Assembly (NCBI RefSeq): GCF_006345805.1 | Contig: NC_042998.1 | Location: forward strand, 39,866,001 to 39,930,000 | Origin: Octopus sinensis | Taxonomy: Eukaryota | Direction of reading: 5' to 3' | DNA length: 64,000 bases | In this document: one piece after another, positions 1 through 64,000 of the stretch | How positions within the stretch are numbered: position 1 is the first letter of the stretch | Layout: each line of letters begins with the position of its first letter | Program-made: the position numbers and the translations under genes | Notes under the pieces: model-generated | Told to the model about the DNA's origin: nothing | Database searches by the model: none | Seen by the model: the letters and a program-made list of their open reading frames with translations, nothing else

Positions 1-53
1 CCCATGCTAGCATGGAAAACGGACGTTAAACGATGATGATGATGATGATGATG

Positions 54-137
<84 letters not shown>

Positions 138-277
138 TATGTATAGTATTAAACATCCATCACAGCTGGTCTTACGAATTGGTTTCATGTAAAGAATACA
201 ATGGAGTGTTAGGTAACAAACTAATTATATAACTTTACACTCGTCAAAGTTAGCCGATATGGAAAAGAATATGGTGA

Positions 278-343
278 CTGCTCTCTATTGTCAGAGGTGG
301 ATAGGGCAATCTGCTCTCTATTGTCAGAGGTGGATAGGGCAAT
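278..343. repeat. Perfect 33-bp tandem duplication (ctgctctctattgtcagaggtggatagggcaat x2)
   Basis: Two adjacent identical units at 278-310 and 311-343. Confidence 0.9.
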
Positions 344-558
344 CAATCAGCAGTTGCTGTGAAATAAAAAAGGGACCAGGGATTAGTTTAGGAATTATGT
401 CTCTTGATTGGGTATGCTGTGAAGCCGGCAAGAGTTATCTTGAAGTGGGGAAAGTGTGTATTAGTAATGTGGTGCTCCTGTGGGAATGGGGTATGTGTCA
501 GTGTCATATGTATAATTTGTATATGTTTATGTATATATTTAAAATATGTTTATGTACA

Positions 559-595
<37 letters not shown>

Positions 596-597
<2 letters not shown>

Positions 598-1040
598 AGA
601 TCTGATCAAAGAGTATTGGGACTATTGCTATAAAAAAAACTACAACAATTCGGCATTTAATCTCCTTCAAAGAAGTCCCCTTCTGAAGCTGCATATTTTA
701 TTCCGTGTTATTTCCATTGCTGGAAGCATTCCTGGAATTCCTTTTTTGAGGATAGTGAGCAGCAGCTGCCTGGTCACATTCTTTTGAATTTCCTTGGCAC
801 CTTGAAATCTTGTTTCCTTTCAAGTGGGACTTGAGTTTTCAAATGAGTGGAAAGTTACAAGTAGCAAGATCTGGGGAATATAGTGGTTGTCGGACCTATG
901 GAATGTTATGCTGGGCCAAAAGCTGCTGCAACTGAAAGCAATTTTGGCACAAACTTGACAGACACATATCTCATAACCAAATTTTCAGTGAGATTAGACC
1001 AAACTGAACTGTAACTAATGACCACATCCTCCTACAACAC
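596..1040 (-). mobile_element. Decayed, internally deleted mariner transposase relic
   Basis: Minus-strand fragments read ILTENLVMRYVSVKFVPKLLS (WVPxxL-type motif), QPLYSPDLA (YSPDL motif) and a C-terminal ...FEGD*. A TA followed by a TIR-like caagatctgatcaaagagt lies at ~594. Multiple stops and frameshifts. Confidence 0.7.
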
Positions 1041-1092
1041 CTACACACTGATTTGATGAGACCTCATATATATATGAATGTATATGCATATA

Positions 1093-1645
1093 AAATCAAA
1101 ATCAAATTCGATGACTGGCATCCGTGCTAGTGGGGTGCAAAGAGCACCATACGAGTGTGATCGTTGACAGAGTGGATAACCGGCTTCCGTGCCAGTGGCG
1201 CATAAAAGGCACCATTCGAGTGTGATCGTTACCAGCGTCGCCTTACTGATTCTTGTGCCCGTGCTAGTAGGGTGCCAAGAGCACCATCCGAGCGTGATCG
1301 CTGCCAAAGTGGCTAACTGGCTTCTGTGCCAGTGGCACATAAAAGGGAACCATTCGAGCGTGACCGTTACCAACATCGCCTTATTGGCACCTGTGTCAGT
1401 GGCATGAGTAAAAAGATTTGTGCGAGGTCATTACCAGTATCGTCTGACCGGCCCCCGTGCCGGTGGCACATAAAAAGCACCCACTACACTCTCGGAGTGG
1501 TTGGTGTTAGGAAGGACATCCAGCTGTAGAAACTCTACCAGATCAAGATTGGAGACTGGTGCAACCATCTGGTTCACCAGCCCTCAGTCAAAATCGTCCG
1601 ACCCATGCTAGCATGGAAAGCGGACGTTAAACGATGATGATGATA
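1093..1645 (+). mobile_element. RTE-LINE 3'-UTR-derived repeat (5'-truncated copy or SINE-like derivative) ending in (GAT)n
   Basis: Shares the tail aaaagcacccactacactctcggagtggttgg...cccatgctagcatggaaagcggacgttaaacgatgatgat with the 3' end of the RTE at 2296-4478. Confidence 0.8.
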
Positions 1646-2037
1646 TATATATATAATTGTGTGTGTGTACACACACATGCGCACACACACATGTATGCAT
1701 GCACACACACATGCACACACACACACATGCACACACACACATGTCTGACATTACAGATGCTTTGCATTCCTGAAAATTTTGCTGTAACAAGAAGCTGTGT
1801 AACATGAAACCTATTTTCCCATTGACTTTGATGTTACAAAATGAAATGCATTCCAACGAAATATTTTCAGTGAAATAACTAAAAAAAAAGATACATGGCT
1901 GTGTAGTTAAGAAGCTTACTTTCCAGCCATGTGGCTTTCGGTTCAGTTCCATAACACAGAACCTTAGTCAAGTGCCTTCTACTATGGCTTCAAGCCAACC
2001 ACACCACTGTGAGTGGATGTGATAATGGAAACTGAAA

Positions 2038-2223
2038 GAAGGCAGTTTTACCTTCGAAACACGCATTGAGTCGAAACAGGGGCAGCTGATGAAGGGGAAT
2101 ATTCCTTGTATTGTTTGTCTTGTACTCTGTTTTTTCGTTGTTAAAAAAAGTCCGTTTCCTTGTTTGATTTTATGTTTTCGTTTCTCGTTGTGTTCTACGT
2201 TTATTTGTGGTGTCCTGTACTCA
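2038..2223 (+). mobile_element. Penelope-like terminal remnant with a partial, decayed hammerhead motif
   Basis: A gaagg-N8-ccttc stem is followed by gaaac-acgc-att, which is GAAAC-acgc-GTC after two CpG transitions. A T/G-rich tail abuts (TA)n, and the 5' side is fused to a SINE fragment. Confidence 0.4.
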
Positions 2224-2248
2224 TATATATATATATATATATATATGC

Positions 2249-2295
<47 letters not shown>

Positions 2296-2298
<3 letters not shown>

Positions 2299-4474
2299 TC
2301 ATCATCATCATCATCATTTAGCGTCCGTTTTCCATGCTAGCATGGGTTGGACGGTTCAACTGGGGTCTGGGGAGCCCGAAGGCTGCACCAGGCCAGTCAG
2401 ATCTGGCAGTGTTTCTACAGCTGGATGCCCTTCCTAACGCCAACCACTCCGAGAGTGTAGTGGGTGATTTTATGTGCCACCGACACAGGTGCCAGACGAG
2501 GCTGGCGAACGGCCACGCTCGGATGGTGTTTTTATGTGCCACCGACACAGGTGCCAGACGAGGCTGGCAAACGGCCACGCTCGGATGGTGTTTTTATGTG
2601 CCACCGACACAGGTGCCAGACGAGGCTGGCAGACGGCCACGCTCGGATGGTGTTTTTATGTGCCACCGACACAGGTGCCAGATGAGGCTGGCGGACGGCC
2701 ACGATCGGATGGTGTTTGTTACGTCCCCAAAGCACGGAGGCCAGTCTATGCGGTACTGGCTACGGCCACGTTCGGATGATTTTCTTGTGTGCCACCGGCA
2801 CTGGTACCACAAAGATACAAATTCCATTTATGTTCATCTATTTTGATTTGTTTTGATTTGATTTGATTTTCACTTGCCTCAACAGGTCTTCACAAGTGTC
2901 ACTTGCCTCAACAGGTCTTCACAAGTGTCACAAGAAGGAAGGTATGCACAGGTGGACTGTCTACGTCGCCGGGTCTTCGGATGGTGTCTTTATGTGCCAC
3001 CGACACAGGTGCCAGATGTGGCTGGCGAACGGCCACGATCGGATGGTTTTCTTGTGTGCCACCGGTACTGGAACCACAAAGATACAAATTCCATTGATGT
3101 TCATCTATTTTGATTTGGTTTGATTTTCACTTGCCTCAACAGGTCTTCACAAGTGTCACGCGTGTCACACACTTGCCTCAACAGGTCTCCACAAGTGTCA
3201 CACACTTGCCTCTGCCTCAACAGGTCTTCACAAGTGTCACACACTTGCCTCTGCCTCAACAGGTCTTCACAAGTGTCATAAGAGGGAAGGTATGCACAGG
3301 TGGACTGACTACGTCGCCGGGTCTTTGGATGGTGTTTTTATGTGCCACCGACACAGGTGCCAGGTGAGGCTGGCGAACGGCCACGATCAGATGGTGTTTG
3401 TTGTGCCCACAGCACGGAGGCCAGTCGATGCGGTACCAGCTACGGCCACTTCGGATGGTTTTCTTGTGTGCCACCGGTACTGGAACCACAAAGATACAAA
3501 TTCCATTGATATTCATCTATTTTGATTTGGTTTGATTTTCACTTGCCTCAACAGGTCTTCACAAGTGTCACACACTTGCCTCAACAGGTCTTCACAAGTG
3601 TCATAAGAGGGAAGGTATGCACAGGTGGACTGACTACGTCGCCGGGTCTTCGGATGGTGTCTTATGTGCCACCGGCACAGGTGCCAGATGAGGCTGGCGA
3701 ACGGCCACGATCGGATGGTGTTTGTTGTGCCCACAGCACGGAGGCCAGTCGATGCGGTACTGGTTACGGCCACGTTTGGGTGGTTTTCTTGTGTGCCACC
3801 GGCACTGGTACCACAAAGAATACAATTCCACTGATGTTCATCTATTTTGATTTGTTTTGATTTGATTTGATTTTCACTTGCCTCAACAGGTCTTCATAAG
3901 TGTCACAAGAAGGAAGGTATGCACAGGACTGACTACGTCCCAGGTCGGGGCCACGGGTTATGGCCTGACTAGTCTTGCCGGGTCTTCTCATGCACAGCAT
4001 ACTTCCATAGGTCTCGGTCTCTAGACATTTCCTTAGTGAGACCTAAAGTTCGAAGGTCGTGCTTCACCACCTCGTCCCAGGTTTTCCTGGGTCTACCTCT
4101 TCCACAGGTTCCCTCCACTGCTAGGGTGTAGCACTTTTGCACACAACTATCTTCAGCCTTTCTTGTCACATGACCATACCAGCGCAGCCGTCTCTCTTGC
4201 ACGCCACAACTGACGCTTCTTAGGTTCAGCTTTTCTCTCAAGGAACTTACACTCTGACGATTATGAACACTGACATTACACATCCATCGGAGCATACTGG
4301 CTTCATTTCTTGCGAGCTTACGCATATCCTCAGCAGTCACGGCCCATGTTTCACTACCATGTAGCATGGCTGTACGTACACATGCATCATACAGTCTGCC
4401 TTTTACTCTGAGCGAGAGGCCTTTTGTCACCAGCAGGGGTAAGAGCTCTCTAAACTTTGCCCAGGCTATTCTTA

Positions 4475-4478
<4 letters not shown>
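2296..4478 (-). mobile_element. 5'-truncated RTE-clade non-LTR retrotransposon: ORF C-terminus plus an expanded 3' UTR ending in (GAT)n
   Basis: ORF 3969-4478 reads RVRIAWAKFREL...LHGSETW...QERRLRWYGHV...GRGRPRKTW, typical of the RTE C-terminus. The UTR runs to an (ATC)n tract at 2296, and both ends sit in (TA)n. Confidence 0.9.
2468..3950. repeat. Higher-order tandem array inside the RTE 3' UTR
   Basis: About four ~61-bp units (ttttatgtgccaccgacacaggtgccagacgaggctggc...) at 2468-2720, then about four ~300-350-bp composite units containing variable numbers of cacttgcctcaacaggtcttcacaagtgt subunits. Confidence 0.85.
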
Positions 4479-4511
<33 letters not shown>

Positions 4512-4624
4512 TGTAGGTGTGTACATATATGTATGTATGTATGCATGTTTTATTTATAAAATTGTTATTATATGATTGAACGCCTCGCGTCGATTTCTTT
4601 TTTCTTATTCTCCAAGTAAGTTTT

Positions 4625-4708
<84 letters not shown>

Positions 4709-4830
4709 TATATATAAATATATATATAAATACATACAATCACACAAACACACACACATATATATACATAATATACATATATTTATACACATATACACAT
4801 ATACATACATATATTTATATATACATATGT
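4479..4830. repeat. (TA)n/(CA)n compound microsatellite
   Basis: Read directly from the sequence. Confidence 0.9.
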
Positions 4831-5375
4831 AGTGAAGTGTGATCTTCAAACTTTGGGTCTCACAGAGACAATGACTAGTGACTGATACCTTTGACAATAT
4901 ACTGTGCTTGAGAAGACCTGTCAAGCCAAGTGAAATCGTAGTTGTAGCTGATGCTAGTGTCACGTAACTGGTACCCATGCCAGTGGCACATAAAAAGCAC
5001 TGTTCAAGCATTGGGACTCACAGAAGCAAAGTGGCTGATCCCGGCAGCATGAGAAAAGCTCCATTTGAGTGTTGGGCCTCACAGAGGCAATGACTGAGAC
5101 TTTTGGCATTATGTCGTACTTAAGAAGAAGACCCATGAAGCCAAATAAAATCGCAGTTGTGACAGATACCAGTGTCACTCAAATGGCACCCATGCCAGTG
5201 ACACAAGAAAGCACCCATTACTCTCTTGAAAGTAACGTTAGGAAGGGCATTCAGTCGTAGAAACCATGCCAAATCAGACGGGAGTCTAGTGCAGCATTCC
5301 AGCTTACCAGCCCTGGTCAAACCATCCAACCCATACCAGCATGGACAATGATACTAAATAATGATGATGATGATA
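4830..5375 (+). mobile_element. Older, diverged RTE 3'-end copy ending in (GAT)n
   Basis: ctgtgcttgagaagacc, gccagtggcacataaaaagcac, ttaggaagggcattcag and aacccataccagcatgga...tgatgatgat match the family tail, with CpG loss. Confidence 0.7.
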
Positions 5376-5400
5376 CATGCATACATATACATATAGATAC

Positions 5401-5431
<31 letters not shown>

Positions 5432-5477
5432 TGTATGTATGTATGTATGTATGTATGTATGTATGTATGCATGTATG

Positions 5478-5519
<42 letters not shown>

Positions 5520-5529
5520 TATATATATG

Positions 5530-5607
<78 letters not shown>

Positions 5608-5750
5608 TACATGCATATGTATATTATTACAAATTTGGGATATTTACCAATAGATAAGCAACTATTTCAGGATAACCTCATGGTATGGACGATACACATA
5701 CACACACACATACACACACACATACACACACAGATATATACATATATATA
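5376..5750. repeat. (TGTA)n/(TA)n/(CA)n microsatellite cluster
   Basis: Read directly; source of the YVCM/HTYI pseudo-ORFs. Confidence 0.9.
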
Positions 5751-6103
5751 AGTGACAGGCTTCTTTCAGTTTCTGTCTATCAAATCAACTCACAAGGCTT
5801 TTGTCAGCCAGAGGTTATGGTAGAGGACATTTGCCCAAGGTGTCACACAGTGAGTCTGAACCTGGAACCTTGTGGTCAGGAAGCAAACTTCTTCGCACAC
5901 AAACTTCTTTTTTCTGTGTGGCATCAACTCTGGTGAAGTCTCTACGCAGCTCCTCCAAAAAAGATCTCTTTCAAATGAGTGTGGTTACAATAAAGAGAAT
6001 GGTGGTTTTATGCTAGGAAATGAAAGGTTATATATTGAAAGAATGGGCCAGATCAATATAAGTTTTTTGTTGTAGAGGAGTTTACCTGACTATTCACATT
6101 ATA

Positions 6104-6669
6104 TTGGGTTGTCCGGAAAGTTCATGCCGATTTTTGAAGGAAAGAAAAAGGTCAATAAATACTTGCCATTACATTTTTAATCAACCAAATATGAACCATT
6201 TTGTTGCACAATGTGTCTCCATCTTTCCTTTAACTTGATAATACCCTCTTCCCAGAATTGAGGTGGTTTCATGGCAAAGAATTCATCAAGGTATCTTTTT
6301 ACGTCATCCAAGGAATTGAAATTTTTACCATTAAGACTATTCTGCAGAGACTTGAATAAGTGGAAATCCAAAGGAACAATATCTGGTGAATATGGAGGGT
6401 GGGGTAACACATCCCAGCTGAGCTGCAGCAATTTTTGTCTGGTTCCCAAAGCATCAAGTGCCGAAAATGAACTTTCTTATCTTCCATTTTAAAGGCTTAC
6501 AGAATTAACACAGGTTATAGGAATATAAACCCTCTTCCATGAAAATATAGCTTAAACTGTACTCTAAATGGAGGTGTAGTCAAATCTTATTTTATGGACT
6601 CAACCATTTTCTAAAATAAGTCGAAAGGTAAGCTACAATAAATCAGCACAAACTTTCCAGACAACCAAA
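6104..6669 (-). mobile_element. Internally deleted non-autonomous mariner with both TIRs and a TA target duplication
   Basis: TIRs ttgggttgtccggaaagttcatgccgattt and aaatcagcacaaactttccagacaaccaaa, with TA at 6102-6103 and 6670-6671. The N-terminus MEDKKVHFRHLMLW is joined to the C-terminus WDVLPHPPYSPDIVPLDFHLF...ERWRHIVQQNGSY. Confidence 0.9.
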
Positions 6670-8067
6670 TAGAAGTGGGTGGAAGTAACTGGAGTGGAGC
6701 TGGAAAAAGAGAGGAAATAGTGGTAATAAAGTGTCAAGGTGAACCCTTGAGATACAAGATGAACAGAGGTAAGTAGGGACAGAAGAACAGGGAGTGTAGA
6801 TAGGTAGAGTTTGCAAGAGTGGGGGTGGAGGGGAATATGGGATGCTTAAAGATAGGAACTGGGCCAAGAAGCATCATGAAGGCAATGACAGGTGACTGAG
6901 ACTGTTTGCGATTTGTTGTGCTTGGGAAGACACGTCAAGCTTAGTGAAATCATAGTCATAGTCAGTGCTGGTGACACACAAAAGGAACACATGCCAGTGA
7001 CATGTTAAAGGCACTTGTGTCAGTGGCACATATTAGGCACCCTGTACACTCTGTGGAGTGGTTGGCATTAGGAAAGACATCCAGCTGTAGAAGCCAAGGC
7101 AAAACAGACTGGAGCCTGGTGCAGTTCTCTGAGCTAGTTCCAATCAAACCATCTAACCCATGCCAACATAGAAAATAAACATTAAATGATGATGATGATG
7201 ACGATGACAACGATGGTGATGACAATGGTGATGACGATGACAATGATGACGACAACGGCGATGACAATGATGATGATGATGATTATGAAAAGCAAGGCTT
7301 GAGGAGTATCGATAATAAATATGCATTGGAAAGAAAGTTGAGAAGGTTGGGAAGGACAGGTGATGACTGTTGAGATTGAGTAAGGTTGAAGGGTGGATGC
7401 AGTGAATGGTAGATAGGTAGAAGGAGGGGTGGTTGATGGGACATGGGAGACGTGGGAAAGTGAGGGGAAAGTAGATGATGAAAAGCAAGGAATGGAAGAG
7501 GAGAAGGGTGAGGGTAAGTAACAGCAAGAAAGTTGAGAGTGATGAAATATTAAAATTTGAAGTAAAAATTGAACAAATTTAAAGACTTGGGAGACAAACA
7601 CAAAGACACACATACACAAATGTACATGCACATACACACATGCACAAACACATACACACATATATATATATATACATGACAAGTGTCTACAGTGTTTGTG
7701 TCTACCAAATTCACTCATATGGTATTGATCAGCCTGGGGGCTATACTAAAAGTCACTTGCCCAAAGTACCACACAGTAGAACTGAACTGAAAACTATGTA
7801 ACTGCAAAGCAAGCGTCTTAGTCACACAGATGTGCTTGCATCTGGAATATCCAGTTATCAATATAAACTTAACCTTTAGTGGCAGATTTAATCTATCACT
7901 CAGTTTAACACAACAATATGGCCCTTGATGCCTTTAGAAGACTCCATTCAGCTGCAGGCTTCAAAGTAGGTTTCTGGTTGAAAGATAACTTTATTTCTTC
8001 CTCTTAGCCTATTACACAGGCCCTAAAAGAAGTCAGTGTATATGCTGCCCTTCTTCTCCTGAATTAA

Positions 8068-8553
8068 CCCTTTAGCATTCAGAAGTGTCTGTCAAATATA
8101 ATGCATATTTATTCATCATCATCATTTAGCGTCCGCTTTCCATGCTAGCATGGGTTGGACGGTTCAACTGGGGTCTGGGAAGCCAGAAGGCTGCACCAGG
8201 TCCAGTCTGATCTGGCATTGTTTCTATGGCTGGATGCCCTTCCTAACGCCAACCACTCCGTGAGTGTAGTGGGTGCTTTTTATGTGCCACCCGCACAGGT
8301 GCCAGACAGGGCTGGCAAATGGCCACAGATGGAAGGTGCTTTTTACATGCCACTGGCACGGAGGCCAGTCAGGGCGGCGCTTGTTTGGAATTAATTATGT
8401 CTTATTTCATATTTATGAGATTTCAAAGATATAATTCATTATTTTTAGAATAACATTGTAGGTTGTTAGATATAAGAGGGCAGATCTGGCCAGTTTGAAC
8501 ATAAAATAGGTAGAATATTTGGGCCAGATATGGCCAGTTTAAATGCTAAAGGG
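8068..8553 (+). mobile_element. piggyBac-like MITE (TTAA TSD, CCC...GGG termini) interrupted by an RTE-tail insertion
   Basis: ttaa|ccctttagcatt ... aatgctaaaggg|ttaa. A minus-strand RTE tail occupies ~8113-8380 inside it. Confidence 0.8.
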
Positions 8554-9384
8554 TTAAAAAAAATTACCAATTACATGCCCTTCAAAAACACATCAAACAA
8601 GACTGAACTTAACATAAAATCCCGCAAGATGTTACTTCCTACCGTCGCCAAGAAAACTTATGTGATTTCAAAGTGAGCTTCTTAACTACACACCCATGCA
8701 ACCATAATAGAGAATGACAGCAAAAACTTAGTAAAATCCAAGTAGCAGTTTATATAATATTTAATTAACAACTTAATCAATAAGCCCAGCTGTTACATGA
8801 GCTCAGAGTGGTTGTCAATACAGACAGATTAATTTTAGAATGCATCAATAATTGCACACGTACTAGTAGACATGAACATTATTACTCTTAATCTGGAAAT
8901 AAAGATTCCTAGTTTAAATCTAGTCAGGGACTATGTACAATGCAATAACTATCATTTACAAATGAGCATGACCTAGTAGCATGTAAGCATGCTTTTGCAA
9001 ATTGTTTAACGTGCATGTGCAGTCATAAGTAGATGCAAACACATTCTTGTCTTTCTTGTTGTTGACCTATAAAAACATTGAGAATGTAACAGCTTGTGAG
9101 AGAGAGCTTGCTGTACCAGCACAAGAGATAGTTTTCAGCTGAGTAGGCCGAGGCAATGAGAAATACCTTGTTCAATGACATAATAAGCAACCCTGTCCAA
9201 AAATTGAACTTATGACTTTATACTCATAAACCCAGCACCTTAACCACCATGCCATGTTCTTTACACTAAAGACTAAGTGTATATTCAGAAATGAGATAAG
9301 GAATTAAACCAGGACATTGGCTCTCTGGGGTCTGCATGGTCATAGCCCAATGGCCGAAACAAAATAAAAAGTAAATGTTATTTA

Positions 9385-9690
9385 CCAGGTGGCTGGCTGG
9401 CTTCCTGAAGTTGGTGTTGCAGATCAATATGTTGCTTGCATCACAGAACTCCGGTAGCCTAGTTCCCTCTTTGCTTCAGGAGCCAATTTCATGGCCCCCA
9501 TGAACACCATGGAAGATACCAGGTTGCTGTCCAACATGCCCATTAAAATCTCAAGCCACAAAGATTAGATCATTGTCACTCATCTTTGAGGTAGCCTGCA
9601 GAATATAAAAGTAGTCCTTCTGTTCATTTGGTAGACCCACATGTGGAGTGTAGACAGAGATATTTGGAGCTATACCATTCTGCAACACTA
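9385..9690 (-). mobile_element. RTE-clade APE endonuclease fragment
   Basis: Minus translation LIFVA*DFNGHVG...VHGGHEIGS*SKEGTRLPEFCDASNILICNTNFRKPASHL matches the RTE endonuclease (GDFNGHVG, NTxFxK), with in-frame stops. Confidence 0.8.
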
Positions 9691-10079
9691 CTTCTATGAC
9701 ATTATGTGTGTGTGTGTGTGTGTAAATAAGGATAAGATCATTAATTTAAATATCGATCTTATCAAGTGGCCAGCATGGAAATAAAAACCTTCAAAGGTAA
9801 TAATTATTATTAAAATTATAATTTAGGGTATCTAAGAGATACCACCACGCTGGAAATAGCAGCCAAATCTTGACTATAGAACCACAATTAAATATTCATA
9901 CAGCACCAGGAGAGAAGACAAAAGGACAAAATAAACTAGTAAAAAATTAGTGGATAATTCCAGATCCCGGATTTCTGACTTTGCATAAGAAATGCTTTGC
10001 CTCATCGGTGGAATATACACAGACAGTAACATAAATACACATATATATACATATAACATATGAATACTTACATATACAA

Positions 10080-10560
10080 AGTAGAAAAGTGTCTCAGGGC
10101 CATCAAGAAGACCAAAACACATGTTACTAGTGGAGGAAATAGCATAGTCGTGGTAAGATTTCCAACAGAGGGTGAGGTCGGAAAACACTCTACAACAAAC
10201 CATAAAACGTGAAGCAGTGGTCATCATACCAACCTGCTTTTGTTGCCAGATAGTAACAATAAAGATAGTAGAGATTCCTTCAGAATTAAATATCTACTTA
10301 TTGGTGGAAACTGTCCTCTTTGACACACAATAAAAAATCAATTTTCTTCAAGTCCAAAGACAGCAGGCCAAGGAATGGAGTTATTCATCCAAATACGTCA
10401 TGTAAATATGGAAATTATCTTGGACCTGATTAATCTAACAGACAGCTAACATGGCCATTGAGGGCAGAAAACCAAGGTGTCATTTGGGTGGTAACACAAA
10501 CAATATCAATGCTTTCTGTCCACAGTAAAATATGAGAGAAGCAAGGCCCCTCCACCACTA
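10080..10560 (+). mobile_element. Older degenerate Tx1-type ORF1 fragment
   Basis: Fragments VEKCL..., VVIIPT...IVEIP and IEGRKPRCHLGGNTNNINAFC are colinear with VERCM..., IMLLPT...VEDIP and VEGRRPRCFKCGQKGHVRSEC in the downstream element. Confidence 0.55.
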
Positions 10561-10576
10561 CTTCTATAATCACTAT

Positions 10577-13500
10577 CAGCACATCAGCAACAACATCAAC
10601 AGCAAAAACAGCAGCAGCATCAAGAGCAGTGTGCGGAAACAACAGCAGCTGCAACACTAAAATCAGCAGTAACAACGCAACAACAATAAAAACAACACCA
10701 ACAGTGAAAGCAACAGCAACAAAAACAACAAAAGAAACCATACCCTCCAGGGCCACCATATCACCAACAGCAACACCAGCTGAAAGACCCCGAGCAATAA
10801 AAACAAAACAAAAAGACAACGACACCTCAGGATAGGCTTCTCCTCGCTTCCCACTCAGACATGTCGCATGGCAAACAAAACAACGGAGAAAGCAAACGGC
10901 AAAAAATAGCTCTTCCAGTTCAGAAAGTTAATTCAGAAATCTAGTGAAGAAACAAAATTGATACTACCCCCTGAAACCATACAAGCCATTCGTGAAAAGA
11001 CAGTAATTTACAAAGTCTATAATATAAAAGAAAAAAAAATAGCGGACGTAAAAAAGGAAATAGTTGAACGGTGTATGGCACCAATATGGAAAAAGGTTCG
11101 CTACGTTAGTCGAGGAGTGAGAAGCGCTACGATAGAAGCTCATTTCGAGTCAGCTAGCGTAGCGAAAGAAATTTCAACACAAACATTAAAGAATGAACAA
11201 ATTATGCTGCTGCCCACTTACTTAGGCCGCAGAACGGCAAAGGTGACGGTCGAAGATATACCCGTGAGTTACGAAGTAATGTGGGTGGTAGCAGCACTTA
11301 ATTTCGACGTGGGGGAAAATTATCAATATTGAGCATGAAGAAGAAAGAGGCTACGAATTGGAAGGGCCAAGGACTTGAACTGATAGTACAAGCTGACAAT
11401 TCAACGCTAGAAAGTTTGCGAGATAGAGTCTTCGTGGGGGAGGGGCATACTATACGTGTATCGGTGGAGGGACGTAGGCCCAGGTGTTTCAAGTGCGGAC
11501 AGAAGGGCCACGTTCGCTCCGAATGCACGAAGAAAAAACGGTTAACGCCCCTCCTCAAAACGCTGTGAAAAACACAGAGAACAACAAGCCAGGCAACTCA
11601 GCAACAACAAAAGAAAACACGGGAAAAAAACAAACCGAATATCAAAAGGAGGAAAAGTAACAGCATGAAAAGCGAAACGAAGAAGAAAAGGAGGAAAAAA
11701 AATCAAACAGAGGAAAAAGAACAAGAAGAAATGGAGTACACGACTGTAACAAACAAAAGAAAAAATCTAACAACCCGGACTCCCCACCCAAACAAAAATG
11801 AAAATTAATAATGTAGACGAACAACACAAAAAAATTCTCCAATCCCACCCCGCTGGTACTACGTTTGTAGGACAGCTTTTCAATAAGCCCCACCCCCAAT
11901 GCTAAAAGGTGTTTTAAAAAAACTGACAAAATTGTTTCTTTTAATGTGAAAAATGAAAAGGTGCTACGCTTCATTAAAGCAAACAATCGTATAAAAATTT
12001 TTAAAGTGACTGACAAAGAGTCTGACACTCATTTCTCCTAGCCGAGGAGGAGGTGCAGGTATGACAGTCCTTATCAGGAAGAACTTGGACTTACAGATAA
12101 GTACTGTCTTTCTGGACCCAGAAGGTATGCTGGTCGTCCTGGATGTGACTCATGTGAGTAAGCAGTCCTTCAGGTTGGTAGCTGCCTATGCCCCTAAGGA
12201 GCGTAGGCAGTCGGGTTTTTACCGGGACCTGGAGCACTTTCTAGTGACGTCTAAAACGTTAGTTTTGGTAGGGGACTTCAATACTATCCTCAATGCACGG
12301 GTCGATAGTGTGGGCTCAACTGATAGGAAAGGGAATCCTTGCCCCAAGGGTCTACTAGAGAGCTATAATCTAGTAGACCGTTACCGACTGGATGAGCCGA
12401 GCGTTCTACAGTGGACGTGGAGTAACAACGACGGCTCACGCAGATCGTACCTAGATAGGGTATTTATTAAGGAAAGAGATAAGAATAGCGTTAGTTGTCC
12501 ACAATTTTGTATTGTGCCTTACACAGATCACAAACTTGTGTGAGGTACATGTAGATAAATGTCATAGACAGGGACCCAGGTATTGGAAAATGAACAAATC
12601 TATTTTGACTTGTAAAGCTTTCCGTACCCGGATTAAGGTATAAGTTCAGAGGGCATTATGTGGCACCATCATTAACAATAGATGGTGACAGGCCCCCAAA
12701 AGAGTCATCCGTTTGGAGTCCATTAGATTTAGCAAACAGATAAGTTTAGATAGGACTAGAATAGAGGGCGATTTAGTTAAGAATTTAGACGAAGCAATGT
12801 AATCTTGTTCTGCATCTAGAGTGTTGGCAGCGATAACAGTCTTATACCGTCACATCAACGCTAAACATGAAGGTTGCAGAGTCAGAGCTAAGCTACGTGC
12901 AGGGAAGCGAGAAGGTATTAATGTTGCCGGACGGACACGTCGTGCGGAGAGTCAGCGAGGTAAAAAGTCCTCTATAAATTCTTTAACGGACGAACAGGAA
13001 CGCAAGATCTATGGACAGGAGGAGATGCAGAAAGTCTTTCACCAGCATTTCGCTCGGTTGTTCGGGGAGATACTGGCAGGTGTCTATGCAAACTGGCAAC
13101 AGAACGGGAGGATTCCCAGTTCTGTGAGCCGAGGAGTTGTGACGCTGGTCCAGAAAGACCCGAGCAAGGGGGATAGTATCTGTAATTATAGGCCCATAAC
13201 TCTACTTAATGTAGAGTTAAAGATTTTGGCCAAGGTGTTAGCAAAAAGGTTGACGGCTGTCGTGGAGAAACTTGTCTAGAAGGCACAGACATCTGCAATC
13301 CCAGACAGGTCGATCCAGGATAATCTTCACCTTCTCCGCTACACCTTAGATAGGGTTGGGAAATTAGGTGGCAAAGGAGGGCATTGGTCCATTTAGACCA
13401 AAGTAAAGCGTTCGATAGGGTAGACCATCAGTACCTTTGGGTGGTCCTCGAAGCGGCTGGGCCCTGGCTTTCACGGGTGGATCTCCGCTATGTACAGTGG

Positions 13501-15290
13501 CATCAAGTCCACAGTCCAGATAAACGGCTGCCTAACGGAGCCTTTTTCGATCAAGCGTTCTGTTCGTCAAGGGTGTCTCTTGTCTCCGCTTCTGTACGTT
13601 TTGGCTCTCGAGCCATTACTGCGGAAGTTGGAGAAGTTAGGAGGCAACCCAAATGAAATCGGATGCGGTAGGTCTGTTTCTGCTTATGCGGATGACGTTA
13701 CCCTCATCGTGTCCAACGAAACACAGCTACCTCGTGTAGAAGATGCTCTCCGAGGATACGAAGCGGTGGCATGGGCAAAAGTTAACTAGGACAAGTCCAT
13801 CGGTTTGCGCCTCGGCACCTGGAAGAAGAAGCCGATATCGTCCAGTGTCGTTGGACACTGGACAGATGGTCCTGTTAAGTTGCTTGGAGTTTAGTTTGGC
13901 CCGGACTCCCAGACGGAGAAGAATTGGAGCGAGGTAGTGGACAAGGTGGAGGCCATAGTACGGAAGTGGTCCAGATGGCCTCTGTCCTTGAAGGGCAGGG
14001 CAGAAGTGGTGCAAGTGTTTATAGCATCTGTAATCACCTACCGCCTGTCCGTTGTGCCTTGTCCCGATTTGTGACTAAACAATTTGGAAAGACTCCTCTT
14101 CCGCTTTTTGTGGAAGGGAGGAAAACCACTTGTGAGGCGCTCCGTTTGCTGCCAGGAACCGTTAAAGGGTGGACTGGGAATGCCCTGGCTGATGATGCGC
14201 AGACATGCGTTGAGGCTGAGACATCTCTGGTGCCACCTGGAGGGTGATAAGGTGTGCAGTCTGCTGGCGGAGGAGTTCTTGCCGCGACCGGCCTTTTTGG
14301 AGCGATTTAAACCCGGTTTCATTAAAAGACGGAACCTGACTTTATGGCAGAAGGAGTGCTGTCAGGCACTCTGGCTGATCCACAAGACGGGCAAGGCCGG
14401 CAGCGGGAATACCACCTCGGTGTTCTATAGAGAGCTGGTAGAGGCAAAAAACGATGACGTCCTAGGAGGGGCTCAGGGGTTCGATGAGAACCAATTTACC
14501 AACCTGTTCAAAAAAGCTTTCAGGCCGGGGTACTTGGATAACTTCCAAAAATTCCTGACCTGGCAGTGCTACAGGAACGCTTTATCTGTTTGCGATAAGT
14601 TATCCAGGCACAGAATGTCAGTGCCACCGACGTGTCCAAGATGCAGGCTGGACAATGAAACTGTCCAGCACGCTTTAGTAGAATGTCGGGAGCTATCTAG
14701 CTTGATAAGTTACGTTGAACATGTGCTGTCGCATCTGGGACGAGTACAGCTGTTGGCTGGATCTATAATAAAGATGATACCGCCAACTGGACTCTGAAAG
14801 AAAGGTAAGGCATGTTTTTACTGTACGGTTGCAGTACTGAAAGAGTGTGTTTGGAGGACTAGAATGGAAGGTTCTGTGACAGGGTCCTTCATCTCTGGCC
14901 CCGGTTTGCTGTCTTACTTCAGATACCATTTGAAGAGCAAGATGAGGTTGGAGAGGAAGACCCTGCCACCGAGTGAATACGAGAAACGATGGAAGAATGT
15001 GATGAGAAAGGTAGGTGTCAGTAACCCAGCTTCATCATTGATGAAAGGAAAAGATAGTTGCTGGGCTTTATAGGCTGCCGGGTTCGATCTTTTGAACTTT
15101 TATTCGTTTTCTTTCTTTGTTTTCGTTTTTTTTTGTTTTTAAAGTTATTGTTAAAGGTAAAAATTAATCGTCAAGTAAAATATTTTTAAAGTAAATTCTT
15201 AATGCTCATTCGAACTCATATAACATTTTTGTATTTGTTTGTCTTGTAATGTCCTTGTCTATGTACGATCAGTTTGATCATAATAAAGAT
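10577..15290 (+). mobile_element. Near full-length, inactivated Tx1-clade (L1 group) non-LTR retrotransposon
   Basis: ORF1 has the zinc knuckle CFKCGQKGHVRSEC. ORF2 pieces include APE (YAP, LVGDFN, SYLDRVF, TDH), RT (NYRPITLLN, LDQSKAFDRVDH, RQGCLLSP, YADDV) and a C-terminal CPRC...ETVQHALVEC. A T-rich 3' UTR carries AATAAA at 15282. Many stops and frameshifts; the 5' boundary is uncertain. Confidence 0.9.
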
Positions 15291-15728
15291 TTTAACAGAT
15301 TACGCGCCATTTTAAACAAGTGTTTGCATCGAAATGCGTTATACACACTTCCATGAAGACAACCTTTATCATTAAGGTATTTTATACAGTAAATATATAT
15401 TCTATACATGTTTCTTTCAGTTAATGTGATTGTTAAATTCAACGAACTGATAGAAAATTTATTATTTTGTTTCTAAAGTTATTGCTTTAGTACCAGCTCT
15501 ACTCACAAGCGAAGTTATTTTACTGACAAATTAGTTTTAAAATTCATAGTAAATATTTCCTATAGTAATAACATTTAAGTAAACATATTTGCCTTGTCAG
15601 GATAATAGCTGTCATTATTGACTGTCATACCTCGTTATCTACCCGAAACGAAAATAAGTGAAAATCAAACATCAAGATCTCCGGGTAATTTTTCAGAGTT
15701 AATCTGAAAATTTACCTAGATATATATA

Positions 15729-15945
15729 TAAAGTTAATCCAAACATGAAAACACAAAGAGAAAACACAACAACGCGAGGACGTGGAACAAGTATAGTGTT
15801 ATTGGACGCACAGGAAAGGAAAGAAAGAAGGAGGATTTAACGTTTCGAGCGGAGCTCTTAGTCTGAAACATAGAAAAAGGAAAGATCCAAGGAAGGGAAG
15901 ACGGAGGAAAAAATCGCTAACGATACACACGCGGTCACATTTTGA
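15729..15945 (-). mobile_element. Penelope-like pseudo-LTR remnant with a degenerate minimal hammerhead
   Basis: The minus strand reads tttCAGACTAa-gagc-tcc-gctc-GAAAC-GTT, two changes from CTGACGA. Its 3' end abuts (TA)n, and a second partial copy lies at ~48535-48648. Confidence 0.55.
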
Positions 15946-16330
15946 ATGTATATATATACATACACACACGACGGGCTTCTACACAGTTTCTAACAACCAA
16001 ATCTACTCACAATGCATTGGTCATCCTGGGGCTATAATAGAAGATACTTGTGCAAGGCGCCACACAGTGCGATTGAACCCCGAAACCACGTGGTTGCAAA
16101 GTGAACTTCTTAACCACACAACCGTGTCTGCAAATTGTTTACCAAAGTAACTTATGGAGAAACAGGAAAAACAAATAATGATGATCTTTGTTCAACCTGT
16201 CACTTTCTCCTTGAAGCTAGTATCAGTTTGGCAGGCACGGGAGTTATTTTTCCTTTCATTTTTTCTTTTCCGAAGTTAGAACCAGCTTATCATCGAAGAT
16301 ATTTTTAGTGTAATGAAAAATATTTTGTAT

Positions 16331-17776
16331 TAATAATAATAATGAAATTATTGTATACAGTGCTCAGGTGCACCACAACTTGTCAAAAGTGCGTATAAAG
16401 TATATGCAGTAATGTACAAATGTCTGGAAAGTGAACAGTGTATGAGTCAGATACATGCTTACGTGTGTATGGAGGGGAGAAAAATCAGGTGTAGTGTTGG
16501 CGAATCTCAGGAAGCATGGTAGTTTTGAAGGATGCAGTGCTCCGACAACTAACAACTGATGCCGGCAGTTTGTTCCATGCTTCAGCAACTCTTAGCGTGA
16601 AAAAATGTTTCCGAAAGTCATGGGAGCTGTGCTGTTTTCTGACTTTGTAAACATGTCCACGGATGTTAGACAGGTGGAGTTTGAAAAGGTGCTCAGAGTA
16701 ATTGTTTGTAAGATGGTTAATAATTTTATGGGTGTCTGCCAAGTCAGCTGCCAGACGCCGGAGTTTCAACGTATCCATGCCCAGGGAAGTAAGGCGTTCA
16801 GAATATGGCAAATGCCTGATGGAGGGTATTCTCTTGGTTGCACGTCGCTGAATGGCTTCCAGACGATTGATATCCTGGGCAAGATAGGGGTTCCAGACCG
16901 GTGATGCAAATTTCAGGTGAGGTCGTACCATAGCTATATAAAGCCGCAGATAGATAGCCGGAGAGCGGCTCACAAAGGACTTGGTGAGTGATGCCAAGAC
17001 ACCCTCAGCCTTCTTGGCAATTTTAGCGATGTGTTTTGTCCAACGCAAATCGCTGTCGACAATAACACCCAGGTCACGTTCACAAGAAGACCTTTTGAGA
17101 TTAGTGTTGTGGAGGGAGTAAGTAGACGCTGGGTTTTTCCTCCCAAAATGCATGGTGGTACATTTGTCCACAGCCAGCTTGAATTGCCAGTCCATGATCC
17201 ACTGCTGCATTGTGTCCAGGTCTGCTTGCAATAGAGATCTATAGTGTACAGGATCTGACCTCTTTATTTCGAGGTACAGCTTGATGTCATCTGCATATTT
17301 CAGCACTGTGGCATTCTTTAAGTTGGCATTTATGTCATTAACATATGCAACAAAGAAAAGGGGGCCAAGAACAGATCCCTGTGGTATACCAGATGTCATC
17401 TCATAGGGTGAAGAGTGCTGTCCTAGAACTGTGACAACCTCTTTTCGGCCGATAATAAAGGACTTCAACCAGTTATAGAGATCGCAAATTCCAAAATTCC
17501 ACCCATTGCAGAGAGTTTCACCATAAGTCTTTTGTGTGACACAGAATTAAAAGCCTTAGCAAAGTCCATGTAAACAGCATCCACTCAGGATCCACGATTC
17601 GGGTAATGTCCTCAAGAAACTCGATGAGTTGCTTACAGCAGCTGGAGTTAGGAATAAAACCAAATTGTGACGGCTGGATGAGGTTGTGAGACTTTCAGAA
17701 GTTCCAGAGGGTTTCTCTGATACAGGATTCCATCAGTTTGGCGATGCAGCTAGTAAGACTAACGGGGCAATAGTTG
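16331..17776 (-). mobile_element. 5'-truncated CR1-clade LINE (RT domain, 3' UTR, (TAT)n tail)
   Basis: ORF 16485-17468 contains GIPQGSVLGPLFF, KYADDIKLY, ERDLGV, VRPHL..ASPVWNP and FFTLRVAEAWNKLP. Upstream are frameshifted NYCPVSLTSCIAKLMES and DFAKAF. Confidence 0.9.
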
Positions 17777-18014
17777 ATATTGTTGTTAATTATTCTTGTA
17801 TATGAACTCATAAAATATTACCAATTAAATAATTCGCATTATTTTAACTGTCAAAGAGTTGAAGTAACGCTTTCAAATTTTCGCACAAAAATAGCAACTT
17901 GACAAGGAGGGGTTTAGTGGTTTACATCGACTTCAGTACCTGACTTATAATTTATTTTATGGACTCCGAAAGAATGGAAGCAAAGCTGACCTCGCTGGAA
18001 TTGAGTTAAAATAA

Positions 18015-18185
18015 CTGTTTCTTTATTACCCACAAAGGGCTAAACATAGAGGGGACAAACAAGGACAGACAAACGGATTAAGTCGATTACATCGACCCCA
18101 GTGCGTAACTGGTACTTAATTTATGACCCCGAAAGGATGAAAGGCAAAGTCGACCTCGGCGGAATTTGAACTCAGAACGTAGCGT
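18015..18185 (-). mobile_element. tRNA-derived SINE fragment (family with the gcctttcatcctttcggggtcgataaa central domain)
   Basis: Near-identical to the copies at 32459-32875. Confidence 0.8.
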
Positions 18186-19136
18186 CGTGTCTATGCAGTC
18201 GCTTAACTCTCTAAAAATCGTAGCCAAATCTCTTATAATAATTACACCCTTTCGTCTTGGTGAACTACGACAAAAAAAATGCACAAAGAAATTAGTAATA
18301 ACAAAGTCTTAATTGTCGGTATGAATAATAACAAAAAAGTCTGAAATGTCTATATGACAATCAAGTTGCCTGCAGCATAGCATAAAATAATTCTTCCACA
18401 GACGTCAGAAAACTGATATTAGCTAAAAGTTTGACAAAGTGAAAGTGGCACATTAAGCCCGAAGATCATCAAAATAATTAATTGCCCTTTGAGGCATCCA
18501 TACATGGAAGACAAACCCATTTAAAATAATAGAAACCTGTAAAGTAGTTTGGATTTTTTTTTCTTCACTTAAAAAAAAAAAACACTTTCTGAAAGTTGTG
18601 TTTCTTGTTTTATGCTATCATTGATAAATAGTAAGCAATTTATACAATTTTAATAAATAATAATTATAAACTTATTTCGAAGCGATTTATAACGGTAAAG
18701 TTGTTTTGTTTCTGTTCAGAAGAAACGTGTTAGCCACATCACCATTCTCTTAATTTGTGGCTATAAACAGTTTTTAAAATATGATGGTGTTCTATTTAAA
18801 GGAAATATCCCTAAACTTGATATATTTTAATATGCTTTTGAAAAATAATAATGCAATTAACTTAAAATTAAAAGAGAAATGCAATAAAACGAGTTATCAA
18901 GACTATCAGAAATGAGATTGTGCTGTCGTAAAAAGTCAACAAAACTGCAGATGATGTGAATATAAGATATACTATTGAATTTATATGTGTGTGTGTGTGT
19001 ATATATATTATCTTACTTAGGTGCATATATTTCCACATTAATTCAAATATTTATTTAATTTGTTTTTATATGTTAAATTTATTTGCTGTCGTCTACCGGT
19101 GTTGTTGCGTTAGTTATCTCCTCCTATGCCAGAAAC

Positions 19137-20009
19137 ATGGAGCCCGTCTTGTTTGCTCTACACGCCTGGCAAGCTGTTTTACTTTGCTTGCTTTTTGCTG
19201 TTATTTATGTTGGCAGTCTGTATGCTTGGATTAACAATACCAACAGAACTCGAGATCACCCTGAAATTATCAAACGAAGATTTGTCAGTGTCGGTATAGT
19301 TGCATTAATTGTACCACCTCTTTTGTGGTGCTTCAGCAAGTACCAAACTTCCACCAATCCTGATGGCCGCACTTTATTTGAATGGCTAGGGCTACGTTTC
19401 TGGGGATTTATACCTGCATTTGTACTCCCCCTACTACTTACTATGGTCTTGTTCTCTGGTCCACTTTATTTACATTACATTGATGGTGTATTTAGCTTGT
19501 ATTTGGAACCGAAATATTGGTCAAGTAGTTTTAAGTCACTAATCTGGCTCCGGAATCATTTAGTGGCTCCATTTTCGGAAGAATTCATATTCCGGGCTTG
19601 TATGTTACCGGTTTTGGTTCCGTCTTTTGGAGAATGGTATGCCGTTTTCTGTTGTCCACTCTTCTTCGGGGTCGCTCACTTTCACCACATGATCGAAACG
19701 GTTATATTCGGACACCAAGCAGTTAAAGATGCCTTGAAGCAGTCTATTTTCCAATTGTTCTATACCACTATATTTGGAGCCTACTCAGCATTCCTCTTTC
19801 TACGAACTGGTCACTTAGTGGCGCCTGTCATTGCACACGCATTTTGCAACCACATGGGATTTCCACCTTTCAACGAAGTAATGGCTCATCAACAACCTGG
19901 ACGAACCAAAATCATTTTCTTCTTTATTGCTGGACTTTCTGCTTGGTTGATTCTTCTTTATCCTCTCACCGACCCAAGTTTTTATTCCAACGTAGTATAT
20001 AATCTATAA
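19137..20009 (+). CDS. RCE1: CAAX prenyl protease 2 (Ras-converting enzyme 1), single coding exon, 290 aa
   Basis: First ATG at 19137 within the 308-aa ORF. Motifs RDHPEIIKRRF, WLRNHLVAPFSEEFIFRACM (catalytic EE), FFGVAHFHH and HAFCNHMGFP, plus multiple TM segments. Confidence 0.95.
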   Translation: MEPVLFALHAWQAVLLCLLFAVIYVGSLYAWINNTNRTRDHPEIIKRRFVSVGIVALIVPPLLWCFSKYQTSTNPDGRTLFEWLGLRFWGFIPAFVLPLLLTMVLFSGPLYLHYIDGVFSLYLEPKYWSSSFKSLIWLRNHLVAPFSEEFIFRACMLPVLVPSFGEWYAVFCCPLFFGVAHFHHMIETVIFGHQAVKDALKQSIFQLFYTTIFGAYSAFLFLRTGHLVAPVIAHAFCNHMGFPPFNEVMAHQQPGRTKIIFFFIAGLSAWLILLYPLTDPSFYSNVVYNL

Positions 20010-23000
20010 AACAGTTCAAATCTTGGCGAAAGTACTGAATTACTACTATATTCACACACAATTACATTCACAAAGAGACAGAAATATCCTAAATCATGAA
20101 TTGCCTTAAAATGTAATTATGAAAGAAAAATATTTTTATTACATTTTTTTTATATTTTTCCCCTTCCCTCCATCCCAAATTCATACAGACCCTTATGGAA
20201 TTAAGTCGACTTTTAACATAATGGATTTCGACTTAAAACAAAGGTATTGACCATTTTCAAATTTCTGGTTAGTAATTTCTCTACTGCTACATTCAATCAT
20301 ATTACATGAACTCTACCATTACATCTTTTTCTCTTAATCATTTTTTTCTCATTCCTTATTTCAACTGCTAAACAAAATTCAAATTCCTTAAATCTATCTG
20401 TTCGTCGTTCGAAGTTCTCCTTCAAATTTTTCGTTGATTCAATGACCTGTTATCCCTTAATGTGACACGAAGGCGGTACAGAACCAGTTCACTGCTGTTT
20501 GGGAGGCAATACCTGTCACTATTAAAATTGGTTTTCTCCTCGAAATCTTGCCTGTCTCTATTGAAGGACAAACAAAAAACAAGACAGTAAAAGTTCATAT
20601 TTTCTCTTTCACCAGTTGTAACTTAAGCTTTTAATTTTCTTTTTTTTTTCTTTTGTTTATTCTGTGATCGTCATTATGACTAAGATTTGTAAATATTAGA
20701 ATCGACGCCTTCTATTTTATTTATTTTATTTTTACCCTCTTGAAAAGTTCCTTGGGAAAGAGAGAAAAAAAAAAGAACAAATGAAATTCTTGTATTTAGT
20801 TGGAATTTTAGAATCAACGAAACTGTCTAACTTGGGATTTTCATCTACAGAGCTTAAAAAGTTGTTTTCTTTTTTTAAAAAAAAAATCCAAAACTTTCAT
20901 GACTAGTGCCTTAACTATACGAAAACTGATTCGTGTTTGACTGGAAAGAAGTTCGGTTACGATAACTGATCCATATTAAATGGAAGAGCTGATGTTAGTT
21001 ACTCTTGAACTGATCTTTAACATGTAGACCGACCAATCCCTTTAAATATATCCTTTATATTTCCTGTGAAATATAAATTATTAATATTAAATAAATGGCA
21101 AAAAAAATGACGAAATCCCTTTACTTGGCTTAATAAATTATTCAAAGTGTCATTTCGATTTTTATTTGAATTTATATATTGTTTTTTCTAAATCATTTAT
21201 GAAACCGCCCCAACGTTGTTCTATCCTTTAGCTTAAAAAGTAGCGAACAGGAAATAACTTGAGATATTGTCATAATCAGATAAAAAAAAAAGACTTGAAA
21301 GTAACATGCTCTCATTTCAAATTCGTATTCAATTCGTGGACGTGTATGAAATCAATAGTCAGATTTTTTTTTAGAAGTATGTTAATATGAAAAGAATGAG
21401 TTACAATCGTGAAAAATGGTATCGTGAAGAACGTTAGAGTGCCACGAAAAGTATATATTTTATATTTAGGTTGGGCCTGTTGTGAGAGATGACCAATTAT
21501 ATTCGAGCCTGTATGCGGTTTTCTACCTTCTAGAAATAGCAGCCAAATCTCAGATACAACCTATTGTCTAAAGAAAAGAGAAGAAAACGTATAATGTAGT
21601 CTTAGATACACTGTCTGAAAATACAATGGAATGGTCACGGTCAAAATTCCTCTCATATTCTGTTCTATCAGTGCCGTCCTATAATTAATGATCATCGAAC
21701 ATTAGTTTGATAAGAGTTGGGCTTGTTCCTTCGTAATTTACTACAATGTTTAATAGGATTTTTTTTTAATATTAAGTAAAGTAACCTATTTCGCATGCTT
21801 ATTTGAGTGGATGGTTTTTGTTGGAACAAATAATTTTATGGCTGGATGCCCTTCCGAAATCCCTTTACTTGAGTTAACCACTCAACTAGAAAGTATGGAT
21901 GAAATCTGTTTTTGTTTTTTTTTTTGTTAGATGAACTGGAACCTGCTGGGTGACGATTCGTGATCTGGAGGTCGATAGTTCACCTGCTTTCCTAGACATG
22001 AGCAAATCAGGTTCAACTAGTTAACTTGTTGAACCTACAAAATATTACACCTTGATAAACTAATTAAATATATTTCATGATTGTTTTACGATGGCCCATG
22101 CTGATTATTGCCAAATGCAAAAATAACTTGGAGTGCTTAAGTTATTGGAGTATGTTAAATTTTCCTTTGACAGGCATTATATTCTTTAGAACTGAATGTT
22201 TTTATTATCATTAAAAAGGTTTACATTGATGAAAATTAAAGCCTAAAATCTAAATTATTGCTTCTGTGACTATATCACTGTATCGATCAGACTAGCAGAT
22301 ACACACTGCTTGTCACAATGCACTGCTCGTTACCTTCAAATGATGCCACCCTTGCTGGCTAGGCAGGCAGGCCAACATTATTCTCAGAATGGAATGCCAA
22401 TCCTTCACAGGGTTACCTATTTACAACTGAGCGGGCTGGAACTACGTGAAATAAAGTGCACCCGTGACCTTGCAATTGTGATTGTAACACTCTAACCACC
22501 AGATCGCACACCTTCACTTTGTATGACTATATATCAAATGAAATTCATTGCTTCTATGATTTAATTTTTAAAATCAAGAATTTTTAAGGATTTGGGATTT
22601 AATGAAATAGTTTACTTTTTCATCAAGTTTGAAACATGTTTATGCAAAATTATAAATGAAAGATCTTGTTTTAAATATGAATACTTCACAATAAGAAGTT
22701 TTATATCCCTGAACCAGAGATGGTTTCAGGCAAATTGATATCTAATGTGTTAAAATAACCCATATCTAACCTACACATTAAAAAAATCATGTTAAAATTA
22801 GTATAAAGAAATTAGTTGTGGAAACATTAGATGAAGTGTTTAGTGGTATATGTGGTGGCCCCTGACATTCTAAGTTCAAGTCATATTTGCCTTTTCTCCT
22901 TCTAGGGTCAGCAAAATTTAGTATCAGTCAAAGTAGGTGTGAGAGGCCAGTTTGAACATAAATGTCCGTTTTCCATGTTGACATGGGTTGGATGGTTTGA

Positions 23001-23799
23001 CAAAAGCTGGTAGGCTCCGGTTCCATTGTTTCTATGGCTTGATGCCCTTCTTAATACCAACTACTTTACAGAGTGCATTTGGTGCTTTTTATGTAGCACC
23101 AACACTGGTCTCAATTCTGCTGCAGTGGACAGGTCTAACTAGAAGATTGTTATGAAGTGACACATGGTTGATGTACACTACTGTCAATTAACATGACATT
23201 AAATGATGATGATATAACACCCTACATTATTGCTGATACAATACTCGTACTTTCTTGAAGCAAATCCATTAAAAGGGATTTCTTAAAAAAAGCACTTATG
23301 GAATCAGTAGAATGTCAGATTCATAAACTTTTACTTTGGTTGAAATAGAAAAAGATTCTTTAAGATGCACTGGTTTGAGTAATCAGGACCACTGTTAACC
23401 ACAACTCTGGTCAGGCTCCAAATATAAATGCATGCTAGCAATATATATTTTAAAATTATAAAATAATGAAATTTTTCTTTTTATAAAATTGAACTGGGGG
23501 CCATTGGTACAGTCCATATTTTTGATACCTCTGAGCTATAACCTTGAAGACAGTTTCCCAAATTGCCTTAGTCTAATAACTGAAACCAAGAGTGCAGCAG
23601 CCAATACAACAGCTTGGTGAGACTATAAGTGCACAACAATAGATGCAGCCTTCTATTTCCATATTTTCTGGTTATAAGCCAACTAATCCAATATGGTATT
23701 TGAGTTGTTCTGCATAACAATGCCATGTTTCAACAGGCAGATAAATTGGTAGTACCTATCCTATCAAGGTATGAGAAAGGTATGTGGTATCCAGCAAGA

Positions 23800-24025
23800 T
23801 TAACTCTTTATTTAGCATTCAGATTACTTTCTCAAATGTAATGGTTATTTGTTCACATTGCTTTTTAATTGATTACACATGAGCTCATGTCTTCAAGATT
23901 TTGACAATGTGATTGCTTATTTTTAGAATGACATTGTGGAGTAGGTGTGAGAGGCCAGTTTGAACATAAAACAGGTAGAATATTTGGATCAGATATGACT
24001 TGTTTAAAAACTAAAGTGCTAAAAA
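23800..24025 (+). mobile_element. Diverged copy of the piggyBac-like MITE
   Basis: tttagcattcagattact...gtaggtgtgagaggccagtttgaacataaaacaggtagaatatttgg matches 8068-8553 and 63186-63401. Confidence 0.65.
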
Positions 24026-24622
24026 TAAAATGTGATAAAGCAAATCCTGTTAGCAACTTGCATGTACATAAAAGGAGGAAAACAAGAATTGAAACTCAAA
24101 TAAAGGATTAGCAATGAAACAAAGGTCATGATATGATTAAACATAAACGTATAGATTCTTTTTTTTTAATGAATGTTGTTTTTATAACTAGCATTTCTAC
24201 AAGAGAAAAGAATGTCATTCAAGTCAAAACCATTTTCAGTTATAAAAAAATAGTAAAAGATGAAAGCAAAATAGAAAAAGTTTCAAGATTGCCAGATAGC
24301 CTATCATGCCATTTCTCTTTGTTACTTTACCCTGATTTGTTTTACAAGTGTTAAAAATTTTGAGACAGCTGTTAATATTTTCATGAATAGTTTTTTTATA
24401 TATATATAATACAATGGTTACAATGCCCATGCCTCAATTGCTTTTAGTCATCAAGACTGTCTAATGTCTTACTTTTAAGACATTTAACTGAGTCATAACC
24501 TAATAAATATAATTGAAACAAAAATGAAAACCTGTAGAAGGGAAAAAACCCAAATGTTTTAATGAAATACTTATGAAATTACTAAAACAAATGAATGCCC
24601 CATTTTCATTAATATTTTATTC

Positions 24623-24626
<4 letters not shown>

Positions 24627-24661
<35 letters not shown>
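24627..24661. repeat. Poly-T tract (~35 nt)
   Basis: Read directly from the sequence. Confidence 0.9.
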
Positions 24662-26871
24662 CAATTATAAATGCAGTAACTCAAAATGATATATACTTAG
24701 TATTTTCTCAAATTGTCCATGTTTGAATTATTTAGACAAAGCTGTACACTACATTTGACTTCAAAGATAATGCACAAAGTAAGACTGAGTTTATGAATTA
24801 TGATAAAATTAACATGCTTTATTTCTAATTGGTAATAAGATATAATATTTTCATTGCAATAGGATATAATAATCACATTTATCCACATGTAAATGCTTTT
24901 ACCATATCCTCTTTAGTCATCTGCTTTCAAGTTTTCAAAACGTGTGAGAGAAAGAGACAAATATCAAATATTTACAATCTTTGTATAGAATTTTATAATC
25001 AGTGCTGCTCATAAATGGCTGATCAGTCTTATTGATTTTTGTACAGAGAATATGGCAATTAAGATGTTCGTAGTTTTTCTCAAGGGCATCGTCAATGCTA
25101 CTGCAGAAAATATAGATTCAATCAATGTAAAAGACAAATTGGAAAGTAGATTGTTTTTCATTCCATGATAAATACAATGAGAATATATATTGTCTATTTA
25201 CCACTCATAAGTTAATTTGAAAAGACATGTCCAAGTGGTAAGATTGGTACAAAAGGCTTTCAATTTTGGCATCAAGAAATGGTTGGCAAAATATAGTGAA
25301 ATGTTCTGGAACAAGAAATTAATTTGTAAGCTAAATTTTGATTTGTAATTGTTTAACACCTTTGATATCAATTTACATGAGACTACATCTGGCCTATGAT
25401 GCAAAAACCTCATTATAAATTGCTGGGTCGGTTTTAACGTAAAACAGAATATTTGGGCTGGATATCGCTGGTTTAGATGCTAAAGGATTAAAATATTGAT
25501 GATGATACTGTAAAATATGTTTTTATTTTGTTTAAGTAAATATTCCAGATGAAAGCAAGCTGGCAAGTGATGAATTTTATGTTCTTGGTATAGAGTAGAC
25601 TGTTCTGTTCATAATAACATGTTTTAAATACTGTTCTGTTGATGGTATCATGTGTATGATGATCAGTACTACAAGTTTGTTAAAATAAACCATGTCCAGG
25701 AGACAGCATGTATGTAAAGATTTGTGTTGACTGGCAAGCTGCTGAACTGTGTTGCTGCTTACAACAATTTGGTATACCTGTTAATACAGCATCATGCATA
25801 TTGCTGATTAATTGATGAGATTCTTTTAAATCACTTCAGCCATTACATAAATTTTCATGGGCATGAGTCTACACTGTTGGCACATCACAAAACATAGTTC
25901 ACTCTTTTTAGGAGAGGTTCACTAAAAGTGCTATGTGAACACTGTACATCTACCAAAGATAAAAAAATTCTTTTATAATAATTATGTTCTTGGAGTATCA
26001 TAATATACGTTGTTGTAATTTGTTTACAGAGCTGATAATACACAGTCAGAAAGAAAAATTCAGATTGAACTCATTATGTATAGAAATAGCCTAAAGTTTG
26101 TATGTTTTGTAGTTATCCCAAAGTCCTGAGGTGCTATTGTAGATTCAGCACAGTAGCACACTATGTGACAACTACCATACATCAATTGATTTTTGTACAA
26201 CTACCATACATCACTTGATTAACCAGAAAATGATATAGTCATGGACTAGGTGTTATAAAAACTTTTAACTCTACCCAACTATACTTACTAAATTTAATAC
26301 TCAAGATTTTTTTTAATAGAGGTGAAAAGTTATGAAATGAAATAATTCAAAATAATTCTAACATGGATGCATTGTACAGCTGATGGCTGAAACTTATCTT
26401 TGCTCTACATCAGAGGGTTCACAATTCCCAGACTCTGGGGTCACACAGAGAATAAAATTTTAAATTTTATTTTCATTTTATTCACTATCACAGTCTGCAG
26501 AATTTTATTATAGTGTCCATAAATTATTTTTACAACTTCCACAATTTATATTATCTATATTTTGCATACAACCAATTGAGCCAAAATGGAAGTGTTCTGA
26601 TGTTTCTAATAAAACTTTATTTGTTTGCCTATGTTATCCAATAAACTCTGCTGAGTTATCCTTACTTTTCATTTTTTTCTGAACTTTTCAAATTGTAAAG
26701 GTAATTTATGGACACCCTATATATATGTATAACGTATATGTAATAATTAAATTATATGTTAAGCACTTTATTGCATTTTGTTAAACACATCATCCACCAA
26801 TCTGTAGGAAAATCATCTTGCATGATACCAGTCCATGATATTAAGGTTGAGGGTTGCTGCTCTACACAACT

Positions 26872-27048
26872 TAATTCTTTAACATTTAAACTGGCCAGAT
26901 CTGACCACTCACATCTAGCCTAAAATGTCATTTAAAAAATATACCTCAACATTGAAATCTCAAAGTTATGAGATAACGTATGGTGAACTGAAAATGATGT
27001 GAATAAATAAAGATTATGTTTGACAGAATATGAACGCTAAAGGGTTAA
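26872..27048 (-). mobile_element. Diverged piggyBac-like MITE, inverted orientation
   Basis: ttaattctttaacatttaaactggccagatctg ... gctaaagggttaa. Confidence 0.6.
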
Positions 27049-27929
27049 CTACAAATGGAATGATACTCTCTTCATTAACAGAAACTTTAATGCAGGTTTT
27101 TCTAAACATTATCATCCACTTTTACAGGTTATCAAAATTTATATCACAGTCAAGTGATATTTTTCTTCATTTATTGTTACTGTGATGATTTTAATCTAAA
27201 GTGATATTGCAGGTATGACTTTACAGTTAAGGAGTTTTGCTTCCCGGCTCCCTGTTTTAAATTCAGTACTTCTGAGTAGCACCTTCAGTAAATGTCTTCT
27301 ACTAGAGTTCCCAAGCTAACCAAAGCCTTGTTTGTGGATTTGGCTGATGGAAACTGAAATAAGTTCATTATTTATATATATATATATATGATTAGCTTCT
27401 TTCAGTTTCCATATATACACGTGTATGTGTTTATGCTTCCTTATGTTACATTGTGTGATAGTTGTTAAATGAGTGTCATCATCATAGAAGTAGTGTCTGT
27501 CATTTCCAAACCTTGCTTGGAAATGAGTGAAGGTTGGTGAAGGTAAGTCATCCAGCTATAGAATGGTTTTCTTCTAAACCATGGAAAAGTAATTGCTAAA
27601 AGGATGATGATGATGTCAGCTTCCAAACATACTTCTAAAATTAATTTACTGATCTGAAAGCTAAAATTAAGCAGATTACTCACCTGCAGCAATTCTGTTT
27701 TAAATCAACATTTTTGTGTCCTTATTCCCATCTCAGTATAGGATGAATGGGTCTGTTGCAGTCCTTTGTCATGTTTTTTCATTTCATGAGGTTAGGCTTC
27801 ACTAGTTCACTTCTTTTGCAATATTCTTCTGCTGGCTTCTTCCTCTTAAAATCTTTTGACACATTTTTTATACAATAATCTTCTTTCAAAGAAGTGAATT
27901 GGAGGTCATTAAAACATTAAATAGAATGA

Positions 27930-28680
27930 CTCATGGTATTAGTTCCAACTCTCTGTGCACTGAGTTCAAATCCTGCCATGGTCAACTTTACCTTTCATCC
28001 ATTCTGGGTTGATAAAATGCCAATTTAAGTGCTGGAATTAACATTATTAATGAAACCCTTCTCTTAAAATTGCTAGCCTTGTGCCTAAATCAAAAAACAT
28101 CATTATTATTATTATTAAGGCAGCAAGTTGGCGGAATCATTAATTAGCATGCCAGGCAAAATGCTTAGCAGCATTCTGAGTTCAAATTCCACAGAGGTCA
28201 ATAAAATAAGTACCAATTGAGCATTAGGGTCAATGTAATCAACTAGTCTCCCAAAATTTCAGGCGTTGTGCCTACAACAGAAAGGATTATTAAGCTAGCA
28301 GAATCATTAGCACACCAGAGAAAATGCTTAGTGATGTTTCTTCTGATTTTATCTTGTTCCAATTCAATTGAGGCCGACTTTACCTTTCATTCTACTAGCA
28401 GCAGTTGAACACTTGGCTTGATGTATTCAACTAGTCCCCTTCCACAAAATGTCAGGCCTTGTACCTATAGTAGAAAGGTTATCATCGAGACAAACTAGCA
28501 GACAAAATGTCATTTCTTGTTCTGAGTTCAAATGCTGCCAAGATTAACTTTGCCTTTCGTTGGGGTTGATGAAAAAAATACCAGTCCTGATCAGTGGAAT
28601 GGCAGAATTGTTAGAACATCAGACAGAATGCTGCATTTGTTCCAGCTCTGCATTCTCAGTTCAAATCCTACCCCATCACA
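27930..28680 (+). mobile_element. Cluster of head-to-tail, CpG-decayed fragments of the tRNA-derived SINE
   Basis: Recurrent ctgagttcaaat..., ctttcatcc..., gcagaatcattagcac and ggccttgtgccta segments. Confidence 0.65.
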
Positions 28681-28749
28681 AAAAAACAGACACTTCTGTC
28701 AGCAGTTTCATTAAATCATTGGAAACAGCCCCCTTGGTTCAATTGAAAG

Positions 28750-29560
28750 ATCAACTGCCATTATCATATGCATCACATGTCCATAAGTGCAATCTCTCTT
28801 GCACATTCCATCTGATTCTTCTTCTGCACAGTTTTCTTCTCAGCTCACCTGTTTATATGCATCCAGCAGAGCCTGTTGACCTTATTTCTTTCCACTCTAC
28901 ACATATATCAGTGTTTGTGTCTTACTATAATATAGCATATTATGTAAACAAGGAATTATTATCAACACAGGCAATAATTCCTTAAACTATTTCCACTATT
29001 ATTACATTATTCAGAGTAAGATGTGCTTTCATCACAGCCACTTCCACTGCTGATTAAGTCCATCAAATTATGAAAATTAACTACTTTAAGCTAATCTGCT
29101 AGGTAGTTGATAGATTTCATTTTTTGGAGTGAACTTATTGCTTGCTGCTTTTGTTCATCTAATGCATATGAAATTCTTCCTATCTTTGGACTGCCTGTTT
29201 TTTGAAGGGTGTCTTCATGTACCCATGGCTTGCATTGAGCATTCAGTACAGTTTCTAACTAATCCCTTGCTACACATCAAGATTGATCACTTCCTAAATG
29301 GCAGTAGTTTTCTTTCCCCACTTTTCCTCCAATTCAACAGACTGTTTGGAGATCAAGATCAACAATATACAGAAATGCACATGGACAGCCCGTTTTCTGC
29401 TCTCATGTTATGACTGTATACTATTATAAACAGAAGCAGGACTGAGAGGCAAGCCCTGATAAATACCTATCTGCATGCTAAACCCTTTACTGAGCTTCAT
29501 CTTGAGAGTAAGCATCCCTGTACATTGTATGGCCCTCACAAGCTATATATTCAAACTCAA
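28750..29560 (-). mobile_element. Highly decayed RTE reverse transcriptase fragment
   Basis: Minus remnants IGIYQGLPLSP..LFIIV...TGCP resemble RTE GVHQGSVLSPLLF/TGCPWELLYADD, with a VQER.. remnant near 28800. Confidence 0.55.
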
Positions 29561-32247
29561 TTTTGGGGCTCTGGATTGAGTTGAAAGTGTACTTGGAGAC
29601 TGTACCATCAGGTATGGCCAGGAAAGTCCATGGTCACCTCCACTTCTTCCAGATTAAATAATTAAGAAAAACTTAAATATGGGAAACAAACATCAAAAAG
29701 GTCTTGATAGAAATGCATTTAAAATTTTTTTTTTTATTCAGAACTCATTTGCACTACTTCAATTACAGGGTGAACCATAAAATTTAACATGCTTTAAACA
29801 AATTAAACTTTCATATGGAAATTTAATAAAAATTCTAAATCTGATACCAGCAATATACAAAGAACTTTGAAGTATTTTTTTACAAGGTGCAGGAGCAGCA
29901 GTATGGTAAGATTGTGAGTGGATCTGGTAAAAAAGAAAAAAAAAAACTCAAAGAAATCCACACACGCGTGTGCATATGCATGCATACATACACACAGTAA
30001 TCCCCTCAACTATCATGGGTGTTGCATTCCAACCCCGCCCCTGCGATAGGTGAAAATCTGTATATTTTTATAATTTGTATACATTATAGATGCAAAGCAC
30101 CATGGAGGAATCAGCATAAGCTTAAATAAACAATATGGTGAGGGATGTGTTTGTCCCCCACTCCACCCAACATTGATGACCAATGTTGGTGCATTTACTT
30201 CCCCATAACTTTGCAGTTCAGCAAAAGAGACCAATAAAATAAGTACTAGGGTTGATTTGATCAACTAAAAGGCAGTGCCCCAGCATAGCCACAGTTAAAT
30301 GACTGAAACCAGTAAAAAGAATAGTAAACAAGGTACAAAAAAAAAAAAAATCGTATCTTGGGAACCTGTGGTCCAGTTTACATGAAATTTGATTTATTAC
30401 ATTTGTATTCACATTTCGATGGTACCATACTGTCAAAGCATTTTTCCCCGTTTTGCACCAGTCTGGCTATTTATAAAAAGGTACCAAAAAAGAGTTGACT
30501 TTATTTGGCCTCTTCAGTGATGGAACCCAAATGTTTTGAACTAAACTGAAAAAAGTTTTCATATAGAAATCACTACACAAAACATTTTCTGGCTAACAAG
30601 AAAGCTAGCCATGTTAGAATTAAATAGCATCTTTGAAACGGCTTTAGATTAAAATACAGTAAAAAAATTTGTCAAAGTTAAGTTTAGTAAAACTATTCAA
30701 ATTTTGATTCTAAATGTTAGCAAAATTTACCTTAGAAGGTTCCCCTAAGATTTTCAAATTAACCACTGATAATTCAGTTAATGTACATGTTTTTGCATAG
30801 ATGTGAAGCCAATAACTTTATATTGCCTTCTTATGACCAGCATTTTTTTTTTTCTTTAGTTTCCTGTCAAAACTAGATAGTATTCAGTATGTAGTTTCAC
30901 TATTACCTTTTCCATGTGGATAAAGACTAAAATTTCTAAAGAAAAGGATCAAACCAGTTATATGCATCTCATTAGTGGTTACAACAAGGTGTTCTTGTAG
31001 GGAACATACCTTTGCAATGCTCAACAGTATTACTTGCAGCATCCAGCTCTTCACTAATATTTCAGCTGTGTATGCTTGCTAATAAAAGCATTACAGCATC
31101 CACTAGCATTTAATACTGAGTAAAAGGGGGAAGTGGCCATGCAGTTGCTCTATCAACAAGAATAACCTAATGTCTCCCAAATCGCTTAAAAAGAACACAG
31201 ATAATGTTATCCTAAAGATATAAATGAAAAGAAATAATCACCATTGAAATGCTTTTAACATATCCTTATCCAGAGGACCTGCTTGAGTCAATTCAATTAC
31301 TGATATGATTAAAAAAAAAAAAAAGATATTTAGCACCATTAACTGATTAATCTCTATAAACAATTAAAGATTAGAAGCAAATAGCCACAAGTAATTTTAA
31401 TTAAAATTTATTGAACTTTACTGATCAAATACTATGGCAAGAATAGCCATCACAAATTAATCTGAAATACATTTACAAAAACAAACGTTTTGCAAGAACC
31501 CCTTATCCTTATCAAAAGGGGGTTTTAAATTTTTAAATTTCACAATTCTTTATTGTCATGGGTATAAGGTAAATATTTTGATCATTGCGAAACCTGTAGT
31601 CATGGTTATAAATGGGATATTTTTACAGCAATTTCATATATAAGTAACCATCAAATCTTGTCTGTTTGGTTATTTAAAAAAAATCTGAGGTTTATGATCC
31701 AATTGCAACAACAAATATTTCCTGTATAAATTCCTTTATTTGTAGTGATAACTACACAATTAAATGACAATGCTATTTTAGTAATTAGTCCAGCACTGAT
31801 TATAAAAGCTACGTGAAATTGTATGAATATTTAAACCAATTCTTAAGTAGATTAGGTAAAACAAAATGCAAACCCTTAAAATATTAACTTGTATTTTCTA
31901 ATGGAATAAAATGAATAGATTAAAACTTGACAATTCAATCATATTATTGACTATATTTGAACAATCTATACAAAAGAAAATTGGAAGAGAAAAATAGAAA
32001 TTACATCCTTTGATGTCAACTTAAAAAGCATGAAAGAAAAAAATGATTCCAGAAAAGAATTAATCAAATACTAATGTTACGAACTTTGGAATAACTTTCA
32101 TTGTTGATGGATTTTGAAATTCAACTACCAATAACAAAAATGGTTTCATAAGTATGAGGTGGAGTTGTAAGAAAAAACGAAAATAACAGGTTTATATCTG
32201 TGAAACAAGTTTTTGTTTTGTTTTATTTTTCCCCGTTCACGTATAAT

Positions 32248-32321
32248 TCAGGAATTTTTGTATCCTCGAACCATAGCCAGAACAGAAATATTCCCGTTAT
32301 GCCATATGACGGAGCATTCAC
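32248..32321 (-). CDS. Unannotated gene, terminal coding exon (G)ECSVIWHNGNISVLAMVRGYKNS*
   Basis: Acceptor ttttattttag|, phase 1 matching the previous exon, TGA at 32250-32248, and AATAAA at 32227-32222. Confidence 0.7.
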
Positions 32322-32458
32322 CTAAAATAAAATATATTTAGTGGATTAATAAAAAAAATTGTTACATCACTAGAACAAGAAATATATCAGACGATAAAAT
32401 TTTATTGGTGTTTAAAATTCGATTTTATTTATAATGAATTTTATCTTTCTATAAATTT

Positions 32459-32875
32459 ATCTCTTTATTGCCCACAAGGGGCTAAACATAGAGGGGACAA
32501 ACAAGGACAGACAAAGGGATTAAGTCGATTACAACGACCGCAGTGCGAAACTGGTACTTTATTTATCGACCCCGAAAGGATGAAAGGCAAAGTCGACCTC
32601 GGCGGAATTTGAACTCAGAACGTAGCGGCAGACGAAATACCTATTTCTTTATTACCCACAAGGGGCTAAACATAGAGGGGACAAACAAGGACAGACATAG
32701 GTATTATGTCGATTACATCGACCCCAGTGCGTAACTGGTACTTAATTTATCGACCCCGAAAGGATGAAAGGCAAAGTCGACCTCGGCGGAATTTGAACTC
32801 ACAACGTAACAGCAGACGAAATACCGCTGAGCATTTCACCCGACGTGCTAACGATTCTGCCAGCTCGCTCGCCTT
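32459..32875 (-). mobile_element. Head-to-tail dimer of the tRNA-derived SINE (young, CpG intact)
   Basis: Two units (~32459-32640 and ~32642-32875) share gttctgagttcaaattccgccgaggtcgactttgcctttcatcctttcggggtcgataaa and a tail ending gccccttgtggg.aataaaga. The A/B-box-like head is in the second unit. Confidence 0.85.
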
Positions 32876-33585
32876 CTATAAATTTGTTTAGAGAAACATT
32901 GGAAAATTCACGAATGAAACAGAAATAAAGGGGAACAACTTTGATGGGCTTACTGGAAACTATCAACCCGCATTAAAAATTTTTTTAATTTAACCCTTTA
33001 ACTACCAACCCACCTGAAACTGCTTAACGTGTTTAAATTTAAGTTTTGGAGTGAAATTATTATTTGAAACAATTTTAACAAACATTTAAACTTTTCATAT
33101 TCTTTATTCTTCTCAATAGCTTGTCTTTCACGAATTAACTTTTGGTGTTAGGGGGTACTGAAGATAAAGGCAATGCTAACATAAAATATAGATTTCTAAT
33201 GTTAGCACAAATTTGAGAGGTGAGTAAAGTCGATAAAAACAACCCTCTGCTTGACATCATTTTATCGACAAAATTGTCGAGTAAAGTTGACCTCGGACTG
33301 AAAAGTAACTAAATACCAAAGCACGAAGTGGTGTACAGACCGGATAGAACTGCTACTTTATATACGTGTGCTTCTTGTAATCAAATATATGTTACGTTTA
33401 AGGAAGCCAATTTGGTTACTGGCAAAGTGGTCAAAACCCGCGCTACACCACGTTTAATCCACGACTAAATATTTTGATTGACGTTCTGACGGATTCTGCT
33501 ACTCCACTATCAAAATTATAGAATATTTACATCAAGCATCAGGAAGAATCAGTGTTCTAGTACATAATATAAAGAATAAAAATAC

Positions 33586-33660
33586 CTCTTGATGCAGGAT
33601 CTCCAGAAAACGTTGTTGCAACATATTGGTTAGGACTCCTTTGAGAAATGGTACACACAC
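33586..33660 (-). CDS. Unannotated gene, internal exon (75 nt, phase 1-1) (G)VCTISQRSPNQYVATTFSGDPASR
   Basis: Acceptor ctctttttatattgcag|, donor ag|gtattt, and an open frame continuous with both neighbours. Confidence 0.7.
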
Positions 33661-34674
33661 CTGCAATATAAAAAGAGATGTCATGCGTAGTAATTACATT
33701 GCTTTTGTCAGTTCTGATATCTGCTTCGTATTTTGGCAAGAATTGTTGTAAAATTAATCTAAAGTGATAAGATCTCGGCGAACCGGGTTACGAACTCGCT
33801 TCGATTTCAATGGAAGCTAAATCAGCTTATGCTGTTGATATCTTTGAAAATAGCAAGGAAAAATACATTCCATCTCCAATAAATAAGTGACTGAGTAAAG
33901 AAACAAGATAAGCTTCAGTTTTTCTTAGAGTAGCGAATAAAATATTTTGCAATGATTAGCTAAGTCCATAGTTTAAATCTCGTTGAGGTTGATTGAATTT
34001 TATTTTCCAGTATTCATGAAATAAAGCTCTAATCAAATACTAGTCAATGCCATTAACTATACTCCTCCCCTTAAATTTCTCCAGTTGTTCTCGAAAAAGG
34101 TTTTCAATTTCAATCTGTCTAATATATTTCGATAAAAGAGAAAATAATTAGGTCGTTTATCTCGATTTAGAGCTACTTGTTTAAAACAAACACCTGCTCA
34201 AAACACACGCAAGTTCAGATATAAAGTATAATTTTGTAAGATGTTTTCGATTTGACCAACATCAAAGTGCTGATTTATAAAAGAAAACAAACCAGAAACA
34301 TTGGTGTCAATGAATTTAACTAGGACTGGAAAACCATCGATTCAGCTTACACAACTGTCAAAGAGTCCCGGTATTTAATACGATTTAAACAACTGTACAA
34401 AATTCTACCATATTATATAATATATTTAATAAGATAGTTATAAAGGAGGGGTGGGGCTTTCAATTTGATTTTAAAATTCTTTGCCCGTTAATTCCAGCCA
34501 ATTTAGTTGATGAAAAATTTCGTCAAACAATTTAGAAGTTATATAATTATGAATGAAACCGGCAGAAAATACCAGAACGGTCAAAGTTTCTAAATATCAA
34601 AGACAAAAGGAAGTTTTATAATCTTTACATAAATAAAAACGAAGTTTATTTAGCATCAAACTGGATCGACTGAC

Positions 34675-34798
34675 CTTGATATCGGAGATTTCGCCAAAGT
34701 CGGAGATGTTGAAAAGACAAATTAATTATCCTGTCAGACCATTTCTGGGCAAGTTCTTTAATATAATTGCTGTGCGGGCCAATGACTTTCTCTATTGC
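34675..34798 (-). CDS. Unannotated gene, internal exon (124 nt, phase 0-1) AIEKVIGPHSNYIKELAQKWSDRIINLSFQHLRLWRNLRYQ
   Basis: Acceptor ttctcttttgccag|, donor aag|gtcagt, no stops. Confidence 0.7.
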
Positions 34799-35539
34799 CT
34801 GGCAAAAGAGAACATCGACAAGTTACAATTACTAAAACGGATTGTGAAATTCAAACGATGATTGGTATTGAATGTTAACTGTTTATAGTCGACTGCCCAT
34901 CATTACTTTTATATGTAGTAAACTACAAGAATAATCAAAAGTGACTGGATGGTTGATGTATTGATCTACTGGCTGACTGAAGGGGTTGACTTGCTTTATC
35001 CGAATCATTTATGTAATGTCAAAGACGAGAACGACAAATACCTTACGATCCCGCTGGATCAATACATACAAAATAGGTACTTAATTTAACTTAAACTACA
35101 CTTCTGTTGGATTTCTAATCCAATGTGAGAAAAAGTATAAAAAGCAGGCCGTAATTCTGTTTTAAAAGAGTCCCGGGACACTAATGTCGAAATTCTTTTG
35201 TTTAGATATGCTGCGATATGAAGTAAGAGTTAACTAATAACCTTCATTGCGTCTGTCTTCAACGAAAAATCCTAAAATCCGTGATTTAATCGTAAATTAC
35301 GTTTTTCAACCAGAGCTGTTCAGAAGCGGCATACCGCTGACAAAGGATATTCCGTCATTGTTGACGTCTCTCCTTATCTGGTGCCCTCATTTTCGCAATT
35401 ACTACGTTTGGAGTTAACTTAATTTTTGGACGAATGTGCAGGTTTATTTTCTTCACTAATTTTTGTTGTTACAATACATTTTTGTAAATTAACGGTCAAA
35501 GGAATATAACAGTTGAAATATATTAATATGTAATATCCT

Positions 35540-35750
35540 TTCCACTATAGGAAAAAGGCCTGAAATTTGGTGGGAGGGGGACTGTCGATTACATCGACTC
35601 CAGTGCTCGACTGGTACTAATTTTATTGACTCTGCAAGGATGAAAAGCAAAGACGATCTCGGCGGAATTCGAACTCAGAACGTAAAGACGGACGAAGTCA
35701 TTAAACATTTCACCCGGCGTGCTAACGACTCTGCCAATTCGCCGCCTTAC
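35540..35750 (-). mobile_element. tRNA-derived SINE copy
   Basis: gattacatcgactccagtgctcgactggtact...ggcggaattcgaactcagaacgtaaag matches the family. Confidence 0.75.
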
Positions 35751-36181
35751 ATTCATATGTAACATCAACGGCACTGATAATATAACAAACATAGACTTGG
35801 TATTCTGACAAAGCGAAACAAATACGTAAATTTGCAATGATTCAGTGAAAAGGAATATATTTTACACAAGAATAACAAAACAGTATTTTGATATAATCCA
35901 AGTTCCGGCTAGTCACATCGAATGATAAGGAACACATAATATTGTTTAAGATAAACAATTATTTGGTATTTCACTCGACAGGTAAATCCGGAGTTCGCTT
36001 CCTAGGATTTTATAGAGCATACAGAATACATATTCAAGACATTTCTTTTCATGATGTTTTGTGTGTATATGTGTATGTATGTATGTATCGCTTTTTATTC
36101 ATAAATCATATTTGAGGAATTTGAAATTAATTTAGATTTCGTCCCTTATAAAGAGATATTGGTAATCCATTTCATACTCAC

Positions 36182-36241
36182 ATCGATAATAATTTCAATT
36201 GCTTCCGCTGCATCGAATTCTACGTTTGATCTCGCATCCAC
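36182..36241 (-). CDS. Unannotated gene, internal exon (60 nt, phase 0-0) VDARSNVEFDAAEAIEIIID
   Basis: Acceptor ctttgccacttttag|, consensus donor |gtgagt, in frame with the next exon. Confidence 0.7.
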
Positions 36242-38009
36242 CTAAAAGTGGCAAAGTATATAATACGATTAGGCATACACAAACATTTTTTTTAATGAAA
36301 ACTCCTATTTGTGACGTTCCTGCTTCTCCCAATAATATAAATTAGCTGCATTAGTGAATTTGCTTCTAGTAGAAGGTAATATTGGTTCAAGATGTTGATT
36401 AACCAAATGTATATTAAGTTATGTTTCTGAATGAATTTCTAAGCCTAGAAAAAAAAACACGGTGATTTTTGCAGGAAACATGCCTTTTTTTTTTTTGAGA
36501 AAAAAGTGGGGGCAGGAGATGTTAAGTGCAGTTTTATGAGATTATATATATTAGACAAGAAAAGCGCAAGTATTAAAGATATAACCAAGACAGGATGCAA
36601 AAGATGAATTGAGCAGGATGCTATAGAATTGTGTTAAGAGTTAAGCTATTTCACTAATCCCCCCCCCTTTTTTTTTTCTTCAATTCAATAAGCAATTAAA
36701 CTTCAACGGAGAAAACTCACTTTTACTGGGTAATTAGTTGGAGAAGGACAAATATAACGTTCTTGTACACGCTGCTTTTCTATAAAACGTGCTTGGTCTT
36801 TTAATTTATCGGCGCTATAGTAGTACGATTCCAAAAAAGTTGGCTGTACGTAAAAATGTGAATAGGACATTTTGCTTCAACTCACTGATGTTCTGTTTCG
36901 ACTGTCCAGCATTACTTTTATATGTATACAAGTTCACCCTACCATTCATTTCATTTTAGCGCACTAGCAACATTTCTTCCGACTCTTTATGTTCTGAGTT
37001 CAAATTTGGCCGAGGTCGATATAGCCTTTTATTCTTTCGCAATAGATAAAATAGATATGAGTTGAGCACTAGCACCTAAATTGCTGGCCTTGGGCCACAA
37101 TTATTGTTATTATTTTCTTATTTTTTATTTCATCTTCCGACCGGGTTTCAACTAGAGACCTAAGGCACGTATATATTAGCTGGAGAGAAACTTCCTGAGA
37201 TGAGCGGTTGATGTCAGCACAATTCTTATTAGGTACACACATGGAATTTTAAAAAGTCAAATTGCTCTTGATGTTTGGTTTAAATATCAGTTACTGTTAA
37301 AAAAAAAATAATGAAATTGTAAAGTTTAGGACGCTGGAAGTTCTTAGAGTATCATATCCGCCACCTTTTCTTTTTCATTCCACCTAAGCTTGTAATAGAA
37401 GCAATACCCCGTAGCAAGGAAAGTCTTCCTCAAGCAGTGAAGACCCTCTTTGGTGACAAACGTGGATCAAAAGTATCTACTGCTGATATAGCAGCAATAG
37501 ATACTTTTGCGCAAACAGTATTATGAGCCAACGAGATGTATTTATGTGGTTCCTTACTTAATGGAACTTTAAAATTAATCTCTAATATTAATAGTAGAGA
37601 TGTACGAATAAAGAGTAAATAGCTGAGACATATTCATTGAAGTGTATCAGATAAATAGTGATTGATAAATTATTGATAAAGATAGTAAAGATAGTAAAGT
37701 TGTGAAATGAATTCTGGTCAAGTAAACTTATGATCAAAGTGGTTCGAGTTATGACCATTTTTGCTTTTTTATATATTGTATGTTTTGGTTTCGTTTTTCA
37801 GGCATAGTGTTTCAAGAACTATTGAATACATCCTTCGTTTATTAAAACAATAGTTGTGATTTGAAGGAGATATAGTTGCTATTTCTAGCAGGTCAATCGT
37901 CCACGTAGAGGCTCCCTTGTTAGCTCATGTGAAAGGTGATTTAGTAGAGGTGATTTGTTTCACATTAAGTAAGTTTGGTTAGAAAATTATTAAAGGCTTA
38001 GTTATTGGT

Positions 38010-38220
38010 TTTAAATTTTGGCACGAGGCCAGCAACTTCGGGGGAGGAGTAAGTCAATTGCATCGACCCCAGTGCTCAACTGGTACTTATTTTATCAACG
38101 CGCGAAAGGATGAAAAATGAAGTCAACCTCGGCAGAATTTGAACTCAGAACGTAAAGACGGACGAAATACTGCTAAGCATTTTGCCTGGTGTGCCAACGA
38201 TTCTGCCTGCTTGCCGCCCT
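38010..38220 (-). mobile_element. tRNA-derived SINE copy
   Basis: catcgaccccagtgctcaactggtacttatttt...ggcagaatttgaactcagaacgtaaagacggacgaaatac. Confidence 0.75.
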
Positions 38221-38810
38221 AGGTAATATTTATTCCATACAACACCTCAAAATTGGTGTAAGGATTGCTGTATCTTATACGTTACATTTTATAAGTTACG
38301 TTTTCTTTAAAAGAAAAGTGTCTCAAAAAGAATCACTCTGGGTCCCATATGTGAGGTTGGGTCTCCCATAAGCTTTCTGAATACACACTGCTGAAATTAG
38401 TGTGCGCCAATATGCCCGTTCGTCTTTTATGCTATCAAATACGGAATATCAACTTCAGTATTTGACTATCAGAATGTAAAGGATCGTAACTAGATACCAA
38501 AAGTATTTTGTTCAACGCTCTTACGATTTTGCCCATCCACCGCTCTTATCCCTTTGTGGATCTTTTCCCTTTGAACGGCAGATCAAGAAATTGATTAAAG
38601 TAACTAAATACTTTCAAAATTCGGACACTGGCAGAATATGTCATATAAAATATCTTTTACTCTTAGCATTTTTGAGAAAAGTTTATATTTACGAAGTTAT
38701 TTCGTGTTAAAGTTGTCGTATTTCGGTAATTTCAACCAATCGATGACGTGTATTCAACTGAATAAAATTACTGCCGTTCTTTGTCAACAACTATCGGCGG
38801 TGTATATTTC

Positions 38811-39150
38811 GTTTGTCACTGTTATTTATGACATCGTTCGTGCGTTTGTACTAGTTTTAGCTTTAAGGTTTAGAGTTAGGGGGTTAGGATTAGGGTTTTA
38901 GAGTTAGGGTTAGGGTTGGGGTTTTAGGGTTAGAATTACGAAAAAAAGGAAGAAATTGGAGGGGTAGGGGTAGGGGGACAAAAAAGTTTTTTCCGAAAAT
39001 AGTAGCTGAAAAACAGGAAAAAAACAAACTAAAAGCAGTAGAAATGCACGAACGATTATGGTGGTGCCATGAAGTAAACATGCTTCAGAGTGTCGTTTAT
39101 TCATACAAACGTAACTGAGATGAAATATGTCATAAATAACAGTGACAAAC
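38811..39150. repeat. Fold-back element: nested inverted repeats enclosing a degenerate (TTAGGG)n tract
   Basis: Perfect 24-bp IR at 38811-38834/39127-39150, a 24/28 inner IR at 38833-38860/39029-39056, and TTAGGG-like repeats at ~38863-38933. Confidence 0.8.
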
Positions 39151-40501
39151 CTCCGAGACCCATTATAAATGCATTCTATTAACAGTTAGTATAATACATT
39201 CATCGGGTTTTTTTGGGTTTTTTTTTAGGGATTCTTATGCTCTACTGGTGATATCATGTGGAGTTACAGCATAACCAGTACAACCCGTGAAAACCACTTG
39301 TCTGAATGTTATGCTGGGGCTGTGTAGCTCCACCTCTACCACATCGTTCAGACACAATATATAGTTAGCTTTTTAAATGACTTAAATGGAATTCATATGG
39401 CCATCCTACAAGATATTTGAAGAAGCCGAGAGGCGGTCCGATATATTACGTTATATATTTTCGGGAAGGAGTGGGGAAAACTGAAGGACCGCTCCGGATG
39501 GCACAAACTCTAGCAACGTCTTTGATTCCCTATCTGAAGTTCGCATAGTACACTAACTCACAACGGTTTATTGCATGGGTACAGTGTGATAGTCTGTAGA
39601 TGTTGCCATTCTCACACTGTCCTATTCAGCAAATGTAGGCAAAGTGAACTCAGTTAAAACAATGGTTATTTCTCTTCAGTTCTTCTTTCAGAGTAGTGCG
39701 TACCCTTGCACAGTATTTGAAGCTACGATGTTATTGATGTTGTATTTATCTATCTTGACAGTGTTCTCTGCATTGTATTTTTGCAGTATTGTACATGTAA
39801 CTTGGTATTTAGAACTCAATGATATTTGATATTGCTGTATTTAAGAAGTCTGCCAGTAATTTTGTTGTCATTGATCAGTTAAATCGTTTCCGCTCCTACA
39901 ACCATCTGACAACTTGTACTACATTTACCCTTCAAACAAACCTCATTGAAAAGCTATCACTTTCAGAAGTTGAACATTTAGTAGAAAGATGGAGGAAGTG
40001 CTTCATTTCTTCTTTCAGAATTATATTTCCATTAAACTACTGCTATAGATAACAGTAATTTATTTCGTTCTCCTGTCATCTTAATTTATCCAATCCCTCC
40101 TCTATGCACGATTTAATTACATCAACGTAAGAAGTAGTATTTTACTGACATGCGACACATAAAAAAATATCCAATAAAAGCAAAAATGCAATAGAATAAT
40201 ATTATCAATAGTGCCGTCTGACCATCCAAGTAGATGTCGGTAACACAATCGTGTTGTAGAATAATAAAACAGCTACATCAAGAAATACGTGACAATCAAC
40301 ATAAAACATGACTGACATTTTCTCTATAACCGTAACTGAAAACGTCCAAAACTATTCCTTGTTATTTAAACGTCTATAATTCTTTTGGTTTGGAGCAGTG
40401 TTTTCTTAACTACTGTGGTAAATTGGCTTCTCGATTTCCACCATTGTCAGAGGCTGGTACGTTCAATGAAATAAGATATTGTTTCATAACTTATCACATT
40501 T

Positions 40502-42432
40502 GATGTGAAGCTGCTGCCCACGCTACCAGAGCCTATGCCAACTTGCCCGTCTTGTCACCCAAGGTCATCCTCAAACTTGACCATAAGAATGCCTTCAACT
40601 TCATCAGCCGCGATGCTGTCCTCAGCTCAGTAAGATAGAAGGCCCTACAACTCTACCGCCTTGTATGGTAGGCTTATTGGGAGCCCTCCTATCTCTTCAA
40701 ATCATCACCTCCGCCTCAGGAGTCCAACAGTCCTACTCGGGCTCGCTCTGTTCGCACTGTGTATTGATGACATCGCCAAGATGGGGGTCGAGCTAGACCT
40801 CAACGTTTGGTATCTTGACGATGTTTGTTTGGGGAGGCCTCTGGACAGGGTTCTCGCCATTGCAAACATGATAGTTGGGGGAGCTCAGTAGCCGAGGTCT
40901 TCAAGTAAACAGCTCCCAATGTGAGCTCTAGATCTTCAACCACACGGTTTCTCAACATCAACCAACTATTGACCTTTTTGCAGAGTCTTTCCCTTCCACT
41001 GCAATCCCTCTCCCATCGGCTTGGTGCTCCTTAAGAGCCTCAGTCACTAACCTTGCCTTTCAGTCCATCTTCCAGTCGAAGGTGGCTGCCCTTGAGCAAT
41101 TGCTGAAAAATATTGAAGCTATCGAACCCCATCAAGGTTTTTTTCATACTTAGGAATTACTCCTTGATCCCTAAGCTTCTATATTTGCTCAGAGTCAGCT
41201 CATCTTACCGATTCCCATCGTGCCCCCAACGCTTCGACAACCTAATCTTTGAGAGACTCGAATGCTTGTTCAATGTCAGACTCTTTCCAACGTCCCGCGA
41301 TCAGGCTGCATTACCCAAACGATTTGGAGGTCTTGGTCTTCGTCCCTCTCTCTCGCCTGCTTCCTTTCCTCAACTCACGCCTAGTCCACCCTGGCGAGCA
41401 ACATCCTCTCCTCTCCAACATAGACCAATTTCAACAGGGAGTTGGATGAAGCTCTCCAACACTGGAGGAAATTGGGCTTGTCTGCTCCTAAGAAGGTGGA
41501 GGACTATCGGAGTCAGAGAGCTTGGAACAACATAACTTTGAAGGCCACCTTCGACTCCCTCTTCATCCAGCCGGACCAGTTTTCAAGGTGTCGCTTACTA
41601 TCTGCTAGCTCCAAATACTCAGGTGACTAGATTGATCTATCCCTGTGGCTAATGTTGGTGGCCTACTCAGCTTAGACGAACTTCGTGTCTCCATTGCCCT
41701 CAGAGGTGGAGCTGACATATGTACAGGTTTGATCTGTCGTTGTGACAGGCTCCTCGACTCCACAGGCCTCCATGGCCTTTCTTGCCGCCTGAATGCTGGT
41801 CGCTTCGCGTGTCATACGGAGTTGAACCTGATACTCAAGAGGAGCTTGGCTCGGGCAAACATCCCCTTCATCTTGGAAGTATCTGGATTGTCCAGATGTG
41901 ATGGGAAGAGACCTGACGCCTCACCCTATGCCCTTGGTCGCGAGGCAGATGCTTTGTCTGGGATGTCACAGTTAGCGACTCCTTTGCTTCTTCTCACATC
42001 CTGGATGCTACGGTCAGGGTAAGACCCACAGCTTCTGCAGCCGAACGGAACAAAATCCTGAAATACCGCGATCTGTCGGCCAACTACATTTTCCATCTTG
42101 TGGCGTTCGAGACGTTTGGTGGGGTCGTACCACTAACCACGAGATTTCTGTCTTCACGGGCAACTCGTCTTGCAGAGGTAGCTGGTGAGACTCGTGAGGG
42201 CGCTTGGCTGTTCCAGTGCATCAGCCTCGCCATCATCGGCGGAAACGCTGCAAGCGTGCCGGCGTGCCTCAACAGCCATTAAAGAGGTTTCCCAACACCC
42301 CCAACTTTTCAAACCAAGGAGGTGACCTGTTTTTCTTTTTTTTTCTTTTTAATTTTGTCAATTGTGTTCTCTGTTTTGTCCAATTTTCTAATTTAATTTT
42401 GTAAAACGGTAAACACTGTGAAAGCAATAAAT
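40502..42432 (+). mobile_element. 5'-truncated, decayed CRE-clade non-LTR retrotransposon (RT plus restriction-like endonuclease)
   Basis: Motifs CEAAAHATRAY, KLDHKNAFN, LGLALFALCI, NVWYLDD and QAALPKRFGGLG; the CCHC motif CRC...GLHGLSC; RLE motifs DGKRPD, WDVTVSD, KILKY and AFETFG; AATAAA at ~42426. Confidence 0.85.
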
Positions 42433-42746
42433 TGGGAGTCCGGTATGTCCGCCGTCTGAAGAGCAGTATTTGTTGTTTGAACTAACATACAAACTAAGAA
42501 TATCTTTGAAATACTTATTCCAAAAAATGATTACAATAGAGAAAGATTTACTAAGGCATCAGATAAATCGTCTATATGATTTAATTGTGGCCCTTTACGT
42601 TTCTGAGTTTAAACCCTACCGACGTAAACTTTGCCTTTCATCTTTTTGAGGCCGATTAAATAAAGCACCAATCAACTACAGGATTCCAGTTAGTCGATTG
42701 TACTCTTTCTCAAAATATGCGGGAGTTCTAATGTTAGAAACCAAGA

Positions 42747-43154
42747 CAGGTCGTCGTCGACTTAAACCACAATTGGTTTCCACTGACTGGTCGTAAGTCG
42801 GTCTATAGACCTACATAGCATTGTTTTATATTTTTTACATTCTTAAAGTACATTCTCAGGTAAAAGTCACACACAGCATTTTGTATTATACTACTATACT
42901 GCCATTAGTCAAAAATTTCGGTGTTTCAAGCTTATTAACAAATACGGGGTTGCCTCAATATCTCTGCGACAGGATAGTCATCCAACACAGTGGCGATCGA
43001 TAACCAAACCTAGGGGAAGCGTTTGTTAGCTGATATCATCCATAGACGGGTTAATTTCTAAAAAATTAAATCCATTGAATTATTTATTATTGCTGCCGGT
43101 GGCTGGCGCGCCAATCGTCGTAAAGTCGATCGGTCGTAAGTCGACGACGACCTG
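42747..43154. mobile_element. Tigger/pogo-like MITE
   Basis: Perfect 18-bp TIR caggtcgtcgtcgactta / taagtcgacgacgacctg. TA lies on the right; the left shows GA. Confidence 0.8.
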
Positions 43155-43407
43155 TATTTTATGTTCTGTTTTCTTGCTGTATATGATTCTTGTACAAAAA
43201 GATTCCATTTCAACTATATAGGTCAGTGAATTATCTCCAGTTCCACTTCTTTTTCTTTTTACCTTTTCAAATATGGAATTTAATACATAATGTCTTTTCT
43301 CTCACAATTAAGAATTGAAACGATGGGTATGCAGTCCAAAGGTTCGTATCGTGTTACAGTTACTGCATTGTGTCCATCAATAAGAAAATTCACACTAGTT
43401 TTCTGTA

Positions 43408-43931
43408 CAGTAACAACGTACTTTACGAGGACCCGGGTTTACGAATTTATTTTTTAGCTCACTTTTGTGTGGTGAACTGAAATTTTTCAAGCACAAGATC
43501 CAAATTTTGATCGAAGTGCAAAAATTTATACTTCCACAACATTGAGAGCGAAAAAAAAAGCTTCTAAACAAATAATTCTAGGCTTGTTTTTAAAATAGAA
43601 ATCTACAAGTCCGTCTACACGGGCTTGTGAATCGGCGATCGCTCTACAAGTGATGGTGTGCGAGAGAAACTGATTCAGAAAACAATTATATTTTTTATCA
43701 TAAATGATCTTCACATTCTTTTTACCTTGCATAAAATATTCTTTACATTCTACTGTTGTTTTATTGCCATTTATTTATGAGTATAATAAATTTTATTGGT
43801 AAAATATATTTCTGGGAACGAATTACGATTTTGAATATTGCTATTATGGGAAATTATTGCTCTGTTTTACGAGTTTTCGCTTTACAAGCGGTCTCCGGGA
43901 ACAAATTAACTCGTACATCGAGGCATTACTG
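43408..43931. mobile_element. Diverged Tigger-like MITE
   Basis: ta|cagtaa...tacgag at the left and ctcgta...ttactg|ta at the right; the TIRs are imperfect. Confidence 0.5.
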
Positions 43932-45383
43932 TATCTCGTAGTAAATGGTTACAACAAAGAACCGCTAGCACAAATATCCTTCAAATCATACCCACCGTCT
44001 TAGAAAAGGACATGTTATATAAAATAATTCTACATACTCGCAAAAAGACAGGATGATCACGATTTGAATATATTTAATCGTGGGTTTTTCTCAGTCAGAG
44101 ATAGGCTGGAGTTAACAATAAGCCCTGTATGATCGTTTAATCATATCTTTCTATAAGATTGTTGGGCTCTGCAAGATTGAATTAACCTAAACATAGTACA
44201 TATAAATGAATTTTTCAATTGGTATTTCTACAGCCACATTTGTAGTAAAATTAATGACTTTTTTTTTTAATCGTTTCATAGATGAAGTTTTTACAAGAAT
44301 TCAAAACTTTCTGTATATCGCAGCTCTACTAGTCACAATTTGTGGTTTCCCTTCTTACATTAAAAACTGAAAATGATATGTGAGGTCAAATAAGAAAACA
44401 CTAAGTCTCTTGGAAAAAGCCTCCTCTATCTGTTGCAACATGCGTAAACTTCAATCTAAACTCACTACCCACTACTAATGCATCTTATTCCTCTCTGAGA
44501 GTATATCTCTTATCTTCTATTTCTAACCCATCTCTACTGCTCAGGTTACAACTTCATACTGAAAAGTAGTGTATCCCATTTAATTAAAATCAACTCTCCC
44601 TACCATTTACCTCTCTTATCTAGGTATCAGCAACAAAAAATTTCCAGTTACACTGCCTTAAAGTCTTTCTTCATTTTACTAAATGCATCTACAGTCTTTC
44701 AGAACTTCTCCAGCTACAAGTAGTAATTCCACTAGCTTACATATTGTATAGAAGACATTTCTCAGACATAAATATCGGGTCTTTTGATTCTGATTCTAAA
44801 CTCCTTACTCACTATTCTTAACTGTCCACAGCTGACAGAATTCAAACCCAGTCTTTACTCAGCTGTTGCATTTTTCTACACATCTTTTCATCTAACATTT
44901 ATTACATCTTTCTCTCACACAAAACATCCTAAACCTAAAAGCCAACTAACTGGTAGAAGCTCTCTCAATCTTATGCCAACTACACCTGGCAATAAATGTT
45001 CTTTGCAGCCAACATATCTGAAGCAGTGAAGTAGACTGAAACCCTCCTATGCATGTTCTTCATAAAAACCAAACTGAACCCTGAAGTGATTTGTCTGTGG
45101 CAGTACAGGAAAAGAACACTGCTTAGTAAACCAAGAGAAAGTCACCCACCACCAATACAAACTGAGACATGAGTCAGCGAGGGAGCCTCTACGAGGATAT
45201 TTGAACTATCATAACAAACAGATCTTTGTTAAAAAAATCTATCCTAACTCACAGATTTTTGTTAAAGCATACTCTAACTCTCTGAAAAAGAAAGAACAGT
45301 GAAAATAAAATGGGATTATTATGACTAGAACATTTATGATCATAGGTCTGCTCAATTAGAGCTATATTGCAACAATCAACAAA

Positions 45384-45790
45384 GGCGCAGGAGTGGCTGT
45401 GTGGTAAGTAGCTTGCTTACCAACCACATGGTTCTGGGTTCATTCCCACTGCATAGCACTTTGGGCAAGTGTCTTCTACTATAGCCTCGGGCCAACCAAA
45501 GCCTTCTGAGTGGATTTCATAGACGGAAACTGAAAGAAGCCCGTCGTATATATATATGTGTGTGTATATGTTTGTGTGTCTGTGTTTGTCCCCCCAACAT
45601 CGCTTGACAACCGATGGTGGTGTGTTTATGTCCCTGTAACTTAGCGGTTTGGCAAAAGAGACCAATAGAATAAGTACTAGGCTTCTAAAAAATAAGGCCT
45701 GGGGTCGATTTGTTTGATTAAAGGCGGTGCACCAGCATGGCCGCAGTCAAATGACTGAAACAAGTAAAAGAGTAAAAGAGAGTAAGAGTA
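45384..45790 (+). mobile_element. Full-length tRNA-derived SINE (second family, internal microsatellite)
   Basis: Head ggcgcaggagtggctgtgtggtaag...gggttcattccc (A/B boxes), a ttgggcaagtgtcttctactatagcc core, an internal (TA)/(TG) tract, and the tail gactgaaacaagtaaaagagtaaaagag. Partial copies at ~1895, 5755, 7690, 15970, 27215, 59565 and 60790. Confidence 0.85.
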
Positions 45791-48253
45791 CCTCAAAGTC
45801 AACCATCAGAAAAGCCAAAATTACCTTCTTCTTCCAAAATTGCAGTAGATAATTTTGTTGCTTTGCCAAGAGGATTTCTATGAATTTTATGAACTATTAA
45901 CAGTTAAATCCTGTCTTTAAAAAATAATTTCAATCACTTCAAGCCAATTGACATAGAGCATGTCCCTTTCATTATCTTCAAACAATGCACCACAAGACTA
46001 GCGTCCATCAATGCCAAATTTTTGTATCACTCTCTCTCCCTCTGCAAGGATGTCTTCCATCATTGAAAACATGCTACAGTCCATTCCAAAGGCAGCCCCA
46101 CTGGCCCTGTCAACTATCAATCTTTTGCTCTTTCAACAATTTCATTCCCCCTCTTCTGTGGCAATTTGTATGGCTACCGTATATCTGGATCCATTGGCAA
46201 CCTTCTCTATGCAACAGGCAAAACTAGTGTCATTGTACCTGATAATCAACCACTTCACTCATTGCTACTTCTTGAATGTCAACCCTCTGTACTTCTCATA
46301 CTTGCCACATTTTTATCTATACATTAACTTGTACATGTTCCAAGTTGAACATAAACCATATTTATCTGACCAGTCTTGTGGTTACTGTCCTTCTTCCAGA
46401 CTAAGCCATAGAATAAGAGGTTAACCAACAATTTGCTATGGATTAGGATTAGAATTAAACGTCTTATTTAGTCATCATCGTTGTTGTTTCAATGTCAACT
46501 TTTCCATGCTTGTAAGGGTCAAGCAGATTTTCTATAACTGGATACCCTTCCTGTTGCCAACTCTCACCTGTTTCTGAGCAAAGTTATATTTCTCCATGGA
46601 TAGACTGTGCCAAGAAAACAAAAAGAAAACTAATCCCAGATTGAATACTTTTGACCTTAGATCTACTCAATCAAGGCTCATCTGGGAATAAAGAACTAAA
46701 ACAGGTGAGTAGCTTCACAAGAACCTGAAAATACTGTTATATTTCCCATAATGTAACCAGGGCAGACTCTATAGAGTAGCTAGATCTGCTGAGAATGGTT
46801 TCAAATTTTGGAACAAGACCAACAAATTTAGTTGGGAGAATATTATTCAACCCCAGAACCTGAAAGGATGAGAAGCAATGTTAACTTCAATGGGATTTGG
46901 GCTCAGAACATAAAGAACCAAAAGAAATGTCACTAGGCATTTAGCTTGACATTCTGCCTATCCACCAGCATTTGCTCAACATGCTACCTATCCACCAGTC
47001 CATTTCTGCAAGGAATAGCAGTCAAATATTCTTGAAATCACACTCCACTATCTTCAAAACAAGGCACAGATAATGTAGGCCAAGATACATCATTACTGTC
47101 AGTTTAATGTCCTATTTCCCTCCTTGCATGATTCAGATGAAATCCATTGAGGCGAGATATTGTACAGATGGATGCCTTACTTCTCACCACTTTCCAAGCA
47201 AGGTATTTTCCTTCATTTTCAAAGATCAGAACAAATGACACTGCTTGTATAACGACACTAGTTCAGAAGCACTACATGATGTCAAGACAGATGCATACAA
47301 ATTTTATACACACACACACATATATTATTTCATCCATCATTGTCAATGATAATGAAGGACATCAAAGGCATAAAAAGGCAGGTCATGATGTGTCTAGTTA
47401 TGGCCAATCAATTCAATATATGCCCAGAAGACTCTGCGTTAGGTCAGGTACTGGGGACTGAAGGCAGAGAGTTTGCTCTGGACTTGTGCAGCTTGCATTT
47501 TCTTTGTGCCCATTGAATCCTATTTTGTTCATAAAAAGTGGCACCTGTATTGGTGCAGCTTTGCCAGGCAGGTCAGTCTGGTGCTGGTGTTTTTAAGTAT
47601 CATCACCATCATCATCGTTTAACGTCCTCCATCCATGCTGGCCAGATAGGAGCCTGCACCATGTTTCTGTGTCTGTTTTGGCATGGTTTTTATGGCTAAT
47701 GCCCTTCGAAATGCCAACCACTTCAGTGTAGACTGACTGCTTTTTAAGTGGAATCTGCACTGGAAAGGTCACAGAGTAACTTTGCAAGACAAGGAATCTT
47801 TGAGAGAGGAGGAGGCATTGGAGGTGTCGGATAATGAAAGGTTAGAGTGTGACAGAGAGGCAGAAACAGAGGTCTTGTTGTAGAGATGTATATAATATAT
47901 ATACACACACACACATGCACAATGGACTTCTTCCCACCTACCAACTTCCACTCACAAGGATTTGGTTGGCCTGGAACATACTCTCATAGAATACTGGAAA
48001 TGAATAACACTGCTGGTATGATGGTAACACTCATTTACAATTATCACATGATGTCAAGACAAGGAGACACAAACACACACACACGCATGAACATGAAGGG
48101 CTTCTTTCAGCCACTGTCTAAATCCATCACAAGGATTTGGTTGGCCAAGGGCTATAGTAGAAGACATTTACCCAAAGTGCTACACAGTGGGATTGAACAG
48201 AAAATCATGTTTAGAAAGCAAATACCTCAGCCACAGACACATCTGCACATCAG

Positions 48254-48286
<33 letters not shown>

Positions 48287-49589
48287 TGAATCATTATTTT
48301 TACATCTGCTTTTGCCATGCTAGCATGAAGACAAGACTTATTGAGACAAATTTCTCATGGCTACATGCCCTTCCTATCACCAACCCTCACTGGTTTTAAG
48401 GTAATATATCCGTTGAACCAGATATATCTTCACAGCAGATTGGAAACAATGGACACTACTTGCATGATGGTGACACTCACAACAATCACGATTGTTGTGA
48501 GACAATAGCTAACACATCCACTTATAAGTATATAATCCTCCTTTCTTTCCTTTCCTGAGCATCCAATAACACTATACTCATTCCACGTCCTCGCGTTGTT
48601 GTATTTTCTCTTTGTGTTTTCATCTTTGGATTAACTTTATATATATAAAATTGCCACATCAATATGGCTGTTCAGTCTTACTACTAGTTTAACCCTAGGC
48701 AGATCTTATAGGTGCAGCCTGCACTTAGTGCATATATATTGCCAGCAGGCGAGTGAACCCTTATCCTCCAGCAGACAACAGGATTGCAAGACCAATTTGG
48801 TTTCAAGTTAGTTTGCTCTCCTCAGTCGCAAGTGCATAGCAACCTCACTAATGCTGGTGCCACAAAAAAAGCATCCAATATATTGTAAAGTGGTTGGTAT
48901 TAAGAAGAAATTATGCCAAAGCAGATACTGTTAAACTGTCTGACTCAAAGAAATTCACACACCAGTCAAAATGTGTTGATTTTTGAGATGGCTAACATCT
49001 CTCAGTTGTAATGCCTTTTTACCCTCCAAGCTTCATATGCAATTGGGAAAGCATGAAGAGAATGATAAGAGTTTATATGCTGGTAGTGTGGCACAACCGA
49101 ATCATCAGATCCTGTTAAACTGTCTAACTCTTGCTAGCATGGAAGTTAAAAGATGATGGTGGTGAGAATAATGAGAATGGTGATGACAGCATCCTGAATT
49201 AGCATAGATTTCTCATTTTCCTATGATAGACAATATGTCTTTTTCACATGAACTGTATATAGTTTTAGCTATCTGTTAATTAGCTTCCTGGAACAGGTAA
49301 TAGTAACTTTTAATTCAGGCAAAAGGCTAGCATTCGTTTTATCAACTTCAGGATTAAAGACAATGTTGACCATGGCAAGATTTGAACTCAACATGTAAAG
49401 AACCAACAGAAATACTGCCAAGTATTTTGTTTAACACTGTAATTGATTCTGCCAATCCACTATCTTCAGGAACAGTTAATAATCCTTTCTAATTTTGGCA
49501 CAGTCAGCAATTTGGGGAAGACGGGACAGTTGATTACATCCCCCCCCACTCAACTGATACTTATTTTATTAACCCCCCCCCAAAAAAAA

Positions 49590-49890
49590 ACATTCGAGTG
49601 AGGTCATGGCTAGTGCTGCTGGACTGGCTCCTGTGCAGGTGGCACATAAAAAACACTTGAGCGTGGCCGTTGCCAGTACCTCCTGACTAGCCCTCATGCC
49701 GGTGGCACGTAAAAGCACCCACTACACTCTTGGAGTGGTTGACGTTAGGAAGGGCATCCAGCTGTAGAAACTCTGCCATTTCAAGATTGGAGCCTGGTGC
49801 AGCCATCTGGTTCGCCAGTGCTCAGTCAAATCGTCCAACCCATGCTAGCATGGAAAGCGGGCATCAAATGATGATGATGACGATGATGAG
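49590..49890 (+). mobile_element. RTE 3'-end copy ending in (GAT)n
   Basis: aaaagcacccactacactcttggagtgg...cccatgctagcatggaaagcgg...atgatgatg. Confidence 0.8.
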
Positions 49891-50527
49891 AAAGAAAGAC
49901 AAAATCAACCACTGAGCATGTGAACTCAGAATGTAAAGCTGGAAGAAATGCCACTAAACATTTTGTCAGAGATGCTAACGATTCTGCCAGCTTGCCACCT
50001 TATTAGCAGTTTATGAAATTAAACTTATTACAAATTATCTAATTACCATTTTAGTCTATGTTATTTCTTTTCAGATTCAGCATTACCGAATTTTTACTGT
50101 GGATTTAAGCACCTTAAATAGAAATAAAACTGTGGAAGAGGATATTTTTCTATCATTTTTTTTTATACAAAAAGCATTGAATGCAATAAATATTTATTAA
50201 ATATTTTTCTTTTTTTTATTTGATATTCTTTCTCTTTCCCCAACTTATCAACTTCCAAAGAAATTCACACACCAGTTAAAATGTGTTGATTTTTGAGATG
50301 ACTAACATCTCTCAGTTGTAATGCCTTTTTACCCTACAAGCTTCATATGCAATTGGGAAAGCATGAGGAGAATGATAAGAGTTTATATGCCAGCAGTATG
50401 GCACAACCAAATTCAAAGACCAACCCAATCTTCAGCAACACAACAATGCTAATAACAATAGTTAAAAATGTTACATTTCTGATAAACTGATGTGTCAAAT
50501 TGGCCAAAAGTGTCATAGTTAGCAAAT

Positions 50528-50779
50528 TTATTCATAACTTGCAATAAGGACCATCATATAAACCCCCAATATTAGAGCAACTATTTCTTTAATAGACTGG
50601 CGGAAACTGGATTCTATAAGAAGTTCTGGAATAACAGAGACAGTGGCAATATAAATAAATCCTCCAGCAGTGAAAGGGAGCACCCAAGCTGTAGCTGTAA
50701 TTCCTGTGCTTCCTGCTACTAAACTGCATATTGTTCCCATCATGGCACCAAGTGCTGTTGATAGTTGAAGCAGCATTGC
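50528..50779 (-). CDS. SLC39A7: Zinc transporter ZIP7 (SLC39A7/Catsup), exon 3 (terminal)
   Basis: Acceptor ctccacag|GCA ATG, phase 0. [12 protein letters not shown]...[23 protein letters not shown]...MMVLIASYE*. Confidence 0.93.
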
Positions 50780-52403
50780 CTGTGGAGTACAAATAAAAGA
50801 AAAGGCATATATTAATTAACAGACTAAACATTTGTATATTTCGGAAATAAATATAAAATAGATTATTACTAAGAGATTTAACCATAAAAATTATATTCCT
50901 TTCTTTATCCTTTTTCATGGGGGTTAGATGAATCTGAAAGTCTGAACAATTACAGGAAGTCTATGACTGGAATTCCTTCTTCACACAAACCATTAAAAAC
51001 TTAAATGAAATAGATCAAAGTACATTTTGGAAGCATACTACACACAAGCAGGATTTGAAACCTCCACAAACTATTTTGCTGCTTGAAGAAACAATGCTTT
51101 GCCTTGGGCTTTCAATTCACAGAGGCATCATCATGAACTACAGCATCTTTGGGACATTTTTAGACATGGCAGAGCCTATCCCTCTCCAGGCTTGACTAGA
51201 ACATGACTGGTAATTTATTTCTCAATCTTGAAAAATATGAAAGGCTAAGTTGACTTCAGTAAGTTTTGTTTAAATTCAGAGTGTAGTGAGCCAGAACAAA
51301 TATCATAAAATAATCTGACACTCAAATACCTCTGCCAACTGACTGCCTTGACAGGAAGGGTAAGAGTAACAAAATGCTCCAATTTATCATATCAACAATA
51401 TAAATTAGGAACCTGCCCCAAATATTAAAGGCAATTTACAAATTGTTTCTTTCCTTATTATTCCCCACAATCACTAAAAAGTCTAACAGTGTATGCCACT
51501 TTTCAAGGTATTAAGCAGTTGAAAGTCCCTGCCCCCACCCACTCTGGAGAACAGAGAGAGAGAGAGATTACTAATATTCCAAACATTTTCCTCTGAATCC
51601 AATACTGTGGATTATCAAAAGCTTAACAAATACGTAATAGTTGAATGTATTATCAAACTACTTCACTTAGTTTCATTCGCCACCATTATATTTCTTCAGC
51701 GGATTATTCACAGGAACAGGACTTTACATCTGTTTTTATGCAATGCACTCTTAGCATAATTAAAATTGGAAAATGAGTTAAGACATGAACACAATCTGTT
51801 CCAACCCATATTGTCTCTGTAACTACATGTCTGGCCTTCTACAATTAACTAAATACATTAGCTAATTACCAGAACACTATATCAGCATCCAAAAATCACT
51901 ATTTTTTCCATTTAATCTAGACAAACACAAGATAGTTGCAAAACTCTGTGCAATGATTATCAATGGGATCAAGCTATCTGACAATAACACTATTCCCTTT
52001 AGTTTTTGCCTTACTGTTGCCATTTTCAGTAGTTTTGATCATTAATGAAGAGATTAGACAGCAAATTAAACACAGCACACTAATTCTTACACTTCATTTA
52101 ACACTATTAACAACTGCAAAACAGAAACTATAGTGTCTGATCTGATATGAAACTATTAAAGCATTTATGTTTACAGGTTTTGTACTTGTAGAATTCACTC
52201 TGAAACAAAAATTTAATCATTGATAATATATAGATTTTGTTGCAATTTTATTTATTTAAAATTTTATTTTTCCTTTTATGAATAAGAAATTTACTACACC
52301 ATCAAATATTTATATAATTTTGTACATTTTGTATATTTTTTTAAACTGAAGCTAATTTAAGAGAACAAAAATTACTGGAAAATTATTTTGAAAATTAACT
52401 TAC

Positions 52404-52636
52404 TCTTTTCTTGGTGCAACCAGATTTCACAAGAATAGCAAAATCTCCAATTTCATGAGGAATTTCATGCAGGAAGATAGTGATGGTTGTTACAATTCCA
52501 ACATTACGGCCAACAAGGAAAGAAGCACCAATGGCCAACCCATCAGTGAAATTATGAGCAAAATCTGCGGCAAGATTCAAGTAACCAGATACAGCAATTT
52601 CGTTTTGGACTTGTGAGTCTGTTTCTTTAGATGATG
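52404..52636 (-). CDS. SLC39A7: Zinc transporter ZIP7, exon 2
   Basis: Acceptor tttacttcag|, donor |gtaagt, phase 1-0. Contains [24 protein letters not shown] and the LIV-1 family motif [13 protein letters not shown]. Confidence 0.95.
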
Positions 52637-55600
52637 CTGAAGTAAACAATAAACCAGTTTTTATTCACTTTATACAGAGGTAACAAATAATAATTCAATT
52701 ATTATTGTTTGTCTATATCACCTAAACGAGTTACATTCACTCTATATAGAAGTAATGACTAATAAACAACAAAATTACTATTTAATTACCTGCCACATAA
52801 AATGATGGTGGGGGGGGGGCTAATGCAGTTTTGCACCTCTCCTTGAAAAATGCATTTAAAAAATAAATTTTTTTCGGATTCCTATGTTTTTTGATGTCAG
52901 AGATTACGAATATGCAAAATTTAAAATTTTGAACTTTTTTGAAAATTTGTTTTTTCCTATATTTTAGATGACGGAGATTCCGAATATGCAAGAAACCACA
53001 TTTTCAAAATCTTAAATTCAATAAGCATACGAATATCTTCCTGGGGCTAAAAACAACAGTAATACCATTTTCTATAGGACCACCACATTTAGATGACAAA
53101 TATATTTTATGAATAAACAGATAGGGATAAATAAATAGACAGACAAATAAATAAATGGATGAAAAAGTTCAAAATTTAAAATTGGGGAAGTGGGTGAAAT
53201 TTGAGCCCCTTCTATATAACATTAATTATTAAACATTACTGTTTGTTTCTCATAAAATGGTGTATATTTAATTTACATTAAATTATTATTTATGATTATT
53301 TAAGGCAAATACAAGTAAAACGCAAATTCTTTTCACTTTAATGTTTTTGTCTATATCTAATTTCAATTTGATTAAGTTCATCAATTCACTACAATCTCCT
53401 TAAAGTAAATAAAATCAAAAATTTTAATTGGGGTGGGGGTGTTGGGGGAAAGGAGGTGAGATTGAAAAATTTTATTTTGCATATTCATAATCTTCAACAT
53501 CTAAAACGTAGCAATGTAATTAGAGCTGTTTACTATACAGAATTATATCATTCTACATAAAAAGTTTAAAATGAAATATTATTGCAAATCATAGTGTGTT
53601 GTATAAAAGGATTTAGTGTACTGAAAAGATCACTTAATTATCAATCTGCTTCAAAAAGTTCTAATTCTTTTCTGTAATTAATAGCTTCAATGCTACCAAC
53701 CTCTGTAGATGACCTCTTTAGCAGTATGACATTGGTAGCCTTACAACTAGGTACTTCTTGAAACTGCATATCATTTCTCATGAATTGTATACTGAATTGG
53801 ATTTCTATTTTTATCCTAACTACCATAAATACCAAGTATATATTTAACTAGTTCTGCTATAAAATTTAAGTGCATTACTCTATATTGGCTACTACAATTT
53901 CTATGCTTGTAAAATGTGAAAAATAATTCTGTTGCTTAAGAAACAAACATAGACACCATCATTATCAATTTGTGTTCATTTTCCCATGCAACATTGGTTG
54001 GACAGGTTTTCTGAGGCAGTGCTTTTATGGTCAGATGCCTAACACACAAACCAGGATACACAGTCACCATCATCGTCATATTATGTCCATTTTCCATGCT
54101 GACATGGGTCAGATGCAGAATCTGAGGAATCGCAGGGTTGCATGGTCCACAGGGCTGCATCATGCTCCATGTCAGCTTTGTCATGGGTTCTACAGTTGGA
54201 TACCCTTCCTAACATCAACTACTTTGCAGTGCACTGAGTGCTTTTTTCATGCCACTGTCATTAGTGAGATTGCCAAGTAATTTGTAAGGTAAGAAAGAAC
54301 AAGAAAAGCATGCTTAAAAAATGGTCATAAACAAAAATGGACTGTTCCATTCATTAAATGCATTTAGAAAAGAAATTTTAATAAAATTTCCTCTTTATCC
54401 TGTAATTCCATAGGATATGGGGCAAAGTTAGTAACCGGTGTAAAATGACTAACTTCTGCTCATTTTCTTCTAACTGTTTGGAATCATTGGTAGCCTTGTA
54501 TTGTACCACCATTGTGTACTGTAACATCATCGTTGGGAGTAAAATTTGGTCAGCATAGTTGTTGATGTTGAAGTTGAGAGAGTTTGGAACATAGGTAGCA
54601 GATACTTTTTATTCAATAAAACTTTCTCCTCAACTTTGACCCAGTTGTAATTGAGGTTTCTAATAAAAAATCTGGATAAGTTTTGGTGTTTAACAATCAA
54701 TATTCTTTTCTCTGTTGGATTCCAAGAGAAATGTTTAGCTTTCATGAGATCATGTATCTGTTTAGCCGTAATCTCGCAGATCTGTTATCAAAAACATCCT
54801 AGCCGTGACCATCCGGCTCTTTATATATCTAGGATTACATTGTCCTGAGTCCTTAAGATAATAGTGTAATTTAAGTGAATTTTAATCGCTGCGTTTCAAA
54901 ATTAGACTCCCCATAACTCAGAAAAGAAGTTTAGTCCCATTTTTTTTTAGTATTCTTGTTTGATACAACGGAAATAACAATTCTGAAAACAATTTGTTCT
55001 TTTCAAATATGTCAATTTTTTTTTTTTACATATTTGCCCACCCACTTCCGTAACCTTTTCCTTTCCCATGGAGTGTGGGGTGCTTTGAGACGAAACTCCG
55101 TCGAGGCTCTGTTTCTCCGATCAATTATAGCTATATCAACAGGTGTCTTTTTTTTTTCCTTTTTTTGTAATTGAACTAACAATACAAATAAAAAAGTAAT
55201 ATAGGCTATCGTATGTTTATATTGACACTGGTTAACTTGAAATGAATACAGAAACTACTAAATAATAAACAGCAATGAATTGCCGTACAGTACGGAATAG
55301 TAACAATGTTTTTCACTAGAAAATATAAGATTAAGAAGGAAATTATTCATTTTATCAATAGTACCTGTAAGTAGACGTTGTGTTGACAAGAAATGTTTAA
55401 ACGAGATCAAATAAAGCAATTTTAGTATAGTTATACAAAATATAATTTTATCCGACCATTTGAAATACTAAAAAATTATTTTATTCGTTTGTTTGAGTCA
55501 AATGTTTTTATTAACCTTTGTAAATAAGAGCCTTGTAGGTAATATCAAAGGATCCAAGGGGTTAATTAATCTAACTAGCAAAATTAGTATCTATTAACTG

Positions 55601-56534
55601 TTCACGCATTTGCAAGAGACAGGAAGCTACCTGCCTAGTAATCAACATAACTTTACTCACTACTCAATCATTTCAAAATTCTTTCATGCCTATCAAATAG
55701 GTTTAGTAACAAGTTGGTGAGGAAGAAATGTTATTTTTATTTTATATTGTTTTCTCTTTATAGTCTTCAGTAGTTAATTTAACATATTTTAGGATCAAAT
55801 ATTGCACAATTACTAATAGAGAGCCGAACTTCTGGTATAAGTATTATGAGGGAAAGAATAAAAATAAACAATTAGAAGTATATCTTTTCCTTTTTATCGT
55901 AAGACTCAGCAAATGTTACACACGAAAATAGTTATTCCCTCGAAAAAAATCAGATTTATACACAAAGTAAACGATAATTTCATTTTACGTCAAAACATGT
56001 GCTAAAATCTTTCTATGATTAAACAAACCTTAGAATCTAGTTAGTTAAAAAATATATATTTTGCTGTAACTGATACTACTCATAAATTGAGGTTTATAGG
56101 GATTAGCGACAATAAATAAAAAAATTGTGAGAAATTTCTCAGGAATAGTAAAAAAACAACAGTTCGTCACTAGATTCACACGTCAGTCGTTATAAAACGA
56201 AAAGTATCTTAATTTTTGTGTTACAAATAATTTCTATTTTTATTATTTTCGTAATTTTACTTCCTAAAATAACTTCAAAATAAGCAATAGCGGAAAATCA
56301 AATTTTTCCCCATTTTTATACTATTTACATATGTAAACTGGGTCCTTTTTCAGATACAGACATGCCTTGTTGAAAGTTTAAAAGAAATAACTATAAAAAT
56401 TACATTAATTCTGTACTTTCCAATAATATCTAGCGGACATTAAAGAGAGATACCCTAACTTATGTTGAAATTTGATCTTAATTATTTGACCGAAAAATAC
56501 TACATAAGAAAAAAAATAACAAATATACACTTAC

Positions 56535-57372
56535 AATTCTCTTCCTTTTCTTTTTTGTCATCTCCTTCATCATCAGATGTCTTCTCTTTCTTTTTTTCTT
56601 GGCTGTGAGAATGGCTATGAGAATGGCTATGTGATCCTTTCAGATGACGAACTACTTTCTCAACAGTGAGGAAGACTATAATCCCAGTCAGAACCCACAG
56701 ACCGATGGACAAATCATGACTGTGGCCTCCACCACCGTGTGAGTGACCATGATGATGATCATGACCACCATCTGAATCATCAGAATTCTGGGAACCAGAA
56801 TGTGGAATTAGATGTAAAAATGCATCACCTAAAAGACCTCCAGATGCAAAACTAAGAAGTATTTTAAGAAAAGGTAAATTATCCTCGGTATTTTCTAAAG
56901 GAATGAAAAACAGGATAACCACTGGAGCCGCACTGATGATAAGAGTAGCCCCAATAGCCTGGAGCCAGAGTACTGGTCCCATAACTTTAGGTTGGTGGGT
57001 ATGTTTGCTGTCTTCAGAACCGCTGTGATGAGAGTGACCATGATGAGAGTGAGCGTGACCGTCGTGAGAGTGATCGTGGTGAGCGTGACCGTCGTGAGAG
57101 TGATCGTGGTGAGCGGGCTCTGAATGAGGAACTTCGTTAGCTTCCCGACTATACCTAAAGTTTGCAGTTTCAGAGCCTGAAGGGTCTTCGTGTGCATGGC
57201 CATGATGTGCATGTCCGTGTCCGTGATGTGCATGACCGTGGCCGTGATGTACATGACCGTGGCCGTGATGTGCATGACCGTGGTCATGATGTGCATGACC
57301 ATGTTCGAAGTGGTCTTCGTGACACTGTCCAAAACTGATCACTAAACATAAAATCACCACTGTATAAATCAT
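56535..57372 (-). CDS. SLC39A7: Zinc transporter ZIP7, exon 1 (signal peptide, His-rich ectodomain, TM1-3); alternative upstream ATG at 57501
   Basis: Signal [17 protein letters not shown], His-rich repeats, [20 protein letters not shown] and [20 protein letters not shown]; donor |gtaagt at 56534. Spliced CDS is 838+233+252 = 1323 nt (440 aa). Confidence 0.93.
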
Positions 57373-57985
57373 ATTAAGCGGTATAGATCTACAGTGACTA
57401 AAATAAATACTTGTTGAATTTTTTCTGTGCCTTTTAAAATTGCGGGAGTAGTTACAGCTGGAGAACACGTTTAAGTGACTAGGGTTACTCTCAGTGCCCA
57501 TCTGTACTGTTGTAATATTTCCTCCAAACCTCCACTATGTGACAGTTATGCAGACGTGGCTTTTCTAATGACGCTCTCTATGCTATACGTGATTATTTCC
57601 CTTTAATCTGGATTTTTTGGTTCCATTATTTTCCTTGTATTGTTCACATAAGTTAACTTTCATATTAAAAAATACATATTTTGTAAGGAGAGTTTATACT
57701 TTTATAATAAACTATAATTGAACGAAAAAATAAAATTTATTCACTGTGTTCCTCGATTTTAATACGTTTTAATACGTATATTTAGACTATAAGATTGATT
57801 CTATCACTGATGACAAGATTTTAAAATCTCTAGAACAATAAAAATTATTCAGTTTGAGAAAACAGGAAGTCAAATCTCAAATTTAAAAATTAAGATGAAT
57901 GGTTACAACTTCATTCAGTCTGGTTGCATCAGATATCCAGGTGTATACTAAGAGAACAGATTACAGAGTAAGGATTCCAAGACAA

Positions 57986-58110
57986 CCCTCCATACACACA
58001 CAAGCATGTTCACTTTCCAGACATTTCTACATTACTGCATGTACTTTATATGCACTTTCTGACAAGTTGTGGTGCACCTGAGCACTGTATACAATAATTT
58101 CATTATTATA
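57986..58110 (+). mobile_element. Short 3'-end copy of the CR1 element
   Basis: gacaagttgtggtgcacctgagcactgtatacaataatttcattatta is the reverse complement of 16336-16385. Confidence 0.85.
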
Positions 58111-58437
58111 GAAATATAAAGATATATTTGTCAAAGCATGCTACTATGAAATTTTTACTGATCCTTATTTTCCATTCACTAAACTATTGGCTGATAAATA
58201 TAAATACAACCCATAAATAATTACGTAGAGAAAATATTTAGGTTCCAAAAATAAGTGAACCACCACACCAAGTAACTTTTAAAATAAGCAAAACAATTCT
58301 CTAAATAAATTACATTTTTATTCCAAGTTTACTAAAAAGAAGTTTTTCAGTAAAGAAAATTCTATGTGGCTTCAATAACTATTTCATAGCCACAAATAAC
58401 ATTCAATGAAAGCAATAAAAATTCCTTGTTATGCCTT

Positions 58438-58469
<32 letters not shown>

Positions 58470-59871
58470 ATGCTTTACAATTCCAGTGAAAGTACAGTCT
58501 TTTCATAAAAGGACAATCTTTCATAGAAATTCTTTACTGGTATATTTTAATTTAATTTAATTCCCTCTCTAAGTTCAAAACTGGGAGACATATATAAATA
58601 TTATATTGATTCCAATTGATTCAACATCCAGATGTTCTACAACTTTATATAGATTATGTGTCACCTACTACTACTACCACCACCATCACCACCAATTTTT
58701 GCTTCAGTCAGTAAAATGAATGCCTCATCTCCCCTCTCCTGCACAAAGAATCTTAAATACCTGTAAATTATTTTACACTCACTGAAATGACTACACTTAG
58801 GTCAGCTAAAACTTTCCCCATTCATTTATAGTTTATGTTAACTGTCTATTACTCTTTATTTTTATATTCTTTTACTGGTTTCAGTCATAGAACCGAGACC
58901 ATGTTGGGGACTGCCCTCTAGAATTTAGTCAGTATCAACTCCATTATTTAAATGAGTTTGGTTCTTATTTTATCTATCTTTGTTTTTTAAGATGCTAAGT
59001 CACAGAACATATAGGGATACAACATAAATAATATGGATTCAAGGTTGTTGTCAGTGTAATCACAGACATAGGCATGCATGCACACACACACACACACACA
59101 CACACATTACATAGGCTTTTCAGCTCTCTCATCTTTATCCTCTCTGCGACTAGTACCTTGATAAAATGTACCTGGTGCATTCTGCAAAGTGTAGGGTTGA
59201 GAGGACTCTTTAGTCTCATCAAAGTCACAGCCACCTCCCTAGTGCTGGTGCCATGAAAAAATATACTCAATGCACTCTGTAAAGTAGTTGACCTTAAGAA
59301 AGGCAGCTAGCAGTAGAAACCAAACCAAAATTAAAATTTATAAGTGAGATATGGTTCCTTCAATTATCTAGAAGAGGAGAAATGCCCCATCCAACACATG
59401 TCAGCATGGAAAGTAGACATAAAAGTAATGCTACTGCTGATATATTAGTATAGTTTGTATGAAGCGTTGTCGGGTATACATAAATGCTTTGAATTTTTGT
59501 TTTAAACTAAAACAATGTAATGTAATTCAATATTGAATTAGAGGTAAAAGTACAAACTATCAACTTGGTGTGGCTGTGTGGTAAGAAGTTTGCTTCACAA
59601 CCATATGGTTCCAGGTTCACTCCTACTACGTGGTACCTTGGGTAGGTATCTTCTACTAAAGCCTTGGGAGCAGATTTGGGAAATTTAAACTAAAAGAAAC
59701 CCATGATGTGTGTGTGTGTGTGTGTGCATTTTTGTATTTGTCCCATACCACCATTTGACAACTGGTGTTGGTGTGTTTAATACCCCATAGCTTAGTGGTT
59801 TGCCAAAAGAAATTGATAGAACAAGTACCATGCTTAAAAAAAGTACTGGGGTCAGTTCATTCAAATAAAAA

Positions 59872-60150
59872 TTTTGGCTGATATACCCTCCAGCCTTCAT
59901 CAGGTGTCTTGGGGAAATTTTGAACCTGGGTTCTCATTCCTAAGGTATTTTTTGATGTTGTTGTTATTATTATCATTATTATTAAAATACCTAAGGAATG
60001 AGAACCAAGGTTCAAAATCTCCCCAAGACACCTGATGAAGGCTGGAGGGCAGCCAAAACGTTGTGTTAACAACAAACAAGATGCGGACAAATATCCATCA
60101 AATATAAATAATGTAAATAATGTACATAAATCTTCATCTTTTAAATATAG
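59872..60150. mobile_element. Palindromic Penelope-type pseudo-LTR pair with minimal hammerhead motifs (locus 1)
   Basis: Inverted arms around a (TTA)n centre. The right arm reads GACAC-CTGATGA-A-GGCTG-gaggg-CAGCC-AAAA-C-GTT-GTGTT at 60027-60067. Confidence 0.7.
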
Positions 60151-61189
60151 TATGGATAGTTTGACAAGGAGCTGGCTGGCTGGCTGGGAGCTGTCCAGAC
60201 TCCAACTGTCTGTTGTGGCGTGATTTCTATGGCTGGATACCCTTCCTATTGCCAACTACTTAACAGAGTGTGCTGGGTGCTTTTTACATGCCACCAGCAT
60301 AGGTACATTTATATAGCACTGACACAGGTGGCACTGGTACTTGAAAGAACAAGCCTGTGTGTGTGGAGGCCCAGCATGGTCATAGCCTAATGATTGAAAC
60401 AAGTTAAAGAAAACAAAAGTAATGTGTGTGTGTGTGTATCATCCCATTTTAACATCCACTTTTCTATGCTTGTTTGGATTGGACAGACTTTCTACAGCCC
60501 TTCCTGTCACCAAACCTCACCTGTTTTCAAGGAAAGTAATATTTCCCCATGGCTGAACATGTTTTTATGAAAGATTGGAAATTTGAAATGCTTGTATGAT
60601 GGTGATACTTGCTTACAGCTATCATGTGATATGAGAACAAGGAGACACACAAACACACTCGTATATATATACACATCACCATAATTTAATGTCCACTTTT
60701 CCTTGCTTGCATGGGTGAGACAAAATTTGTTCAAGCAGATTTTCTATGGCCAGATACTATTCCTGTCACCAAGATATACACACAATGAGCTTCTTATAGT
60801 TTCCCTTCACAAAATCCACTAACAAGGCTTTGGTTGGCCCACGACTATAGTAGAAGACACTTACCCAGTGGAACTGAACCTGAAACTATATGGATAGGAA
60901 GCAAACTAATTAACCATACACACACACACACATGTTCATGTGTCTATGTATACAGCAGGCTCCCACAGTATTCATTTACCAAATTCCACTCATAACATAG
61001 TGATTTAGCTGAAGCCATAGGATAAGGTGCCAAACCATCAGATTGAAGCCAAAACTACATAACTGCAAAACAAACTTCTTAACTACATCAAATCTGTTTT
61101 TCTTTTATATTCTTCAATGTATTTATTATATATGAAACTATGTAAACTACATCAGTGAGTAAATAAACAATTGTCTAGACTTATATCGA

Positions 61190-61520
61190 AGAGTGTGCTG
61201 GGTGCTTTTTACATGCCACCAGCACAGGTACATTTATGCAGCACTGGTACTTCAAAGAACAAGCCTGTATGTGTGGAGGCCAGTAATTTTACTTAGCTTG
61301 ATGTGTCTTATCAAGTACAGAAAATTGCCATAACTCCTGGTCCCTCATCATTTCCTCAGTGAAGCCCAGCATCTGAAGATACTTTTTCGCCACTCTGTTC
61401 CACATCTTCCTAGTCTACCCTTTCCACAGGCGCTTCTTTATGTAGCTCTCCGCATCCATATGTATCACATGACCAAACCACTACAGTATTCTCTCTTGCA
61501 CACATCTGATGTCTCTTATT
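61190..61520 (-). mobile_element. Diverged RTE 3' coding/UTR fragment
   Basis: Minus VQERIL.WFGHVIHMD remnant plus the family UTR; its first ~95 bp are duplicated at 60264-60370. Confidence 0.6.
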
Positions 61521-61687
61521 TATTTTTAGAATGACATTGTAGGGTAGGTGTGAAAGGCTGGATTGGGTTAACTTGAACATAAAATAGGTAGGATATTTTG
61601 GCTGAATATAGTTGGCCTAAATGCTAAAGGGTTAAGGAAACTACACAGATTTGTGAAAAAAAATCAATTTGAAAATATTATTCGCTA

Positions 61688-62020
61688 ACATTATTTACAT
61701 TATTTATATTTGACGGATATTTGTCCTCATCTCGTTTGTTGTTAACACGTTTTGGCTTATATACCCTCCAGCCTTCATCAGGTGTCTTGGGGGGAATTTT
61801 GAACCTGGGTTCTCATTCCTAAGATATTTTTTGATGTTGTTGTTATTATTATTATTATACCTTAGGAATGAGAACCCAGGTTCAAAATTTTCCCAAGACA
61901 CCTCATGAAGGCTGGAGAGCATATCAGCCAAAACGTTGTGTTAACAACAAACAAGATGAGGACAAATATCCGTCAAATATAAATAATGTAAACAATTCCT
62001 CATCTCTTAAATATAGAACT
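61688..62020. mobile_element. Palindromic Penelope-type pseudo-LTR pair with minimal hammerhead motifs (locus 2)
   Basis: Inverted arms of ~140 bp (acattatttatatttgacggatatttgtcctcatc...cctaag / cttagg...gatgaggacaaatatccgtcaaatataaataatgt), each with a hammerhead-like motif. Confidence 0.75.
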
Positions 62021-62454
62021 GTATAATTCATTAAATCATTATAATTCAACCAGATAATTTAGAAAGATAACCACTATATCAGCCTGATACAAATTAAAAT
62101 ATGAATTCATGTACACTCTGTAAAGGGCTGTGAAAGCCGGTGCTCCTTTGGCAGGTGATCTACAAGGAAGATTGCTTTAGGTAACTTTCAAAATTATTTT
62201 GTACATACTTAGCATTGTAAATGTATTTTTTCAAAATTCTTACTATTTTAATAATAAGAAAACTATATAATTATTAGAAAAATATCATACAAAAACACAA
62301 GTGGTTTCCCAACAAGTCACAACTGCTACTCTGTTTTGTGATTTTTGTTTGTAACCATTTCATATCCTCTATAGTGTTAATGGGTTGGCAACTAAGTTCC
62401 TGTCGTTTTTTTAAATTTAAATTTTTTAATAGGTTTAATAAAAAATAACAACTA

Positions 62455-62570
62455 ATTAATCAATAATGTATTCACCCTTGTTGTTCACAATTTCTTCCCA
62501 AAGTTCCACAAGATTTTCAATACCTCATTGGTAGAAATCACCCGATTTCAACTCGAAAAATTGAATGCAA
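62455..62570 (-). mobile_element. Mariner transposase C-terminal relic
   Basis: Minus FFELKSGDFYQ*GIENLVELWEEIVNNKGEYIID resembles the mariner C-terminus. Confidence 0.65.
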
Positions 62571-63185
62571 AAACATAATATTAACAAGAGCAAAATAATT
62601 TCAAAACCATCTTTATTCAGTTTTAATATTTGTTTTAATTAGTAATCAGCAGCATGTGAATTAATGTTGTTTAAAAAAACTTCTTAACTGCCAAAATACC
62701 AACACTATTGTGATAGTCAAATGTATGACTTCCCTTTAAGAAGTTTGCACACCATATTTCAAAGTACTTTTATTCTGTATCATTTGTAAGGCCTAACTTT
62801 ATAATATATGATTAAACTATTAAATTATAAGTTCACTTTGATTCCCTCACTAGCCACTCCATTATTTCTTGCCATCTCATGACATTTTTTAATCAAACAC
62901 AATTCATAGAGTTGTCCTCTTAGCAGGCAATAACTTCTAATCACCAACTTAAACTTAACCTGTCTTCTTTGTCCACAATGGATACTGTACATACTTTCTT
63001 CATCTCAAACTCTTAAGCCTTCTTTGATTTACCATTATCTACCATATTGCAGATATAGACACTCTCCTTATGTTCAACATTTTGATTGAATCCTAAATAC
63101 CAACAAAAGTAATAATTCACCTGCTTACCAACCAAGACAACATGTTACTGCTAGTTTTTCCATCCTAACAATATATACTTGTTAA

Positions 63186-63401
63186 CCATTACCATTCAGA
63201 TTACTCTGTCAAATGTAATGTTTATTTATTCACATTGTTTTGAATTAATTATGAATTACTTTGTATCTTCAAGATTTTGATGAGGTGGTTGCATATTTTT
63301 AGAATTAAATTGTAGGGTAGATGTGAGAAGCCAGATCTGGCCTGTTTGGACACAAGACAGAATAATTTGGACCAGATATGGCCAGTTTAAATGCTAAAGG
63401 G
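63186..63401 (+). mobile_element. piggyBac-like MITE (uninterrupted copy)
   Basis: ttaa|ccattaccattcagattactctgtcaaatg ... ggccagtttaaatgctaaaggg|ttaa. Confidence 0.75.
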
Positions 63402-63841
63402 TTAAAAATAATCTTTAAAATATCTTTGACATTTATGCAGATGAGCAGTTAAAAGTGAAGTTCCTGAAAATGAAACTAGAGATTGAATAAAAAAAAATAA
63501 TCAAAGGACTTGTTCGATATGACAATATGACAGTTTATTTTACTTGGGTTACAAATCACTGACATTCCAAGTATCCAGTCAGATAATAGGGAAATTTTAA
63601 TGATGAAATCAAAGGAAATTGTTTAAAAAAAATAAAAACTAATGTCATGCATACTGATGTGTTTCTGTGTGTATACTGAATTTATTTTTAAGAACACACA
63701 CAAAATTTCACATGGACACATACATGTATATACACAGACACTTTTATCTAATAAAGAGCAAAACTTTAAATCATATAAATCTCGTTTTAGAAGGCACATC
63801 AAGAAAATGTACCTTGTCACACACTCACATTACCAACGTAT

Positions 63842-64000
63842 TTAAAAGTCTGCAATGTACAGTAACCCAACGTTTGCTGTTAACCACTTGATTATGTTAA
63901 TAGAGTGCATATGTTGTAGCAAAATCTTACACACACACAAAATCATTCCGGTGATTAGCAATACAACAGAAAATGCAATATTATTTGCACTTGTATTCCA
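63842..64000 (-). CDS. Possible C-terminal coding end of a membrane protein entering from beyond the window
   Basis: Open minus frame from the window edge: WNTSANNIAFSVVLLITGMILCVCKILLQHMHSINIIKWLTANVGLLYIADF*. It has a TM-like stretch, but no family was recognised. Confidence 0.25.
   Translation of the reverse strand, partial: WNTSANNIAFSVVLLITGMILCVCKILLQHMHSINIIKWLTANVGLLYIADF

Follow-up and report, generated by a model that had tools for sequence, protein, structure and literature searches.

Palindromic hammerhead loci of Octopus sinensis as probable two-armed stubs of a coding Penelope-type element with a tRNA-derived head

A stretch of 64,000 nucleotides from the Octopus sinensis genome (NC_042998.1, positions 39,866,001 to 39,930,000; hereafter the window, in whose numbering positions are given) contains two palindromic loci that raise the question of whether such structures are mobile units in their own right or the remains of something larger. 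An initial annotation, made from the sequence of the window, described them as ORF-less palindromes of Penelope type carrying paired minimal hammerhead ribozymes, and suggested a non-autonomous unit whose transcript folds into a long hairpin. Both loci lie where the annotation placed them, with arms inverted around a TTG/TTA centre. The main inverted arm pairs, each accompanied by inner pairs, are 59886-59951/59984-60049 in element 1 (95% identity) and 61690-61748/61938-61996 in element 2 (97% identity), and RNA folding of the two palindromes gives 81 and 134 pairs. Their parts, referred to positions of the parent element described below, are as follows:

59872..59959, minus strand: inverted arm of element 1; parent positions 1-88, ending inside the hammerhead core
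59960..59983, no strand: centre of element 1; remnant of the parent (AAT)n/(AAC)n linker, inverted, tRNA-derived head absent
59984..60150, plus strand: direct arm of element 1, spanning parent positions 9-180; contains the hammerhead and the greater part of the tail
60027..60067, plus strand: minimal type I hammerhead motif of element 1; core G->A at 60055 and a 5-base deletion in loop II; predicted inactive
61676..61688, plus strand: likely left target-site duplication copy of element 2, decayed; 10 of 13 bases match the right copy
61688..61838, minus strand: inverted arm of element 2, tail-less and covering parent positions 1-153; its hammerhead has AAAA, an altered stem II and a loss of 3 bases at the cleavage site
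61839..61856, no strand: centre of element 2; remnant of the linker microsatellite, head absent
61857..62027, plus strand: direct tailed arm of element 2; parent positions 12-191; ATG at 61868-61870, tail at about 61997-62027
62022..62034, plus strand: likely right target-site duplication copy of element 2, decayed; overlaps the tail end

Element 2 is complete in form, with a tail-less left arm, a tailed right arm and a likely, decayed 13-base duplication. No target duplication was seen for element 1, the outer tip of whose left arm was likely lost through later deletion. Both copies end in the (AAT)n linker and are without the tRNA-derived head, and the direct arm of element 1 holds the start of the parent frame (ATG at 59998-60000). 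The description as ORF-less has to be given up in this respect, since the arms derive from the first ~55 codons of the parent frame.

The two copies have a ZIP zinc-transporter gene on one side and the 3' end of a second transcript on the other; gene and transcript are both encoded on the minus strand. The ZIP gene (52403-52636 and 56535-57552, minus strand; Pfam Zip, E 4e-21) is expressed and encodes a His-rich loop, and its 5' end lies near 57522, 2.3 kb from element 1. On the other side, an expressed non-coding stretch at 63512-64000 (minus strand) ends at 63512 behind a hexamer resembling a poly(A) signal, and is likely the 3' UTR of a gene that extends beyond the window. Element 1 is flanked by two decayed, oppositely oriented copies (59570-59670 and 60838-60912) of another abundant repeat with tRNA-like boxes, probably a SINE.

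Four copies of an 18-base core motif of the hammerhead lie in the window, where 0.03 would be expected. The best arm reads as annotated, with GACAC from 60027 followed by CTGATGA, A, GGCTG/CAGCC, AAAA, CGTT and GTGTT to 60067, a pattern like that described for minimal hammerheads (PMC4209133). The hammerhead call in the window rests on this published pattern; Rfam models, to which the annotation had looked for a check, call no hammerhead in the window loci at E <= 10. MicroRNA-precursor look-alikes returned by Rfam on this stretch fell below their cut-offs, were produced by the long hairpin, and were rejected. All four window arms carry AAAA; in addition, the direct arm at 61857-62027, whose hammerhead begins at 61897, reads CTCATGA, and the arm at 59872-59959 is cut off within the core. 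With AAAA and broken cores in all four arms, the earlier judgement that these copies are probably inactive stands.

The state of the family is different. Exact-pattern matches in the 2.7-Gb genome number 2,937 for the GAAA form and 606 for the AAAA form, with none for a reversed control, and the family state is cagccGAAAcgtt, the GAAA form that the annotation had anticipated. Among 213 arms picked without regard to the hammerhead, the core G is changed to A in 33 of 192 and the C of the same CpG to T in 34 of 192, while other CpGs of the arms are changed in 14-22% and the non-CpG background amounts to 4-5%. Because the core CpG changes at the rate of other CpGs, sequence comparison identifies GAAA as ancestral and AAAA as the product of CpG decay. 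The family majority shows the published traits of a minimal type I hammerhead of Penelope type, as had been proposed: CUGANGA and GAAA, a short stem I, an extra base before stem II, a G-C closing pair, a palindromic ACGU in place of stem III, and an NUH site; the four window arms depart from these traits in carrying AAAA. Copies of the family show neutral decay with no stem covariation, and related loci combine the same core with other stem II sequences, as judged by eye. Minimum-energy cofolding yielded no ACGU dimer. Minimal metazoan hammerheads of Penelope-like elements (PLEs) have the same stem I, extra base, G-C pair and palindromic 15.2-16.2 positions, for which a dimer model is described (Cervera and de la Pena, 2014; PMC4209133); judging by its sequence, the octopus ribozyme itself appears no different from those treated in that text, and the window copies are mutated.

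A subfamily with CTGAAGA for CTGATGA was found in 34 of 184 arms; the change, at family position 61 (hammerhead N7), affects the sole free core position and is also conservative in the reading frame. The genome also contains a second, unrelated hammerhead family (L002:3035-3103, minus strand; Rfam Hammerhead_1, 33.2 bits, E 5e-5), to which the core at L374:6621 is similar by pattern.

The arms belong to a coding element, and the RT/GIY-YIG partner suggested by the annotation exists. A majority frame of 838 codons, built from 90 loci, contains RT and GIY-YIG; near-complete copies were found by walking out from the arm (L096, L101 and L110), L101 being a real copy with 551 open codons. Pfam RVT_1 is matched by real copies, L101 alone having no Pfam match, and GIY-YIG was assigned in the parent by eye from motifs, with no direct Pfam GIY-YIG match. 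PDB sequences gave no match below E 0.1. Homologues number 1,690 and, among the matches listed, RVT_1 is present in all and GIY-YIG in some. The assignment to Penelope type was borne out in that the parent has a single frame with RT and C-terminal GIY-YIG, of which the window copies keep the first codons only; the Penelope/Poseidon label itself is an assumption from domain order and motifs. The frame opens inside the arm, so that the hammerhead is coding sequence (codons ~11-25), and the frame reads through, which disposed of the idea of an intron at its start. In one homologue 56% identical to the parent (P0003) the peptide through the hammerhead is kept (PDDG..PKRCV versus PDEG..PKRCV), and this pattern is retained in only that one of 21 long homologues.

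In the parent, the frame stop is followed by 30 bases, a 74-base head, (AAT)n, the ATG, the hammerhead and the tail. Pseudo-LTRs that include the frame start are present at both ends in L096, L110, L235, L237, L244, L246 and L250. A first look gave ~3,100 candidates for the arm versus 424 and 368 for 5' coding parts. The head belongs to the coding element, not to an independent non-coding SINE unit, and copies are single or head to head, in place of the non-coding head-to-tail tandems characteristic of non-LTR retrozymes. The window palindromes are almost certainly ordinary dead stubs of this coding Penelope-type element.

How palindromes arise was addressed with 118 loci, of which 29 were similar to the tailed arm of element 2 and 89 came from the exact-match listing (93 of the first 100 listed of 2,937 matches, after removal of one duplicate locus). 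Each locus was examined with about 1.5 kb of DNA upstream, so distant partners are missed in these counts: an inverted partner arm was present in 69 of the 118. Spacers between paired arms range from -18 to 1,329 bases, with 60 or fewer in seven of the 69, and the long ones contain the coding 3' end of the parent itself. In 65 of the 69 pairs, one arm has the tail and the other lacks it (44 of 48 among the pattern-picked pairs, p=8e-10). A word of at least 8 bases, with a mode of 12, is common to the flanks on both sides in 43 of the 69 pairs, compared with 0 of 49 in the control. Because the flanks share duplicated words, it was concluded that a single insertion of the coding element produced each palindrome. 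The 5' reach is longer in the tail-less arm in 30 of 65 pairs, longer in the tailed arm in 25, and equal in 10. Fold-back of a single cDNA was rejected as the general source of palindromes, with the tail-less arm longer in those 30 pairs, because one folded cDNA cannot give its copy a tail that it does not itself have. Across 116 pairs, subfamily sites agree between the two arms (odds ratios 20-108) but the state of the core CpG does not (1.2), and thus the arms come from one source element and decayed later. Priming of two cDNAs in one insertion event is our own reading of these patterns; by analogy with the anole enzyme discussed below, whose two internal start sites and two-strand extension it fits, it is probably correct.

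The shared state of the four window arms deserves separate consideration. All four carry G>A at parent positions 39 and 85, and G>A is present at positions 7 and 134 wherever these are covered. The region is CpG-poor (observed/expected 0.18, versus a median of 0.80), and plain local CpG decay was weighed as a complete explanation for AAAA in all four; against it stands that arms of either orientation carry G>A at identical sites. Because the changes run in the same direction in both arm orientations, the four arms more likely go back to a common source whose core was already dead, or to local copying. The two copies lie 1.8 kb apart and share a short centre of a rare kind, which likewise suggests a common source or local copying. 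If a source with a dead core was shared, insertion would not have depended on cleavage, in agreement with the anole assay. No subfamily marked by these G>A changes was found: they occur in 14 of 289 arms, four of which are those of the window, with 7.8 expected by chance.

At the RNA level there is no sign that the window palindromes are transcribed, as the hairpin proposal had supposed; read depth in the unique flanks is 0-1.6, in runs labelled as another organism, which makes this a weak test. On a full copy, RNA reads from both strands track the DNA copy profile with no pile-up of starts at the head, again a weak test, as the libraries are fragmented, apparently unstranded, and labelled as an organism other than the best DNA source. 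The head-start junction is the commonest loose end in the RNA reads (340 and 285 reads). Differences between RNA reads and the genome are indistinguishable from copy and species differences, and no A-to-I signal is claimed.

The head of the parent is the feature that sets the family apart. Its 74 bases can be aligned over their full length with tRNAs of the same genome; in a comparison with 12 tRNA genes of 7 amino-acid types, the best match was Arg-TCT (49 of 73 bases), and none of 500 shuffles did as well. The head carries A and B boxes and has lost the tRNA stems; ARAGORN and Rfam give no tRNA call on it. An arm lies downstream in 18 of 20 loci picked by the head, and of 30 loci selected with the 5' part of the frame, five show the head in front of it. 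Of 111 arms linked to the head or the body, 82 reach +10, and 62 of these end within -20..+10 of the head start, at a rate of 0.3-0.4 per 10 bases versus 0-0.025 upstream. The remaining 20 of the 82 continue past the head into the 3' end of the frame, three pairs doing so in both arms, which implies that longer templates exist. Several copies end at -2 (or -3) and are joined to unrelated DNA without fold-back. The head start is also a near-palindrome at -17..+10 on which many junctions are centred; BLAST ends at -5 to -17 are blurred by it, and by eye these are mostly two-arm junctions with true ends at about -2..+5. The pile-up could accordingly mark a hot spot of self-priming or stalling.

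A further property of the parent concerns TTTT, the stop signal of Pol III. Over the 2,682 bases of the unit, the sense strand never reads TTTT but has 31 AAAA; a synonymous codon shuffle predicts 3.0 TTTT (P=0.027), a modest deficit, and GGGG is likewise absent with 1.05 expected. Real copies, at 93% identity, contain 50 TTTT in 150,053 bases (0.33/kb), compared with 24 in 6,891 bases (3.5/kb) in four other Penelope-type frames of the same T content. TTTT is present in all 13 control retroelement frames of the genome at 1.9-6.7 per kb; these were hand-picked from clusters of retroelement loci found by Pfam searches, because a search with P0003 for other Poseidon-type families in the genome returned apparent copies of the same family. 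The first LINE controls lay on small unplaced contigs that may be non-host, and chromosome copies were added. Near eight other Penelope-type loci no A/B box pair was found. Among 35 related loci, namely those with long matches among 79 from metagenome contigs, six that lack A/B boxes are likewise free of TTTT over the matched stretch, two of them over ~2 kb.

A similar layout is seen in a distant relative. L386:2822-3030, on a metagenome contig and from one of these 35 loci, belongs to a tandem Penelope-type element that is 38% identical to the parent over 799 residues. Here, a stretch with A and B boxes 70 bases after the stop leads into an AAT-rich spacer and then a frame start overlapping a hammerhead. 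Within its unit, no other stretch resembles a tRNA as closely as the one with the boxes (z 4.9, 0 of 500 shuffles), but with a tRNA profile it scores no better than E 5.8; two TTTT occur where 4.0 are expected, which is not significant (P=0.19). With its weaker head-like stretch, L386 offers moderate grounds for considering that the same layout is present in another organism, and is best treated as a lead. The octopus genome also harbours young Penelope-type families (L371-L378; e.g., G000:C3:65733000-65740000), ~29% identical to the parent, with many intact 781-codon frames and normal TTTT content.

Taken as a whole, the palindromes are probably broken, extremely 5'-truncated, two-armed insertions of an abundant, coding Penelope/Poseidon-type element whose tRNA-derived head is likely a Pol III promoter. 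A Pol III template is inferred because the head is tRNA-derived, 5' ends lie at the head start, and the sense strand has no TTTT. Pol III would start the RNA at about -2 to +1 of the head. Short templates made in this way are a reasonably probable product, whereas reading by Pol III across the whole frame is the more doubtful proposition, and translation of an uncapped Pol III RNA is a difficulty for the Pol III reading. The element's own RT/endonuclease would cut the target strands ~12 bases apart, and two cDNAs from one source element would be primed, each at its own internal start site, these sites lying near +125 and +165 of the frame; by comparison with the anole enzyme in vitro, a two-strand cut with two-site priming is probable. 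Both cDNAs would end early or run off the 5' end of the RNA and then join head to head, giving the palindrome. The hammerhead would, on the dimer model, cleave through its ACGU palindrome and is likely dispensable for insertion. For the window copies, the cDNAs would have stopped in the (AAT)n linker, and their cores are dead.

Three other accounts have to be weighed against this one. The proposal that the palindrome is itself a non-autonomous unit, transcribed and moving as a long hairpin with paired ribozymes, can appeal to the likeness of the window copies in their short centre and orientation, to the four G>A changes that they share (positions 7, 39, 85 and 134), and to the stability of the folded hairpins. 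It is nevertheless highly improbable, as spacers in the family are continuous, few are short, and the long ones consist of the parent's coding end; moreover, no subfamily carries the shared changes beyond chance, and a long hairpin would pair each hammerhead with its own complement. An ordinary Pol II Penelope element with a SINE passenger inserted in its end repeat is a more serious contender, in which copies would end at the near-palindrome through self-priming or template switching and the lack of TTTT would follow from A-rich, phenylalanine-poor coding. The junctions centred on the near-palindrome agree with it, as do the commonest loose end of the RNA reads at the head start, the six head-less relatives lacking TTTT, the 5' palindromes and self-priming described for rotifer pseudo-LTRs (PMC3846280), and the LINE-like internal promoter described for Penelope of D. 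virilis (PMC2377424). It is judged unlikely, given that several copies end at -2/-3 on unrelated DNA without fold-back, that the A and B boxes are preserved though the stems are lost, that other Penelope-type frames of the same base composition contain TTTT ten times as often, and that a head-like stretch is found at the same place in the distant relative.

A mixed mode, in which Pol III makes short SINE-like RNAs (head, linker, hammerhead and tail) and protein and full copies come from Pol II read-through of tandems, overlaps the preferred explanation because the Pol III step is common to both; as a separate account it too seems unlikely. It would avoid the translation problem, and it agrees with the dominance of short copies among the first-look candidates and with the 20 of 82 arms that require templates extending upstream of the head. 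On the other hand, it leaves the lack of TTTT over the whole 2.5-kb frame without explanation, and no Pol III stop follows the tail to define a short RNA. Returning to the preferred reading, its parts may be joined in a single scheme, in which Pol III transcribes the element end to end from a tRNA promoter in the terminal repeat, the frame has been purged of stops, the element makes its own SINE-like stubs, the design recurs in L386 through recurrent or old tRNA capture, and the one-tail rule reflects a dimeric enzyme that primes its two cDNAs from a fixed pair of sites. This combination is offered tentatively.

Much of this picture is in line with previous work. PAc of Anolis carolinensis, a Penelope/Poseidon-clade PLE, likewise has one frame with RT and C-terminal GIY-YIG, a hammerhead that overlaps the frame start, and two in-frame reverse-transcription start sites that define the tail; its enzyme cuts and extends both strands, and hammerhead mutants still insert (Frangieh et al., 2024; PMC11167929). 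In the octopus family, unlike PAc, the whole hammerhead lies downstream of the likely ATG, and the accessible text on PAc mentions no tRNA-derived head or Pol III promoter. Opposite-strand motif pairs 100-700 bases apart have already been reported (PMC4209133). Rotifer Pen2a/Pen3a and PLEs in general are described as having the same inverted 5'-truncated copy, a 30-40-base tail at one end, 8-10-base target duplications, and pseudo-LTRs with the first codons and a 5' palindrome (PMC3846280; PMC8557442). The rotifer pseudo-LTR has a putative TATA box and initiator, where that of the octopus family starts with the tRNA-derived head, and self-priming is the preferred model in that account (PMC3846280), whereas the 30 of 65 octopus pairs with a longer tail-less arm fit two primings better.

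Promoters of the proposed kind are known from other elements. TRIMp3 elements (Cassandra, Helenus and Ajax) have a small-RNA-derived Pol III promoter in the terminal repeat, as proposed here, but are non-coding LTR elements, whereas the octopus family is a PLE coding for its own enzyme; autonomous LTR elements, by the same account, must use Pol II (Kojima, 2024; PMC10886601). Among the SINE-like repeats Sm-alpha and Sj-alpha of Schistosoma, Sm-alpha shows a similar order, with a Pol III promoter followed by a hammerhead (PMC6765202), and the hammerhead repeats of non-LTR retrozymes are linked to PLE end repeats, as here (PMC7229834; bioRxiv 10.64898/2026.07.22.740005). Sm-alpha and the retrozymes are non-coding head-to-tail tandems, in contrast to the octopus unit, which is the end of a coding element with head-to-head copies. 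The available portion of an octopus repeat annotation makes no mention of ribozymes (PMC13282606), and the main text of PMC13343379 mentions neither tRNA nor Pol III.

Penelope membership, the ribozyme type, paired opposite-strand hammerheads in stubs, inverted copies, the one-sided tail and target duplications are thus published knowledge. A tRNA-derived head in the end repeat of a coding Penelope element, the pile-up of 5' ends there, and the absence of TTTT are apparently new: for coding Penelope elements, neither a head of tRNA origin nor a Pol III promoter came up in a literature search that covered openly accessible papers and not Repbase, Dfam, subscription papers or supplements. Transcription of coding retrotransposons is generally ascribed to Pol II, and it is in non-coding parasites that Pol III promoters have been described. 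The counts made on the arms (one tail per pair, ~12-base duplications, a single source, and either arm being the longer) make the question of how inverted insertions form testable in the anole in vitro system. If the Pol III reading is true, the family would be a coding element whose promoter derives from a tRNA; as such it would blur the boundary between LINEs and SINEs, would show one route by which SINE-like and retrozyme-like repeats originate, and would make the translation of an uncapped RNA a question of its own.
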